NCBI RefSeq assembly: GCF_006345805.1
Contig: NC_043015.1
Coordinates: forward strand, 21,142,001 to 21,206,000
Source: Octopus sinensis
Taxonomy: Eukaryota
DNA: 64,000 nucleotides
Direction of reading: 5' to 3'
Shown: in pieces, positions 1-64,000 of the stretch
Layout of the letters: every line of letters begins with the position of its first letter
Numbering within the stretch: position 1 is the first letter of the stretch
Program-made: the position numbers and the translations under genes
The notes under the pieces: generated by a model
What the model saw: only the letters and a program-made list of their open reading frames with translations
Databases searched by the model: none
What the model was told of the DNA's origin: nothing

Positions 1-1399
1 ATCAATGCAGCCCTTCTTTACACAAAATCTATATTAAGGTTCGTGTGTACGTGCGCCCTGTCAGAGACTCCACCCAAATATCTGAATAAGAATCAGAAAG
101 TATATATCAATGCAAAAACACATGTATGTATGTATGTTCGTATGTATACATGCGAATATGTATGTGTGTGTATGTTCATATGTATGCATATATATATATA
201 TATATATATATATGTTCGTGTGCTTGTGCCGCGATGAAACTCTTTGCGTGGCATCAACTCCCACATTGCTTCTTGACCAATTTCTGAATCACGCGCATAC
301 ATAGACATACGAACCATACCACACTCATGCATATACACGCACACACACATGCACACATACACACACACGCACGCACACTCAATAGAACGGGAAACGTAAA
401 AATTAATAATTCATTCCTCTTATCAATTTCATCGTAACCATGGCCAACAGATCAAAGACATAAGAATCGCTAGAATCAGATTACTTCAAAAGTTTCTGGC
501 GTTACTTAACGTAAATTCGCACGACGAATGTGAACAGATATTTTCAGGCATCTATTACTCCGTTTAGACCGAGATTTGTAACAAAGATGTCGTTATTATC
601 CCAAGGGGACAACAATATCTTCTACTTCATATCAAATCGTAACAGATGTCCATTCCTTTTATCTACATGTTTTTCCAATATCGTTGTCTTTTTGATAAGG
701 AAATTAAATATTTTTGCCGCAGGCACAATTTCTACTTTATATACATACTTACATACATACATACAAAACATACATATGTACAGATATTTACTTACATGCA
801 TACATATATTCTCAAACACATAAATAGAACACTACGTTGACATTATCGGAGATGAAGCGTGACATCAACATCACCTGCTACTATTACGCTGTCTATCACT
901 GAAGCTGACCGCTGTGTCAGGCCGCCATATATCGAAGGTAACTGACAAAATCCTGTAAGCGAATCTAGGAATAACATTGACAATGAGAACGACGAGTAGA
1001 AATATATGAAGAACATTCTAAATGAAGTCTTTGAAGTGAAACAAAATTTAAACCAAAACTTTGGGAAATGCGATATCTAACAAACCCCTCAAAAATAATC
1101 TGCGTTTAATGAGGCTTAAGAAAATCGAGTAGAAATCTTTTCAATGCTGTTAAGATTTTGTTTTTATTAATGTCGGTAGAGATGACTTCTAAATGATTGC
1201 AAAACATTACATTGGAAAGGTTGAAGGATGGAAGGAAGAAAGGTTGAAGGATAAAGGAAAGTTTGAAGGAGGATGGAAAGTTTGAAGAATGAAAAAAGGG
1301 CCTACGTTGGTTTTGAAAATTGAGAGAAAATTGATTAGTATACGGAGGATAATCCATATCATACACCAACGGATAAACAAATGCATTGAATAAACGGTG

Positions 1400-1800
1400 G
1401 AAAATGAAATAGAAATACTGTTTGGAAAAAAAATTGTTACAACTCAAATAGCAAAAAGCTCCCGCATAAGAGTAGAGTAGCTAAAAATAAAACTATTAAT
1501 ACAAATTTTGACTGAAAGCAATCAGTTGTATATAGAAATATGAGAGAACAATCAATAACTGTAGCAAAGTCTTTGTTCCAGAAAGACTCAGTCATTCTGG
1601 AGAAGGAAGTTTAATTAGAGTGCAGGAAAGTGAGAAGAAATACGGAATATATATTACCTTTGTATAGAACCAAAATTCTACAATTTGGTGAGATCGTGAC
1701 ACTGTGGTTCAAACAGTTCAGGATGCAAAAAGACCAGCAATGGACTTCATTGTCGGATTCTGATATTAAAAAGAAAATAATAGTAATGAAGTTTTTATTT
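1400..1800 (+). mobile_element. Highly decayed RLE-type (R4/NeSL-like) non-LTR retrotransposon fragment
   Basis: 1729-1773 translates KRPAMDFIVGF*Y*K, resembling the KAPGxDxIxGFWxKK motif preceding RT in R4-like elements; many stops. Confidence 0.3.
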
Positions 1801-2044
1801 ATGGTGAGAAAAGAGGGAGAATTCACTATCGCTGCAAGTAGAGGATTGAAATCATTTTAGTGCATGTATTTGATGGTGCACCGATGGACGAAGATATGCT
1901 GCGATCATCGCATCGTTGAAATAGAAACTTGAAGTCCTGTATGTGATTCTCTAACACACACACATCCACACATACAAGTATATATATATATGGAATGAGA
2001 TCACTGGTACAATCAAAATATTTCTCATGAGATGATACTATTTA

Positions 2045-2046
<2 letters not shown>

Positions 2047-2128
<82 letters not shown>
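2047..2128. repeat. (TCTA)n microsatellite
   Basis: Direct reading; the same repeat resumes after the adjacent SINE at ~2503. Confidence 0.95.
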
Positions 2129-2501
2129 GTGGAGGCGCAATGGTCTAGTGGGTAGGGCAGCGGATTCGTGGTCGTAGGATCGCGGTTTCGATTCCCAGAC
2201 CGACCGTTTTGAGTGTTTGAGCGAAAACACCTAAAGCTCCACAAGGTTCCGGCGGGGGTGGTGGTAAACCCTGCTGTACTCTTTCACCACATGTTTCTCT
2301 CATTCTTCTTGCTTCTGTTGTACCTGTATTTCAAAGGCCAGCCTTGTCACTCTGTGTCACGTTGAATGTCCCCCCGAGAACTACGTTAAGGGTACATATG
2401 TCTGTGGAGTGCTCAGCCACTTGCCCGTTAATTTCACAAACATGCTGTTCCGTTGATCGGATCAACTGGAACACTCGTCGTCGTAACCGACGGAGTGCCA
2501 C
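2129..2501 (+). mobile_element. tRNA-derived SINE, family A
   Basis: Head GGAGGCGCAATGGTCTAGTGG (A box) ... GGTTTCGATTCCC (B box); four similar ~375-bp copies in the window. Confidence 0.9.
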
Positions 2502-2574
2502 AATCTATCTATCTATCTATCTATGTGTTTGTCTGTCTGATTATTCGTCCGTCCGTCTATCTGCCTTCCTATAA

Positions 2575-2720
2575 ACGACGGGTTTGTTTTCAGTTTCCGT
2601 CTAACATATCCAATTATAAGGCGTTGGTCAGCCAAAGGCTACAGTTGAAAGTATTTGCCCAAGTGCCACGCAATGAGATTGAACCCGGAATCATGTGTCT
2701 GGGAAGCAACCCTTCTTAGT
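2575..2720 (-). mobile_element. SINE family C, 5' fragment
   Basis: Matches the head/core of the copies at 36994-37361 and 48760-49107. Confidence 0.7.
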
Positions 2721-2755
2721 ACGCATCTTTATGACACTATTCCGTCTGCTAGGTA

Positions 2756-3149
2756 AGGCGGCAAGGAGCTGGCAGAGACATTAGCACACCGGGCGAAATG
2801 CGTATCGGTATTTCGTCTGCCGCTACGCTCTGAGTTCAAATTCCGCCGGGGTCGACTTTGCCTTTCATCCTTTCGGGATCGATTAAATAAGTACCAGTTA
2901 CGCACTGGGGTCGATATAATCGACTTAATCCGTTTGTCCTTGTTTGTTTCCCCTGTGTTTAGCCCCTTGTGGGTAGTAAAGAAATAGGTATTTTGTGTCA
3001 CTTTACATTCTGAGCTCAAATTCGACTGAGTTCGACTTTGTCTTTCATCCTTTCGGCATCGATAAATTAAGTACCAGTTGCGTACAGGGGTTGATCTAAT
3101 CGACTGGCTCCCTCCCCAAACAGTTCGGGCCTTGTGCCTAGAGTAGAAA
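2756..3149 (+). mobile_element. SINE family B with internally duplicated body
   Basis: AAGGCGGC..GCTGGCAGA head, GAGTTCAAATTCC B-box-like motif present twice; copies at 11170 and 21709. Confidence 0.85.
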
Positions 3150-5241
3150 ATATTATTGTGTCTGCTTGGTCCTGAGCTGGAAGAACCGTTACTACGCCTC
3201 ACAAATTGCATAGCGGCATTTCTTCAGCATTTTCGGGCCAAATACAGTTTTTGCCGTGACTTAGCTCTTCATCTCTTCAACCGATAAAATAAATGTTAAT
3301 TGAGCTCTAGGTTCGATGCAATCGAATAGCTTCCACACTCTCGCAAAACTTAGGTCTTTTAACCTTAGCTGAAAGGATTATCTATTCTAGCTGCTCTAAA
3401 AAAAGAAAGAATAGATAAAATAAAAACCAGTAGAGCAGGATTTGGCAACGAAGTAACGGTATTGCAAAAAATATTCGGCGTCAGGCGGTGGAGGCAGTTT
3501 TGGTAGAACCCGCCTTTATTAACAAACATAATCAGCAAGACGAACTTTCATACCCTTTCTCACGTTTGTCTCAATCTGCGTCTCGTCTCGCTACGCCTGG
3601 GTCGAGGTACGTTTTAGCGACTACTTCTAGCAATCCGAGCAACCACATAGCGGTAAAGTATGACTATGCACTTGTGTATACGCGTAAATGTGTGTGTGTG
3701 TGTATGTGCGTGTATGTATGTGTGTGTGTGTGTGTGTGTGTGAACAACTACAATAAACATGAACAGCAACATAGTTTATTGTAGATGTTCATGGCGTTAT
3801 AATATACAACGGTTCACTGATTGACATTTAAAGTGAACTGGCTTTTGTGTGAATGTAATTTATGTGTCTGTGGCATTGTACATTGCTGATGGCCAATGTG
3901 TGTGTTTCTATCTGGGTGAGTGTGTGCGTACGTGTGTGAGTGTGGAAGTATGCGTGTGTGTATGTGTGTGCGCGTGCGTCTGTGAGTGTCGTGAATGAAA
4001 TTATGTGTGACAGTGTGTATGTATATGTGGGCGAATGTAGATAACAGCTTGTCAGCTTGTTACTATTATTCCGGTTCTTGACTATACACACAAACATATA
4101 TAGGTATGCATGTATGTATAAATGTATCCATCCATATATACATATATATATAACGGATATAATATATATATATATATGTGTGTGTGTGTGGTGTGTGTGT
4201 GTGTGCGCGCACACACATATACACAAGCATACAAATACACGGTTATGTACACACACACATATGCGTGTGGGATGGGCGCGTATTTATTACCATTTGATGT
4301 TTGAGACAGGAGTGTGTGTTGTCAACCATACTTGTCTATCCATCTCTCTCCCTCTCTGTCAACACACACATATATATATGTGTATATCTATATGTATGTA
4401 TGCCTATTGTTATTTCTGTGTATGTGTATACACACACACACACATGTGTGTGTGTGTGTGTGTGTACACACATTTGTATATGTAGGTATGTATGTTTGTG
4501 TATAAAACAATGACTGCACCCAGCAACAGGATAAACGAATAATGAATATCTGTCTATCGATCTTTTTATCCATTTTTATCGTTTTTTTTCGTTGCTATGG
4601 TTATTGCTTTTTGTCACCACACATTTCTTTAAACAGACATCACATCACAGTAGTTTCCAACGAATATCTTATAAATGTGAATCAGATCACACCCGATAAA
4701 GCACTCAGCCGAAACGAGTGTAGTGTGAGTAGCTGTAAAAATATATGTAAATGAACTCTACATCTGCATTATATAATATGTATTGACGAAGATGTCCACT
4801 TCGTTTTGTGTGTATTTACAAAGAATATAAGTGTATCTATGTATGGGTATTGTGATAGCACAATTCAAATAAAGAAAGAGTAAAATATTTATTTTAAATG
4901 AATGTAACAGTTATTCGTCTGCAGGTTACACTGGTTTCAGAATGAAGCAGACTGTGAGTTTGTAATGAAATTCTACATTCGTCAGGTCTTTGTAAGTAGT
5001 AAATAAAATTCATTTGTTATTTAGGAATGCCTGACGTATTGTAGGCTTTTTCGCTAGATCTACAAAGAATGATTGTTATATAAATATCGTAATAGCCTGC
5101 GTTTGATTAACTTTTATTCCGTATACAGATTAATAACTCTATATATGTGTGTGCGTCTCTATGTGCATGTTTGTGGGTGTACGTGTACATATACTTATTT
5201 ATGTGTATATTATATATAGATCTATGTGTGTGTGTGGGGGG

Positions 5242-5284
<43 letters not shown>

Positions 5285-5364
5285 GTGTGCGCGCGTGTAG
5301 AAAGTTGAAAAGGAACACATGGAAAAAGTCAAGGTAGAAAATGGTAAAATAGTTTTATAAAAAA

Positions 5365-5752
5365 CTAGCAATATCGCCCGGCGTTGCTCGGGTTTGTAAG
5401 GGAAATAACTATATAAGCATTTTTAGATATGTAAAGTATAATAGCCATCTCAATATGACTAACCACAAAGCGGGGGTGTTACTGTAGCTTTTTACGTTCT
5501 GAGATTTAATAATACATTTTTAGAGAGTTACTTATATAATAGCAAAAAATGAATTAAAAATGGGGAAAAATGATGGTAATTTTTTTTAAATCGTAGACTC
5601 ATCGTAGACGCGCGCTAATACCCAGAAGGCCTGGATATGAATCACGACTATAAGATACCCGCTTTTGGTTACACTGCACCGCAAAATGTGGGAGTAGTTA
5701 GGAATCTAAATCGTAGGAGACAGACACACAACTTCACTTTTATATATAAAGG
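5365..5752 (-). mobile_element. Non-autonomous Helitron
   Basis: Minus strand ends CCCGAGCAACGCCGGG hairpin then CTAG, begins CCTTTATATATAAAAG (variant of the TC start), sits between A and T with no TSD, and splits the fold-back arm cleanly. Confidence 0.75.
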
Positions 5753-5898
5753 TATTTCAGTGCCGGATTCAGTCATTGAGACTTTTTCAACAGTAATTTT
5801 TCAAAAGAATATTTGCATAGTATTTGAACACTATGCAAATATTTTTTTAAAAAGGTTTTCTTTTAATTTTTCCAAAATTTAATTGTTTTCCATACTTA

Positions 5899-5934
5899 TA
5901 ATTGAAAAAGTTCCAATGACTGAAACCGGTACTG
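5899..5934 (+). ncRNA. Candidate minimal type I hammerhead ribozyme, U3-A8 variant (helix I degraded)
   Basis: TTGAAAA-AGTT ccaat GACT-GAAA-CCGGTA-CTG; palindromic ACCGGT in helix III, GUA triplet. Confidence 0.55.
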
Positions 5935-6700
5935 AAATGCTTTCTATAAAATTATTTTAGCAATTTCTACTTTGACTTTTTCGATATATATGTATATATA
6001 TATATATATATGTATAAGGATGAAAAAGAACACACGAGTTGATATATATGAACAAATAGGTCAGGATAGAAAATGCTAAAATGATTTTATAAAGAACATT
6101 TCAGTACAGGTTTCAGTCATTTTCAACTGTAACAATTAAATAATTAAATTTAGAAAAATTAAAAGAAAAGTTTTTTTTTAAGAATAGTGGCATTTATAAT
6201 ATTAGTGGCATTTTCCTTGTTTCTGCCTTTCTCTGTCTCTCTTGTTTACTCTTGTGGGTTCGAGGTCGTGGTGAATTCTTGGTTGGGAAGAAGAAGAAGG
6301 AGGAGGAGGAGGATGAGAAGAAGGGGAGGAAGAAGACAAAGAATTTGGGAGTGCCTTGATTGTTGCATTTTGAATGGTCAGTGGAGGCTAGCATTTGCTG
6401 TTCAATTCATGAAAATATTTCTATTGAAAGTTTTGTTTATAGAATTTGCGCAGGTGTTATACTAAAAAGCATTAGTGATGAAGTTAAGAAGGAGAAGGAA
6501 GGAGAAGGGGGTGAAGAAGAAGAAGAAGAAGAAGAAGAAGAAGAAGAAGAAGAAGAAGAAGAAAGAGAAGGGAGAATATGAATGAGTGAAAGTAGTGAGA
6601 TGTTGGATGACTTAAAGTTGGCACGTTATGGAGTATAGCAGTGATTGAGGCTGATTTTTAATGGATTCTTAGGAATTTAATATTTGCGTGTGTATTTGTG

Positions 6701-7000
6701 TTACTCTAAGACCGAGACGGCTATATCGTTTGTCGTAGACGCGTTCAAAAGGGGCCTGTGTTTTGTAATAAAGAGAGTTTCTTTACTAATTCGTTGGCTC
6801 CAGGTTGCATCGTCCCTGAATTGGTACAGGGGAAAAATCCTGAAGCTTGGAGTTTTGTTGTTGGCGCAAATACCTATGTGTTTGCTGAATGCTATTTTTC
6901 TGATTTGGGGAATTTTTATCTGGGATCTGTGCATGGCCATTCTTTTACTTAAACTATTTTTTGTTTGGCCTATGACACCCAGAGCAAGTTAGTGTGTATA
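6701..7000 (-). pseudogene. PLE GIY-YIG endonuclease C-terminal remnant
   Basis: YTLTCSGC/IGQTKNSLSKRMAMHRSQIK..SKHIGIC..FRIFPLYQ..RISKETLFITKHRPLLN fits the GIY-YIG pattern (IY..C..C..YIGQT..R..H..E..I..P.LN); frameshifting deletion near 6975. Confidence 0.8.
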
Positions 7001-7517
7001 CCAGGTTCTCCGAAGCACGCGTGAAGTTGCTTTTCCCTGTTTGAAGGAGAACTCTGATCCCTCAAGTAGATCATCGCATATCCCACAATTGGGTCTTCCA
7101 CATTTTCTTTACTGTCGGCTTCTGTGTTGGTGAGCGTATTCGGGCTTGTGTTAGGAGACTTTTCATAGATTTGGGTTGTCTCTTGCTTTTTATGATCGTG
7201 TGTGTTTGGAGGATTAAGTTCATTCTGTGGTCCTTTTTTAGCAGCCTCGACTGCTAGCCTCCCTGCTAGCCTCCACTGACCATTCAAAATACTACAATCA
7301 AGGCACTTCCAAATTCTTCGTCTTCTTCTTCCCCTTCTCTTCCTCCTTCTTCTTTCCTAACAAGAATTCACCACGAACGACCTCGAAACCATAAGAGTAA
7401 ACAAGAGAGACAGAGAAAGGCAGAAACAAGGAAAATGTCACTTACATTTGAACACTAAACAAATATTCTTTAAAAAAAACTTTTCTTTTAATTTTTCTAA
7501 ATTTAATTATTTAATCG

Positions 7518-7559
7518 TTACAGTTGAAAAGGTCTCAATGACTGAAAGCGGTACTGAAA
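7518..7559 (+). ncRNA. Candidate minimal type I hammerhead ribozyme, U3-A8 variant
   Basis: CAG-TTGAAAA-GGTC tcaat GACT-GAAA-GCGGTA-CTG; helix I CAG/CTG, helix II GGTC/GACT. Confidence 0.6.
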
Positions 7560-7693
7560 TGTTCTTTATAAAATCATTTTAGCATTTTCTCTCTTGATTT
7601 GTTTTTTCATATTTATATATATTGGCTTATGATTTTCACTGTTTAATTTGCCTAATAGTGGTTTTATCTCAAATTTAATATGATATATATATA

Positions 7694-7733
<40 letters not shown>

Positions 7734-7742
<9 letters not shown>

Positions 7743-8265
7743 GGGTAATAAGAATTATAGAAAATTTTTATTACCAGTGGCCAAGCGCAAAAACTTTTGT
7801 CAAAAGCCTATATATTATTCATATAAAACATCGTGTACATTAAAACACATTAAGTGGCTTCCATCATAGGAAAGCCTTGCGCTAGAAAGAACAGTTAAAA
7901 CTTCAAACCACTAATTAGGGATAAATTCTCGAAAGGAATGAAAATTTAAAAAATATTTACCATCTAATTTAATTCCTAGACCATGGTTTCTGACTTATTT
8001 CGAGGTTTTAATGGCATCCTCTCGTTGCGTTTTCGCAGTGGATTTGAAAAGTTAGAATATACAAACAATGAGTTTACATGCGGAATCGATCTCGTTGTGT
8101 GTATATTTAAGATCTAAAGGCTACTTACTGATGAAGACTGGCCTCATGTAGCACCTATTATCTATCTTATTTACTCCACTACCTTATCTTACTCCACAAA
8201 TTGTAAACAAAATGATGATATATTGTAACATGTTCAACAGGATGCAACTAGTTATAAGTCAGAAC
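7734..8265. mobile_element. Probable PLE pseudo-LTR fragment with split hammerhead halves
   Basis: Begins at the edge of a (TA)n tract; CTTA-CTGATGA-AGACT at 8124-8139 (+) and AGTCA-GAAACCATGGTC-TAGG at 7975-7995 (-). Confidence 0.4.
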
Positions 8266-9188
8266 ATCATTTTTCGACAGAACAATAAACAATAATTTTT
8301 TTTCACAATTTTATGTAAACAATTATGATATCACTTATTCATGTGTCCCCATTCTAAATGTCATATGATATACTGCATGGCGAAAAGTTCTATATGACTA
8401 TTTCCCAAAATTCTTCGGGCGAATTCAAACATCCGTATGACTTGAACCACAGACATAACGTAAAACTGATGGTCGTGATACTTATTCCCCAAAGAGGTTA
8501 TAGTTGCCGCTGCTATTATTATATATATATAATTAAAAATGTAATACAAGTGGCCGGATGAACAATATAGGAAACAAAAAATATTTTCCAATATAACACA
8601 AAGAACGGACATTTTCCTCTTCAGTCATCGAAGAGGAAAATGGTTGAAATACACGAAAAATGGCGACAGTCAAAAAATCGTAAAAAATTAGGGATTTTCA
8701 TAGAAAAAAAGCACCTCTTTGATGTAAATAATTTTTGGTGTTAAAATGGTCCGATTTGAATTTTTTCTTCAACGGAAGGAAGAGCAAGCCTTCTTGTATC
8801 AGACTCTCAATTTTGGTCAACTTGCGCCGCAGGGTCTCGGAGGAGATAGTGTTAGTTGAAGGCAATTTACGCATGCTTGCACGCGTGGTGAACACAGTTC
8901 ACATCAAACAGCTGACTAAGTAAAGTTCACTATTCAATGCCTGAGATAAGGCCTAAAAAAATACATTATCGATTTTTGCACTTGCGAGATGAATTTCGGA
9001 ACAGTAATAGCGCAGTCCAATTTTCATTCGCCTAAACTTTAAGTGACCCATTTTTCGTGGTTCTACGATTTGTTGGCTAGGAGGAGATGTGTCGGGAAGT
9101 TAAACACACAGACACACACACAGATACACACACAGACACACAAGTTGAGATTTATATATATATATATATATACATACATACAGAAATG

Positions 9189-9224
<36 letters not shown>

Positions 9225-9325
9225 GATAGATATGGATATATGGGCGTGTGGAGTTTGTGTGGTTATGCACATTTCTTGATTTACCAAAGAGTTTCTTACC
9301 AGAAAACGGTCAAAGATATTCACGT

Positions 9326-9460
9326 GCAGATTGATAAATCCATATTGGAATCTACTTAACTTAAGATAGATATGGATTAACGTGGATTTAATCGATAACA
9401 ATGTAATAACATGATTCGTTAGAAAAATAAAACTAATCATCATACGTACAAGCATGTATA

Positions 9461-9513
<53 letters not shown>

Positions 9514-9759
9514 CGTGTGTGTGTGTATGTGTGTATGTGTGTGTGTGTGTGCATGTCTTTTTATAGGTATATATACGTATATATATATATATATATGTAC
9601 GTCTATATACATATACATACACACACATATATATATATATATTGATAAGAGGAATGACCACAAAAGTGGATTCCTATACGCTAGAGATAGACGTTAAATC
9701 ACTTCACATACACACACATAAATAGTATGTACGTCTATATTTATATATTATATATATTA

Positions 9760-9790
<31 letters not shown>

Positions 9791-10018
9791 CATATAGATA
9801 TATATGCGTAAATGTATATATAAACACTACATACGCGTGTGTTGGGATGTGTTCGTTTGTGTGTGTGTGAGTGTGTGTCGGTGTGTGCACGTATGCAGTA
9901 ATAGTGATCATTGTAGGTTGTTACCGAATCATTTTATTACATCGTTATCGATGAAATCCACGTTAATCTATATCTGTCTTGAGTTAAGTAGATTCCATTA
10001 TGGATTTATCAATCTGCA
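9326..10018. repeat. Inverted repeat (~93-bp arms) around a compound microsatellite block
   Basis: 9326-9418 is a diverged reverse complement of 9926-10018. Confidence 0.85.
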
Positions 10019-10217
10019 AGAGGAGGTATCTGTTCTCTTCAAAAATGTCTTCTACAGAAACAAATATTTTTGAGGAATTTGTCTGTACCGTATAACCCAC
10101 ACTACATTTTCATACACACACACACCAAACTCAAACGCGCGAGCGTACATACAAACATAGATGCATAGTAAAAAAGTTACATACGCATATCCCTCCTAGT
10201 TCTATCTCTGTGCATAA

Positions 10218-10254
<37 letters not shown>

Positions 10255-10261
<7 letters not shown>

Positions 10262-10565
10262 AAATATTAGGAATAAATCCAAACTTACAGGGAAAAATCA
10301 GATTTAGGATTGAATCCAATTTTATAGTAAAATATTATATTATATTAAATTAGAGATAAAACCACTATTAGGCAAATCATACAATGAAATTAGAGCCAAT
10401 ACATAAGATTAATTAATTTATATTTAAATATATATCAAAATTATAAAAAAGATAATGTTGATATATATTTAAATAATATAAATTAATTAATCTTATGTAT
10501 TGGCTTAAGTTTTTCATTGTATGATTTGCCTAATAGTGGTTTTATCTCTAATTTAATATAATATA
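10255..10565. mobile_element. AT-rich fold-back element in (TA)n
   Basis: ~100-bp arms sharing GAGATAAAACCACTATTAGGCAAATC; leader AATCCAAACTTAC.GG.AAAA.T.AGATTTAGG shared with 61550-62410; end motif also at 7640-7680. Confidence 0.75.
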
Positions 10566-10665
10566 TATATATTTATATATTTATATATATATATAAATAC
10601 ATATATACATATATACACATATACACACACACATATATACATACATACATACATACAAACATACA

Positions 10666-10697
<32 letters not shown>

Positions 10698-10752
10698 CGC
10701 ATACATACATGCTACAAGCTCATCGACATATACACGTACGTGGATAATCGTC

Positions 10753-11127
10753 GTGGCACTCCGTTGGTTATGACGAGGAGGGATCCAGTTGATCCAATCA
10801 ACAGAACAGCCTCCTCGTGATATTAACATGCAAGTGGCTGAGCACTCCTCAAACACGTGTACCCTTAATGCAGTGCTAGGGGAGACTCAAAGTGACATAG
10901 TGTTTGACAAGCCTGGACCTTTGAAATACAGGCACAACAGAAACGGAGGGAAATAGTGAAAGAATGTTGTGGTGAAAGAGTATAGCAGGGTTCGCCACCG
11001 CTCCGGAGCCTCGTGGAGCTTTAGGTGTTTTCGCTCAATAAACACACAACTCCCGGTCCGGAGATCGAAGCCTCGATCCTAAGACTGCGAGTCCGCTGCT
11101 CTACTCACTAGGCCATTGCGTCTCCAC
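10753..11127 (-). mobile_element. SINE family A, full length with TSD
   Basis: Reverse complement of 2129-2501; flanking direct repeat GTGGATAAT at 10740-10748 and 11128-11136. Confidence 0.9.
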
Positions 11128-11169
11128 GTGGATAATATATAAACACGTATAAGGCGTATATAAACACGT

Positions 11170-11542
11170 CAGCACGCCGGGCGAAATGCTTAGCGGTATT
11201 TCGTCTGCCGTTACGTTCTCAGTTCAAATTCCGCCAAGGTCGACTTTGCCTTTCATCATTTCGGGGTCGATAAATTAAGTACCAGTTACTCACTGAGGTC
11301 GATGTAATCGACTTAATCCGTTTGTCTGTTCTTGTTTGTTCCCTCTGTGATTAGCCCCTTGCGGGCAATAAAGAAATAGGTATTTCGTCTGTCGTTACGT
11401 TCTCATTTCAAATTCCTCCGAAATGGATTTTGCCTTTCATTCTTTCGGAGTCGATAAATTAAGCACCAGTTGCATACAGGGATCAATCTAATCGAGAGGC
11501 TCTTTTCCCAAAATTTTCGAGCGTTGTGCCTAGAGCAGAAAA
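11170..11542 (+). mobile_element. SINE family B
   Basis: Colinear with 2756-3149, slightly 5' truncated. Confidence 0.85.
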
Positions 11543-12779
11543 GTATATATAAACACCTATGCATATATGTATAGATACTTACTAGCGTACATACATACGA
11601 CCGCGCACCTACTCATTCTTTCTCTCTCTATATATATATGTATATACACACACACATACATGCATGTATACACAACACACGTGATATTCTGGCGCATCTA
11701 ACTCGCTTGACAATGGGGATTGAATTTTTTTCTCAAATGAATTATCTCCCCTTGAATAGCTGTTTGATTATAGCAACACTTCATAAAATTACACACCATT
11801 AGAGCAATTCTAAAGTATTTCAGTGCCACATAATGTTTGACAGTTTTCGACACTTACCAAATTAAAAGTACAATGTCGTCCATGTGCTTCTGTTCAGTTT
11901 CCCCCTGAATTTCTTTCATAAACCATGCCTCGGCACGTGGATATAGAAACATACAAATACAGTTGAGATGGTACTCAGATCCTTATGGTTATGAGGTTGT
12001 TTTCTTCTATTTTATGGCCATGCTGGTGCACTGCAAAGTATGTTCTTCCATCAGGTTATTTAGTTCTAAATATGAAAGCGTGAATGTTAATATATTTCAT
12101 TAGAGTAGCAAAATAATTAATATCTATTTGGAATCTTTTAAAAGTATATAGTGAGAAGTGACACCAAAGAAAATTGAGTTTCAAGCAGTCCAGAGTTAAA
12201 TATGCATGTGCAATGTGTGTCTTAAAAATATGTTTCAGTTTTAATAACCATAGTAACAACACAGAGCGTATTTCATCCTCATATTCATCTCTTCAGCGAA
12301 TTAATGTTTTTGTGAAAATTTTCAGATATTATGAAATTGAAATAATGATACAGGCATTTTCCCCATCTCAGGCTTCTGGAAAAAGAATATAGTAAAATTC
12401 TAGCAATCAAAAGCAATCTGATAAATATGAAATATAATAAATGAAAGGTATATATCAAATGTGAATTAAATTCATTGACTGAGGCGTTAATGAAAATTAA
12501 TATAAGAATTTATAAGGGAGATAACTAGTTTAAACGCTGCACGAGACAGTGGTCCTGGATCATAGGGTACAGAGGTTAGAACTGTGAAAAGGTTCTGACT
12601 TCATAGTACCCCTTCATTAAAGAAGACTTACTCAGTGTCTGCAAAGATACCAGAATAGGAATTGTCTCGTGTGTCTGAACATCATATATTAGTTAGGCAA
12701 AGGACAATGCACAAACGAAAAAAAAAATACACACAGCCGTAAGGGTATATAAGGATTATATGTGAATGGTTATACACAT

Positions 12780-12811
<32 letters not shown>

Positions 12812-12907
12812 CATATATAGACATATACATATATATATATGCATATATACACACACACATATATATACATATATATACACACACACGCACACACGCACAC
12901 ACGCACA

Positions 12908-12955
<48 letters not shown>

Positions 12956-13590
12956 TTATATATACATACATACATGCATACATATATATTACACACACTC
13001 CCTCGAGCCCAATATATGTATATATTTCTAAGAATATCTATTACTATTTCTACACGTATACTCTCCACCTATATATATATATATATATATACGTATATAC
13101 GTGCATATGTGTGAATGCATGTGTGTGTGTGTGAGAGAAGAGAGAGAGAGAGAGAGGAGAGAAAGAGAGAGGGAGAGAAAGAGAGGGTACACATGAACGT
13201 TTGCGTATGTGCGTGTATTCTCACACGCCCACATATTCACGTACATACGCATAAAGATATCTAGAAATACATAACCGATTTGTTGGTTAACATATAAAAA
13301 AATAATAATACATAAATAATAAGAAAATAAAAGGAAAAAGAAAGTAACTAACGAAAATATATTGGAATTTGTAGCGAAATAATTCGCCAGCGAAAAATTG
13401 ATGAGAAAAGAATAGCAGAAATTGCATTCCAAGTGAATAGATGGGAATAAGTATAGGTTACTGGTGAAATAAAAACAATACAACTGTAAACATTATTGAT
13501 ATTACATTGGATAATCGATACACTGCTTGATAAATAGATCTCTAGATGTAGGTCTGTAATGCACCGTTGTTAAATACTTCACCTCGCATG

Positions 13591-13633
<43 letters not shown>

Positions 13634-13761
13634 ATGTATATATATACATACATAGATATATATATATATATATATAATGTTTGTATATATGTATATATAT
13701 GTATATAAATATATATATATGTATATATATATATATGTATATAGATATATGTGTGTGTGTG

Positions 13762-13803
<42 letters not shown>

Positions 13804-14104
13804 ATTATTTTACTCGGTATGTCTGGAAGTTTAGCATTACGTACATATTCGCAGTTCGTTTGTATTCTTCGTATGAAGTTTTCTAATATACTCCCATTTG
13901 CATACATTTGTACGAACATACATATCCATGCATACACATACTCACATGCAGTCGTATGCACACACACACATATATAATTATATATAAATAACTATATGTG
14001 TATGCATATATCTCTATGTATGTATGCATCTATGTGTGTGTAAGATCATGTATATCTTTGTGCCTGATCGCTACGTGCAAATATATTAAACAATAGATAT
14101 ACGT

Positions 14105-14112
14105 ATCTCTCA

Positions 14113-14144
<32 letters not shown>

Positions 14145-14163
14145 CTGTCTGTTTATCTATCCG

Positions 14164-14232
<69 letters not shown>

Positions 14233-14243
14233 ATATCTATCTG

Positions 14244-14322
<79 letters not shown>

Positions 14323-14330
14323 CTCCCTCT
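14105..14330. repeat. (CT)n/(CTAT)n microsatellite
   Basis: Direct reading. Confidence 0.95.
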
Positions 14331-14869
14331 CTGTCGCTCGTACTCTCTAACAATCTAACTATCTACCTCCCTCTATTAATCTATCAATCTATATCCATAT
14401 ATATATACAAATATACACATACAAAGACTCACTCATGCACACATGCCCCCCACCCCCCACACATACACACACATGAATGTTGGCATATAGAAATACTACT
14501 ATATATTTTACTACGCTCTTATACAGGATGACACAAAATGATAATGGACGTGTGTGTGCGTGTGGGTGTTTATGCGTGTGTATGTATATGTATGTGTTTC
14601 TCTGTATATCGTTGTGTGTGCATGTGTGTGTTTCCCTTTGATGATTTATGTCTATTTTACAGATGTTGTTAGGAATCTAACATTGCGCAATAAATTCAAT
14701 GCACTTTTACTATGAAACTCGAACCTATTTCTTTTTATTATAATAATTATTTCGCATTTGCATTTCTTTATTAAAAGTCTCACAGTAATGGAAACTATGA
14801 GGCAACCACACCTGCTAGACATACCAACCAAATTAACTAAAATTATTATTATTATGTAAAGACAAATTT

Positions 14870-14890
14870 AAATGGTTCGAGATAAGAGAT

Positions 14891-14928
<38 letters not shown>

Positions 14929-14953
14929 CAGGATCTCTTATCTCGAACCATTT
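14870..14953. repeat. Perfect 23-bp inverted repeat flanking (AT)n
   Basis: AAATGGTTCGAGATAAGAGATCC (14870-14892) / GGATCTCTTATCTCGAACCATTT (14931-14953). Confidence 0.95.
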
Positions 14954-15201
14954 GGAAAATCTAATGTGAAAACGGTAAAGTGTATTCCTATATTTGAAGA
15001 TATAATTAAATTCTAATTAATTCCAATATGTTCTCCGTGCGTTTTCAACTTCTTTTCATCAATTCCTGCCTTTGTTTGGATTAATAACGGTTGCCATTTT
15101 CCTTCTCTCTCTCTGTCTCCACTCTCTTTTTCTCTGTGAATGTGTGTATGTATATGTATATGTATATTATATATATATATATATGCATGTCTGTGCGTGT
15201 G

Positions 15202-15242
<41 letters not shown>

Positions 15243-15533
15243 AATGTCATTGTTAGAAAGACTGAGAACATAAACCTGCTCTGACTATGAATTGATGTGA
15301 TACTACACACATCATATCACCATGAAAATCTCATACAAAAAGAAACCAAATATACAACCACACAAATATATATATATATGTATATATATAAAATTATAAA
15401 TTAGGGTACCTATGAGATACCACCATGCTGAAAATAGCAGCAATGATCTGACTCTAAAACTACCTTAATTTTCCATATATCAACACGGAGAGAAAAAAGA
15501 GACAAGATGAAACGAGTAAAAGATTACTGCATA

Positions 15534-15592
15534 ATCCTAGATCCCGGATTTCTGTCTTTGCATTTAGTAATGCTTTGCCTAGTCAGTAGAAT
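15534..15592 (-). ncRNA. Mutated hammerhead copy (G8U) in the left arm
   Basis: ATTCTA-CTGACTA-GGC..GAC-A-GAAATCCGGGATC-TAGGAT. Confidence 0.55.
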
Positions 15593-16074
15593 ACACACAG
15601 AAAAGAGACATAAATACATATATATATATAAGTACAACATACGAATACTTACATATACGAACGTATACCTACATATATATGCACGTATGCATCATGGCCA
15701 GTTCAAATGCCCGCCGTTTAATTTCAGGTGAAATATGGTTAAAATATCGCTGCAGTAAATACATTGACGAAATAAATTTAAATTTATATAAATAAGGATA
15801 AGATCGTTAACTTACTACGGCGATATTTTATCCACATCTCACATGGAATTAAACGGAGGGCATTTTGAACTGGCCATGATGCATACGTTCATATATATGT
15901 AGGTATACGTTCGTATATGTAAGCATTCTTATGTTTGACAGATACGTTTATATCGATTGAGATACTCATATCAATGAGGAGGAATGATTTTGTCTGAAAT
16001 CTTTCAATATATTGTCTGTATTTATATATCTTTTTATGTTTCTTTTTATGTATTTATGTTTCTTTTCTGTTCGT

Positions 16075-16133
16075 ATTCTACTGACGAGGCAAAGCATTAC
16101 TAAATGCAAAGTCAGAAATCCGGGATCTAGAAT
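16075..16133 (+). ncRNA. Type I hammerhead ribozyme candidate with intact catalytic core
   Basis: Helix I ATTCTA/TAGAAT; CTGACGA; helix II GGC/GTC capped by GCATT/AATGC; GAAA; helix III ATC/GAT with CGG loop; predicted cleavage after AUC (C16127). Confidence 0.75.
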
Positions 16134-16388
16134 TATCCAGTAATTTTTTACTAGTTTCATCTTGTCTCTTTGTTTTCTCTCCGTGTTGATATACGGAAAA
16201 TTAAGGTGGTTTTAGAGTCAGATCATGACTGCTATTTTCAGCATGGTGGTATCTCGTAGATACCGGAATTTATGATTTTAATAATTATTACCTTTGAAAG
16301 TTTTTTTTCCATGCTGACCACTTAATAAAATCGTTATTATATTTTAAATTAACGATCGTATCCTTAATTATATAATATGTATATATAT

Positions 16389-16442
<54 letters not shown>

Positions 16443-16494
16443 TATATGTATGTGGGTGTGTGTATGTATGTATGTATGATGATGTATATATAAA

Positions 16495-16678
16495 GAAGGC
16501 CACCTGAAACACCCCTACTGCTCTTTAAAGAATGTCTTAAGAACTGCTTTATTCAACAGTGCCATTCTAGTAACATACTTATAATGGAAGATTTTAATCT
16601 ACCCTGTGTCTACAACAGTTTGAAACTGGGCACACCTACCTCAACTGCTGACAAAGAAGCGGTAGAGTTACTTCAAAT
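16495..16678 (+). mobile_element. APE endonuclease fragment of the LINE family at 44400-47170
   Basis: RRPPETPLLLFKECL..CFIQQCHSSNILIMEDFNLP parallels FKECLDSIKCFVHQCHAGNILMMGDFNLP at ~44690-44780. Confidence 0.7.
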
Positions 16679-16686
16679 TATAAAAG

Positions 16687-16809
16687 TAATAATAAATAAA
16701 TAAATAATATATAGTACAGTACAGTTTCTACTTCGCAGTTTTCAACTATTGCGGAGGCTTCTGGAACGTAACACCGCGATAGTCGAAGGATTACTCTGTT
16801 GTGTGTATA

Positions 16810-16847
<38 letters not shown>

Positions 16848-17017
16848 TATATATAGATATGTATATATAATATATATATATATATTATATATTATATTAT
16901 ATATATATATATATGACTATGTTAAATATATATTATATATATATATGGATATATATATTATATATTATACATATATATATATAATATATATATAGATATA
17001 GATATATAATATATATA

Positions 17018-17073
<56 letters not shown>

Positions 17074-17181
17074 TAATCCTTCGACTATCGCGGGTGTTAC
17101 GTTCCAGAAGCCTCCGCAATAGTTGAAATCTGCGAAGTAGAAACTGTACTGTACTATATATTATTTATTTATTTATTATTA
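16687..17181. repeat. Near-perfect ~110-bp inverted repeat flanking a ~270-bp (TA)n-rich tract
   Basis: 16687-16795 vs 17072-17181, two differences seen; the inner end CAGTAATCCTTCGACTATCGCG resembles a pogo/Tigger-type TIR. Confidence 0.9.
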
Positions 17182-17212
17182 TATATATATATATACATAT
17201 AATATCTTTTTT

Positions 17213-17335
17213 TGTTTCAGTCATTAGACTGCGGCCATGCTGAGGCACCACCTTGGCGGATTTTAGTCGAAAGAATCGACACCGGTAGCCTTTTAAAACC
17301 TGGTAATTAATCCATCGGTCATTTTTGCCGAACCA
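17213..17335 (-). mobile_element. SINE family C, 3' fragment
   Basis: TTGTTTCAGTCATTAGACTGCGGCCATGCTG tail shared with 36994. Confidence 0.75.
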
Positions 17336-17663
17336 CCATGTGCCTTCCGTGTGCCGCTCGCGGATCCCATAAAGAAATATATATTGCCTACAGTAATAGC
17401 CTACAACAGGATGAAAAGTGCCGCCACTTTAAAAATACCATTCCGTGCCGGATCGCCCCTACCTACCCAAGCTACGCTAGTGGATATAGAGGACATGAAA
17501 AGGGTTAACACGGAAACTAAGCCAGACATTTTGAGGGAGGTTTAGTCGCAAGATCCACCCAGCATTTGATTGGTATCCATCTTATCTACTTGGAAAGTGA
17601 TCTACAACATCCTTATACATTATTTACACTTGACGGATATTTGTCCTCGTCTTGTTTGTTGTT

Positions 17664-17709
17664 ACCACAACGTCTCTGCTGATACACCCTCCAGCCTTCA
17701 TCAGGTGTA
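17664..17709 (-). ncRNA. Minimal hammerhead copy with A14G mutation
   Basis: TACAC-CTGATGA-A-GGCTG..CAGCA-GAGA-CGTT-GTG. Confidence 0.55.
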
Positions 17710-17774
17710 TTGGGGAAACTTCAAAGCTAGGATTCTCATTCCTAAGGTATTTTTCGATGTTGTTGTTGTTGTTG

Positions 17775-17827
<53 letters not shown>

Positions 17828-17883
17828 TATTATTATTATTATATTATTATTCGAATGAGAATCCAGGTTTGAAATTTCCCCAA

Positions 17884-17929
17884 GACACCTGATGAAGGCT
17901 GGAGGGTATATCAGCTGAAAAGTCGTGTT
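17884..17929 (+). ncRNA. Minimal type I hammerhead ribozyme candidate
   Basis: GACAC-CTGATGA-A-GGCTG gagggtatat CAGCT-GAAA-AGTC-GTGTT; helix I GACAC/GTGTT, GUC triplet. Confidence 0.7.
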
Positions 17930-18841
17930 AACAACAAACAAGATGAGGACAGATATCCGTCAAATGTAAATAATATACATAATTTCACATCTTTTAAATA
18001 TAAACCTGTAGCATCCGTATTGGTAGAATTTGAAACCTGAAAGGACACAGCAGGAACTAAGTATACAAAAAACACTTCGGCCAATATCCTAACATTTTTA
18101 CGAGTACACCACTACGCAATATATTGAAAAATATCCTCAAGGGGCAGCGTAAAGTCTCTGCTGTTGACTAGAGTTAAGTAGGCTTTTAAGTATGCGCCAC
18201 AACATTTCGACCACCTCAACGTTTGACTTTTTGCAAACACCGACAGATATATTTATAAATATAGATAGATGTTCTCAGTTGAACGCTAAATATGCAAGTG
18301 CTCTATTAAAAGGTCAACCGATGACGACAACGTTACATATTGATGATTGTCTAAAGTTCAACGAGTAAATCTATATTTTTGTTTTCTTAGAAAACAACTC
18401 TCTTATTGACGATGTAATTGGATTTGGTTTCTTGAAGTAAGTTCAAAAATCATCGAAAAAAATGCAAGAAATATATCGACGCAAAAACGCTGATATTCTT
18501 TATTTTCTTTTGTGTTTATCAAGTTTTAAACCAATGAACTGCGACCATGCTGAAGCACTGACGACAATGAATTCAATCAGTGAAATGAAGACCAGTGTTT
18601 ACTCTGGTGCCCATTTTATTGAGACATATTGAACACAGGAATTTTGGGTTATGTTCCCTTTCTAAAAAGTCAACTGCTGATGAGAAATCCTTTGGGTATT
18701 TAGATCGAGTTTCCCGGGGTTACACAAACACAGATGTAAAAGCGAATGTAGACAGGCAGATAGACAGACAGTCAGACACACATCTACATATAGGCAAACA
18801 TATATCTCTACTTGTAAATACGTATGCAGTTGCATCGCCGG

Positions 18842-19204
18842 GGCACTCCATCGGTTACAACGACGAGGGTTCCAGTTGATCTGATCAACGGAACAGCCTG
18901 CTCGGGAAATTAACTTCTAAATGGCTGAGCACTCCACAGACACAGACAACATAGTTCTCGGGGAGATTTATCGTGACAAGGTTGGTCCCTTTGAATTACA
19001 GGTACAATAGAAACAGGAAGAAAGAGTGAAAGAAAGTTGTGGTGAAAGAGCGTAGCAGGATTCGCCGCCACACCCTGCCGGAGCCTCATTAGAGCTTTAA
19101 GTGTTTTCTTTCAATAAACACTCACAACACCCGGTCTGGGAATCGAAACCGCGATCCGACGACCATGAGTCCGCTGCCCTAACCACTGGGCCATTGCGCC
19201 TCAC
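18842..19204 (-). mobile_element. SINE family A with TSD
   Basis: Reverse complement of family A; ATG(C/T)AGTTGCAT at 18824-18835 and 19205-19216. Confidence 0.9.
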
Positions 19205-20952
19205 ATGTAGTTGCATATGTATTTAATGTGTTTTATTTATTTGTTCATTCATACATTCATACATACATACATACATACATACATACATACATACATACAT
19301 ACATACATACATACATGTGTGTGCGCGCGCGTCTGTGTATCTATGTTTCTGACAAGCCTACGAAATTGCATGAGGCCGAATTAAATTGTCTTAAGTAATA
19401 ATATATGTCAAAAATGAGTTAAAAACCTCTGTAATTTGCCTACTCATGTATGTGTGGGTGGGTGGATGTGGAGGCACACGTGCGTGTCTTTATATATATA
19501 TATATAATGTATTTACATACACGCACGCACACATTTGAAGTACTCAGTTCATCTTTTCAGAATTTCATCTTTGCTACGTAAGCAATCTAGTGTGTTTATT
19601 TTAATGGCATCTCAATGTATACAATGAGTTTCTGTGCCCTAAGTGTCTGGAAGACCCTCGGCAAGAAATGGAAACAAAATTGAAAGAACAAGATAAAAAG
19701 ATACTAATAGTAACAAGTCACAAGAGCAATAATTTTGAGGGCTGGAGGTAGTCATTTACATCAAATCCAGTGTTCAACTTGACTTATTTTATCGATCTGG
19801 AAATAATGAATGACAAATACGACCGCGGATGTATTTGATCTCAGAGCATAAAGACTGGAAAGAAACTCCACTGAGCTGTTTTGCCGGAGGAGCTAATGAT
19901 TTGGTCAGGTCGGTGCCTTTTCTTGACTTATTATAGACAATATTATGATGACGCGCAACAACATCAGTAACAACAGCATCGCCACCGACCACAATCATCA
20001 CCACTACAGACGACGACTACGACGACCGTCGCCACAATCACCGTCACCACCACGGCCACCACCACTATTAACCGAATGTTTTACAAATGTCTGCATCAAT
20101 AGCGATAATAATAATGACGGATGGAAAAGCAAATACACTGACAACACTGCCGACGAATACTTCAACGAAAGTACATCACCACAGCCGCCATCATCGCCAT
20201 TCCTCCATCGCCACTCTCTCCCTACACCCTACAAACACGACCTCCGCCACCAGTACAACTATTGATGCTATTGTTGGGGCCGGTGCTCCTCCTCCTCTTC
20301 CCCCTTCTTCTCCCCATACTGCTGCTGCTGCTGTTGCTGTCGCTGCTTCTACAATCACTACTGCATGTGCTGGTATTGTTACTGCTAATTTAACATTACG
20401 TCAGTTGTGCCCTTCGGTAGGTTTAGCTACGTCAAATACATGGAGCCATCGTCAAGCCATAAATATGAAATGAATAAGAGATAGTTAAAAAAAATTTTTT
20501 TAAATACCAATCGATAACACATACACGCAAACACGTATGGACACGTATAAACACATACACAAACACACACTAAGATACAAGTAGACATGCGCGCAGACAA
20601 ATGTACAAGCACATACATTCACAAGCGCGCAAATTATAAACCAAGATGGCCTCCATTTTCTTTTGATTTGCATACGAATTTGTGATACAGAGTGAGTTCG
20701 AGCGAATAATTATAGAGATTGGGTTGATGCGAAAAATTTGATAAAATAAATAAAACAAATGAAGAAAATTATTTTCACGTGAAAATGAACACGGCATATG
20801 TTGTACTGAGTGCTTCTTCGGTTATAGTTTGATTGTCTAAATATATATTAAAATGAAACAAATATATTAAATATATTTGTGAGCATATATATATATATAT
20901 ATAGATATATATATAATAATTATATAATATATATATATAAATATATATATAT

Positions 20953-21200
20953 AGCACCGCTCTTATTTGCTTTGTATTTCTTCGTCATGTTGGATACAGC
21001 GTTCAAGGGTGTTAATGAAGGATTAAAGTTTAAATACAGAACTGGTGCTGGCTTGTTCAACCAACAGCACTTCGAAGCAAAAGCTAAGATTTTGGCGCAA
21101 ACATTTCGAGATTTGCTCATCACTGACGATTGTCCACTTGTATCACACACTCTTGAGGACATGCGATGGATTTTAATCAGCGTCATGGTTTTGAAATTCA
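20953..21200 (+). mobile_element. RTE-clade LINE reverse transcriptase fragment
   Basis: APLLFALYFFVML..AF..KYRTGAGLFN..AKAK..RDLLITDDCPLVSHT matches RTE/BovB-type RT around FADD. Confidence 0.8.
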
Positions 21201-21912
21201 TCTAACGACATGCACTAAGTCTGACAGATATATATATATATATAGTGGAATAATCTTAGTTACTGGATTATCTAAACTAACACACATAGATATCTAAACT
21301 AACTGCTTGTGGAAGTATCCTGAAAGTGGTTGAATACTCCAAATAAATCTCCACAAGCAGAATCAATAAGTCTCAGCATATAGCAACACCAGAGAATTGA
21401 ATTCTAGGTAGAATCCATTCTATGAGTGTCTGAGCAGTTTCCATCCAAATTCACTCATAAGTATTGGGTCTGCTCAGGGCTTTGGCAAAGTGGCAATTAG
21501 CAAAAGTGCCTGTGAGTGAAGTCTATACCAGGACCTCAGGAGAGAAAGCAAACTGAACAGTCGGCTATGCTCCGTCTATTGCTCATGTACACGCATACAT
21601 GTTATTTATATCTATGTGTGTTATGTACGTATGCATGCATCTACGCAGGTATTTAAATTCATTTTTTGAGGAAGGTGCATTAATACAGATATTAAGGCGC
21701 ATCATTAAGGCTGGCAGAAATACTAGCACGCCGGGCGAAATGCTTAGCGGTATTTCGTTTGCCGGTACGTTCTGAGTTCAAATTCCACCAAGGTCGACTT
21801 TGCCTTTCATCATTTCGGGGTCGATATAATCGACTTAACCCGTTTGTCTGTCCTTGTTTGTCCTCTCTGTGTTTAGTCCCTTGTGGGTAGTAAAGAAGTA
21901 GGTATTTCGTCT

Positions 21913-22103
21913 AATACAGTTCTATATTTAAGAGATGAGGAATTATGTACATTATTTACATTATTTACATTTGATGGATATTTGTCCTCATCTTATTTGT
22001 TGTTAACACAATGTTTCGGCTGATATGCCCTCCAGCCTTCATCAGGTATCTTGGGGACATTTCGAACCTGGGTTCTCATTCCTAAAGTATTTTTCGATGT
22101 AAT

Positions 22104-22164
<61 letters not shown>

Positions 22165-22278
22165 CATCATTAGGAATGAGAACGCAGTTTCGAAATTTCC
22201 CCAAGACACCCGATGTTGTGCTAATAGCAAACAAGACGAGGACAAATATCCGTCAAATGTAAATAACGTAAATAATGT
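21913..22278 (-). mobile_element. Non-autonomous HHR palindrome element, copy 2
   Basis: Same structure as 17617-18011 in opposite orientation with an (ATT)n centre; 12-bp TSD GGTATTTCG(T/C)CT at 21901-21912 and 22279-22290. Confidence 0.85.
22005..22050 (-). ncRNA. Minimal type I hammerhead ribozyme candidate
   Basis: GATAC-CTGATGA-A-GGCTG gagggcatat CAGCC-GAAA-CATT-GTGTT. Confidence 0.7.
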
Positions 22279-22444
22279 GGTATTTCGCCTGTCTTTACGA
22301 TCTGAGTTCAAATTCCACCGGGGTCAACTTTGCTTTTCATACTTTCGGGTTCGATAAATTAAGTACCAGGTACGTACTTGGGTCGATCTAATCGACTGTC
22401 GCCTCCCACAAAATTTCGGGCCTTGTGCCTAGAGTAGAAAAGGA

Positions 22445-22752
22445 CACTGAGCCCCAACATTGGAATGTAGATAAGAAAAGCAATGTCGCATATTAAACTT
22501 GAGAAAAGTCTTGCAGATCTTTACTGTTCCAATTTAAAATTGTATTTGTAATGTACGAGTTAAGTGGTTGATTTCGTTTTGTGAAAACCTTAGTTTATCC
22601 GGATTTTCAATTAGGCATTCACTCACAAACCCAAGTGCACCAATTTTTGGCATGAACGTTAATTTATAATTTGGATATAAAAGCTGGAGGTTTTGAAGTA
22701 GTTTTCCAACGTAATCCTCTTTCTCTTTGATTTTCTCATCAGCACGACAGCT
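22445..22752 (-). mobile_element. RLE-type non-LTR element, C-terminal fragment
   Basis: SCRADEKIKEKEDYVGKLLQNLQLLYPNYKLTFMPKIGALG...GTVKICKTFL; abuts (ACAT)n; same family as 53743-54085. Confidence 0.7.
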
Positions 22753-23550
22753 GTATGTATGTATGTATGTATGTATGTATGTATGTATGTATGTATGTAT
22801 ATGTGTATGTACGTATGTATGTATGTATGTATGTACACATGTATGTATGTAAGTATGCATGCGTGCCTGCATGTATGTATGTATTTATGTATTCATGTAT
22901 GTACGTTAGTTTGTATGTTAGTTGGGTTTGTAGTTAGGTGGGTATGTCTATAGGTATGAAAGTATATATATATATGTGTGTGTGTGCGTTTGTGTGTATG
23001 TGTGAGCGTGCTTGTTTGTGTGTGAGTATCTATTCTTTTATGTATACATGTATCACCTGTGTATGCATATATTTATCTACTTATACATATGTGTGTGTGT
23101 GGGTTGGTGAGTGTACGTGTGTCTGCTTAGGAAATATTGAATATCTATAAAAATAAATAATTGATGAACATTGATTTACAAAGTCTTTAGTAAATTATAA
23201 ATATTTTAATTATGCAATATCCTCATTAGCAAATCATTTATGCGCAGACTTTACTTGTATAAAACTGAACATTTTTAAAATTTCATTTCCGCCTTTCGTA
23301 CTTGTAACAGATGAGGAGGGGGTGAATCCTCTTGGCCGCCAGCGAACAACAGGGAATTCGTAAAGCCAGAGCTACGGAACGCCGATTCTTATATCTTTCA
23401 GTAGAAATGAATTTTGGTGGAGATCATCCTCGAAAAAATTCGGTGAAAGCTATGTTGATGGCCTCGACATTACGTCTTCGTGAAAGACGTTCAGTGAGCT
23501 CGGCTCTCATTGAGAGAAAAAGAACAAGAGGAAAAAAGAACAACAGGTAG

Positions 23551-23950
23551 AGGAGGAGGAGGAGGAGGAGGAGGGAGAGGAAGAATAGAAGATAAAGGAG
23601 AAGAAAAGATGAGGGAGAAGAAGAAAGGATGAGGGAGAATAATAATAATACGAAGAAGAAGAAGAAGAAAAGAAGAAGAAGAAGAAGAAGAAGAAAAGAA
23701 GATGATGAAGAAGAAAAGATGGAGAATGAGAATAAAAGAGATGATGGAGAAGAAGGAGTAGAAGAAGAAAAAGATGGAGAAGGAGAAGAAAGAGAAGAAG
23801 CAAAATATGATGACGATGAAGGAGGAGGAAGAAGGAGGAGAAAACGAAGAAGAAGAAGACGACAAAGAAAATAGAAAAATGAAGAAAAACAAGGAAAAAT
23901 ATACAGAAGAAATGGAATAAAAAATATGTGAATGAAAGGAAGGAAGGGCA
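23551..23950. repeat. Polypurine (GGA/GAA)n low-complexity tract
   Basis: Direct reading. Confidence 0.9.
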
Positions 23951-24668
23951 AATAATAATAATGATATTAATAATAATCCTTTCCATTCTAAGCACAAAGC
24001 CTGTAATTTTGGGGGCGGGTGTCAGTCGATGACGTCACCCCACCATTGCTCAATCAGCAACGAAAGGATGAAAGGTGCAGCCGTCCTCAGCATAAATTGA
24101 ACTCAGAGTGTAAAGCGGGGAGTTGAAAGAAAGAAGACGAAACCTGCTGGTAGTAGAAAGAAAGAAAAGAAAGGAGGAGATGGTGAGTTGGAGGTGAGTC
24201 TGGCCCTCGAAGAAATTTAATGAAAATATACTTCATGCCCTAGATATTAACAAAATCTATTTAGTGTTCGAGATTATGAAAAAGACAGAGGAGAGATTGA
24301 GATCGAAGAAGAGAGAGATGAAGCGGCAACAGCTGTAGCACCACCATCAAAACAACAATAGCAAGAAGAACAACATGAGGAATTATACCGTCTACTTAAC
24401 CGGCAATTATTTACTGATATGAATAATGAAATGCAATGTTGACCTCGTCTTGGTTCGAACTCAGAAGTTACAACGCCGGAGTAATTACTACGGTGTTACG
24501 TTTGTCCGACGCTCTAACAACTTCTGCAGTCGACTATAAAAATATGTGGTCTTGTGCCTCTGATAGAAAGGAAGATTAAAACTTGTTTAATCAGTAGACA
24601 GTGGACATGGTTAAATAATAACTTACATGATACATCGAGCAGATTTGAAATTTTCTAACATGTAATAG

Positions 24669-24670
<2 letters not shown>

Positions 24671-24764
<94 letters not shown>

Positions 24765-24814
24765 GTGAAAGAGAGAAAGAGTGAGCAGGAGGGACATAGG
24801 ATAGGAAAGAAAAG

Positions 24815-24858
<44 letters not shown>
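24671..24858. repeat. (GA)n microsatellites
   Basis: Direct reading. Confidence 0.95.
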
Positions 24859-25459
24859 AGCTGACGTCCTTCTATTTCAAAAGATATTAGAGATATGATA
24901 GTCTGAAATATCTGTTGTCGTGCCAACAAGGTTCTTGGCTCACTGCCCAATGCAAGAGGCAACAACAGTTCAATGGCACAAAGTTTGGTAAACTAACCAT
25001 AAATCTGAGAAGGAAATCTTTGAAATGTCGCTGCTAATATTGATATTTTATCACTGAGAGAGATAATGCTTTTGTTTCATCGATTTTCACATTCATATAT
25101 GTATATATATATATATATATATATAATACTTTCTTTTGTTATTCTTCTGTCTTTTTATATTATTTTATTATTTTTATTATTTGCGAAGGAGGCGGCTGTG
25201 TCGATGGTGGTGGTGGCGTGGGGGTTTCTTTTTTGTTCTTCCACTGTTTGCTTTTGAATTCCATCCACCTACCGCCAGCTCCACCCGAACTCTCACCCTC
25301 TTAGCTTAAAGTTCAATTATAACTCCCCTGATAATGACGAATATTTTATCTCCCCTAACATCCGCACTACAACAGACGAAATAATCATATGTATGAAATT
25401 GAATTAAGTCTTTAAACTAACTACCATCATATATACACAGAGGCATGCCGTTTGTAGTA

Positions 25460-25476
25460 TGTACATATGCATATCA

Positions 25477-25512
<36 letters not shown>

Positions 25513-25538
25513 TATATGCACGTACATATATGCTGCTC

Positions 25539-25592
<54 letters not shown>

Positions 25593-26007
25593 CATACATA
25601 TGGTATACATGGATATATATATATATATATGTATGTATGTATGTACGTTTATATGCATGTATGTATAAACGTATGTATATATGAATATGTATGTACACAT
25701 ATCTATATCTATATATATATATATATATAATATATATATATTTATATGTATATTGACATATTTGTATGCGTATGTGCATATATACATATATCTCACGCTT
25801 GTTCTCTCTATTTCGCTGTGTGTAGTGTGTGAATATATGATATTATATATATATATATATATATTACATATATTATATATGTATGTATGCGTATATATCT
25901 ATATATACATAGGTATATATATATATATGCATATATGTACGTGTATATATATGTATATATGTATATGTTGATATGTATCTATATGTATATATGTATATGT
26001 GCATACA

Positions 26008-26044
<37 letters not shown>

Positions 26045-26180
26045 GTATATGTATGCATATATATACAAATGTATATGTATATACCTGTATATATATATGT
26101 ATATATAGATATTTGTATATGTATATGTGTATATACATATATGCACATACGTATATACATGCACACACACACATATGTAA
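25460..26180. repeat. Compound (TA)n/(CA)n/(TATG)n microsatellite block
   Basis: Direct reading. Confidence 0.95.
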
Positions 26181-26469
26181 ATTTAAATTAAGTACCATCT
26201 CATACACATCCATATATACTCACTTATATACAAGAAGGTTAAATGCACGCACATTCATACACATTTGTACCGCGGACACACAGACGGACATAGCGACATA
26301 CACACACTTATATAGAGAAAAAAGGAGAGCTTCAGAGATGGAAAGAGACAAAGAAAAGCAGAAAGTGAAAGTGAGAGATACATATATATTAGGCGAGAAA
26401 GGAAGGATGATGCTTTAAAACAAGATGCATAATGTTAGTTATAGATTAACTATTAATACGAAAAGCCTG

Positions 26470-26520
<51 letters not shown>

Positions 26521-27070
26521 TACATACACACATACATACAATATATATGTCTGTGTGCGTATATGAATATATATACACATAAATACTGGTAGTCGTTTGG
26601 TAAATTGACTGAAACAAAATAACTTGCTGTACTTGGTTGCACGCGTCTAGGTTCCGGTTTCGAACCCTACCGGTTTTCACTCTACATATGATTAGTGAGC
26701 AACGATGTACTTCTAAGTGAAATACAGAGATCAATACATTCGACTATATCCGCCACCCAGTGAGATTTCTGGTCATCTGCGTATCTAAGGAACTAGCACC
26801 AGCACCACGCACACACACAAACACGCATATGTTTTATCTTTTTCTTTTAAATTTCAATTATAGAATTGTAGCCAAGCTGGCCCAGCACCTTACAGAAACT
26901 TACACCAGTGCGTTTTTTAAAGTCTGGCACTTATTCTATAGGTTTCTTGTTTCGAAAGACTAAGTTACCTTCAAGTAACCAAACCATCCCCAGCTGTCTA
27001 GACGTGTGCTGGAACAGAGGCAGTCACTAAGACAATCACCCATACTTTACATATTAAATATACCTCCACA

Positions 27071-27160
<90 letters not shown>

Positions 27161-27199
27161 TAATAATATAATATTATTATTATTATTATTATTATATTA

Positions 27200-28110
27200 T
27201 TAGCATTAATTGCGATCGATCGTTGCGACCATGTTCATAGATTTGGCATAACATGATAAGCTTTCTCCATACTGGTCAGCTTTTCGCTTGGATTTGCTAT
27301 TTATTATGATCAATTCCTTTCCGCCTCATGTTCCTTATTGCAACATCATTGAATCTCAGTTTAGGTCTTCCATGGCTTCTTTTCCCCCTGCATAGATGGA
27401 ATTAAAGGAGTTGTCTAGGGAATCGGCTGTTATCTATGCTGTGTACTAGACCCAAAGGATGGCAAACCGTAGGATCACTTCATTCGTCGGCATTCGTCGG
27501 CACACCTTACGATCATAGGTCGGCACACCGAAGGAGCTCTTCATTCCCGATCTTGTCAAAGAGAGTAATATTAATAATTAGTCTTAGCTATCTCATCATA
27601 GATGCGTGTACTTGTCTACTTGAATTTTATAAACAGTCCAGGTTTCAACTCCATACAACAAGGAAGAAAGCACTATAATCTGGTTTACCTTACATTTGAC
27701 CAAGTGCAGAAACATGCCTATTCTTCCACAGCCTCTGATGTAGCCTTCCAAATAAAGTACTAACTCTGCTCATTCTTCCTGGTCCAGTCGTGCAATATCT
27801 AGGCTGCTGCCTAGGTATTTGAATACTTTGCACTGGAACAACTTTCCATCTCTAATAGAGATGTATTCCTCTGTTACAGGGACAGGTAAGTTCTCTACAG
27901 GTTGGTAAAGGCATTCAGTTTTTCTGAAGTTGCTCTTTAAGTTGTGCAAACCTAACAAGGTTATATATTAATTTGTGCATAACTTCAGCACTGTAGGCAA
28001 CCAGCGCAATATCATCAACGAACATCTTTCGCACTAGGATCTTCTAGTGCGTGTCTTCGCTTTATATCATGCATCAGTGAATAGACTAGCATCATGAGGC
28101 GTGTGGATGT
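27200..28110 (-). mobile_element. Decayed RTE-clade LINE, 3' part with (AAT)n tail
   Basis: FVDDIALVAYSAE; KTECLYQP..FKYLGS; RGKRSHGRPKLRFNDV; followed on the minus strand by an AAT repeat at 27117-27200. Confidence 0.8.
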
Positions 28111-28133
28111 AAATACACACACTCACACACACA

Positions 28134-28171
<38 letters not shown>

Positions 28172-28244
28172 ACACACTCTGTCCCTCACACACATACACA
28201 CTCATATACATACACACATATATAGTCAATCATTAGAGAAGGCA

Positions 28245-28550
28245 GTGAGACGGTGCGCGATCAGGTGGTGTGTTGCACTAACGATCTTGCGGGAGAAGTT
28301 TCGATTCCCGGGCGGGGGGTAGTGCGTTGTGTTCCTGAACAAAACTCCAGTTCGCTTCCCTCAACAATATCTTCGACATTTTACATGTACCAGAGCATAG
28401 AGACGATGTCGATTTGATGGATTGATGGATTGATGGATGATTGATAGCTGGATTGAGCTCATGTGATCTACAAAACTAATCACTATGAACAAATCGTTAA
28501 GCAGGTTGTTCAGCAAAAAAATTCGGAACGCTCACAAGAGTCCACCATTG
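28245..28550 (+). mobile_element. Diverged tRNA-derived SINE, family E
   Basis: GTTTCGATTCCCGG B box, TGTGTTCCTGAACAA core; body similar to 43800-44062. Confidence 0.55.
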
Positions 28551-29004
28551 AAGGCACCGCCCCTGAATCGTTTTCGGGACATTTGAACCTGTTAGACTGG
28601 TAAGAGGAATTTATCTGCAAACCAGAAACCTGCACGAACGCTTCTAAATTCCCCTTAAGATGTCAAATAGCGGCGTTCAACCGGGCGTCGAATTAGGTCT
28701 ACCACATCATTGAGGGATTTGAAGTCAGAAGGCAAACAGCTGGACCAAGTACCAAAAGTCGCTTAGACCGACTTTATTATACTTTTAGCAATCGAACATC
28801 ATCGATAGGAATGTATTTTTTCGCCCGCGGCGGGATATGGAATTCAAGTACGGAGAATCGAAACATTCTATTCGATGCTCTAACGATTCAACCGATTCAT
28901 ATGTGTGCGTATATACCTATGTATGTGCGTATATAACTATGTATGTATGTATATCCTATATCTATCTGTCCGTCTCTCTATCTATCTATCTATCTTTCAA
29001 GAGT

Positions 29005-29160
29005 ATTATGTCCTTGAGCAAGACTCTTCATTTCACGTTGCTCCAGTCCACTCAGCTGGCAAACCTGAGTAATCCTGCGCATAATGGCCCCACCACCCAT
29101 GGGTAGTATATATGCTAAGGATCAGAGAAACCAGTCTTACGAGCATATGGTTCGATAAGG
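29005..29160 (+). mobile_element. SINE central-domain fragment
   Basis: TGTCCTTGAGCAAGAC..TTTCACGTTGCTCCAGTCCACTCAGCTG shared with 61135-61460. Confidence 0.6.
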
Positions 29161-29759
29161 TCATACACACACATACACATGCATACACACGTATACATAT
29201 ATATACATGTTCATATTCTGTGATTCTACACACACATACTTTCTCACACTTACACACACACACATGTATCTATATTTATACATACACACATTTAGACTTG
29301 TATCTTACATGTTTATATACACAAATATAATAGCGTTGAACGCATATGTATATTAGTGCCATGTACAATCTACACTAATTTTATGGCGTAACCAATATTG
29401 CAAGTAACGTTCATTGGATCGAGTAGTTTATTACTGTCGATCACAGAAAATTGCTTGGATGAAATCTAGAGGTGTGGCTTGTGAACCGTCTTTACTCTCT
29501 ATAAAAATAAATGTGTGTATATATATGTGTGTGTGAATAACTTTTGTTGGGTGTATGTGTGTGTATGGATGTATAGAGCAACTAAAAATACATCTCTAAA
29601 ATAATAAACATTAGATGATAATCGAACGGTTCATTGATTTCTAACCGCTTTTGTAAGTTGGCAAATTTAATAATGCCATAGCAATGAAAACACTGGAGGG
29701 TGGTGGTGGTGGCGGAGGCGGTGGTGCGTGTGAATTATAACTAATCGATATTGATGAGA

Positions 29760-30380
29760 GTGTTTTTATTGGTTTTAGTCTGGATGGAGGGACTAAATGG
29801 GTCCATGGCCTTCGCAGGCACTCCTTGACCGCGAAGTTGGGGTGTGGTTAACATTTACCTTGAACTAAACAGTTTCGAATCGACGTACTGGAGAGGAGAA
29901 ATGATAGGTTCCAAGGATGAAATTCCGTAGATGATGATGTGCAGGTAACGAATAAATGGTCGTAATGGTTAGCGAGGGGTGCCTGAATAATGGTAGAGAT
30001 TCGCAAGATGGATACTGAGATCAGGTGATGCTTGTAAGTGGGAAGAGTCTGAATGGAGGTGGTACAAGATCAGCCATCTTAGAAAAGGGGAGGCCATTGT
30101 GAATAAGCTAGAAGAGACAAGGTGAGAGTCCAGCACATCTGTTGGCCAGCGGTGGCTTGTTTGAATTACAGCATAGAATCGAGTGATCTTTCTTTGGATG
30201 GGAACCCACATGTGTTTATCCACAGAAACATAGATGTACACTACAGTCAATATCAACTAGATTTTATAGTAAGAAACGAGTGGTTGAGAGGTGAAGTATT
30301 TTCGAGTTCTGAAGGGAAAAGAGAGTCTTTATGATTCAGTTCTCTTTCGAAGGGTGAATTCATTAGTGAAGTAGAGGATT
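29760..30380 (-). mobile_element. Decayed L2/Jockey-group LINE 3' end
   Basis: Frameshifted C-terminal pattern (LVPPPFRL..NHYDHLF..WNL..D.KLF) followed by a short 3' UTR and A-rich end. Confidence 0.4.
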
Positions 30381-30497
30381 ATCATTTACAGATATTGAAA
30401 CAATTAAATTTTACGATATTCTTCCGCATCTGTAAGGCTGGAATAATAATTTATTCCCTAATATTATTATTATATGTATACACACAAACACACACAC

Positions 30498-30570
<73 letters not shown>

Positions 30571-30736
30571 GTATATCTATATATATATGTATATCTATAT
30601 ATATATATGTATATATGTGTATATGTTTGTGTGTGGGTGTGTATATATATATATATATATATATACTACACACACACACACAACACACACACAACATATA
30701 ATTATATATATATATATAATATATATATATATATAT

Positions 30737-30772
<36 letters not shown>

Positions 30773-31456
30773 CGTACTTAAATGCTTAAAACTAATTATA
30801 GGTATCTCATGGGACACAATGTAAAATATCTTGTTGCTATTTGATCAAATGAACCAAGATCGCAATATTTATAAACAGTGACGCACCAATAGAATGCACC
30901 AAAGTTTTCGTACATGTTCAATATTCTGGATAACGAAGTTTCTTAGGAGAAAGTGTTTTGCATCGAATCCTACGTGAAATGTGGGAAAAATGGAACGAGG
31001 TTATTGACATTATATAACATCACATAAAACATTTCCCCTACCCGCCAATAGTCATCCATCACACAATTCCAAGGTGCGCCTTTGTCGTTTGTTAGTTATC
31101 CATTACAGCTTTGACACGAAAATACACAGAAGCGGAGACGTTGAACCACATCAGCCAAACAATAAAAGCAAAGTATGGCATATATGTCGTTTGAGGCTCG
31201 GGCATTCAACCTCCTCTAATAACATCGTCTTTTAATAAGTTATTAATGAAGTGAAACTGGCAAATTATTTATAAACAGCAAAGCATATAAAAGAAATTAC
31301 ACTCTGGAGAAATATCTTTCCGGGTGGTACATAATATAATATATAAAAGAATATAATATATATTTTACATAGGAACATATTACCGAGAAAGTGAGAGGGA
31401 AACAGACACATGCATCACACGTATAATGTTAAGTAGATACATAAATATAATAGAAT

Positions 31457-31496
<40 letters not shown>

Positions 31497-31585
31497 AGCC
31501 TATATATATATATATATGTTAGCCTATATATATATATATATATATATATGTTACCCTTATATATATTATATATATATATATATGT

Positions 31586-31622
<37 letters not shown>

Positions 31623-32029
31623 AATATATACACATCCAAACGCACATAGGCACAACTATACATACGCATATAGAGCACTGAATTGTTATTTCTATCAGAA
31701 TAATGCATAAGCGTGAACTAATTATATCTTGTATCCTATATTTCATCTAAATTCCCTTCTTGCAACTCGCGTTTCAAGTTAACGTGATTAAGAGCGCAAT
31801 GTATCTATCTTGTAGCACGAAATGGATTAAATCCTACAGCCCTGTCTATGTACGTCTGGAATTTAAAGGAATCTACCTGCAATACTATCACATAAAGTAT
31901 CTGTATAAAAGTTTGTATGTACTACAACTGATAGGGATCACTGAAAAAAATACAATGTAATAATACAATATATATGAGCTCTAAGCCTCCAAAATAAGCA
32001 TTGTGGCTTGTAGCGCATATATATATACA

Positions 32030-32078
<49 letters not shown>

Positions 32079-32095
32079 ACACACACACACCACAC

Positions 32096-32165
<70 letters not shown>

Positions 32166-32902
32166 ATACAAGTTTTCGAAAATGTGTCTACTCTGCTAAT
32201 CTGGAAGAGACGGGAGGAGGCAGTATTATTCTGCTAAACGCATTGAAACCTTGAAAATCGGCGTGAACATTAGTGTAACATTCCACTTGGAAAATATATT
32301 CGAAAAGGAACATCAATTTATATTTATAATAATCGAACCAATAGGTAAAGCGTCAAGGGAACTCACACGAGATAGAAATGCATCTTGAAAATAGCAAAAA
32401 CAAAAATGGTATCTGACTATCTAACAAAAGCATAAACCACCATTCTGCTATAAAGAAATGTGCAAAGTAGATGCGAGACGAAACTTAAAATGACATCCTG
32501 CCTCAGAATTCTTGAGTAGTTTCACAGTGAATTCATAATTATAGAGGAAAGTGAAGCTAATGAGTACTACAATATAGAGCAGAGAGACAGTAACTATCAA
32601 AACTGGACAAAACATAATCTCAATTCTAAGGTCAAGATTATGGCAAAAGAAAATAAATAAATCAACAAAGCAAACCCTATAGAATGCCAAAAATTTAAAG
32701 AAGCATCTATAAAGAAGAGAAAATGTTAGAAGAATGGTAAACGCATGAGCAGCTGGTTTTTTCAAAGCCAGTCTAACGAAAGGGCGAATGACAGAAAAAA
32801 AACATGGTGCCAAAGGATATAAGAGTTGGTCTTGTTATTAGATTTCTTGTGTGACGAACGGATTAAGAATATCTTTGTCCTTTTAGCTTGTAATTGTTTC
32901 AC

Positions 32903-33150
32903 GCATTGGACTGCCGCCAAGCTGGGGTACAGCATTAAAAGGGTTTTAGGCAAACACTTCCACGCCGGTATATCACTTTCAAAGTTTGGTACTGATTATG
33001 TCTATTTTGTTGAACTGCTAAGTTACGGGGCCGCGAAGAAACCAACAGCGGTAGTCTTGCGATGAAGGCCAGGCACAATCAGATACACATATAGACAAAG
33101 AGCTTCTTTCAGCTATCATATATCAAATTCATTCACAAACTCTTCGTCGG
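32903..33150 (-). mobile_element. SINE family C, diverged copy
   Basis: CATTGGACTGC.GCCA.GCTGG, GAACTGCTAAGTTACGGGG and CTTCTTTCAG blocks colinear with 36994-37361. Confidence 0.65.
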
Positions 33151-33589
33151 AACAGTGATGGAAAAGGACACAACCACACATACACGTACAAACACGCACA
33201 CGTACAGACACGCACAAACACACGCACACATACACTTCCACACTCTCACACACATATACATCGATATATACTATGAGCGCCAAATCGTTTGTCATTTATG
33301 GAATAGTTTCATCATAATTAAGCTAAAATTCAAGTGTTGATTATTAAAATCAGCCCTGATAAAACTCAAGGTAATATCTCATATATTTATCCAGTGTTCG
33401 AACATGTACCACCAGAGCAGTGTCTATTCCCTATCAAAACAAATAGCGATATAGCATTCACATGCTGGCAGGATTCTCTCTCATTTATCTGCGCGAAGTT
33501 GGAACTGTTCTCTGACAGTAACTCTGTATTTTGTATTCAGCACTCTCTTTTCCTCTTTTTGTATGCACATTTTTCGGCTGGAGCATATA

Positions 33590-35770
<2,181 letters not shown>

Positions 35771-36993
35771 GTATATAAATTTTTGTCTCACTACCTCTTT
35801 GTTTCTGTCTCTTTCTTCAAATACACACACACACTTGCATATGTCTGTATATATATATGGATGTATTTGTATATTTTTATACACACTCATATACTCAAAG
35901 CACATCCGTGTGTGTATGTTTCTGTGTGTATTTAAAGACACTTTTATAATCATACAGAATAGAACATTAACCGGATAAATGACTGCCAACTGATGTAATA
36001 TAGACAGTGACTTCGAAGCCTCTTTTAATATAATTAAATATGTGTTAACAGGTTTGAGTATACATTGTATATATCACCATACATATAAACAGACACACAC
36101 ACAAACACACACACATATATATACCCTGTACATATACACACTGAGACTCATACAATGACTCTGTCTTTGTCCATCTCTCTCTCTCTCACACACACACACA
36201 TACAAATGGGTAAAGTTTTGTAATTGTATTCGAAACCCTGTTTGCTCCTAGCAAATAGTCCATGACTTTTCCTGGTTTTTGCCTTGAAACGTGAATGCCT
36301 TGATGATGTTACGTTTTTAAAACATACTATATAGGATATGAGGCGTTTTGGCAGAGCCAATCTGACACCGCCTATTTCGCGTCGCTGATTCGACGTTGAC
36401 TCATTTGACATCAGACTTTTTAATGCATTTCCCTAATCTCTCTGACTTTCTCCGACTCTGTTTATGTATGAACATTTTCTGTTTTATATGTATATGTAAC
36501 GTTTCTCCCTCCTCCATCTCTCCTTAGCTCTCTGTCTAGATATCTATATGTTTATCAAGATATCTATATTTTGGAGCCCATATCTTCAGTGCCAAAAGTT
36601 ACTGTCGCCAAAACAAGTTACATACCCATTTTCAGCTGCGCTACATCTCCTGCGTCTTCAGAGTGCACCTGATTGTCTCAGCTGACACCATATATATAGT
36701 TTTCCTTTTATTTTTATACAAACCACAACAATATGTTATTCTCAACTTAGTATTAAAACCATGTTAGCCACTTTGTTCTCGAATATTTTAGTGTATTTAT
36801 TTCCCCGGGCATTTAGCAGATGAAAATGTAACTGTTTTTCAAATTTCTCTGTTCGTTGAGAAAAGCTTACATGTGCATATATTATACATATATACATTCA
36901 TACACTCAAACATGCACACGCACACACGCACGTGAACATGTATACATAGGAGTATAATATATACATATATATATATACTTTCATCCTTACATT

Positions 36994-37361
36994 TGTTTCA
37001 GTCATTTGACTGCGGCTATGCTGGAGCACCGCCTTTATTCGAAGAAATCGACCCCAGGGCTTATTCTTTGTAAGCCTAGTACTTATTCTACCAGTCTCTC
37101 TGCCGAACCGCTCCGTTACGGATATATAAACGCAGCATCATCGGTTGTGAACCGATGGTGGTGGGACAAATGCAGACACGCAAACATATACATATATATA
37201 TATTTACGACGGATTCTTTCAGTTTCCATCTACCAAATCCACTCACAAGGTATTGATTGGACTGAGGCTACAGTAGAAGACACCTGGCCAAGGTGCCACG
37301 CAATGGGACTGAACCCAGAACCATGTGGTTGGGAAACTCGATTCTTACTATAGAGCCACGA
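36994..37361 (-). mobile_element. SINE family C, near full length
   Basis: tRNA-like head (GGTTCAGTCCC B box), GGCACCTTGG.CA.GTGTCTTC core, internal microsatellite, ACTGAAACAA tail. Confidence 0.85.
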
Positions 37362-38095
37362 CTGAGCCTATATACATACACATGTATCTTATATTATTTG
37401 TACGTATTTACTAATTTCTTTAAATCTGCAGACTTTTGCTTTCGTTTCGTCAAATCGTGTCTCATCTACGGAGGCTTAAATTAGATGGAAAATTATTTTC
37501 CATCAATTGTATTGCAGTTGTGCAGGTCAGGGAGAGAATAGGAAATTAATAAAGCTTTATTGTGTTTCGTTGCACCACGTGGTACTTGATGAACAACACT
37601 CGTTTGTCGACTCTGTGTTAATCTGAAGATACCTGGTTAAATTCATTCTTGTGGATGTCATAGATATCTTCCTGTCTTTACAGATTGAAACCAGTTCTAG
37701 ATGTGTTACAAATGTAGGTGGCTCCATCCTGATATATGAATTTCTGAGACCCCACCCCTCGATCTCGCTAAAGAAATAAATATTTCCTATTTCAAAACGA
37801 ATCTCTCACAACACACCGAACTTTGACTTTTGGAACAACACAGTTTACTATTATTTATGGCACTCTCTTTTTTCTAAATTGTACATCTAAAAATGAAAGT
37901 TTCCATTCCATCTAAGTCGGCATTAATGTAACAATATAATGCCCGTCTTCAGATTTATTAGTGATACTAAGCACATAGAAACAGAAAATATTGGTTTTTA
38001 TTCGATATTTCCCTTCCACCATTTCCCAACGAATAGAGTGGTTTGATACGAAATTTCTACCCACTTCTCTTACCGAGACGAAATTTGAAAGAACT

Positions 38096-38156
<61 letters not shown>

Positions 38157-38162
38157 TATGTA

Positions 38163-38202
<40 letters not shown>

Positions 38203-39029
38203 CAGCCGTGAAGCGATTATACATTGTGACGAGAAATTTCCTATTCAAAAAAACCTATATAATCATCAATCGATAATACACAAACGACTAACGCGATTAT
38301 CGTAACGACTTATTGTTAATTGTTTTGTCAATTGCGATCAAAGCTTCCGGTCAGGCATGATGGGAGCTGGTATTGGGTAAGGGAAGTGAAATGATTGAAT
38401 GAATTGACTATTTACCATGTGCAGTCACGCTCACCCTAGTTCCCTACACTCTTTCAAACTATTAGGATGTGCTACTTACCTGTCAATTATAAATGCGATC
38501 CCTAACCTGTTGGCACCCCTTTCATGAAACACAATGTTTCCAAGGACCCGGCGATCACGCGCATAACAAAATACAATGAATCGCATAATACATAATACAT
38601 AATACACACACACCACACACACACACACATAAACACAAACACACAGACAGACACACACACAGACACACAGGCATACACACTCAGAAACACATATGTGTGT
38701 GTGTATATATATATATACACACGCAGTACACATATGATACATATATAATGCAAAACGACGCTGCAGACTGTGATAGTTAAGAAAGTAGATATAAATGAAA
38801 ATTTTTCCTGCGCTGCGCAGTAGCAAGTGATCCTCAGCCCTGTACTAGTCTAGGGTTTTGTGGTTGAGTATTCCTGATTTATACTGCCATTTTATATTGT
38901 GGTCTCAAATCAACCAATCAACCTTTCTTACACCCTTTCTATTAAAAAGGAACTCCATACACATTATAGCATTTTAAACATTTCTCATTGAAGAGTTAGA
39001 CGATGACTGCTGAGTATATTTTGTGTGGA

Positions 39030-40300
39030 TTTTTCTTGTTAGATTTTTCTTTCTAGCTTTTACTTCATTTTGAACTGCTTTGTTTATATATAATAGATCA
39101 TGCCTTCCTCTAGTCTTCTTCCTGTCACCTTTTTGTTCTTCTGGGAGTAAATTTCGGTTTTGAAGGTGCTCGTAAATGCTTTCTGAAACCATTTCTGTTA
39201 ACAGCTTCCACACTAATGGTGAGCCAGTGATTGGTCTATAGTGGTTATCTGTACTACCCTTGCTATTATATTGTATGGTGTGTCCTCCCTTAATCACCCA
39301 ATTTGGTATTATTTTTCCATTAAGGCAATCCTGAAGTTGTTCTCTCAGTCCCCCATGTAAACTACTAAATTTCTTTAGCCAGTACCATGGCCCTTCCAAT
39401 TCGGCAATTTTCTAGCTTCTTTTGCATTAGGTTTCTCATCTTCAGTACTTCGTTCTCCGCTGTTCTGTGTCGGATAATCTAGTGATACTGATGTATTTTT
39501 TCTGATATCTGGAGAGCCTTATTACTACTGCTATGACACACTGTTTCAGCTCTTCTATTTCTGTCCCAAATCCATTCTTTTTGAATAAGTGTCTTTTCTC
39601 AAGGGAAGATTTGCTTCTTGTGTTTCCTAACTTGTTCAGCTTCCCAGCTTCTATTCTACTTAGGTCTTGTCTTAAAGTCTTCACTTTATTTTGTATTCTT
39701 GTTATCCACATTGGCTCTTTTTAAATCTTTCCCTGTGGGATATCTTATCTTCTAGTCACTACTATTTCTCATACATAGTTAGTGTCTCCTATATTTTTAG
39801 TATCTATCCTACTGATAACAGAACATTCCTAGTCATTTCTAGAAGCTTCCTTCTGTTGGTACCTTTTAATGCTGGCAATCTTTACATTCTGCAACTCATC
39901 TAAAATCGTCTGATCTTCCTCGCTCAAATCATTTAAGTCGCTGCTGCCATTTGTCCCTTCCTAATTGGTAGCGCTATTATTATATTCTCCTTTAGGTTCT
40001 TCTTTGGTTTGAGCTGTAATTCTTATGTTGTGGTTTGCCTTTCCCACTGCCTGGTCTTTCTTCTCCAGTTCTCATGTAATCTCTTCTACTTCCAATTCTG
40101 TCATCCAATTTCTTCTCCCAATAATATTAGCTTGATCAACTAATCTCTGCTCTGTCAATTTAAACATACCCTTCTTTACCCAAAGTGTTAACATCGTTTT
40201 CTATAGCCCCCTTCTTTTAGGTTCACTTTCTAAGTAGCACTGCATCAATATCCTGTTTTCTTCGCTGCTACACTTCTTCCTCCTTGTCTGCTGTTGTATT
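39030..40300 (-). mobile_element. R4/Dong-like non-LTR retrotransposon, N-terminus to early RT, decayed
   Basis: LTEQRLVDQA; PMWITRIQNKVKTLRQDLSRI; YWLKKFSSLH..YRPIT..WKLLT..LLPEEQKG..DLLYINKAV. Confidence 0.85.
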
Positions 40301-41005
40301 AGGATGACAGCTGTGGTCAGTCTGCATCTTTACTGAAACACTTCCGAGCGAGAGGCCTCCCCTTCATGGCCCAGTTTCATTTTCTCTGTTACAAGCACAG
40401 TTTCTTCGGAAACATGTCTCCTATAAACTGAGGCAAGGTAACGTTCGTCACCATGGCCATCACCATCACCATCACCACTTCTATTTTTCGACACCTGAAA
40501 GTTTCAAGCAAGTTTCTATTGCATCAGAGGTTGCACCTTTGTGACGGTTGGGTGTGCTGCATTTTTTGTTGAGTGGGGGATATTGTATTGTATCAATGTT
40601 TTGTTATGGGGTTTGCTTTGAGTCTACTGTCGTATTCGTTTTTTGCATTGTGTGTTGTTTGTGAGGCGCAGGCTGTATTCTGTCGGTTATCGGCCTTCAA
40701 TGGCACGTGAGGGCGTTGTTAATTTTGTTGGGTATTTACGGTATGAGGTTATTCCTGTATGTTTTTGGAGGAGTGTTTCGTAGTTGTGTGTGTAAATCCT
40801 AAATCAACTATTTCATAATATTCATGGTCATCTGTTCACCGTTGTTTCTCTTTTGCTTGGTTTTGTTATGTGTTCGTCTTTACAGCGTTTACTTTTTTAA
40901 CTGAACACCGCCCGTGGACTTATGCTGATATTTCTTTCGTAGTTAAAATTATTAATGATGTATCAGAGAGGGACCGAGAAGAAGCAGCATATATGGCATG
41001 TATAA

Positions 41006-41071
<66 letters not shown>

Positions 41072-41087
41072 TTTATTATTGTTGTTG

Positions 41088-41145
<58 letters not shown>

Positions 41146-41147
41146 CA
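41006..41147. repeat. (ATT)n microsatellite, tail or target of the adjacent Dong-like element
   Basis: Direct reading. Confidence 0.95.
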
Positions 41148-41149
41148 TT

Positions 41150-41595
41150 ATTTTGTTTTATCTCAGCTTTTGCTTGGAACTCCTGCATGCAACCTAAGGT
41201 ACCATGCTATCTGTCCTTTTCAGCTATCTAATACTTTCCTAATTATTCTGGCCGTGCCAAGAAGCCAAAACGTTTGTAACAGTTCCACTGGACACTCTAT
41301 TCCAGTTTCCTTTATATTCCTCTTGATGCCTTGTGATACTGTTCCCAGGACCCAACAATAATTGGCACTATCTTCATCTTCTTCATTTTCCATAGGTGGG
41401 CTATTTCATACTTAAATACTTGTATTTATCTGTTTTTTCCGCCTTCATTCTTAACTATTCGTTGGTCAAAGGGACATGCAACATCAGTCATATAGTATAT
41501 GTAGTGTACCTTGACCCCACCCCCACTAGGTCCGGTCTCTTATGCTTTAGCACCTGTTCTGTTTGGATTGGGAAACCCCAGGAACTTATCTGATA
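41150..41595 (-). mobile_element. R4/Dong-like element 3' end with RLE domain
   Basis: WGFPIQTEQVLKHKRPDL..DVACPFD..IVPIIVG..LLGTARIIRKVLD, then 3' UTR and (AAT)n. Confidence 0.85.
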
Positions 41596-42205
41596 ACACA
41601 TTATGTACACACCTAACTTACAATTTTAGGCTTTAAGTTACTATTTCTAGAAGCCCAACTGTTTACGTAGAAATGGCGTCATACAATCTATAAATGACAA
41701 ATAACTACATCTCTATTGCAGCTTTATTTATATTCATGTTATGCAACGTAGATTCACATTGCTTTAAAATCTATAGATTGTCTTCTTCTTAAACTAGCGA
41801 ATGTCTTGAAGAGTATAGTTTTGTTTTTAACAATTACAGGACGCTTCCATTATTAAAATTGTTCTTTGTACAGAGTAGGTCACACAGTACCAAGTAAAAT
41901 TTCATATCTCACTGTGGGAGTGTGTCTGATATACGAACATATATTGTGTTGAATTTGAAGCATTCACCGTTTTGTACGAATTACGTAGGAACACATTTCA
42001 TGGGTGTGTGTGTATGTATGTGTATGCGTGTGTATAGTGTGTGTGTAAGTATACATGTATGCCTCTCTCAATATTGAATTGACAATTAGCATAATATAAT
42101 GTCAGTTGCCAAAAATATACTATTAGCATACACTAACACGAGTACATACAGAAACACAGGCAGACCACGCAAATACATACAAATCTATACATATATGTGT
42201 GTGTA

Positions 42206-42246
<41 letters not shown>

Positions 42247-42277
42247 TAATGTATCTTTGTAAATATGTATGTATGCA

Positions 42278-42309
42278 TCTCTATCTATCTATCTATCTAT
42301 CTATCTATA

Positions 42310-42360
<51 letters not shown>

Positions 42361-42361
42361 A

Positions 42362-42392
<31 letters not shown>

Positions 42393-42416
42393 GCATATAT
42401 CTATCTATCTATCTAA

Positions 42417-42465
<49 letters not shown>

Positions 42466-42487
42466 GTCCTATCTATCTGTCTATCTT

Positions 42488-42554
<67 letters not shown>

Positions 42555-42672
42555 GTCTATCTATCTATCTAACTAACTCTCTCTCTCTCTCTACCTATCT
42601 ATCTATCTACCTATCAACATAGATACATACATACATACATACATACATACATACATACATACATACATACAT
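42278..42672. repeat. (CTAT)n then (ACAT)n microsatellite
   Basis: Direct reading. Confidence 0.95.
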
Positions 42673-42874
42673 AAAAGACCAGTAAACACCACTTTTTTCT
42701 GTAGGATGTGAGATGTGATACCATTGTGTGTATATTCACGACGCTCTTTATGGACTTTTATGCAATGCTATGCAGTTTATACATCGTCGATTGAATGTAT
42801 GTCGTATTTATCTGCAGGTATGTATGTTCATGCATAAATATATACATGTATGCATGTATACACAAACACACACA

Positions 42875-42935
<61 letters not shown>

Positions 42936-43202
42936 TATATATATGCACACGTGTATATACATATGCACGTGTTGATATCTGTAGAAATGCGTAGCCGGAT
43001 AACTATGTAATTTTTATAATTCAGAGGTGAGTGGTATGTATGTAGCTACTTCCAAATCTACCATTTTCTCTAAAAGATCAACTTTGAATTGTGCTAGAGG
43101 CTCTATGAATAGACGATTTTTTCTCTGCAATGTCTACCTACACCCACATGCGAACACACCAACAGAAGAACATGCATATTTATATCTGTGCGTGTGTGTA
43201 CG

Positions 43203-43262
<60 letters not shown>

Positions 43263-43729
43263 TGTATGTATTTATATATGTATATGTAAGTACATAATAA
43301 ACACACACACATACGTTGAATAAGATTGAAACAAGAGGCCTCTTTATATTCTCATTCAATTACGATTTTATGTCTGAATAGAAAGTTAAATTACTTATTT
43401 CTGCTTAGATTTTCCTTCGTCACTGCATTCAGTATGTCAACATTATCTTATATATAAGGTAAAAATTTAATTTCCTCATCTTTTGCTTATTAAGTAAATA
43501 TTCTATTCGACAACAATTCTTTTTTAGGAACTCTAGGAAATATATAAAAAGCGCGCACTCATACACACATACACTCAAACGTACGCACATATACACGAAG
43601 GAAAAAATAGAAACACACTTAATTACATATATGCATTCATACGGACATACACACACATATTCTCACGTATATGCATTATATATTTTGATGATTTGCCTAG
43701 TCATAGAAATTTAGAAATCACTTACTGGG

Positions 43730-43915
43730 ACGCAGCATTCTCAAGTGTCACAGTAAATGTGCAGGGTAGCACCGAAATTAAAGTGAATTTGTGCATTAGA
43801 ACGGGTGGTGCACTGTGTTCTTGAGAAAGGCACTTCATCTCATGTTGCACTGTGATCACATCGACAGCTGACGCGTGGTACCTCGATTGATGGATGCGAG
43901 AGCGAGCTAATGTAG

Positions 43916-43983
<68 letters not shown>

Positions 43984-44062
43984 ATCACAATAAACAAATC
44001 ATTTGTGTGCATAGTTCAGCGAAAACTGAACACTCATATGTCGTCTTCAACGGGAGAGTCCA
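43730..44062 (+). mobile_element. SINE family E with internal (CA)n expansion
   Basis: TGTGTTCTTGAGAAAGGCACTT core; body similar to 28320-28550. Confidence 0.55.
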
Positions 44063-44064
44063 TC

Positions 44065-44095
<31 letters not shown>

Positions 44096-44125
44096 TGTAT
44101 ATACATACATACATACATATATATA

Positions 44126-44160
<35 letters not shown>

Positions 44161-44399
44161 GCCATAATGAATCTGGCAAAAGAGCTACAAATGAACATAA
44201 CATTCCAGTCATCACACGATGCCACCCCCACCACCCTATCGCACAAACTCCCTTTGCTGCCATTAATAAACAAACAATCACCATTAACAATCACCAATAC
44301 AGTCAAAACCAGTCACCATTATCGCCTCAACCTTTTTGCTCAATGCACAAGGCACCAGCCCTTCCACCGATGCCCAGAAATGGGATATCCAATTTATTG

Positions 44400-47170
44400 A
44401 GGACTGGGTTAATGGTAATCCACACCATACCCCTTTTTCCCTCCTCACAGTGACCCATCTCAATAACCTTCACGTGGAAGCTGAGATGAGAGTGAAGAAT
44501 TTTACAGCCATCCATGCAGATCATGTCGGCAGAAGAAAGGGTGGGACCGCCATTTTCGTGCACGATACTTTTTCGGCTGAACCAATGGACGTATTTACAA
44601 ACGGCTACTGTAAAGCAGCTTCTGTGTTTAGTAAAGCCAACAATTTAATAGTAGTTGAACTCTATAGGTGACTCCTAACTCCTTTCCTACGCTTCAAGGA
44701 ATGTCTCGACAGTATTAAGTGTTTCGTTCATCAGTGTCATGCTGGCAACATATTAATGATGGGGGACTTCAATCTTCCCAGTGTTGATTGGTCCACAAAC
44801 AGTTTGAAACCAATTTTTTCACCTCAACCCTTGATAAGGAAGCAATCGAACTGATTTTTGATTTCATGGATGAGCTTTTCCTGACCCAACTTGTTCGTGA
44901 ACCAACAAAGTGTGACAAAAACACTTTGGACCTATTGTTCAGTAACCACACTGACATTATCCTCAGTATTGCAGTGGAAAAACACCAGTACTCTCAGACC
45001 ATGGCACGGTTCTCTGCGACCTGAGATTCTACCACCCAAAGATCAAATCCAGTAGCATCTCTCCAGTCCATCCATTTGACACTATGGATCTTCATAACGC
45101 AGACTGGGTTGCGATCAATCATGATCTTTCACAAGTTGATTGGGCCTTCGCGCACGCACACACTCCCACTAACATAAGCATATCATGGCATACATTTGTA
45201 GATACTATGATAAATATATGCGTAGAACATACTCCATTAAGATCAGTATACAAATCTAAGTGCATAATTCCTAGAAATAGAAGAGTAATTATCAGAAAAA
45301 TAAAATGAATTAACAAGAAAATCAATCAACTTAAATTCTGCCAGTAGCAACGCACCCATTCGACTGCCATTGCTTCACTCAAATCGAAAAACACGACCAC
45401 CAAAAAAGCATGATGACCATCATTAGCAGCCAAAGACAGCTGAATAGAGTTGGGCCACCGAGAAAACAAGACACTATCTCAAAATGTTCTTTCCTTTTGT
45501 AAAAAAAAAAGCAACATAGAGACAGCTTCCACTGTTGGTCCTCGGGTTGATGAGAACTACACTCTACATGATGTCTTCAGTAATGTTAATGCGGTTGATG
45601 TGGCTAGTATCAGTGATGTAAACCCTCAACTAACCACATCTGACATAACTTTTAGTGCTCCTGATATCCTAACAGAAATAGATAAGATCAAGCACAACTC
45701 GGCAGAAGGTCCTGATAAGTTCCCGGTCACTGTCCTGAAGATGTGTCGACATCAACTTGCACCCCCTCTAGCTGAGCTCTGCAGAAACTCACTTGATGCA
45801 GGCTACATTCCTCATCATTTTCTATCCCAGTCTGTTGTTCAAGTCTTCAAAAAGGGAAACAAATCTCTTGCAGTGAACTACCGTCCAATTTCACTCACTT
45901 CTCATATCATTAAAGTATTTGAAAGAGTGGTGAGATCGCGAATAACCGACTTCCACGAAGACAACAATCTGCTGAACCCCAACCAGAATGGTTTCTCTGA
46001 TGTCAGGGAATGGCTGTCGCAGCTTTTGTACCATTTTGATGAACTCTTAAAGCGTTGGGAGAAGACTCCAACACTGACGTCATATGTCTTGATTTCAGCA
46101 AGGCTTTTGACAGAGTGGACCACAAAATCCTGCTGAAGAAAATTTTCATCATTGGAGTCCGTTGAAAGCTGCTGCAGTGGATAAAGTGCTTCGTGACAAA
46201 CAGAGCTCAACAGGATGTGTTTGAGGGAATACGATCCAGCTAAGCCAAAGTCAGAAGTGGTCTCCCGCAAGGTACTGTGTTGGGCCCGTTCCTCTTCATT
46301 ATTTACATCAATGACATAGGAGATGTCATCAGACATTTTACATTGAAAATCTTTGTAGATGATTCCAAACTTCAGAAATCCATAACCGGCATGGGAGACG
46401 GAACATGCCTTCAGTCATATCTGTTTGCTATTGTGCAATGGGCGGTAAATATGCTTTTAAATGAAGATAAGTTTGATTTGATCCACTTTGGAAAAGAGGG
46501 AACTCTGAAATTACCATACGCGCTTCCCTTGAGCAACTCCCTAGTGTCATCCAACAACACAAGAGACCTTGGAGTAATTGTTGATAACAATCTAAGCTGG
46601 AGTTCCCACATAAACAGCAAGGTTGACTTGGCCCGCAAGATATGCTCCTGGATTCGGAGAACTTTTCAGTCTAGAGATGCCTGCACCATCATCCATCTGT
46701 ACCCTAATTTTGCCCGATTCCTCCTTGAATACTGTTGCCCACTGTGGTCTCCCCATACGAAGCAACTCATTCTGAAAGTAGAAGCACTCCAGAGGTCAAT
46801 AACAAGAAATATAGACAGCATGAGAGACATTGATTATTGGAGTCGGCTAAAAAAACTCAATTTCTGCTCTCTTCAACGTCGCCGGGAGCAGTACATCATG
46901 TATGTTAAGTGGAAAATATTCCATCAATATTGCACAAATGATGCTGACATCAGTTTTAAAATCCATTGGTCCCCGTGCTATCCGCCCTCTACAAAAATCG
47001 AACTCGGTACACATAGTAACATTATGTCACAATTATTTTACTTCAACCGGACAAGCTCTCTTTAATACCATACCAAAATACGTCAAAACGGAAACGGATC
47101 TCATAAAATTCAAATGTTCATTGGACAAATTTCTTCAAAAAATCTTATTAAAATTCATGTCCGGCTAATC
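44400..47170 (+). mobile_element. CR1/L2-group LINE, near-complete APE+RT ORF2 disrupted by stops and frameshifts
   Basis: GGTAIFV, GDFNLP, NTLDLLF (APE); GPDKFP, NYRPISLTSHIIKVFE, DFSKAFDRVDH, GLPQGTVLGPFLFIIYIND, FVDDSK, RDLGVIVD, LEYCCPLWSP (RT). Confidence 0.95.
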
Positions 47171-47223
47171 GTTGAGTGGACGTTGGTGATGCCTTGGCAG
47201 AGGTTTGAACTCTCTGAGTGCTC

Positions 47224-47325
47224 TTGTTACCTCCACCTTAGCGAAGACGAAGGTATTGTTTTCAGTTGTGTTTGTCCATGGTCAATATAACCCAAGAACC
47301 ACTGAATTGATTCGGATGAAACGGG
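47224..47325 (+). mobile_element. Helentron/HINE-like non-autonomous fragment
   Basis: TTACCTCC..AGGTATTGTTTTCAG..GATTCGGATGAAAC resembles HINE-type termini; recognised from memory only. Confidence 0.35.
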
Positions 47326-48697
47326 GCTGCTGATACTTGATGCTAATATGGAAAAACTTTGGCGGGAAGTTCTCCATGAATTCCATCAGTATTTTACCAA
47401 TAATAAAAACGCCATATATATTCAATTCAATTCTTGAAAATGAATGTGTGAAGTCTAGAAACGTCGGATTTGGATTTAATCACCCCTGTCTTCTAAGCCA
47501 AGTATAACATATTGATAAATAAAAACTGAAAACTCTAAACTGAAAAAGAGAAAATCACTTGAACAAACAGCATATTTGTGTGTGTGCGTGCGTGCGTTCG
47601 TGTGCGTATGTATATCTGACCAAAAACTACTTACTCATTTCGTCTTTTATTCGCAATTTATAATACACCAAATTTCATTAATATGTAAGTTTTATCTAAA
47701 AAACTGGTTTACCTTTTCTGAATGTGTTTATTGATTTATGTGCAGGAATAAATGAATTAGATAAGGGAATCTGTTTGCGTTAACTTGAATCTTTTGCACT
47801 GAGTGATCGGTCATATATCGTGGTACAGATTTAAATTCTGTTCTTGTTATTCAGTCGCTTTGGTGTGTAAGTTTCGATGACATCTACCAGTTTAATATGA
47901 ACAATAGTTCAAAACAGCACTGAAACAATTTGTGATCGAATGAAGAAAGTATTGAATACAAATGCAGAAAGCCCTGGCTTTATAGGTTTGTCTACCATTT
48001 TAAAGGGTCGTAAAACTGGAGTAAAGAGGTTGAAATTAAACTCATGTTTAATGACGACATATGAATTAAGCTGTTTACAACTTATGCTATTTTCATTTGT
48101 CACCCATCAAGTTTAAGTTATTAGCCGAAGTATACACTTGAGAAGTCCAAGAAGCAGGTATGTTAACAAAGATTCATCAATAGACTATCATCATCATCAC
48201 AGTCATCATCCGGCGGTGTGGCTCACCCTGACCAGTTAGTCTTATTGATCTTTCGATAATTGGATGTCTTATCTGTCCATGGCATGATTATAGATAACAA
48301 CAGTAGCTCAGTATCTGAACTGGTTGATCCTGGTCGTAGATAATTATCGCTATGGGCTCTGTGTGGGCAGTCATCTAAAAGTTTTTGTTCATCTTGATGC
48401 TGACATAAGTTCCTTGTTTTTCCTGGTGAGAAGGAGGCATAATGCACCACTTATTCCTTCGAAGTTAGGAATATTCAGCCTTCGAAACATATGTCGAGAA
48501 TAAAGGAATTTTGTTAAATCGTCGTTCAACTCCATTCTTTCATTTATTTGTATTTAAAAAAACACACAAATTTCCACACGAAAGCACGTGATCTCTGCCC
48601 TTGGCATGTAGCTTCAACTGTGTTTTTCTGACGTGAATTTGCTACCCAGGTATCGGTTAACCGAATTATCCATAATAAGATAATTCATTCAACTACT

Positions 48698-48731
<34 letters not shown>

Positions 48732-48742
<11 letters not shown>

Positions 48743-49109
48743 TATATATATATATATACGTGGTTCCGGGTTCAGTCCTTCTGCGTGGCACCTTGGGCAA
48801 GTGTCTTCTACTATAGCTTCGGGCCGACCAAAGCCTTGTGAGTGGATTTGGTAGACGGAAACTGAAAGAAGCCCGTCGTATATATCTATATATATGTATG
48901 TGCGTGTATGTTTGTGTGTCTGTATTTGTCATCCTAACATTGCTTGACAACCGATGCTGGTGTGTTTATGTCCCCGTCACTTAGCACTTTGGCAAAAGAG
49001 ACCGATATAATAAGTACTGAGCTTACAAAGAATAAATCTCGGGGTTGAGTTTCTCGATTAAAGGCTGTGCTCCTGCATGGCCGCAGTGAAAGTGACTGAA
49101 ACAAGTAAA

Positions 49110-49151
<42 letters not shown>

Positions 49152-49513
49152 TATATATATATATATACGTGGTTCCGGGTTCAGTCCTTCTGCGTGGCAC
49201 CTTGGGCAAGTGTCTTCTACTATAGCTTCGGGCCGACCAAAGCCTTGTGAGTGGATTTGGTAGACGGAACTGAAAGAAGCCCGTCGTATATATCTATATA
49301 TATGTATGTGCGTGTATGTTTGTGTGTCTGTATTTGTCATCCTAACATTGCTTGACAACCGATGCTGGTGTGTTTATGTCCCCGTCACTTAGCACTTTGG
49401 CAAAAGAGACCGATATAATAAGTACTGAGCTTACAAAGAATAAATCTCGGGGTTGAGTTTCTCGATTAAAGGCTGTGCTCCTGCATGGCCGCAGTGAAAG
49501 TGACTGAAACAAG

Positions 49514-49518
<5 letters not shown>
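48732..49518 (+). repeat. Tandem direct duplication (~409-bp period) of a 5'-truncated family C SINE
   Basis: 48760-49107 and 49169-49516 are identical except one A (GGAAAC vs GGAAC); the unique flank TACACACATATTA is also duplicated. Confidence 0.95.
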
Positions 49519-49571
<53 letters not shown>

Positions 49572-49602
49572 CTTGTATATCTATCTATCTATCTATCTAT
49601 CA

Positions 49603-49666
<64 letters not shown>

Positions 49667-49704
49667 ATATATATTTAAATGTATTTATGTATGTATATGT
49701 TTAT

Positions 49705-49915
49705 TTGTATGTGTTTGTTCCCCCGCCATCACTTGACAACTGATGCTGGTTTGTTTACATCCCGGTAACTTATCGGTTCGGCAAAATAGCCCGCTAGAAT
49801 AAGTACTAGGCATACAAAGAATAAGTCCTGGGGTGGATCTGTTCGACTAAAGGCGGTGCTCCAGCATGACTTCAGTCAAATGACTGAAACAAATAAAAGC
49901 ATAAAAGAATAAAAG
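49705..49915 (+). mobile_element. SINE family C, 3' half
   Basis: CTTGACAACTGATGCTGG..AAGGCGGTGCTCCAGCATG..TGACTGAAACAA. Confidence 0.8.
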
Positions 49916-52900
49916 AATATATACATACACACACATATACGTGTATATATACATATTTGTACGAATATATATATATATACTCAATTCCAGTAACACACAC
50001 ACTCGTGTATCTAGAGACGTGTGTTTATGTGGATGAATTTTAAACTATAGTTCTTCACAAATAGTTTGATGCTAATAATACATATTACTCAATATGCTGA
50101 AAAATATAGTTATTGATTACTATATTTTACTTAAATATCACTAGTGGCTTATGACTTAGTTTCATGCCGACGAAGTAATTGTCTGCCGAATAATGAAAAA
50201 AAGAATCTAATTGAAATAAATGCTATTACGTAGAGTTTGCGATTGATGTAACTTGTTGTAAACATCCTGTTATATATTGTAGGAAAAAATATTTCGATGT
50301 ATTTTGAGCGGACATTTTTACTGAGGTAGCATTGCATCAATAACATTTTGTGTCGATGTTAATGTAATGTAAACATCTTTTTGACTAAGTGGTAACACTC
50401 CCAGATAAATCTTGAACGAAACGTTATATAATATGTTTCATATAATGGACGGGGAAGTAGAAAATACTTTAGCAAAGAGACGTAAGCTGTATACCTTGGA
50501 AAGACGACGGATGGAGCAGAGAAAGTAATCCGAGTCTAGTAAAACAATATAGATTCAGCACAGTTGGGGAGCTTATACTGTTCCTAGCTTCTAATGGTGA
50601 TGCCGAGTGAGTAACTAAGCTACAGGTATTCTCATTGACCATCACTGCGATATGGTTCGGATGGAAGGAGGAATATTGCTCCGAATGTGTCGAAATTATT
50701 ATATCGTCCAGTCATCATCTGATAAAGGTAATATTTTGCAGTGGAATTCGTATGTAAGATATTTTTACTTAAGTATACCGACAATAACATACAGGGAAAC
50801 ATGAACAGAAAAGTAAAAATGTAGACACAAACAGTACATATTTCAAACTGGTATACTTTCATATACAGACGATACCGAGTTGCTAATACCTAACAAGTCG
50901 AAACTGAACTTAAAGGATTAATATGGGAAAATATGAAAAAGTTTTATTAAATAACTAACTACTAAATGTTTGTTTAAAATGTGCTTAAATTAAGGGCTGT
51001 ATGCCTATTTACAATTACGTGTGTGATTGTGTGTATCTATATAGAAATATGTGTGAACATATCGTATCCGCAGCCAAGCGTCAGAGTCGTGTCTAATCTA
51101 ATTCTATATTTTCACTAAAAATAAAGTTAAAATATTTACAAAAATTCTTTTATCAGACTTCCATTTCAGTGAATTCGTGTATCTTTTCAATAGATGTGTG
51201 CGAGTGTTCCATAAATGCCTCTGGTGTTGATACAGCTGTGTTTTGTTTGAAGTATAAAAATAAAAATATGAGGAAGATTAATCTATCAGTAACGTAGTTA
51301 GTGACTCAACTATTGCGGGAGAAGGGAAGGGCGAACGTTATCGGGAAAAATATGGTAGAAAATATGATAGAATGGAACTAAAGTAGAAAGGTTAGAAGGT
51401 AAAATGAAAAAATATCAGCTGTCTCTGCTTTGGTAAGGTCAGGGATGAGTTTTTCAATTGCGTAAAACGTATTTTCCTAAATATCTGCATTTCTGCATAC
51501 TTCTGAGCTGGTGTAGCAGTTTTTGATATGAAGGCCGTGACAAGTTTGCCTTTTCTATTGTGCACACATGGCAGATTTTGCTTTGGATTATGTAGAATCC
51601 GTCTTTCTACGATTCTCCTCTTGTTTCTGTTGTACGATTCATTTACTTGCAGGATATATATGCAGCTGGACAATTTTGAGATGTTCTTTTGAAATATAAA
51701 TGTGCGACTATAAAATCTTTTTAAAACTTCTCTTCTAACATGTCTATTTTATGCATACATATTATATCTTGGTTGGATTCAATAGAAATAACAACTGCCT
51801 CATAAAAGATTCACTCTACGTTACAGAATATGCTTAGTGGACACGAATTTATTTCCCGCTAATGTGTATGCCTTCAGTTGTGTTGAAGCAGTATATTGTT
51901 CACGTTTGGGTTGAAAAGTTTTCTTAGTGAAACAATCCTATAATGTTATATACATTCTCGCTCTCACACGATTCAATATTTATTTCGAAGAAACCTGTTC
52001 AGCTCACTCCCACAAATAAATCGATTGCACATACTCATGCGAGAATCATGATGCAAACCGAAAGGCAAATCCCGATACACCACGGTAATATTTTGTGAGG
52101 CAGAATTAACCGCAATAAAATGCAGCTTCGGAGTCTCATGAAAATGTTATATAGGTACGATAGACAGAAAGTGTAAACAAAGATTATATAATCCTACATC
52201 TTTCAGGCAGAAAAACAAACAAAATTTGCCTTCTGCATATGGAGAGTGTAAAATGCTTTAGCATGAAATATTTAGTGGAAAACAATTGAAAGATCCAAAC
52301 TATGTATAATTCGATGCAAAAGTAGTGGTGTCTAAAGAAAAAAAGAAGAAAATTTTGAAAATAATTTAGTAGCCAAAACCCTTATTTAAACACTTCATTT
52401 AGAACACCTACTGTGCAAAGAAGAAACAACCCACTTCGTCAATGTAAAATCCTACGAATTCACAAACATGAAATATCGTTTCTCTATCAATTTGCTTCAA
52501 ATTTCCACTTTACTTTTTCACATTTCCTTTATTCCTTTCTTGCTCATATTTTTACCCTAGAATATCAATCTATATTTTACAATATCATAAATACTGTTAC
52601 GATTTCAAACGATTAATTCCACATTACATCTATGTCTGCCGTAGATTATAAACAAATGAAGTTCTTTCCACTTTCTCCAAAATCACAACTTCTGTGTGAA
52701 AGGTTGTCAACTTAGGCAAGATCAAAATCATCAAAAATCATTTCCAAATATTGGACACAATTTCCTATCGGCATGTGGCAATAAACAAGCGTAGAATGAA
52801 TAGTTGACAAAGAAACGCAAGGTATCCCTCTTGGTATGTTCACTTGCGATGAATTTTCAATAAGAATGCATTGCTGTGCACGACATTATCGAGTGTTACA

Positions 52901-53035
52901 TAATTTTTGAGTACGGATATTATGCTATTTAGCAAGCATGGTATGCTATACATTCCTGCAAACATAGATACATAGATACATAATACATACATACATACAT
53001 ACATACATACATACATACATACATACATACATACA

Positions 53036-53720
53036 TGGTGGTTTCCCCCTCGTTATCGAGTATGGCCATTGCGCGAAGCTTAATCAATGTTGTTATCGTG
53101 AAATGCCTGTGCAAGAAGATTTTTTTAAAGTGAGGAAAGGCTGTGCAGTGAGGCAATCCCACTCACTAAGCAACAGCAGCCATAATCCGAAAAGAAGAAC
53201 AAGTCAACATCATCGGTAACCACTGAGCCGCAGGTTTTATGTCGCAGTTATCCCAGTTACCTGAGTTACCTTCTCCTACAAGGATGCCCTAACAAAAGCT
53301 AGGAGTCCTTCACTCCCAATGGTTTAACCGCGCGATCGGGTATTCAGTCCCATTATTTCTATGTTCCCGCGCATGATACAGGCTTAAGACATTTATTGGA
53401 TGGCCGTAGACTATCAAGAGTTCCTCCGCCGTTTGACGGGTTTTGTTTTTCATCCCGCAGGGTGTCCAATAAACACCGCTCATCTTCGTGCACCTCAGGA
53501 ATAGTTACCTGATTAGCACCACCAACCAAACAATTTTATAGAGAAATGCACTTCATAAAGTTTTCTTTAGAGTAAAATATCTCGTGAGACACATGCTCAT
53601 TAAACCATCGAATACACCGTATCTATCCTCTGATCATGCCGGTTTAGCCGCCGACGACCCGACCATGCAACAGGTTGTACTGGGTTACATGTTACCAGTA
53701 GCGCTCGAAAGTGACCTGAC
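53036..53720 (-). mobile_element. RTE-type 5' UTR-like element carrying a 162-bp insert
   Basis: ACCTTCTCCTA..GG.TGCC.TAAC.AA.GCTA motif resembles RTE 5' UTRs on the reverse strand; GC-richer than flanks; bounded by (ACAT)n. Confidence 0.45.
53476..53637 (+). repeat. 162-bp direct repeat, copy 1
   Basis: Three mismatches relative to 57500-57661. Confidence 0.95.
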
Positions 53721-53742
53721 ATACATACATTCATACATACAT

Positions 53743-54085
53743 AGAGAACATTTATGGAGAATTATTATGGAACTTACAGCTCTTGTACCCTGACTATAAA
53801 TTCTTTTTTGTACTTACCATCACAAGTGCATTAGGTTGTGTACCAACGAATTGGCACAAAATCCTAGAAAACACCGGTTTCACGGCAAAAGAAATTGACG
53901 CGGAATTTAATGGTAGTACTGTGAAGATTTGTGACGCATTGTGTATGCATGGACAGTTCAACCAAGAGACCATTTCAACCACATATATACAAACACCAAG
54001 AACTCTATTAACAGAAAAACACTTGTCCTTTGTTGGCAACTGGTTTGAATTCTCCCATGAACTTAAATTAAGCTCAAGGAAAAAT
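53743..54085 (+). mobile_element. RLE-type non-LTR element 3' fragment in (ACAT)n
   Basis: ENIYGELLWNLQLLYPDYKFFFVLTITSALGCVP..GSTVKIC; flanked by CATACATACATTCATA at 53720-53735 and 54090-54105. Confidence 0.75.
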
Positions 54086-54111
54086 CATACATACATACAT
54101 TCATATATATG

Positions 54112-54505
54112 CGATGATATATATTTGGAAGATCTTAGAGGGATTAGCCCCCAGTTTTGGAATTGATAGCTATACTATTCCTCATAAGGAACGGCACTGC
54201 ATCATACCAAAGATACCGTCTAAAATAAGGACACAGTACTGAGTTTCAAGGGCCGGCAATTGTTCAAACTCTTGCCAGGCAACCTTAGAGATCTAAATGG
54301 TGTTGATGTGGAAGTTTTCATGGAATGTGTGGACAGGTTTCTATTTAAGATACCAGATGAACCCACATAGCGGCAGGAGTCACAAAGGCTCCATCCAACT
54401 CGCTACTTCACCAAAAACAATATCGGAAACAACACCGAGTAACTACTGGTGGTGCAGCACCATGACCTCAGCCCTGGGCTGAAACCAGTAAAATATAAAA
54501 AATAA
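54112..54505 (+). mobile_element. CR1/L2-group LINE 3' end
   Basis: IYIWKILEGLAP..LSFKGRQLFKLLPGNLRDLNGVDVEVF..VDRFLFKIPDEP, then 3' UTR and A-rich tail. Confidence 0.8.
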
Positions 54506-54831
54506 ACCATACATACATATGAAAAGAGAAAACTGGAAAACTTTTTTGGTGTTATTTATTCTGTATTATGTGTTTCTTCTTTAATGAGTAGTTAATTTAT
54601 AATAAGAATTCTCCAATATTTAAAAGTATTTAACAATATTGTGTTAAATATACTTTGGTACACTGGATTATGCTGATGTGCTTCATGAGAACACTGGTTG
54701 GATTATAACCCTATCTACATCCATTCATACATATACATATTTTAGTATATATATATATATATGTATATATGTATAAATATATATATGTATATATATATAT
54801 ATGTAAATATATATATATATGTAAATATATA

Positions 54832-54897
<66 letters not shown>

Positions 54898-55086
54898 ATA
54901 TAATAATAAATATTGAGACACATATATGTATGTATATCCTTGTACACCCAGACACTCTACACTACAGACATTCATATATAAATATACATGATATAAGTGG
55001 GACATTTTGACAGATAAATTGTAAAGTATGTAGACAATCAGAAAAAGTGTGTGGAGGAAAGAGACGAAGACAGGGAGAGGAAAGGT

Positions 55087-55123
<37 letters not shown>

Positions 55124-55578
55124 AAGGGGGATGATGGAGAGACAAGCAGATTGATAGATTTAAGATGCAATATACTACCTGTACATTTCGCTATAACAAA
55201 CTAAATTGAAAAGTAACAGCCAGAAATTTTAATAAACACTGACAGTCGTAAAGATCTTCTAGTCTAAGAGTTGTCATTAATTCTGGCCTTATGGAAAGAT
55301 ATTGTTCTATTGTTCACTGATATAGGAAATACCAATAGCCTGCTGGCAAATTTTGGGACGAACTGACCTTTACAGGTCATTGAAAATTTCTGCTTCCAGG
55401 AAAGATTTACAATGAGTGGCGAATGTGTAAGACTGTTGCAATATTTGAGATTTGGTCAGGAGAAAGAGAGAAGGGAAAAGGGAAGTGGAAGTAATTGAGA
55501 AATGAGATAGAGTAATAGAGAAAGAAGGAGAAAGAGAGATAGAGAGAGAGAGAAAGTTTATGGGAGTGACGAACTGAC

Positions 55579-55609
<31 letters not shown>

Positions 55610-55956
55610 AAGATTAGCAGAGAGTTTAAGACAGTATAATAAATATGAAATGCCATTAAGAGAGTGAGAATAAAATATAGATGCGCGCTCGGACAGACAG
55701 ACAGACAGATACACACACACACACACAGAAGCACACACAGAGACACACTCACACACACACATACACTCAGAGTGAGTGAGAGAGACAGTGTTAGAGAGAG
55801 TGTGTGAGGGAGAGCACGAGAGAAAGCTACAGATGTCTATAGATATATACATAAACACACACACACATACACACACATACATACATATACACATACATGC
55901 ACACACATACATAGATATCAATGTTACACACATGTATTATATATACATATGCATAC

Positions 55957-55996
<40 letters not shown>

Positions 55997-56598
55997 ATGC
56001 ATGTATGTGCGAACACGCCAGAGAGATTTATATGAGATTGTGATTATGTGAACAAACATATTGGATATAAAGAATATCGCCGTACAAAACATAAGTTTTC
56101 TGAGAAAGCCGAGATGGCAGCAAGGTTTCAATTTCCGGCTGATGATGCTTTATAACATTCCAGTTTATATACTGTAGACTATTTTAAAACACTGTATTTT
56201 TCAGATTTCTTCCGTTATCCTATGGCATATTTGTAGCCTGTGAAAAACTCTACACGTATAGAGTACATTATTCTCATGTAGGGTTTCCTTGCATGTTGAT
56301 CATGACGGCCTGATATATAAATTTACGTAAGATTAATATTTCCGCTAGAAGCATGTATCTATGTACATGCAAATCATATAATACCTGCGTGCATTTCTTA
56401 GATACTTTGGTTTATTTTTCACCGTTTCTCACGTGCTATTTTGCGTTTAATTAATTCAATGTTTTATAATGCATATGTATCATTTATACAGATATTTATA
56501 TGTGTTTGTTTTATCTCTCTCTTTCTCGCTCTCGCTCTCTATATATTTATACACACATATATGTGCGTGCGTCTGTGTGTATATTTATATATACATAC

Positions 56599-56697
<99 letters not shown>

Positions 56698-57499
56698 ATA
56701 TATATATATATATTAACATTTATTAATATCTATCTTCACACAGCCTGGGCGGAAAATCTATAGATATATTCAATAGTGCATCGTAGCATCACGTCAAATA
56801 AAAATAAATTGGAGAGCGCTTCTGAGTAAGAATGTGAGCAAAAGACGCCGAGGAAATTTCAAATTAAATTGGCTTATATAATGTAAACTTAATTCATATT
56901 AGCTTCAGTTTTATTAACTGTGGCCTTGAGAGAGAAAATAGCTTACTCATAATCTCCATAAATACTAACACACTACAGGAAGACACATTTAATTCAGGAA
57001 AGAGCTGAATCTATTTACCGAATTCGGCAACAACTTTCTAAATAAACGTTTTAAAATAGTTAAAATTTAAATCTTAGCATTAATTGTAATAACAAAATAC
57101 CGCAATAGTAACGTATCTATTCATTCCCAATATGTTCTTGCAGATTTGAGCGTGGATACCGGACCACTATTGTTTGTCATCGTTGGAGACTATCTCCCCT
57201 ATGTAGAAGATGCGTGTTCATAATACACCCATCTCTGGGGGTTAGGAGGACTCTGAGATATCGCGGTGTTTCGACCTTATTTTGTGTCTCCTCGGTGCAA
57301 GCTAAATCCAACGCATGAGTTTAATTTAGTACAGGCTCTTGTTTAGAGAAATCAGCAAACAAATTGTTTGCTGATTCATGCTGATATCAGCTATACAGGT
57401 AAAGCATGAATAAGAGCGAGAATCCAAGTGGTAATGTACTTATTGCTCTCAACCTGTTCTGGCACATTCGAACGTAAATATCTGGTCGCTGTTTTTTTC

Positions 57500-57661
57500 C
57501 CGCTCATCTTCGTGCACCTCAGGAATAGTTACCTGATTAGCACCACCAACCAAACAATTTTATAGAGAAATGCACTTAATAAAGTTTTCTTTAGAGTAAA
57601 ATATATCGTGAGACACATGCTCATTAAACCAGCGAATACACCGTATCTATCCTCTGATCAT
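57500..57661 (+). repeat. 162-bp direct repeat, copy 2 (probable donor)
   Basis: Embedded in non-repetitive sequence. Confidence 0.95.
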
Positions 57662-58102
57662 ATGTTCACTGCATACGTTGAAATGTGTTCATAATTTCTG
57701 ATGCACTCCTGACTCTGTTTCTGAGAATGGATAGGGTATGTCGCATTCTTAAATGCGTCGAAGTATCATCAAAGTAAAGGCAAAGAAAGAAGGAATTTAC
57801 AGTTTTGTTTCATTTCTTCACACAGCTCTCAGTGAGATTGGTATATAACAATAGGAGTAAAATTAGTGTTACAATTTGTAAACAATTTTATGAGCAGACT
57901 TGATATTCTCAAAGATAAGTTTGAGAGCGTGAATAGCCGTTATATCTGAAAATAATCAGAATGTATATCGACTCCTGCGATGGTGAGAGGTATTCAAATT
58001 CATTTGCTTCTGGTTTTGTTACGATGTTGTCTAACTTTTCATAACGGTAAGTCAAAATTTCAATTTCTTAATTATTCGTGATATGGTACACAAACACACA
58101 CA

Positions 58103-58155
<53 letters not shown>

Positions 58156-58977
58156 AACACACACACACACACATACACACACACACACACACACGCACAT
58201 ACATATGTATGTGTGTATGTTTAAGCATGTACATGTAATATATATGTTGTACAACAAAATCTCTTGATCTATTAAACTTTTCTCCGCCTCTAGAGGATGT
58301 ATTATAATTACCGAATGGCAATTAAAATCAGCGCTACTTGAGGAAGGGCGATAATTTTAGGAATCACCAAAACTTACTAATCGTGATAAAAATATAGTTT
58401 CTAATAACGGCTCGATTTAATCATTGGGGAAAAGGACAGTCTTTTGGCCTGGAGATATGAGTGTTTCCGGCTCAGTTGCTTTCAACAATACATCGGTTGC
58501 CCGTCCTTATCTCCAGGAGTCAAAACTATGTAGTAAAGAACTATAACCCAGGTAATCTGCATAATTTACATATAACTGAGAGTTGCCAGTGGCATATATT
58601 TGTATAACTTGTTAGTTGACATTGCGGTATATCTCTATGTTATTCAAATACATGTCTCTCGTCCCTTCGAGCTATATTTCTTCGCAAATTCATATACATA
58701 TCTATCTGTTTATCTATCTATATATCTCTCTGTCTGTCTGTTTGTCTGTCATTCGATAGATATATACAGGAATTAGATTAGAAATGGTTTTCGGATATTT
58801 GCGTAAATATCCGTGTTTATTAAATAGTAATAAAGTAATTTTCCGTCAGCTTTTGGTCTTCTCTTTCATAAACTCATGAAGATTTTCAGCAATACAATTT
58901 CCTGTGGACATTTGTTGTGTCTAAAAAGCTGCATTAAACTGATTTTATGTCCTTTGTTTTCTTAGTTCTGCGTATAG

Positions 58978-59127
58978 GCACATGGCTGCGTGGTTTAAAG
59001 AGGTCGTTTTGCAATCTTGTACTTTCGACTTCATTTCTACTGTGTGACACTGTGGCCAAGCGTCTTGTACTACAACCTAGGGCCAAGGAATTTTGTAGCT
59101 GAAAACTATGGGGAAGCCGTCGTCCAA

Positions 59128-59198
<71 letters not shown>

Positions 59199-59244
59199 AT
59201 CTATCAATTCATCTGTGTGTGCGTGTGTGTGTGAGTGCGTGTGT

Positions 59245-59277
<33 letters not shown>

Positions 59278-59470
59278 TATTTCTGTTTTTCTACATCTCT
59301 ACTGCGTTGGCAATCCGTTATGATTTGTTTGCATTCCTGTAACTTAGCAGTTCAGCACAGCAGACGACAGAATATGTACAAGGCTTAAATATATAAATAC
59401 TGCGGTTGATCTGTTCGGTTAAGACTCTTCAAATCGGTGCTCTTGTGAAGATGCAACCCAATGACTGAAT
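58978..59470 (+). mobile_element. SINE family C, diverged, with expanded internal microsatellite
   Basis: Head 58978-59122, (CTAT)n(GT)n, tail 59300-59470. Confidence 0.65.
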
Positions 59471-59859
59471 CATATAAAATGTTTAAAAGGAAAAAAAAAA
59501 GAAACAGAAAGTAAGAAAAAAGAAAAACGAAGAGAGAATTGAAAAGTTCTCCTCTTACCTCTTCACAGAAACAGATATTGCGAATAGATATTAAATAAAA
59601 TCTACGTTTGCACTTAATATAAGATGAGAAGAGAAAGTTTGAGAGCAGATTCAATGTCAGAGCACAAATAATAGGAATTTAGATTCTGTTGATTCATTTG
59701 AGTCTATGGAGAATATTTCTAAGTCGAATTCTTCTAGGCATTGTTTTTGAAATTTATTGTAAAATTCTAAAACTCTATTCAATTACTTATAATTTAATAA
59801 TCACAAAGGTAAATCTAAATTTAATTTCAAAAGTATCTTCGGCAAGGTATTTGATCATT

Positions 59860-59936
<77 letters not shown>

Positions 59937-59961
59937 ACACACACACATACACACATATATA

Positions 59962-60012
<51 letters not shown>

Positions 60013-60119
60013 CATACTCGCACGCGCACACATGGACACGCACAGATATAAACATATACACACATTCATACATGCACACACATATATACATGCACACACA
60101 TATATACATACATACATAC

Positions 60120-60206
<87 letters not shown>

Positions 60207-60590
60207 GTGGAGGCGCAATGGCCCAGTGGTTAGGGCAGCGGACTCGCGGTCGTAGGATCGCGGTTTCGAATCCCAGACCGGGCGTTGTGAGTGTTTATTG
60301 AGCGAAAACACCTAAAAGCTTCACGAGGCTCCAGCAGTGGATGGTGGTGATCCCTGCTGTACTCTTTCACCACAACTTTCTATCACTCTTACTTCCTGTT
60401 TCTGTTGTACCTGTATTTCAAGGGGCCGGCCTTGTCACTCTCTGTTTCACGCTGAATATTCCCGAGAACTACGTTAAGGGTGCATGTGTCTGTGGAGTGC
60501 TCAGCCACTTACACGTTAATTTCACGAGCAGGCTGTTCCGTTGATTCGGATCAACCGGAACCCTCATCGTCGTAACCGACGGAGTGCTTC
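60207..60590 (+). mobile_element. SINE family A, full length
   Basis: TGGCCCAGTGG A box, GACTCGCG (TCG Arg-like anticodon), GGTTTCGAATCCC B box; ATATATATAGTT on both flanks. Confidence 0.92.
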
Positions 60591-61134
60591 CATGCATATA
60601 TATAGTTATCTATCGGTGTATGTATGTATGTATGCATCGATATATTGTTTTTATTTATTCACATACGTTCATACATACTATATAAATGCACCTCTAAAAA
60701 CAAATAGAGACACGCACACATACATATACATGCACGCTTTTCTACATATGTACGTATATTTGTACTGGGTTCAAAACTTTACTCATTTCATATATATTAA
60801 ATTTTGCAGTCAAATAAACAGGCAAATAAAAAACAAACACATTTCGAATGAACATGGGCACATAGTCATCAGATACTGTAGCATGGGGTTAAGTGAATGG
60901 TCCGAAGATGGAAGAATGAGGAAAAATTGGGGGAAGAAAAAAATAAATAAACCTTACAATTTTATATTGTAAAATCTGCAAAAAGTATTTCCAGTTGCTG
61001 AAGAAATTTCAAGAAATTGTACACGAATGGTGCTGATATAATGTATTCAGTTATGATCCGGCAATGAAACGTAATAGAGTGTTCTGATACATTTATGTTA
61101 CTATTACTATAGGTGCTGTATATATAAATATAGA

Positions 61135-61460
61135 GACCCCCCATCGGTCATGCCTAATCGTAGGATTGCACCTAGAAAGTTACCCTCCGAGGTACATGTC
61201 CGGGCAAAGTTGTTAAGGGAAGACCAGCTGTCGGACATGCATACCGGCCTCCTCTCTCCACGCCACCAGTGTTATCCAAGGGAAAGGCAAAGGCCGATAC
61301 AGCTGGACACCTGTGACGTCGCAACTCATTTCTACAGCTGAGTGAACTGGAGCAACGTGAAATAAAGTGTCTTGCTCAAGAACACAACACGCAGTCCGGT
61401 CAGTGATTCGAACTCACAACCTCACGATCGAAGCTCTAACCACCGAGCCATGCGCATTCA
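61135..61460 (-). mobile_element. tRNA-derived SINE, family D
   Basis: Minus strand TGGCTCGGTGG A box, GAGTTCGAATC B box, TGTGTTCTTGAGCAAGACACTT central domain. Confidence 0.8.
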
Positions 61461-61505
61461 CATATATAGATATATGTATATATGTATGTGTATATATATA
61501 TATAT

Positions 61506-61537
<32 letters not shown>

Positions 61538-61549
61538 ATATATATATGA

Positions 61550-62410
61550 TAATAATATTAGGGAGTAAATCCAAACTTACGGGAAAAATTAGATTTAGGA
61601 TTAAATCAAATTCACAGTATAAATATAAATATAAATTATATTAGAGATAAAACCACTATTAGGCAAATCAAACAACGAAAACATAAACGAAAACATAAAA
61701 ATAAATATAATTAATATAATATACAAAATATATAAAATATAATTTTTAATTTATATTTATAAATTTTTATTTTTTATTTATTTTAAAAATATTTTTAAAA
61801 TTTAAATTAAAAAATTTTTAAACTTTTAATTTTTTAATATTTATATTTATTTATTTATTTATTATTTTTAAAAATAACTCTCAAACAGTTATTAAAGAGT
61901 TTAATATAATATAGTAAGTAAAACCACTACGTACGTGTCATGGCCATAACCCAATTCGAATTACAATAATTTAAATTCAATTAAAAATTCTAATTATAAT
62001 CATAGTCAATCTTCAGGTTAAGATAATAGTTAAATAAATAAGCAAATATATTTAAACAATATTTTTCAAGAAATAAAATAATAAATAAAATAATATAATA
62101 ATATAATAATATAATAATATGATAATATAATAATAAAATAAATATAATAATAAAATTAAAAATAATAATAAATAAATAAATAAATATAAATATTAAAAAA
62201 TTAAAAGTTTAAACATTTATAAATTTAAAATTTAAAAAATAACAAAAATTTATAAATATGAATTAAAAATTTTAAATTTAAATAATTTAATTTTAAATTT
62301 TATATTTTATATATTTTGTATATTATATAAATTATATTTATTTTTATGTTTTGGTTTATGTTTTTCACTGTTTGATTTGCCTAATAGTGGTTTTATCACT
62401 AATATAATTT
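61550..62410. mobile_element. AT-rich fold-back element (long relative of 10255-10565)
   Basis: Arms ~61635-61865 and ~62165-62408; spacer holds a degenerate HHR-like motif; (TA)n flanks. Confidence 0.75.
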
Positions 62411-62431
62411 TTATATATATGTATATGTATG

Positions 62432-62464
<33 letters not shown>

Positions 62465-62475
62465 GTATATTTAAG

Positions 62476-62510
<35 letters not shown>

Positions 62511-62832
62511 GTATGTACGTATATATGTATGTATATATGTATAAATATAATCGGCTGTACCGTTCGTCTTTGTTCGGCTTCAGCAAATTATATTTCTGAT
62601 ATACTCTACTGACGATTCGAAAATACTTATGTAAGTAAAACTACATAATCTATTAACGATGAAACAATTGTATAGAGTTAACCTATTTTTTCGTTATTTT
62701 TCATTTGTCCTGCTCGCTTACATTCTTGGCGTTTTGAATTAATTCTTGAGAACAATTCTTTAGTGGCGGATTCCCTTTGCGGATCTATATCTAGCGTTAG
62801 AGTGACCACATGGTGGACTCTCTCTTATTATT

Positions 62833-62919
<87 letters not shown>

Positions 62920-63317
62920 TTTATTTAAAGCAGCAGAAAATTCTACAAAACCTGTTACTCTGAGTTTCACAGTAGGGTAAAACCCTGAAAGCCTCAAGTG
63001 TTTGTAGAATACGGTCGGTGTGTAAGTACCAAATCTAATTTCAACCTTACGTCCAACTTAGTGTTGGTTTAGATGTGGCGCAGGTATAAAAATCAGATCA
63101 GTGATGGGATTTAAATTTTTGCGACTACTATTGGGGTAGAATTTTATTGATGTATTCATGTATTACATCATAACAAATAATTCACCATACATAATCTATC
63201 AATTACAAACACACATACACAAACACATACACAGTCTCTCACACACACACACACACACGTATGCGAACTATTTATAGAAAGAAAGGGGGATAGACAAAGG
63301 GAGAGGGCAAAGCAAGG

Positions 63318-63454
63318 ATGGCTGTGTTGTAAGAAGCTTGCTTTCCAACCATATAGTTCCGGGTGACAATTTTGGCAAGTGTCTTCTACTATAACCCTGG
63401 GGCCGAACAAAATCTTATGAGTAGATTTGGTGGGCGGAAACTGAAAGAAGACCG

Positions 63455-63457
<3 letters not shown>
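63318..63457 (+). mobile_element. SINE family C, 5' part
   Basis: TGGCTGTGTTGTAAGAAGCTTGC..GGCAAGTGTCTTCTACTATA..GGAAACTGAAAGAAG. Confidence 0.8.
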
Positions 63458-63496
<39 letters not shown>

Positions 63497-63519
63497 GTGT
63501 GTGTGTGTGAATGGAGCGG

Positions 63520-64000
63520 TGACATTCTGGAAACACCAAGAGACTGCTATAGTAGTCTATTAAAGACTACTATAAAAAAGCACCAATATTAGGAGCAAGG
63601 GAGAGTTCTTGGTGCAAAGGATCCGTGACTCAATAGAGGAGGATCGCTTGGTGAAGACAGTAGATCTTGTACATTTACGATAATGGATACAGTCGGACAA
63701 GGCACTCAAACATCCACTGTCCTAAAAGGAAGTCTTGGATACTGACCCTGGAAAATTGTTCTTCTCCTTCGTACTTTGCTGACCTCTTGCGAAACTCAAC
63801 CTTAAGAAATAGTGTAAAGAAGGCCGCTCCTGAAAGAAATGTGGAGTAATTCTTTCCACTCTGGATCACATTTTGACCGGATGCCGTTGGACACAGAGAG
63901 AATCCCGATACATATGGAGACATGGCAAGATCCTTGCATAAATCGCTAAATGGACTGAGATGCAAATAGTGAAGGTGCAATCAGTGAAACTCCATTCACA
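63520..64000 (+). mobile_element. Decayed HERO/NeSL-like RLE retrotransposon fragment running off the window
   Basis: KKCG..TLDHILTGC..RYIWRHGKIL..IAKW matches the CCHC/RH region preceding the RLE. Confidence 0.7.

What the first reader, a model, noticed from the sequence alone, without database searches (positions are those of the whole stretch)
5758..7559. Hammerhead family with compensatory U3-A8 core (UUGAAAA)
Seen: four copies (5758-5796 -, 5899-5934 +, 6102-6132 -, 7518-7559 +) give consensus CAG-UUGAAAA-AGUC ucaau GACU-GAAACCGGUA-CUG. Established: C3-G8 is a tertiary Watson-Crick pair and U3-A8 is a tolerated covariant. Both changes occur in all four copies, so this is a family-level trait that CUGANGA searches would miss. 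The ACCGGU palindrome predicts dimer-dependent cleavage after GUA. Each copy here has at least one lesion.
Basis: partly seen in the sequence, partly recalled or inferred. Interest (0 to 1): 0.75.

Follow-up and report, generated by a model that had tools for sequence, protein, structure and literature searches.

The report
Penelope-element hammerhead with U3-A8 core
The four motifs are decayed copies of the small self-cutting hammerhead RNA carried by a very abundant Penelope-like jumping gene, and their unusual U-A core pair, although real and family-wide, is already published for this kind of element.

Summary
The four motifs are real and lie in the pseudo-LTR arms of two 5'-inverted insertions of a decayed Penelope-like retrotransposon: copies 1+2 (5300-5985) and copies 3+4 (6018-7616). 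The second insertion keeps a frameshifted C-terminal GIY-YIG endonuclease with the Neptune/Nematis-type zinc-finger linker. So these are two insertion events, not four independent copies, and A8 in copy 3 is ambiguous. The family-level claim still holds: contigs from four runs (four organism labels, 1,203-3,097 laid each) list no other letter at 3% or more at U3 or A8, and restore ACCGGU at 99.5% or more. Related elements carry a matching hammerhead downstream of the endonuclease, usually C3-G8 with a palindrome, often the same CCGG. The novelty fails: U3-A8, including the exact UUGAAAA core, palindromic helix III and dimer-dependent cleavage, is published for Penelope-element hammerheads (PMC4209133), and natural U3-A8 covariation earlier (PMC3088659). 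This scan noted the same variant on other DNA (e1-7786987, e1-7789481). The local copies are probably inert; cleavage by the family consensus is untested. Verdict: new member of a known kind, low interest.

The parts
5758..5796 (-). Hammerhead copy 1 (U3 5790, A8 5785); lesions at stem I (5792), A15.1 (5767) and U16.1 (5762)
5899..5934 (+). Hammerhead copy 2 (U3 5902, A8 5907, A17 5931); 5' strand of stem I altered, palindrome intact
6102..6132 (-). Hammerhead copy 3 (U3 6126), sense to the endonuclease remnant and about 615 nt downstream of it; 8-nt deletion in stem II with ambiguous ends, CCUG instead of CCGG
7518..7559 (+). Hammerhead copy 4 (U3 7524, A8 7529, stem II 7531-7534/7540-7543, GAAA 7544-7547, predicted cut after A17 7553); private G7548 breaks the palindrome
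6701..7247 (-). Frameshifted remnant of the element's C-terminus: RT-EN linker, Cx4Cx2C zinc finger, GIY-YIG endonuclease with CCHH residues; no RT left
6042..6393 (-). Sense (3') pseudo-LTR arm of insertion B
   Evidence: 83.7% inverted match to 7264-7616
7264..7616 (+). Inverted 5' pseudo-LTR arm of insertion B; inversion junction near 7263
6018..6041 (-). One-sided 'tail' extension of insertion B, next to a (TA)n tract
   Evidence: the same letters are the loose-end consensus behind 7616 in runs X1 and X2; tail described in PMC8557442 and PMC11167929
5822..5985 (+). Plus arm of insertion A (carries copy 2), ends in (TA)n
   Evidence: 79% match to 7446-7622
5745..5853 (-). Minus arm of insertion A, first part (carries copy 1); 5798-5853 is the self-palindromic inversion junction
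5300..5365 (-). Minus arm of insertion A, second part, with tail-like letters at 5304-5318, next to a (CA)n tract
5366..5744 (-). Later insertion that splits the minus arm of insertion A; hairpin plus CTAG at its 3' end, Helitron-like (label recalled)

Best explanation
The motif is the minimal type-I hammerhead ribozyme of the pseudo-LTR of a high-copy Penelope-like retrotransposon with a C-terminal endonuclease (Neptune/Nematis type), in an animal genome that is probably a mollusc (cephalopod-like; inferred). The master element carried U3-A8 in place of C3-G8, which keeps the tertiary 3-8 Watson-Crick pair and the 2'-OH at position 8. Helix III is only the 6-nt palindrome ACCGGU, too weak to close in one molecule. 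Two copies on a tandem element transcript (or on two transcripts) would pair their palindromes, possibly helped by the element's protein, and cut after GUA to trim the precursor RNA. Shown here: element anatomy, family-wide U3-A8 and ACCGGU, homologous motifs at the same place in relatives. Inferred from papers: dimer cleavage, protein help, RNA processing. The four local copies are by-products of two 5'-truncated, 5'-inverted insertions into microsatellites; all are damaged and probably inert.
For: Endonuclease remnant: 226 representatives at E<=0.001. Of 11 hits scanned with Pfam, 9 carry GIY-YIG and 5 carry RVT_1 upstream. The remnant maps to the C-terminal residues 562-741 of a 745-aa RT-EN protein. 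Inverted arms, one-sided tail and microsatellite targets match the published anatomy (PMC8557442). Contigs of four runs list no other letter at 3% or more at 7524 or 7529, and C at 7548 in 99.5-99.9%. In 80 related loci a descriptor with free positions 3 and 8 and no palindrome filter gave 22 hits, 18 on the sense strand outside the ORF. Of those 18, 17 have a Watson-Crick 3-8 pair (9 C-G, 6 U-A, 2 A-U) and 16 a perfect palindrome; shuffles gave 0.3 Watson-Crick hits and no palindromic hit per set. Of 18 closer loci with at least 300 nt after the endonuclease, 16 have a hammerhead there (14 C3-G8, 2 U3-A8), 9 with CCGG. The ACCGGU self-duplex scores -8.3 kcal/mol; the monomeric hammerhead fold scores +2.8. 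Literature: PMC4209133, PMC3088659.
Against: No cleavage was measured. No Rfam hammerhead family matched. A covariance model built only from 13 C3-G8 relatives did not pick out the copies (best E 1.1), though it also missed the canonical C3-G8 motifs of the window and so lacks power. The 10.1-11.1 pair is mostly A-U or G-U rather than the usual G-C. In cofolding, a competing CGGUACUG self-duplex and a core-loop II pairing (-19.8) beat the one-site active dimer (-16.2; second stem I not counted). In the anole element the hammerhead did not cut without protein and was not needed for insertion in vitro (PMC11167929).
Confidence: 0.88

Rival explanations
1. Same descent, but the family's hammerhead is a catalytically dead or nearly dead relic: C3>U and G8>A are both AT-ward transitions that rode along in a master element that does not need the ribozyme.
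For: Non-canonical 10.1-11.1 pair in most copies, short stem I, competing folds. Naiads proliferate without hammerheads (PMC8557442). Hammerhead mutants still insert in vitro (PMC11167929).
Against: Among relatives positions 3 and 8 change together: 17 of 18 sense hits are Watson-Crick, none C-A or U-G. The palindrome is kept. Of 13 C3-G8 relatives 6 have no standard 10.1-11.1 pair and 1 has A-U, so a relaxed pair is normal in this group. U3-A8 ribozymes are reported active in vitro (PMC3088659).
Confidence: 0.3
2. Chance resemblance: an AT-rich repeat end that happens to spell UUGAAAA...GAAA...UA and has nothing to do with hammerheads.
For: The U3-A8 descriptor hits 13 of 100 shuffled windows, and one unrelated repeat in this window (16745, minus strand) matches it. 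No Rfam or covariance-model support.
Against: The motif lies where related elements keep a C3-G8 hammerhead, on the same strand, with the same GAAA-CCGG-UH and short stem II. No second hammerhead candidate was found in 5300-7620 by the descriptor.
Confidence: 0.04
3. The copies are a non-autonomous retrozyme or a host-domesticated ribozyme cluster that works at this locus through dimers of copies 1+3 or 2+4.
For: Copies 1 and 3 are on one strand 344 nt apart. Animal retrozymes are proposed to derive from pseudo-LTRs (bioRxiv 10.64898/2026.07.22.740005).
Against: The copies are inverted arms, not tandem units. Every copy is damaged. In folds of 5740-6200 on either strand copies 2 and 3 pair with each other as a long hairpin. 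The stem III duplex of copies 4+2 is only -4.7 kcal/mol.
Confidence: 0.03

Closest known systems
Minimal hammerheads of metazoan Penelope-like elements, U3-A8 variant (S. mansoni Cercyon; Cervera and De la Pena 2014, PMC4209133)
   Same: Type-I minimal fold in the pseudo-LTR of a Penelope-like element; U3-A8 core; S. mansoni(4) in Fig. S3 has the same UUGAAAA; opposite-strand pairs 100-700 bp apart in truncated elements; predicted to cut as a dimer.
   Different: The S. mansoni motifs have an extra nucleotide after A9, G10.1-C11.1, a longer helix II and no helix III insert. This family has no extra nucleotide, a 4-bp helix II closed mostly by A-U or G-U, and a 4-nt palindromic insert.
Palindromic-helix-III hammerheads of shrimp, mosquito and rotifer Penelope-like elements (PMC4209133, Fig. 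S3; Marsupenaeus japonicus row)
   Same: No extra nucleotide, A10.1-U11.1, 4-bp helix II, 6-nt palindromic helix III and A17, as read from the text of that row.
   Different: The shrimp motif has the canonical C3-G8 core.
Neptune/Nematis-type Penelope-like elements (Craig et al. 2021, PMC8557442)
   Same: C-terminal GIY-YIG with CCHH and a CX2-5CxxC linker, inverted 5'-truncated copy, one-sided tail, microsatellite targets, hammerhead in the pseudo-LTR.
   Different: RT is missing from the local copies; Neptune and Nematis were not told apart.
Natural U3-A8 hammerheads (Perreault et al. 2011, PMC3088659)
   Same: C3-G8 replaced by U3-A8 in several natural examples; the swap is reported active in vitro.
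   Different: The section read does not describe a dimer-type transposon motif like this one.

Membership tests
Hammerhead ribozyme (type I) | Core boxes N3 UGA N N8 A and GAAA, UH site, Watson-Crick 3-8 pair | tested here: met
   Consensus and copies 2 and 4; U3 and A8 in more than 97% of depth in four runs. Copy 1 fails at 15.1/16.1; copy 3 is ambiguous at position 8.
Hammerhead ribozyme (type I) | Helices I and II can form around the core | tested here: met
   Consensus and copy 4 form both in the lowest-energy fold. Stems covary in 13 relatives (86.5% of cells paired, 0 of 500 shuffles), but those rows were chosen with my descriptor, so the count leans towards the structure.
Hammerhead ribozyme (type I) | Conserved G10.1-C11.1 pair | tested here: not met
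   A at 10.1 in 29-58% and C at 11.1 in only 5-20% of depth. Not strictly required: 6 of 13 relatives are G-C; A-U in the shrimp row; U-U reported.
Hammerhead ribozyme (type I) | Match to a curated Rfam hammerhead model | tested here: not met
   No family at gathering score in the window; none of 11 weak matches in 5200-7800 is a hammerhead. The canonical C3-G8 minimal motifs at 17889 and 22045 are also missed at gathering score, so Rfam does not cover this subtype well.
Hammerhead ribozyme (type I) | Site-specific self-cleavage | not testable with these tools
   Needs an assay.
Dimer-type hammerheads of Penelope-like elements | Short palindromic helix III, unstable as a monomer | tested here: met
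   ACCGGU is the family majority; duplex -8.3, monomer fold +2.8 kcal/mol.
Dimer-type hammerheads of Penelope-like elements | Located in the pseudo-LTR, sense to and downstream of the ORF | tested here: met
   Copy 3 lies about 615 nt after the endonuclease end on the same strand; relatives have theirs in the 3' flank.
Penelope-like element with C-terminal endonuclease (Neptune/Nematis) | C-terminal GIY-YIG with CCHH and CX2-5CxxC linker | tested here: met
   The remnant itself has no Pfam hit; the assignment comes through its homologues.
Penelope-like element with C-terminal endonuclease (Neptune/Nematis) | Telomerase-like RT upstream in the same ORF | tested here: inconclusive
   Absent locally because of the 5' truncation and inversion near 7263; present in homologues.
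Penelope-like element with C-terminal endonuclease (Neptune/Nematis) | Inverted 5'-truncated copy, one-sided tail, microsatellite target | tested here: met
   Both insertions.
Penelope-like element with C-terminal endonuclease (Neptune/Nematis) | Placement in the Neptune or Nematis clade against named references | not tested
   No named reference elements were at hand; my trees hold unnamed loci only.
Non-LTR retrozyme | Tandem non-coding units, each with a hammerhead | tested here: not met
   The copies are inverted arms, one pair flanking an endonuclease remnant.

The most novel reading that the evidence does not exclude
The 3-8 pair of Penelope-element hammerheads is a recurrently switched tuning position (C-G, U-A and also A-U; a single origin of U3-A8 is rejected among 17 loci). 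In this family U3-A8, a weak 10.1-11.1 pair and a competing GUAC self-duplex together keep the ribozyme off until the element's protein refolds it. The family, with U3-A8 fixed and 10.1-11.1 segregating as A-U, G-U or G-C, would be a natural mutant series for testing whether attenuated, protein-switched cleavage is selected.
Probability: 0.15. Interest if true: 0.45.

Novelty: new member of a known kind. Interest (0 to 1): 0.15.

Why it matters
Little as a discovery: it adds one more abundant Penelope-element family, probably from a cephalopod, to the published U3-A8 hammerheads. Its practical value is as a reminder that CUGANGA-only searches undercount these motifs: 8 of 17 Watson-Crick sense hits in related loci were not C3-G8. 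It is also a convenient family for asking whether these weak ribozymes cut at all in vivo, which is still open (PMC8557442, PMC11167929).

Tried and rejected
No whole genome is held, so copy number and linkage of variants could not be counted. Rfam: nothing at gathering score; no hammerhead among 11 weak hits. Pfam on six window fragments: no GIY-YIG hit, one chance HemY_N at E 0.09. Word-index protein search among longer proteins: 61 candidates, none significant. Exact family pattern in metagenome contigs: 0 matches. Sequencing runs: no RNA holder listed, which says nothing about expression. A covariance model from 13 C3-G8 relatives gave no significant hit in the window, not even on canonical motifs: inconclusive. 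Endonuclease tree of 17 rows (window remnant plus 16 loci): the remnant is poorly placed, and a clade with the two U3-A8 relatives L007 and L030 is not rejected (p-AU 0.42, 5,000 replicates), so an independent origin of U3-A8 in this family is not shown. A loop II pseudoknot with the upstream AUUG was considered and dropped: T at 7516 is the minority letter. Linkage of G7531 with C7543 cannot be read from the table. Two papers recalled as relevant are not held and were not read: Lunse et al. on dimer cleavage and Przybilski and Hammann on 3-8 exchanges. One of the supplementary files of PMC4209133 was not searched, and part 3 of file 2 was not read. The supplements of PMC8557442 were not opened and may list this family.

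Full report
Observation. In hammerhead numbering it reads: stem I CAG; core U3 U4 G5 A6 A7 A8 A9; stem II of 4 bp with a 5-nt loop; G12 A13 A14 A15.1; CCGG; U16.1 A17; stem I CUG. Every copy is damaged. Copy 1 has a stem I mismatch and changes at 15.1 and 16.1. Copy 2 has lost the closing pairs of stem I. Copy 3 has an 8-nt deletion in stem II whose ends share AA, so its A8 is not certain. Copy 4 has G7548 in the palindrome. With a descriptor needing 3-bp stems I and II only copy 4 matches, and 13 of 100 block-shuffled windows give at least one U3-A8 hit (mean 0.14). A single copy is therefore not beyond chance; the evidence has to come from context.

Context. The window is AT-rich, microsatellite-rich animal DNA. 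The nearest Atlas clusters of the one coding remnant are eukaryotic, commonest phylum Mollusca, and two of the three show GIY-YIG on 15-23% of members. That the repeats look like those of octopus is recalled, not tested. The minus strand from 7247 to 6701 holds a frameshifted ORF end. Its 95-aa open piece has no Pfam hit but finds 226 representatives at E<=0.001. Of 11 of these scanned, 9 carry GIY-YIG and 5 carry RVT_1 upstream, in proteins of about 720-770 aa when full length. tblastn maps the remnant to the linker, the Cx4Cx2C zinc finger and the endonuclease at the C-terminus of such proteins (50% identity to the best hit). By PMC8557442 (passages) a C-terminal endonuclease with CCHH and this linker marks Neptune/Nematis elements.

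Anatomy. Copies 3 and 4 lie in a 350-nt inverted repeat (6042-6393 and 7264-7616, 83.7%) around the remnant. The sense arm runs about 24 nt further into a (TA)n tract, and contigs laid on the other arm continue with the same letters: this is the one-sided tail described in PMC8557442 and PMC11167929. Copies 1 and 2 form a second, shorter inverted insertion (5300-5985) with its junction at 5798-5853, tail-like letters at 5304-5318 and a later 379-nt insertion at 5366-5744. So the four copies come from two insertion events, the two members of each pair lie on opposite strands, and agreement among them is weak evidence for a family trait.

Family level. I laid contigs of 4 of the 24 listed runs (four organism labels, three studies) on 7356-7625 at 80% likeness; 3,097, 2,026, 1,818 and 1,203 records were laid. 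No other letter at 3% or more is listed at 7524 (U3) or 7529 (A8), where depth is high. C stands at 7548 in 99.5-99.9% of depth, so ACCGGU is the family form. The most variable places inside the motif are the two sides of the 10.1-11.1 pair: A for G at 7531 in 29-58% and C for U at 7543 in 5-20%; further C-bearing contigs appear as loose ends. Linkage between the two cannot be read. A more distant C3-G8 sister family below 80% likeness would not have been laid, and contigs drop rare variants.

Relatives. An alignment of seven RT-EN homologues fetched the best 80 of 270 confirmed loci from metagenome contigs. A descriptor with free positions 3 and 8 and no palindrome filter gave 22 hits: 2 inside ORFs, 2 antisense and 18 sense outside the ORF, in 17 loci. 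Of the 18, 17 have a Watson-Crick 3-8 pair (9 C-G, 6 U-A, 2 A-U) and 16 have a perfect palindrome from 15.1 to 16.1. Twenty shuffles gave 0.3 Watson-Crick and 1.75 other hits per set, none palindromic. Of the 18 loci with at least 40% identity to the query, an endonuclease end and at least 300 nt of 3' flank, 16 have a hammerhead in that flank: 14 C3-G8 (three pairs share the same motif) and 2 U3-A8; 9 have CCGG; none was found in L005 or L016 (the relaxed scan required a Watson-Crick 3-8 pair). In 13 C3-G8 relatives the 10.1-11.1 position is G-C in 6, A-U in 1 and unpaired in 6, so a weak pair there is usual for this group. On an RT tree of 17 hammerhead-bearing loci a single clade of the six U3-A8 loci is rejected (p-AU 0.0003), so the swap recurs. 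Whether this family's U3-A8 is independent of L007 and L030 is unresolved (p-AU 0.42). Against: Rfam gave no hammerhead match, and a model trained on C3-G8 relatives found nothing significant in the window, canonical motifs included.

Mechanism. The monomeric hammerhead fold of the consensus scores +2.8 kcal/mol, the ACCGGU self-duplex -8.3, and a dimer with one active site -16.2. The lowest-energy cofold (-19.8) instead uses an overlapping CGGUACUG self-duplex and pairs the core with loop II (the second stem I of a double hammerhead is not counted, and tertiary contacts are not modelled). This fits a weak, dimer-dependent ribozyme. PMC4209133 reports no cleavage for a single S. mansoni motif and low cleavage for dimers and trimers. 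PMC11167929 reports that the anole element's hammerhead cuts only with protein, that C3G and G8C kill it and the double mutant partly rescues it, and that cleavage is not needed for insertion in vitro. I put descent from the element's hammerhead at about 0.9 and cleavage by the family consensus at about 0.6. At this locus activity is unlikely: all copies are damaged, and copies 2 and 3 pair with each other on either strand.

What is known. PMC4209133 (main text parts 1-2 of 4, supplement file 2 parts 1-2 of 3) reports U3-A8 in Cercyon hammerheads of S. mansoni, about 1,300 hits with a dedicated descriptor, a UUGAAAA row in Fig. S3, opposite-strand pairs in truncated elements, and palindromic helix III variants in flies, rotifers, shrimp and mosquitoes; its shrimp row has the same layout as this family apart from the core pair. 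PMC3088659 (section 8 and passages) reports natural U3-A8 covariation and earlier in vitro activity. Also seen: PMC6765202, PMC6155905 and PMC3884650 (passages), PMC11167929 (parts 1-2 of 4 and passages), and bioRxiv 10.64898/2026.07.22.740005 (part 1 of 5). Searches for octopus or cephalopod with Penelope and hammerhead or ribozyme listed no paper whose title or abstract describes this family (listings only); the library lacks most subscription papers. Earlier notes of this scan on other genomes reached the same verdict; I had read the paper before seeing them.

Verdict. The feature is a new member of a published kind: a U3-A8 minimal hammerhead in the pseudo-LTR of a Penelope-like element. 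Interest 0.15.

Noticed in passing
window 17889 (+), 22045 (-), decayed partner near 17700 (-), partial 22192-22266 (+): A second repeat family with a canonical C3-G8 minimal hammerhead (extra A after A9, G10.1-C11.1 in the 22045 copy, no helix III insert), in inverted pairs (one of them around a trinucleotide tract); probably pseudo-LTRs of another Penelope-like family.
   Followed up: partly
window 16708-16795 (-) and 17072-17160 (+): An unrelated 89-nt inverted pair (97.8% alike) around a (TA)n tract; one arm matches the U3-A8 descriptor at 16745, the other has U at position 8. It resembles a Tigger/pogo terminal repeat (recalled); probably a chance match.
   Followed up: partly
L056:1969 and L079:1969: Two related elements carry well-formed minimal hammerheads with an A3-U8 pair. 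One search for that wording found no paper; the Lunse et al. paper could not be read.
   Followed up: partly
L018, L020, L021, L029, L032, L035, L045 (3' flanks): Close relatives have a U10.1-U11.1 mismatch closing stem II together with C3-G8 and CCGG; a U-U start of stem II is mentioned in PMC3088659.
   Followed up: partly
L007:2979, L030:1790: The two U3-A8 relatives of the closer group have a 10-nt palindromic helix III instead of the 6-nt one.
   Followed up: no
window 5366-5744: A 379-nt later insertion, single in the window, ending on the minus strand in a short hairpin and CTAG; Helitron-like (recalled).
   Followed up: partly
window 7537-7581 (+) and the matching parts of the other arms: An ATG inside loop II/stem II opens a short frame that runs across the cleavage site and stops at a TAG seen in copies 2, 3 and 4. 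In the anole element the main ORF starts in stem II (PMC11167929); here the true start is unknown.
   Followed up: no
window 44288-47062 (+) and 38977-39720 (-): Decayed LINE-type endonuclease and reverse-transcriptase frames, read by eye from the translations.
   Followed up: no

Follow-up and report, generated by a model that had tools for sequence, protein, structure and literature searches.

The insert at 17617-18011 is the decayed footprint of a Penelope-like element (PLE), in which two copies of the element's end repeat (pLTR) stand head to head, each with a damaged hammerhead motif. It is called copy 1 here. The window, i.e. the whole 64-kb stretch that was analysed, is AT-rich, microsatellite-dense animal DNA and contains a second insert of the same family, copy 2 (Table 1). 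The insertion of copy 1 and its target-site duplication (TSD) are real. This kind of insertion is already known: an inverted, 5'-truncated pLTR, a one-sided tail of 30-40 bp and a short TSD have been described for PLEs (PMC8557442, PMC3846280, PMC2377424). Copy 1 is very probably the inactive footprint of one EN+ Penelope-like retrotransposition that copied the 3' end only. By class it was filed as an ORF-less pLTR remnant of about 10 % divergence, either 5'-truncated or non-autonomous.

Layout of the insert and its target site

Read on the plus strand, the 395 bp of copy 1 comprise the inverted arm, (TTG)6 (17760-17777), (TTA)~24 (17778-17849), the forward arm and the 35-nt tail. Complementarity of the arms amounts to 88 % (17616-17728 with 17865-17977), and the alignment of 17617-17741 with 17853-17976 has 13 differences at 125 sites, eight transitions and five transversions. 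Every part named in the preliminary description was recovered from the sequence: an inverted arm, (TTG)n(TTA)n, a full arm, a tail of about 35 nt and flanking 9-bp repeats. The inverted arm had been called short, which is correct for its 3' end only; at the 5' end it carries an 18-nt stretch and the microsatellite, both missing from the forward arm.

Table 1 Features of the two inserts and of the interrupted host repeat, in window coordinates
Feature	Position	Strand	Remark
Host-repeat copy, old and interspersed, split by the copy-1 insert	17517..18041	+	E 0.008 for the left part by itself; E 3e-05 for the continuous alignment with the insert removed
Copy 1, left TSD, 9 bp, CATCCTTAT	17608..17616	+	matches 18012-18020 at 8/9
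Copy 1, inverted pLTR arm, tail-less	17617..17759	-	includes the 18-nt 5' stretch 17742-17759, missing from the forward arm
Copy 1, damaged minimal hammerhead, inverted arm	17664..17709	-	GAAA changed to GAGA; 10.1-11.1 G.A mismatch; sole arm with ACGT palindrome
Copy 1, microsatellite (TAA)n(CAA)6	17760..17849	-	belongs to the element, where it precedes the pLTR; oriented as the inverted arm
Copy 1, inversion junction, 3 nt	17850..17852	.	centre of an 8-bp perfect palindrome
Copy 1, forward pLTR arm, 5'-truncated	17853..17976	+	arm comparison
Copy 1, damaged minimal hammerhead, forward arm	17884..17929	+	core boxes intact; 10.1-11.1 G.U; palindrome broken to AAGT
Copy 1, one-sided tail, exactly 35 nt	17977..18011	+	homologous to the 36-nt tail in copy 2
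Copy 1, right TSD, 9 bp, CATCCGTAT	18012..18020	+	8/9 match to the left repeat; host-repeat profile
Copy 2 with both TSDs	21901..22290	-	insert proper 21913-22278
Copy 2, TSDs, 12 bp	22279-22290 and 21901-21912	-	11/12 match; 10-12 bp allowing for microhomology
Copy 2, inverted arm, hammerhead core deleted	22170-22278	-	arm alignment
Copy 2, microsatellite	22100-22169	-	(AAT)n directly 5' of the shared 18-nt stretch on the tailed arm
Copy 2, tailed arm with hammerhead at 22005-22050	21949-22099	-	arm alignment
Copy 2, tail, 36 nt	21913-21948	-	homologous to the copy-1 tail

The 9-bp TSD, first proposed as putative, is supported by paralogous empty sites within the window, through a profile of the host repeat for copy 1 and through two uninterrupted host copies for copy 2. 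The host repeat interrupted by both inserts is a dispersed sequence that we take to be SINE-like. A profile was built from eight of its copies in the window and was tested on 19 joins of the copy-1 flanks, with 0 to 18 nt dropped. The left flank alone scored 11.0 bits, and the best join reached 18.9 bits with exactly 9 nt dropped, against 17.2 bits with 8 nt and 15.3 bits with 10 nt, a small margin between 8 and 9. The duplication at copy 1 is supported, since the host repeat split by the insert regains its profile best on the loss of exactly 9 nt. A score as high was obtained for one of 400 random right flanks, itself a host-repeat copy. Among non-simple flank pairs at the spacing of copy 1, direct repeats with 8/9 matches were found in 5 of 8295 cases at exact placement, in 14 of 8318 with 3 nt slack and in 146 of 8217 with 6 nt slack. 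Excision of copy 2 together with one duplication copy yielded a sequence gap-free at the join when compared with the uninterrupted host repeats 2765-3155 and 11148-11548, and the duplication sequence occurs a single time in each of these. A short TSD of variable length, single in paralogous empty sites, is clear for copy 2 and supported for copy 1. The host repeat makes up about 2.8 % of the window and harbours both insertions of the family (17517-18041, 21749-22441), at different positions in the repeat; this possible preference was noticed after the fact. A target motif common to the two insertion sites was not evident. The host repeats 2765-3155 and 11148-11548 are two-part units, within which about 120 bp are repeated.

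Comparison of the two loci

Three copies had been counted at the outset. The arm profile detected four arms at two loci, and neither blastn nor this profile revealed a third locus below E 4 in the 64-kb window; the count of three applies to the arms in which the motif is retained. In the fourth arm, which is the inverted one of copy 2, a 28-nt deletion removed nearly the whole hammerhead core and left the helix I halves. At both loci an inverted 5'-truncated pLTR adjoins the main pLTR, the inverted arms terminate at one identical base, and the tails of 35 and 36 nt fall within the range of 30-40 bp given for PLEs (PMC8557442). The microsatellite is part of the element, since it is located directly 5' of the shared 18-nt stretch in both copies; in copy 1 the arm that bears it is the tail-less one, in copy 2 the tailed one. 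The arm opposite the microsatellite starts in both cases no more than 4 nt from the same TAA. Copy 2 is joined by a 3-nt TAA overlap, whereas the 3-nt junction of copy 1 inside its palindrome is not a clean TAA overlap. Homology at the left junction is 1 nt in copy 1 and 0 nt in copy 2. A 9-nt duplication is common to the two arms of copy 2 and missing from those of copy 1, and two substitutions likewise separate the arms by locus; one variable CpG site groups them across loci. With different junctions and TSD lengths, and with locus-private characters common to the two arms of each locus, copies 1 and 2 are separate events and not one palindrome moving as a unit.

No reverse transcriptase (RT) or GIY-YIG domain could be linked to the family: tblastn with five PLE proteins matched only the region 6.7-7.2 kb and neither copy, and the translated arm, a weak test, gave one candidate among protein relatives and none that was significant. 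For these reasons the family was not filed as an autonomous element. A coding role of the arms was rejected, as they have no long frame and no relatives. Prokaryotic relatives were not found either: nine phage records at E 0.5 covered 42 AT-rich bases, and two exact 19-mer matches in GTDB genomes, where about four were expected, had flanks with 11-18 of 60 positions identical; both results correspond to chance. In the published literature on hammerheads, Penelope and octopus the family was not found; it may be contained in Repbase, Dfam or the supplements of papers (PMC4209133, PMC13282606).

The hammerhead motif and RNA folding

No arm of either locus carries an intact hammerhead. The three arms that retain the motif have in common the CUGAUGA box, an extra A between positions 9 and 10.1, a helix II of 5-6 bp, a two-base insert, a UH site and a 5-bp helix I. 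The GAAA box is intact in two of the three, N17 is T in two, and the ACGT palindrome is present in one; the copy-2 motif has ACAT at the place of the palindrome. Position 11.1 is T, A and C across the three arms, without a majority. One arm has the G10.1-C11.1 pair and one has a palindromic 15.1-16.1, never together, and the column majority yields the palindrome, not C11.1. A loss of the pair and of the palindrome through CpG decay is plausible, because both sites are CpG. Of the consensus that had been derived from three copies, CUGAUGA and the extra A are present in every arm; the remainder is partly reconstructed, with CAGCC resting on a single arm. By the N17 rule established for hammerheads, the cut in the forward-arm motif is predicted after 17924.

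A strict descriptor of the minimal hammerhead matched twice in the window; 197 of 200 shuffles had no match and three had one. The helix cells were paired in 31 of 35 cases (88.6 %) versus 20-54 % in slid registers. Compensatory pairs in the helices numbered zero, in an alignment of four rows only. The Rfam hammerhead models had no match in the 64 kb at the gathering score or at E up to 10, and what Rfam returned at E up to 10 was limited to generic hairpin (microRNA) and chance matches.

The motifs resemble the minimal hammerheads of metazoan PLEs as portrayed in PMC4209133: they are of type I, with a 5-bp helix I, an extra A after A9 and a two-base insert, which in one of the three arms gives a 4-nt palindrome at 15.1-16.1. 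They differ from the Schistosoma motifs of that study by a helix II of 5-6 bp, compared with 7-8 bp, and every arm here misses at least one feature conserved among the metazoan motifs. Pairs of motifs on opposite strands, separated by 100-700 bp, had been reported earlier from Schistosoma, and minimal hammerheads are reported not to cleave as monomers and to cleave at a low level as dimers (PMC4209133). The preliminary description had assigned copy 1 to the dimer-type minimal architecture of PLEs; the features agree with those in PMC4209133, but the two motifs lie on opposite strands and provide no dimer in cis. The motif of the parent element probably was a minimal hammerhead assisted by a protein or by dimerization. 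Minimal hammerheads of metazoan PLEs are reportedly also treated by Lunse et al. 2017.

As the two motifs face opposite ways, one being the complement of the other, a read-through RNA would be a long hairpin and not a ribozyme dimer. The hairpin of copy 1 is predicted at -175.5 kcal/mol (z -19), with 37.6 (plus strand) and 41.5 (minus strand) of the 46 motif bases predicted to pair outside the motif. Single arms had a predicted probability of 0.0004-0.018 for the hammerhead shape and no excess folding stability over shuffles (z 0.04 to -1.37). Since mutations affect every arm, and the read-through RNA would pair the motif with its antisense copy, the hammerhead of copy 1 most likely does nothing. 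A short near-palindrome (ATGT/ACAT) is centred on the arm-tail border in both copies (17968-17984 and 21941-21957); it was not favoured in single-sequence folding.

Origin of the head-to-head arms

The following course of events is proposed for copy 1. A PLE protein with RT and GIY-YIG domains, encoded elsewhere, would have nicked both target strands 9 nt apart, as suggested by the TSD. Both free 3' ends may then have served as primers on the element RNA, with reverse transcription starting from the tail end in one case and 35 nt further upstream in the other; such priming would give the tailed and the tail-less arm whose ends are seen in the insert. Both cDNAs would have stalled on reaching, or shortly before, the (UAA)n tract that precedes the pLTR, and would have been joined head to head at or beside a TAA microhomology, a joining deduced from the observed junctions. 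The target would have been duplicated during gap filling, and the arms would since have decayed to their difference of about 10 %. A change of about 5 % per arm, set on the divergence scale of O. vulgaris (0.09 per 25 million years, PMC13282606), places copy 1 by rough inference near 15 million years. In O. vulgaris, PLEs have been annotated with 31 recently active families (PMC13282606), and for the giant squid 235 Rfam hammerheads have been counted (PMC6962438).

Close parallels come from canonical EN+ PLE insertions (Penelope/Poseidon; Pen2a_Av of Adineta vaga, PMC3846280), which also possess an inverted 5'-truncated pLTR and a one-sided tail, there of 31-37 bp. The Adineta insertions have TSDs of 8-10 bp and an overlap or palindrome at the inversion junction (PMC3846280). 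Unlike these, copy 1 has neither an ORF nor a second direct pLTR between its arms, and its truncation is marked by (TAA)n; the likeness described here concerns the layout. The Poseidon protein of Anolis carolinensis cuts and extends both target strands in vitro, initiates at two sites on the RNA, which mark the limits of the tail, and needs no target homology, while its hammerhead is protein-dependent and dispensable for insertion (PMC11167929). Copy 1 is comparable to this element, Poseidon_Ac (PAc), in that its tail, too, would be delimited by two positions 3' of the hammerhead at which the RT starts, and in the missing target homology. PAc is full-length and active in vitro, with an ORF that extends from its start in helix II across the tail (PMC11167929), whereas the ATG in the core of the copy-1 family reaches a stop after about 25 codons. 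How PLEs build up inverted pLTRs and tails is described as still open (PMC8557442), and the steps beyond first-strand synthesis were left unvalidated in PMC11167929.

Regarding the number of cDNAs, we lean slightly towards two that were independently primed. They are favoured over a simple fold-back because the tail and the microsatellite of copy 1 are on opposite arms; with the microsatellite on the tail-less arm, neither cDNA alone could have templated the whole hairpin. A tentative second reading, clearly the less likely one, keeps the PLE origin and has a single cDNA fold back at the microsatellite and prime itself; the endonuclease would resolve the hairpin and leave the tail, and a one-sided central deletion would follow. 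Palindromes at inverted junctions have been interpreted as self-priming in PMC3846280. Copy 2 fits directly, with its 3-nt TAA overlap and a loop on the tailed arm, and copy 1 offers the 8-bp palindrome at its junction and the private characters common to both arms of the locus. For copy 1, however, self-priming needs a template for both the tail and the microsatellite, which are on opposite arms, and hence an extra deletion or an antisense RNA, and the extension of both strands has been demonstrated in vitro (PMC11167929). It retains its standing because the later central deletion could rescue it.

The opposite microsatellite asymmetry of copies 1 and 2 is a countable prediction that separates these two published models. 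As a single locus copy 1, old, broken and built on a plan already described, has little weight; it is of use as a probe. Inserts of about 400 bp preserve both junctions, the tail and the TSD, and their empty sites are readable from paralogous host repeats. Rather speculatively, the family might be a short (about 200 nt) non-autonomous octopus PLE passenger, in which (UAA)n halts the RT dependably enough for most insertions to be twin-primed hairpins of 350-400 bp, perhaps with a preference for the presumably SINE-like host repeat. If this were true, counting across the genome which arm carries the microsatellite would tell twin priming from self-priming in PLEs, and octopuses, known for heavy A-to-I RNA editing, would possess in this family a mobile source of long dsRNA.

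Other origins are improbable to differing degrees. Animal non-LTR retrozymes (PMC7229834; preprint 10.64898/2026.07.22.740005) are likewise short, non-coding and PLE-related, carry a type I hammerhead and, according to the preprint, are derived from PLE pLTRs; copy 1 might accordingly be an inverted monomer of such a tandem, circRNA-forming, non-autonomous PLE derivative. This we consider unlikely: retrozymes form head-to-tail arrays with canonical motifs, whereas copy 1 is a head-to-head pair with minimal motifs that have no helix III or loop 3, its unit was not found in head-to-tail repeat within the window, and the one-sided tail is a mark of PLEs. Still less probable is a hairpin retained by the host as functional dsRNA, a substrate for editing or small RNAs; the very stable predicted fold would suit such a role, but is expected of any inverted repeat, the 13 mismatches include no compensatory change, and the search for a nearby host exon yielded none, two candidate frames at 19.9-20.5 kb being negative in Pfam. 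The long inverted arms, the simple repeat between them and the flanking 9-bp duplication recall a MITE or foldback DNA transposon with long terminal inverted repeats, in which the hammerhead-like motif would be incidental or inherited. The right end, however, is not a terminal repeat, as the 35-nt tail is located outside of it, and the copies differ in TSD (9 bp versus 10-12 bp), junction and microsatellite side, which renders this origin very unlikely. Least credible of all is a local inverted duplication by break repair at a microsatellite, with the hammerhead-like motif and the direct repeat due to chance: other palindromes in the window are centred on microsatellites without a hammerhead and indicate that hairpins can arise otherwise, and Rfam gave no match, but two dispersed copies share arm end and tail and each split a host repeat with duplication, descriptor matches arose in just 3 of 200 shuffles, and the empty sites of copy 2 demonstrate mobility.

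An unrelated second PLE family, which we take to be Neptune-like, occupies 5.7-7.7 kb and has no similarity to the copy-1 family by blastn or profile. With its broken frame 6701-6988, a full scan without profiles retrieved 226 proteins (E up to 0.001), some of about 750 residues; a word-index search with the GIY-YIG piece had retrieved none. Of the six matches scanned, all contained GIY-YIG and three also RVT_1. It consists of a broken GIY-YIG end (6701-7250, minus strand), a microsatellite and a pLTR with a worn hammerhead-like motif, has an inverted arm at 7264-7640 and (TA)n at both ends, and thus follows the same plan as the copy-1 family with the GIY-YIG end still attached. Upstream of the GIY-YIG domain is a CX2-5CXXC motif, which is Neptune-like by the definition in PMC8557442. 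Beside this family, a short palindrome with related arms is located at 5740-5980.

Further inverted repeats were observed in the window: a palindrome at 16679-17189, 400 bp from copy 1, with arms of about 120 bp around a long (TA)n and no hammerhead motif; nested repeats, 15389-15620 with 16047-16280 (91 %) and an inner one at 15618-15953; and repeats around AT-rich simple sequence at 10323-10579 and 9325-10018. The low-complexity open frames at 19927-20473, in which His, Thr, Pro and Ala abound, had no Pfam match and represent a possible exon or a degenerate trinucleotide repeat. The minus-strand frame 38974-39411 reads like a piece of a non-LTR reverse transcriptase, presumably Dong/R4-like, and had no Pfam match. 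A broken LINE-type reverse transcriptase extends over 44288-47065; the most similar named relative of its frame 46244-47065 is an Octopus sinensis protein, whose 70 % identity (over 60 % of the query length) exceeds that of all other matches listed, so that the host is probably an octopus. A 408-bp tandem duplication at 48699-49571 is 98 % identical and is either recent or an assembly artefact.

What the first reader, a model, noticed from the sequence alone, without database searches (positions are those of the whole stretch)
21901..22290. 366-bp ORF-less ribozyme palindrome inserted as a unit into a SINE with a 12-bp TSD
Seen: the host SINE is uninterrupted at 11379-11400, but here GGTATTTCG(T/C)CT is duplicated around the insert. 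The (ATT)n lies inside the TSDs, so the microsatellite travels with the element. Inference: a non-autonomous retroelement mobilised by PLE machinery that also disperses (ATT)n microsatellites.
Basis: partly seen in the sequence, partly recalled or inferred. Interest (0 to 1): 0.85.

Follow-up and report, generated by a model that had tools for sequence, protein, structure and literature searches.

The report
Palindromic Penelope stump with ATT centre
This is a real, old insertion made of two mirror-image ends of a Penelope-like jumping gene joined at an ATT repeat; the design is already described, and its ribozyme here is broken, but the family's hairpin RNAs look heavily edited.

Summary
A 366-bp insert (21913-22278) has an 11/12 TSD and splits a SINE that is intact elsewhere in the window. 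Each copy is two head-to-head pseudo-LTR ends of a Penelope-like element (PLE): minimal hammerhead, a 35-36-nt tail on one arm only, TSDs of different length, and (ATT)n at the join. These features are published for PLEs. None of the four arms keeps an intact hammerhead, and in the full hairpin the core is paired. 'Moves as a unit' is not shown: the tail is on opposite arms in the two copies, and a 9-bp indel is shared within each copy. That favours the palindrome being rebuilt at insertion around a preferred join. No coding partner was found. New side result: RNA reads of the family show an A>G/T>C excess (47 of 80 variable places against 8 of 32 in contigs of the best-matching run), as expected from A-to-I editing; no same-individual DNA control exists. 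The scan noted similar palindromes before in shark-like DNA. Host probably an octopus (recalled, not shown).

The parts
21725..21900 (+). Host SINE, part left of the insertion
   Evidence: BLAST to intact copy 11170-11545; alignment
21901..21912 (+). Left target-site duplication (12 bp)
21913..21948 (-). 36-nt PLE-type tail, on this arm only
   Evidence: loose ends cluster at 21912-21917
21949..22085 (-). Long pseudo-LTR arm, reads outward from the centre
22005..22050 (-). Minimal hammerhead motif: 5-bp stem I, CUGAUGA, one extra A, 6-bp stem II, GAAAC, AUU in place of the family GUU
   Evidence: T22012C in 47-75% of laid depth
22086..22101 (-). Inner unique extension, present on one arm only, same in copy B
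22102..22172 (+). (ATT)n, about 23 units, at the inversion join
22170..22278 (+). Short inverted arm; 28-nt deletion at 22215/22216 removes hammerhead stem II and GAAAC; no tail
22279..22290 (+). Right target-site duplication
22291..22442 (+). Host SINE, part right of the insertion
17608..17616 (+). Copy B left TSD (9 bp, 8/9 match)
17617..18011 (.). Copy B, 395 bp: short arm with the inner extension, (GTT)n(ATT)n, inverted arm with hammerhead motif 17884-17929 and a 35-nt tail
18012..18020 (+). Copy B right TSD

Best explanation
The insert is a stump of a Penelope-like (GIY-YIG endonuclease class) family: two pseudo-LTR ends joined head to head. Mechanism: (1) a PLE protein nicks both target strands 9-12 nt apart, giving the TSD (TSD shown; enzyme inferred); (2) reverse transcription starts inside the RNA at one of two sites 35-36 nt apart, one for each target end, so one arm gets the tail and the other does not (two end classes shown; cause inferred from Frangieh 2024); (3) one cDNA runs as far as an (AAT/AAC)n tract in the template and stops, the other stops about 15 nt earlier, and they join through a TTA/TAA microhomology (shared join shown in 2 of 2 copies; joining step inferred). 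The palindrome is therefore made at insertion, and the microsatellite comes from the template. Whether that template is the 3' end of a coding PLE or a short non-coding master is open. After insertion the copies decay; read-through transcripts fold into long hairpins that hide the hammerhead and are edited by ADAR (editing signature seen; enzyme inferred).
For: Min-hammerhead geometry matches Cervera 2014, which also reports motif pairs 100-700 bp apart on opposite strands as probable truncated PLEs; the descriptor found 2 hits in the window, both in this family, and 0 in each of 20 shuffles. Tails are 36 and 35 nt, on different arms, and both short arms end at the same nucleotide; Craig 2021 describes a 30-40-bp tail at either end and inverted 5'-truncated copies. 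Loose ends in four runs cluster at 21912-21917 and 21951-21958. TSDs of 12 and 9 bp fit the 8-10 bp reported in Adineta. The 9-bp unit is present on both arms of A and absent from both arms of B, and reads of organism D show both states (696 of 2942, 589 of 2657). Opposite-strand joints at other places (21949/21992 in X1; 21962/22001 in X23 and X24) show inversions with other centres. RNA depth falls from 2413 (21985-93) to 792 (22084-92) in X23.
Against: Only two full copies could be read. Both share the same centre, which a fixed unit predicts more simply. X1 contig depth is roughly flat from 22003 to 22083 (3.0-4.7 million), with no steady inward fall, and the RNA fall may reflect divergent subfamilies or edge effects. 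Arm identities do not discriminate: within copies 96/109 and 111/130, between copies 85/102 to 113/130; apart from the 9-bp indel there is one 2:2 column for within-copy sharing and none for arm-type sharing. No RT or GIY-YIG partner was found.
Confidence: 0.58

Rival explanations
1. One reading: a fixed palindromic non-autonomous element, founded once or a few times from a PLE stump, is copied whole by PLE proteins in trans. A-type and B-type are separate lineages.
For: Same inner extension, same repeat position and nearly the same join in 2 of 2 copies. Flat X1 depth along the inner arm. Very abundant: 56,749 contig records laid in X1, SINE part included. pLTRs alone suffice for mobilisation in trans in Adineta, and non-autonomous Chlamys elements exist.
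Against: Needs at least two independent foundings with the same centre, or arm conversion plus a tail switch. Inversions with other centres exist. In a full-length transcript the hammerhead core has unpaired probability of 0.01 or less at its first six positions in all three folds tested.
Confidence: 0.3
2. A foldback or MITE-type DNA transposon with long inverted repeats and an internal microsatellite; the hammerhead motif is incidental.
For: Palindromic, non-coding, TSD-flanked, short.
Against: TSD lengths differ (12 and 9); the ends are not inverted repeats of each other because of the one-sided tail; reads show two end classes; hammerhead geometry is kept.
Confidence: 0.04
3. A metazoan non-LTR retrozyme that replicates through a circular RNA cut by the hammerhead.
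For: Size and low GC are in range and a type I hammerhead is present.
Against: Retrozymes are head-to-tail tandems with canonical hammerheads. Here the arms are head to head, stem III is absent, and no pile-up of read starts or ends was found (table 6).
Confidence: 0.03
4. The (ATT)n is not templated: the telomerase-related PLE reverse transcriptase adds it by repeated copying of a few template bases at the end of the first cDNA.
For: The repeat sits exactly at the join and differs in length and make-up between copies. PLE RTs share an ancestor with telomerase.
Against: Slippage after insertion explains the length difference. The repeat continues an open Asn-rich frame that stops at the TGA in the hammerhead core, and (AAT/AAC)n inserts are known inside Penelope ORFs.
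Confidence: 0.05

Closest known systems
Endonuclease-bearing Penelope-like elements with inverted pLTRs and a tail (Arkhipova 2013 PMC3846280; Craig 2021 PMC8557442)
   Same: Head-to-head inverted pLTRs, 30-40-nt tail at either end, TSD about 9-12 bp, (AAT/AAC)n tracts, very high copy number.
   Different: No ORF between the arms, no coding partner identified, and the join falls at the same (ATT)n in both copies seen.
Minimal hammerheads of metazoan PLEs (Cervera and De la Pena 2014 PMC4209133)
   Same: Stem I 5 bp, one extra base after A9, G10.1-C11.1, palindromic 15.2-16.2 in the family majority, motif pairs on opposite strands 100-700 bp apart.
   Different: Stem II is 6 bp against 7-8 in Schistosoma; all four arms in this window are damaged.
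Poseidon of Anolis, PAc (Frangieh 2024 PMC11167929)
   Same: Two end classes that define a tail; an ATG inside CUGAUGA; short ends 85-94 nt and tail ends about 130 nt past that ATG, against 111-118 in PAc. PAc cuts both strands and prefers 5'-ATT-3'.
   Different: The frame from that ATG stops after 25 codons here; no protein is known for this family.
Hyper-edited repeats: lizard Penelope and the palindromic frog Harbinger (Porath 2017 PMC5625713)
   Same: Self-folding repeat with an A>G/T>C excess in RNA.
   Different: That paper left octopus out of its repeat analysis; the signal here lacks a same-individual DNA control.
Metazoan non-LTR retrozymes (Cervera and De la Pena 2020 PMC7229834)
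   Same: Small, non-coding, low GC, type I hammerhead.
   Different: Those are head-to-tail tandems with canonical hammerheads and circular RNAs.

Membership tests
Penelope-like element (EN+) insertion | Minimal hammerhead in the pLTR | tested here: met
   2 descriptor hits in the window, both in this family, 0 in 20 shuffles; family majority has G16.2
Penelope-like element (EN+) insertion | Direct or inverted pLTRs, usually head to head when inverted | tested here: met
   2 of 2 copies
Penelope-like element (EN+) insertion | Optional 30-40-nt tail at either end | tested here: met
   36 and 35 nt on different arms; two end classes in reads
Penelope-like element (EN+) insertion | Short TSD of variable length | tested here: met
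   12 bp (11/12) and 9 bp (8/9); n = 2
Penelope-like element (EN+) insertion | Same pLTR flanks an RT + GIY-YIG ORF | tested here: inconclusive
   No genome held; five protein searches with 46-aa arm frames found nothing credible; such short queries are weak
Fixed non-autonomous palindromic unit | Arm-specific differences inherited between copies | tested here: inconclusive
   No 2:2 column groups arms by type; the 9-bp indel groups by copy; centre shared; n = 2
Active hammerhead ribozyme | Intact core and a stem III able to form, here as a dimer | tested here: not met
   Copy A long arm ACAU and copy B tailed arm AAGU are not self-complementary; A short arm deleted; B other arm reads GAGAC in place of GAAAC
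Active hammerhead ribozyme | Self-cleavage | not testable with these tools
   No pile-up of read ends in fragmented cDNA libraries, which is a weak test
Non-LTR retrozyme | Head-to-tail tandem repeats with canonical type I hammerhead | tested here: not met
   Head-to-head arms, no stem III
Non-LTR retrozyme | Circular RNA | tested here: inconclusive
   No circle-like joint among the 15 of 75 joints shown
MITE or foldback DNA transposon | Inverted repeats at both termini and fixed-length TSD | tested here: not met
   One-sided tail; TSD 12 against 9

The most novel reading that the evidence does not exclude
A short non-coding RNA running from (AAT)n to the tail acts as a PLE-dependent mini-element. 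At each insertion it is primed from both target ends and joined at the same (ATT)n, so it builds a fresh 130-bp hairpin and a new microsatellite every time. At its copy number it would be a main source of the excess double-stranded RNA and A-to-I hyper-editing reported for octopus.
Probability: 0.15. Interest if true: 0.65.

Novelty: new member of a known kind. Interest (0 to 1): 0.33.

Why it matters
How PLEs form head-to-head ends and one-sided tails is still open: Craig 2021 and Frangieh 2024 both say the later steps are unproven. A family with a reproducible join and many thousands of copies would let this be tested by counting alone. If the editing signal holds, it names a candidate source for the unusually high double-stranded RNA content of octopus noted by Porath 2017. 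This one copy is a decayed insertion with no sign of function.

Tried and rejected
No whole genome is held, so copies could not be collected. Exact 19-22-nt hammerhead patterns: 0 stretches in viral contigs, 0 in prokaryote genomes, 7 in metagenomes, all 7 without flanking likeness on inspection. Protein searches with two 46-aa arm frames: none scored; atlas hits under 0.8; 2 hits were long bacterial-type repeat proteins (P0002 named Calx-beta protein) and were rejected; no Pfam hit. Rfam miRNA hits are generic hairpin matches far below gathering score. Summed contig depth is not used as a copy number. In one search the 46-nt slice of B's short arm was one base out of register, so its energy values were discarded. 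The host SINE could not be tied to a named family: one search gave two listings that were not read. Literature: nine searches showed no paper on this family or on editing of octopus PLEs; subscription journals and Repbase/Dfam libraries are not covered, and the O. vulgaris repeat library may already hold it.

Full report
Observation. The insert runs 21913-22278 (366 bp) between GGTATTTCGTCT and GGTATTTCGCCT. With it removed, the site aligns to two intact copies of the same dimeric SINE in the window. In 2418 random site pairs at the same spacing, 12 reached 11/12 and 29 reached 8/9, so the duplications are unlikely to be chance. The insert folds into one long hairpin, z = -14 and -17 against 100 shuffles. 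A BLAST of the insert against the window found one more full copy, B, at 17617-18011 with a 9-bp duplication, and no further arm fragments.

Anatomy. Read outward from the centre, all four arms are the same sequence, 83-88% alike. One arm in each copy carries about 15 extra inner bases and then the repeat; the other starts at or within a few bases of TTAGGAATGAG. Both short outer ends stop at the same base. The long outer ends add 36 nt (A) and 35 nt (B). In A the tail is on the arm with the inner extension; in B it is on the other arm. A 9-bp unit is present once more on both arms of A than on both arms of B.

Hammerhead. A relaxed descriptor found 2 hits in the window, 22045-22010 (-) and 17889-17924 (+), and none in 20 shuffles. 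The geometry is that of the PLE minimal hammerhead: 5-bp stem I, an extra base after A9, G10.1-C11.1, no stem III (Cervera 2014, results and discussion read). In laid data 47% (X1), 75% (X13), 71% (X23) and 68% (X24) of depth has C at 22012, which gives GAAAC-GUU with a self-complementary ACGU. The flagged copy has ACAU there, and its other arm lacks 28 nt of the motif. B's arms are also damaged. In full-length folds the core is paired. So the title's 'ribozyme' is a family feature, not a working property of this copy.

Other copies through reads. Twenty of 24 listed runs hold part of the stretch. I laid 4 of them on 21850-22098 only, so the centre and right arm were not covered. Loose ends cluster at 21912-21917 and 21951-21958 with unrelated flanks: two end classes at many sites. 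RNA depth is about 1300 over the tail, 2200-2400 just inside it and about 80 across the SINE junction (X23). Opposite-strand joints at 21949/21992 and 21962/22001 show inversions with other centres; only 15 of 75 joints were displayed. Inward depth falls threefold in RNA reads but is roughly flat in X1 contigs, so the reads do not settle fixed against variable centres. No place had many molecules starting or ending.

Mechanism. Frangieh 2024 (main text read) shows that a Poseidon protein nicks and extends both target strands, starts reverse transcription at two internal sites that bound the tail, prefers ATT and does not need hammerhead cleavage. Priming from both target ends, one at each start site, gives exactly this layout (inference). 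In B the tailed arm cannot be a fold-back copy of the tail-less arm made in the same event, so simple self-priming is not enough. The tail switch and the copy-specific 9-bp state mean the palindrome was built at least twice with the same centre, or was converted. I give rebuilding at insertion 0.58 and a fixed unit 0.30; two copies cannot decide it. On the sense strand the repeat reads as poly-Asn followed by about 18 codons that end at the TGA in the hammerhead core. That fits the end of a coding frame, and Arkhipova 2013 reports (AAT/AAC)n tracts in Penelope ORFs (passages and discussion read). No protein search supported it, so coding origin is a lead only.

Microsatellites. Of 4 long ATT/AAT arrays in the window (6 regex runs of 8 or more units), 2 are inside this family. 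The one at 41006-41152 abuts what looks like a LINE end (label recalled), and the one at 27116-27202 lies among AT repeats. The family disperses (ATT)n, but it is not the only source.

Editing. Over the laid stretch, A>G plus T>C make up 47 of 80 variable places in X23 and 49 of 79 in X24, against 8 of 32 in X1; C>T plus G>A are 22, 21 and 18. Of the 40 displayed rows (51 more not shown), 30 lie in the insert; 6 where X1 already differs in over half its depth were dropped. Of the remaining 24, the 11 with an RNA/X1 ratio of 4.5 or more are all A>G or T>C, against 2 of the other 13 (Fisher p = 3e-5, threshold chosen after seeing the data). X13, same organism label and same contig method as X1, shows A>G at 21980 (10.7% against 0.7%), 22044 (7.9 against 1.1) and 22059 (5.7 against 0.3), but not the T>C sites to the same degree. 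Caveats: X23 and X24 are another organism label than X1; X1's kind is not on record and X13 is only guessed to be RNA; contigs drop rare variants; reads come from the family, not this locus. Porath 2017 (passages read) reports heavy editing of lizard Penelope and exceptional dsRNA content in octopus, with no repeat breakdown for octopus.

Host and novelty. The SINE and repeat landscape look like Octopus (recalled; no call names the organism). O. vulgaris has 190 PLE families covering 6.83% of the genome, 31 with recent insertions (first third of the text and supplement hits read). Craig 2021 and Cervera 2020 were seen as passages. Earlier scan notes describe like palindromes in shark-like DNA and suggested the rebuilt-at-insertion reading; no look-alike of this sequence was indexed. 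Verdict: a real insertion, a new member of a known kind, interest 0.33.

Noticed in passing
window 15389-16280: About 890-bp foldback with 90-92% inverted arms (15389-15620 and 16047-16280), a further inner inverted repeat, TA-rich flanks and no hammerhead hit; looks like a MITE or foldback DNA element.
   Followed up: partly
window 44288-47168: Broken LINE on the + strand; two frames hit Pfam RVT_1 below the curated cut-off.
   Followed up: partly
window 38974-39411, 40819-41361, 22534-22884, 53720-54166: Fragments resembling restriction-endonuclease-type LINEs (label recalled). The first gave atlas hits of 0.93-0.94 to clusters with RVT_1 on 12-30% of members; none hit Pfam. One abuts the (ATT)n at 41006.
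   Followed up: partly
window 48699-49571: 408-bp tandem duplication at 98% identity; recent duplication or assembly artefact.
   Followed up: no
window 21810-21820: The host SINE copy has a private 32-bp deletion relative to two other copies.
   Followed up: no
window 21901-21957 (read joints): Five X1 contigs join SINE positions 21901-21905 to the short end of the arm, which suggests other insertions near the same SINE site; the letters between are not known.
   Followed up: no
window 27116-27202: (AAT)n facing (ATT)n, a small microsatellite palindrome with no element arms.
   Followed up: no
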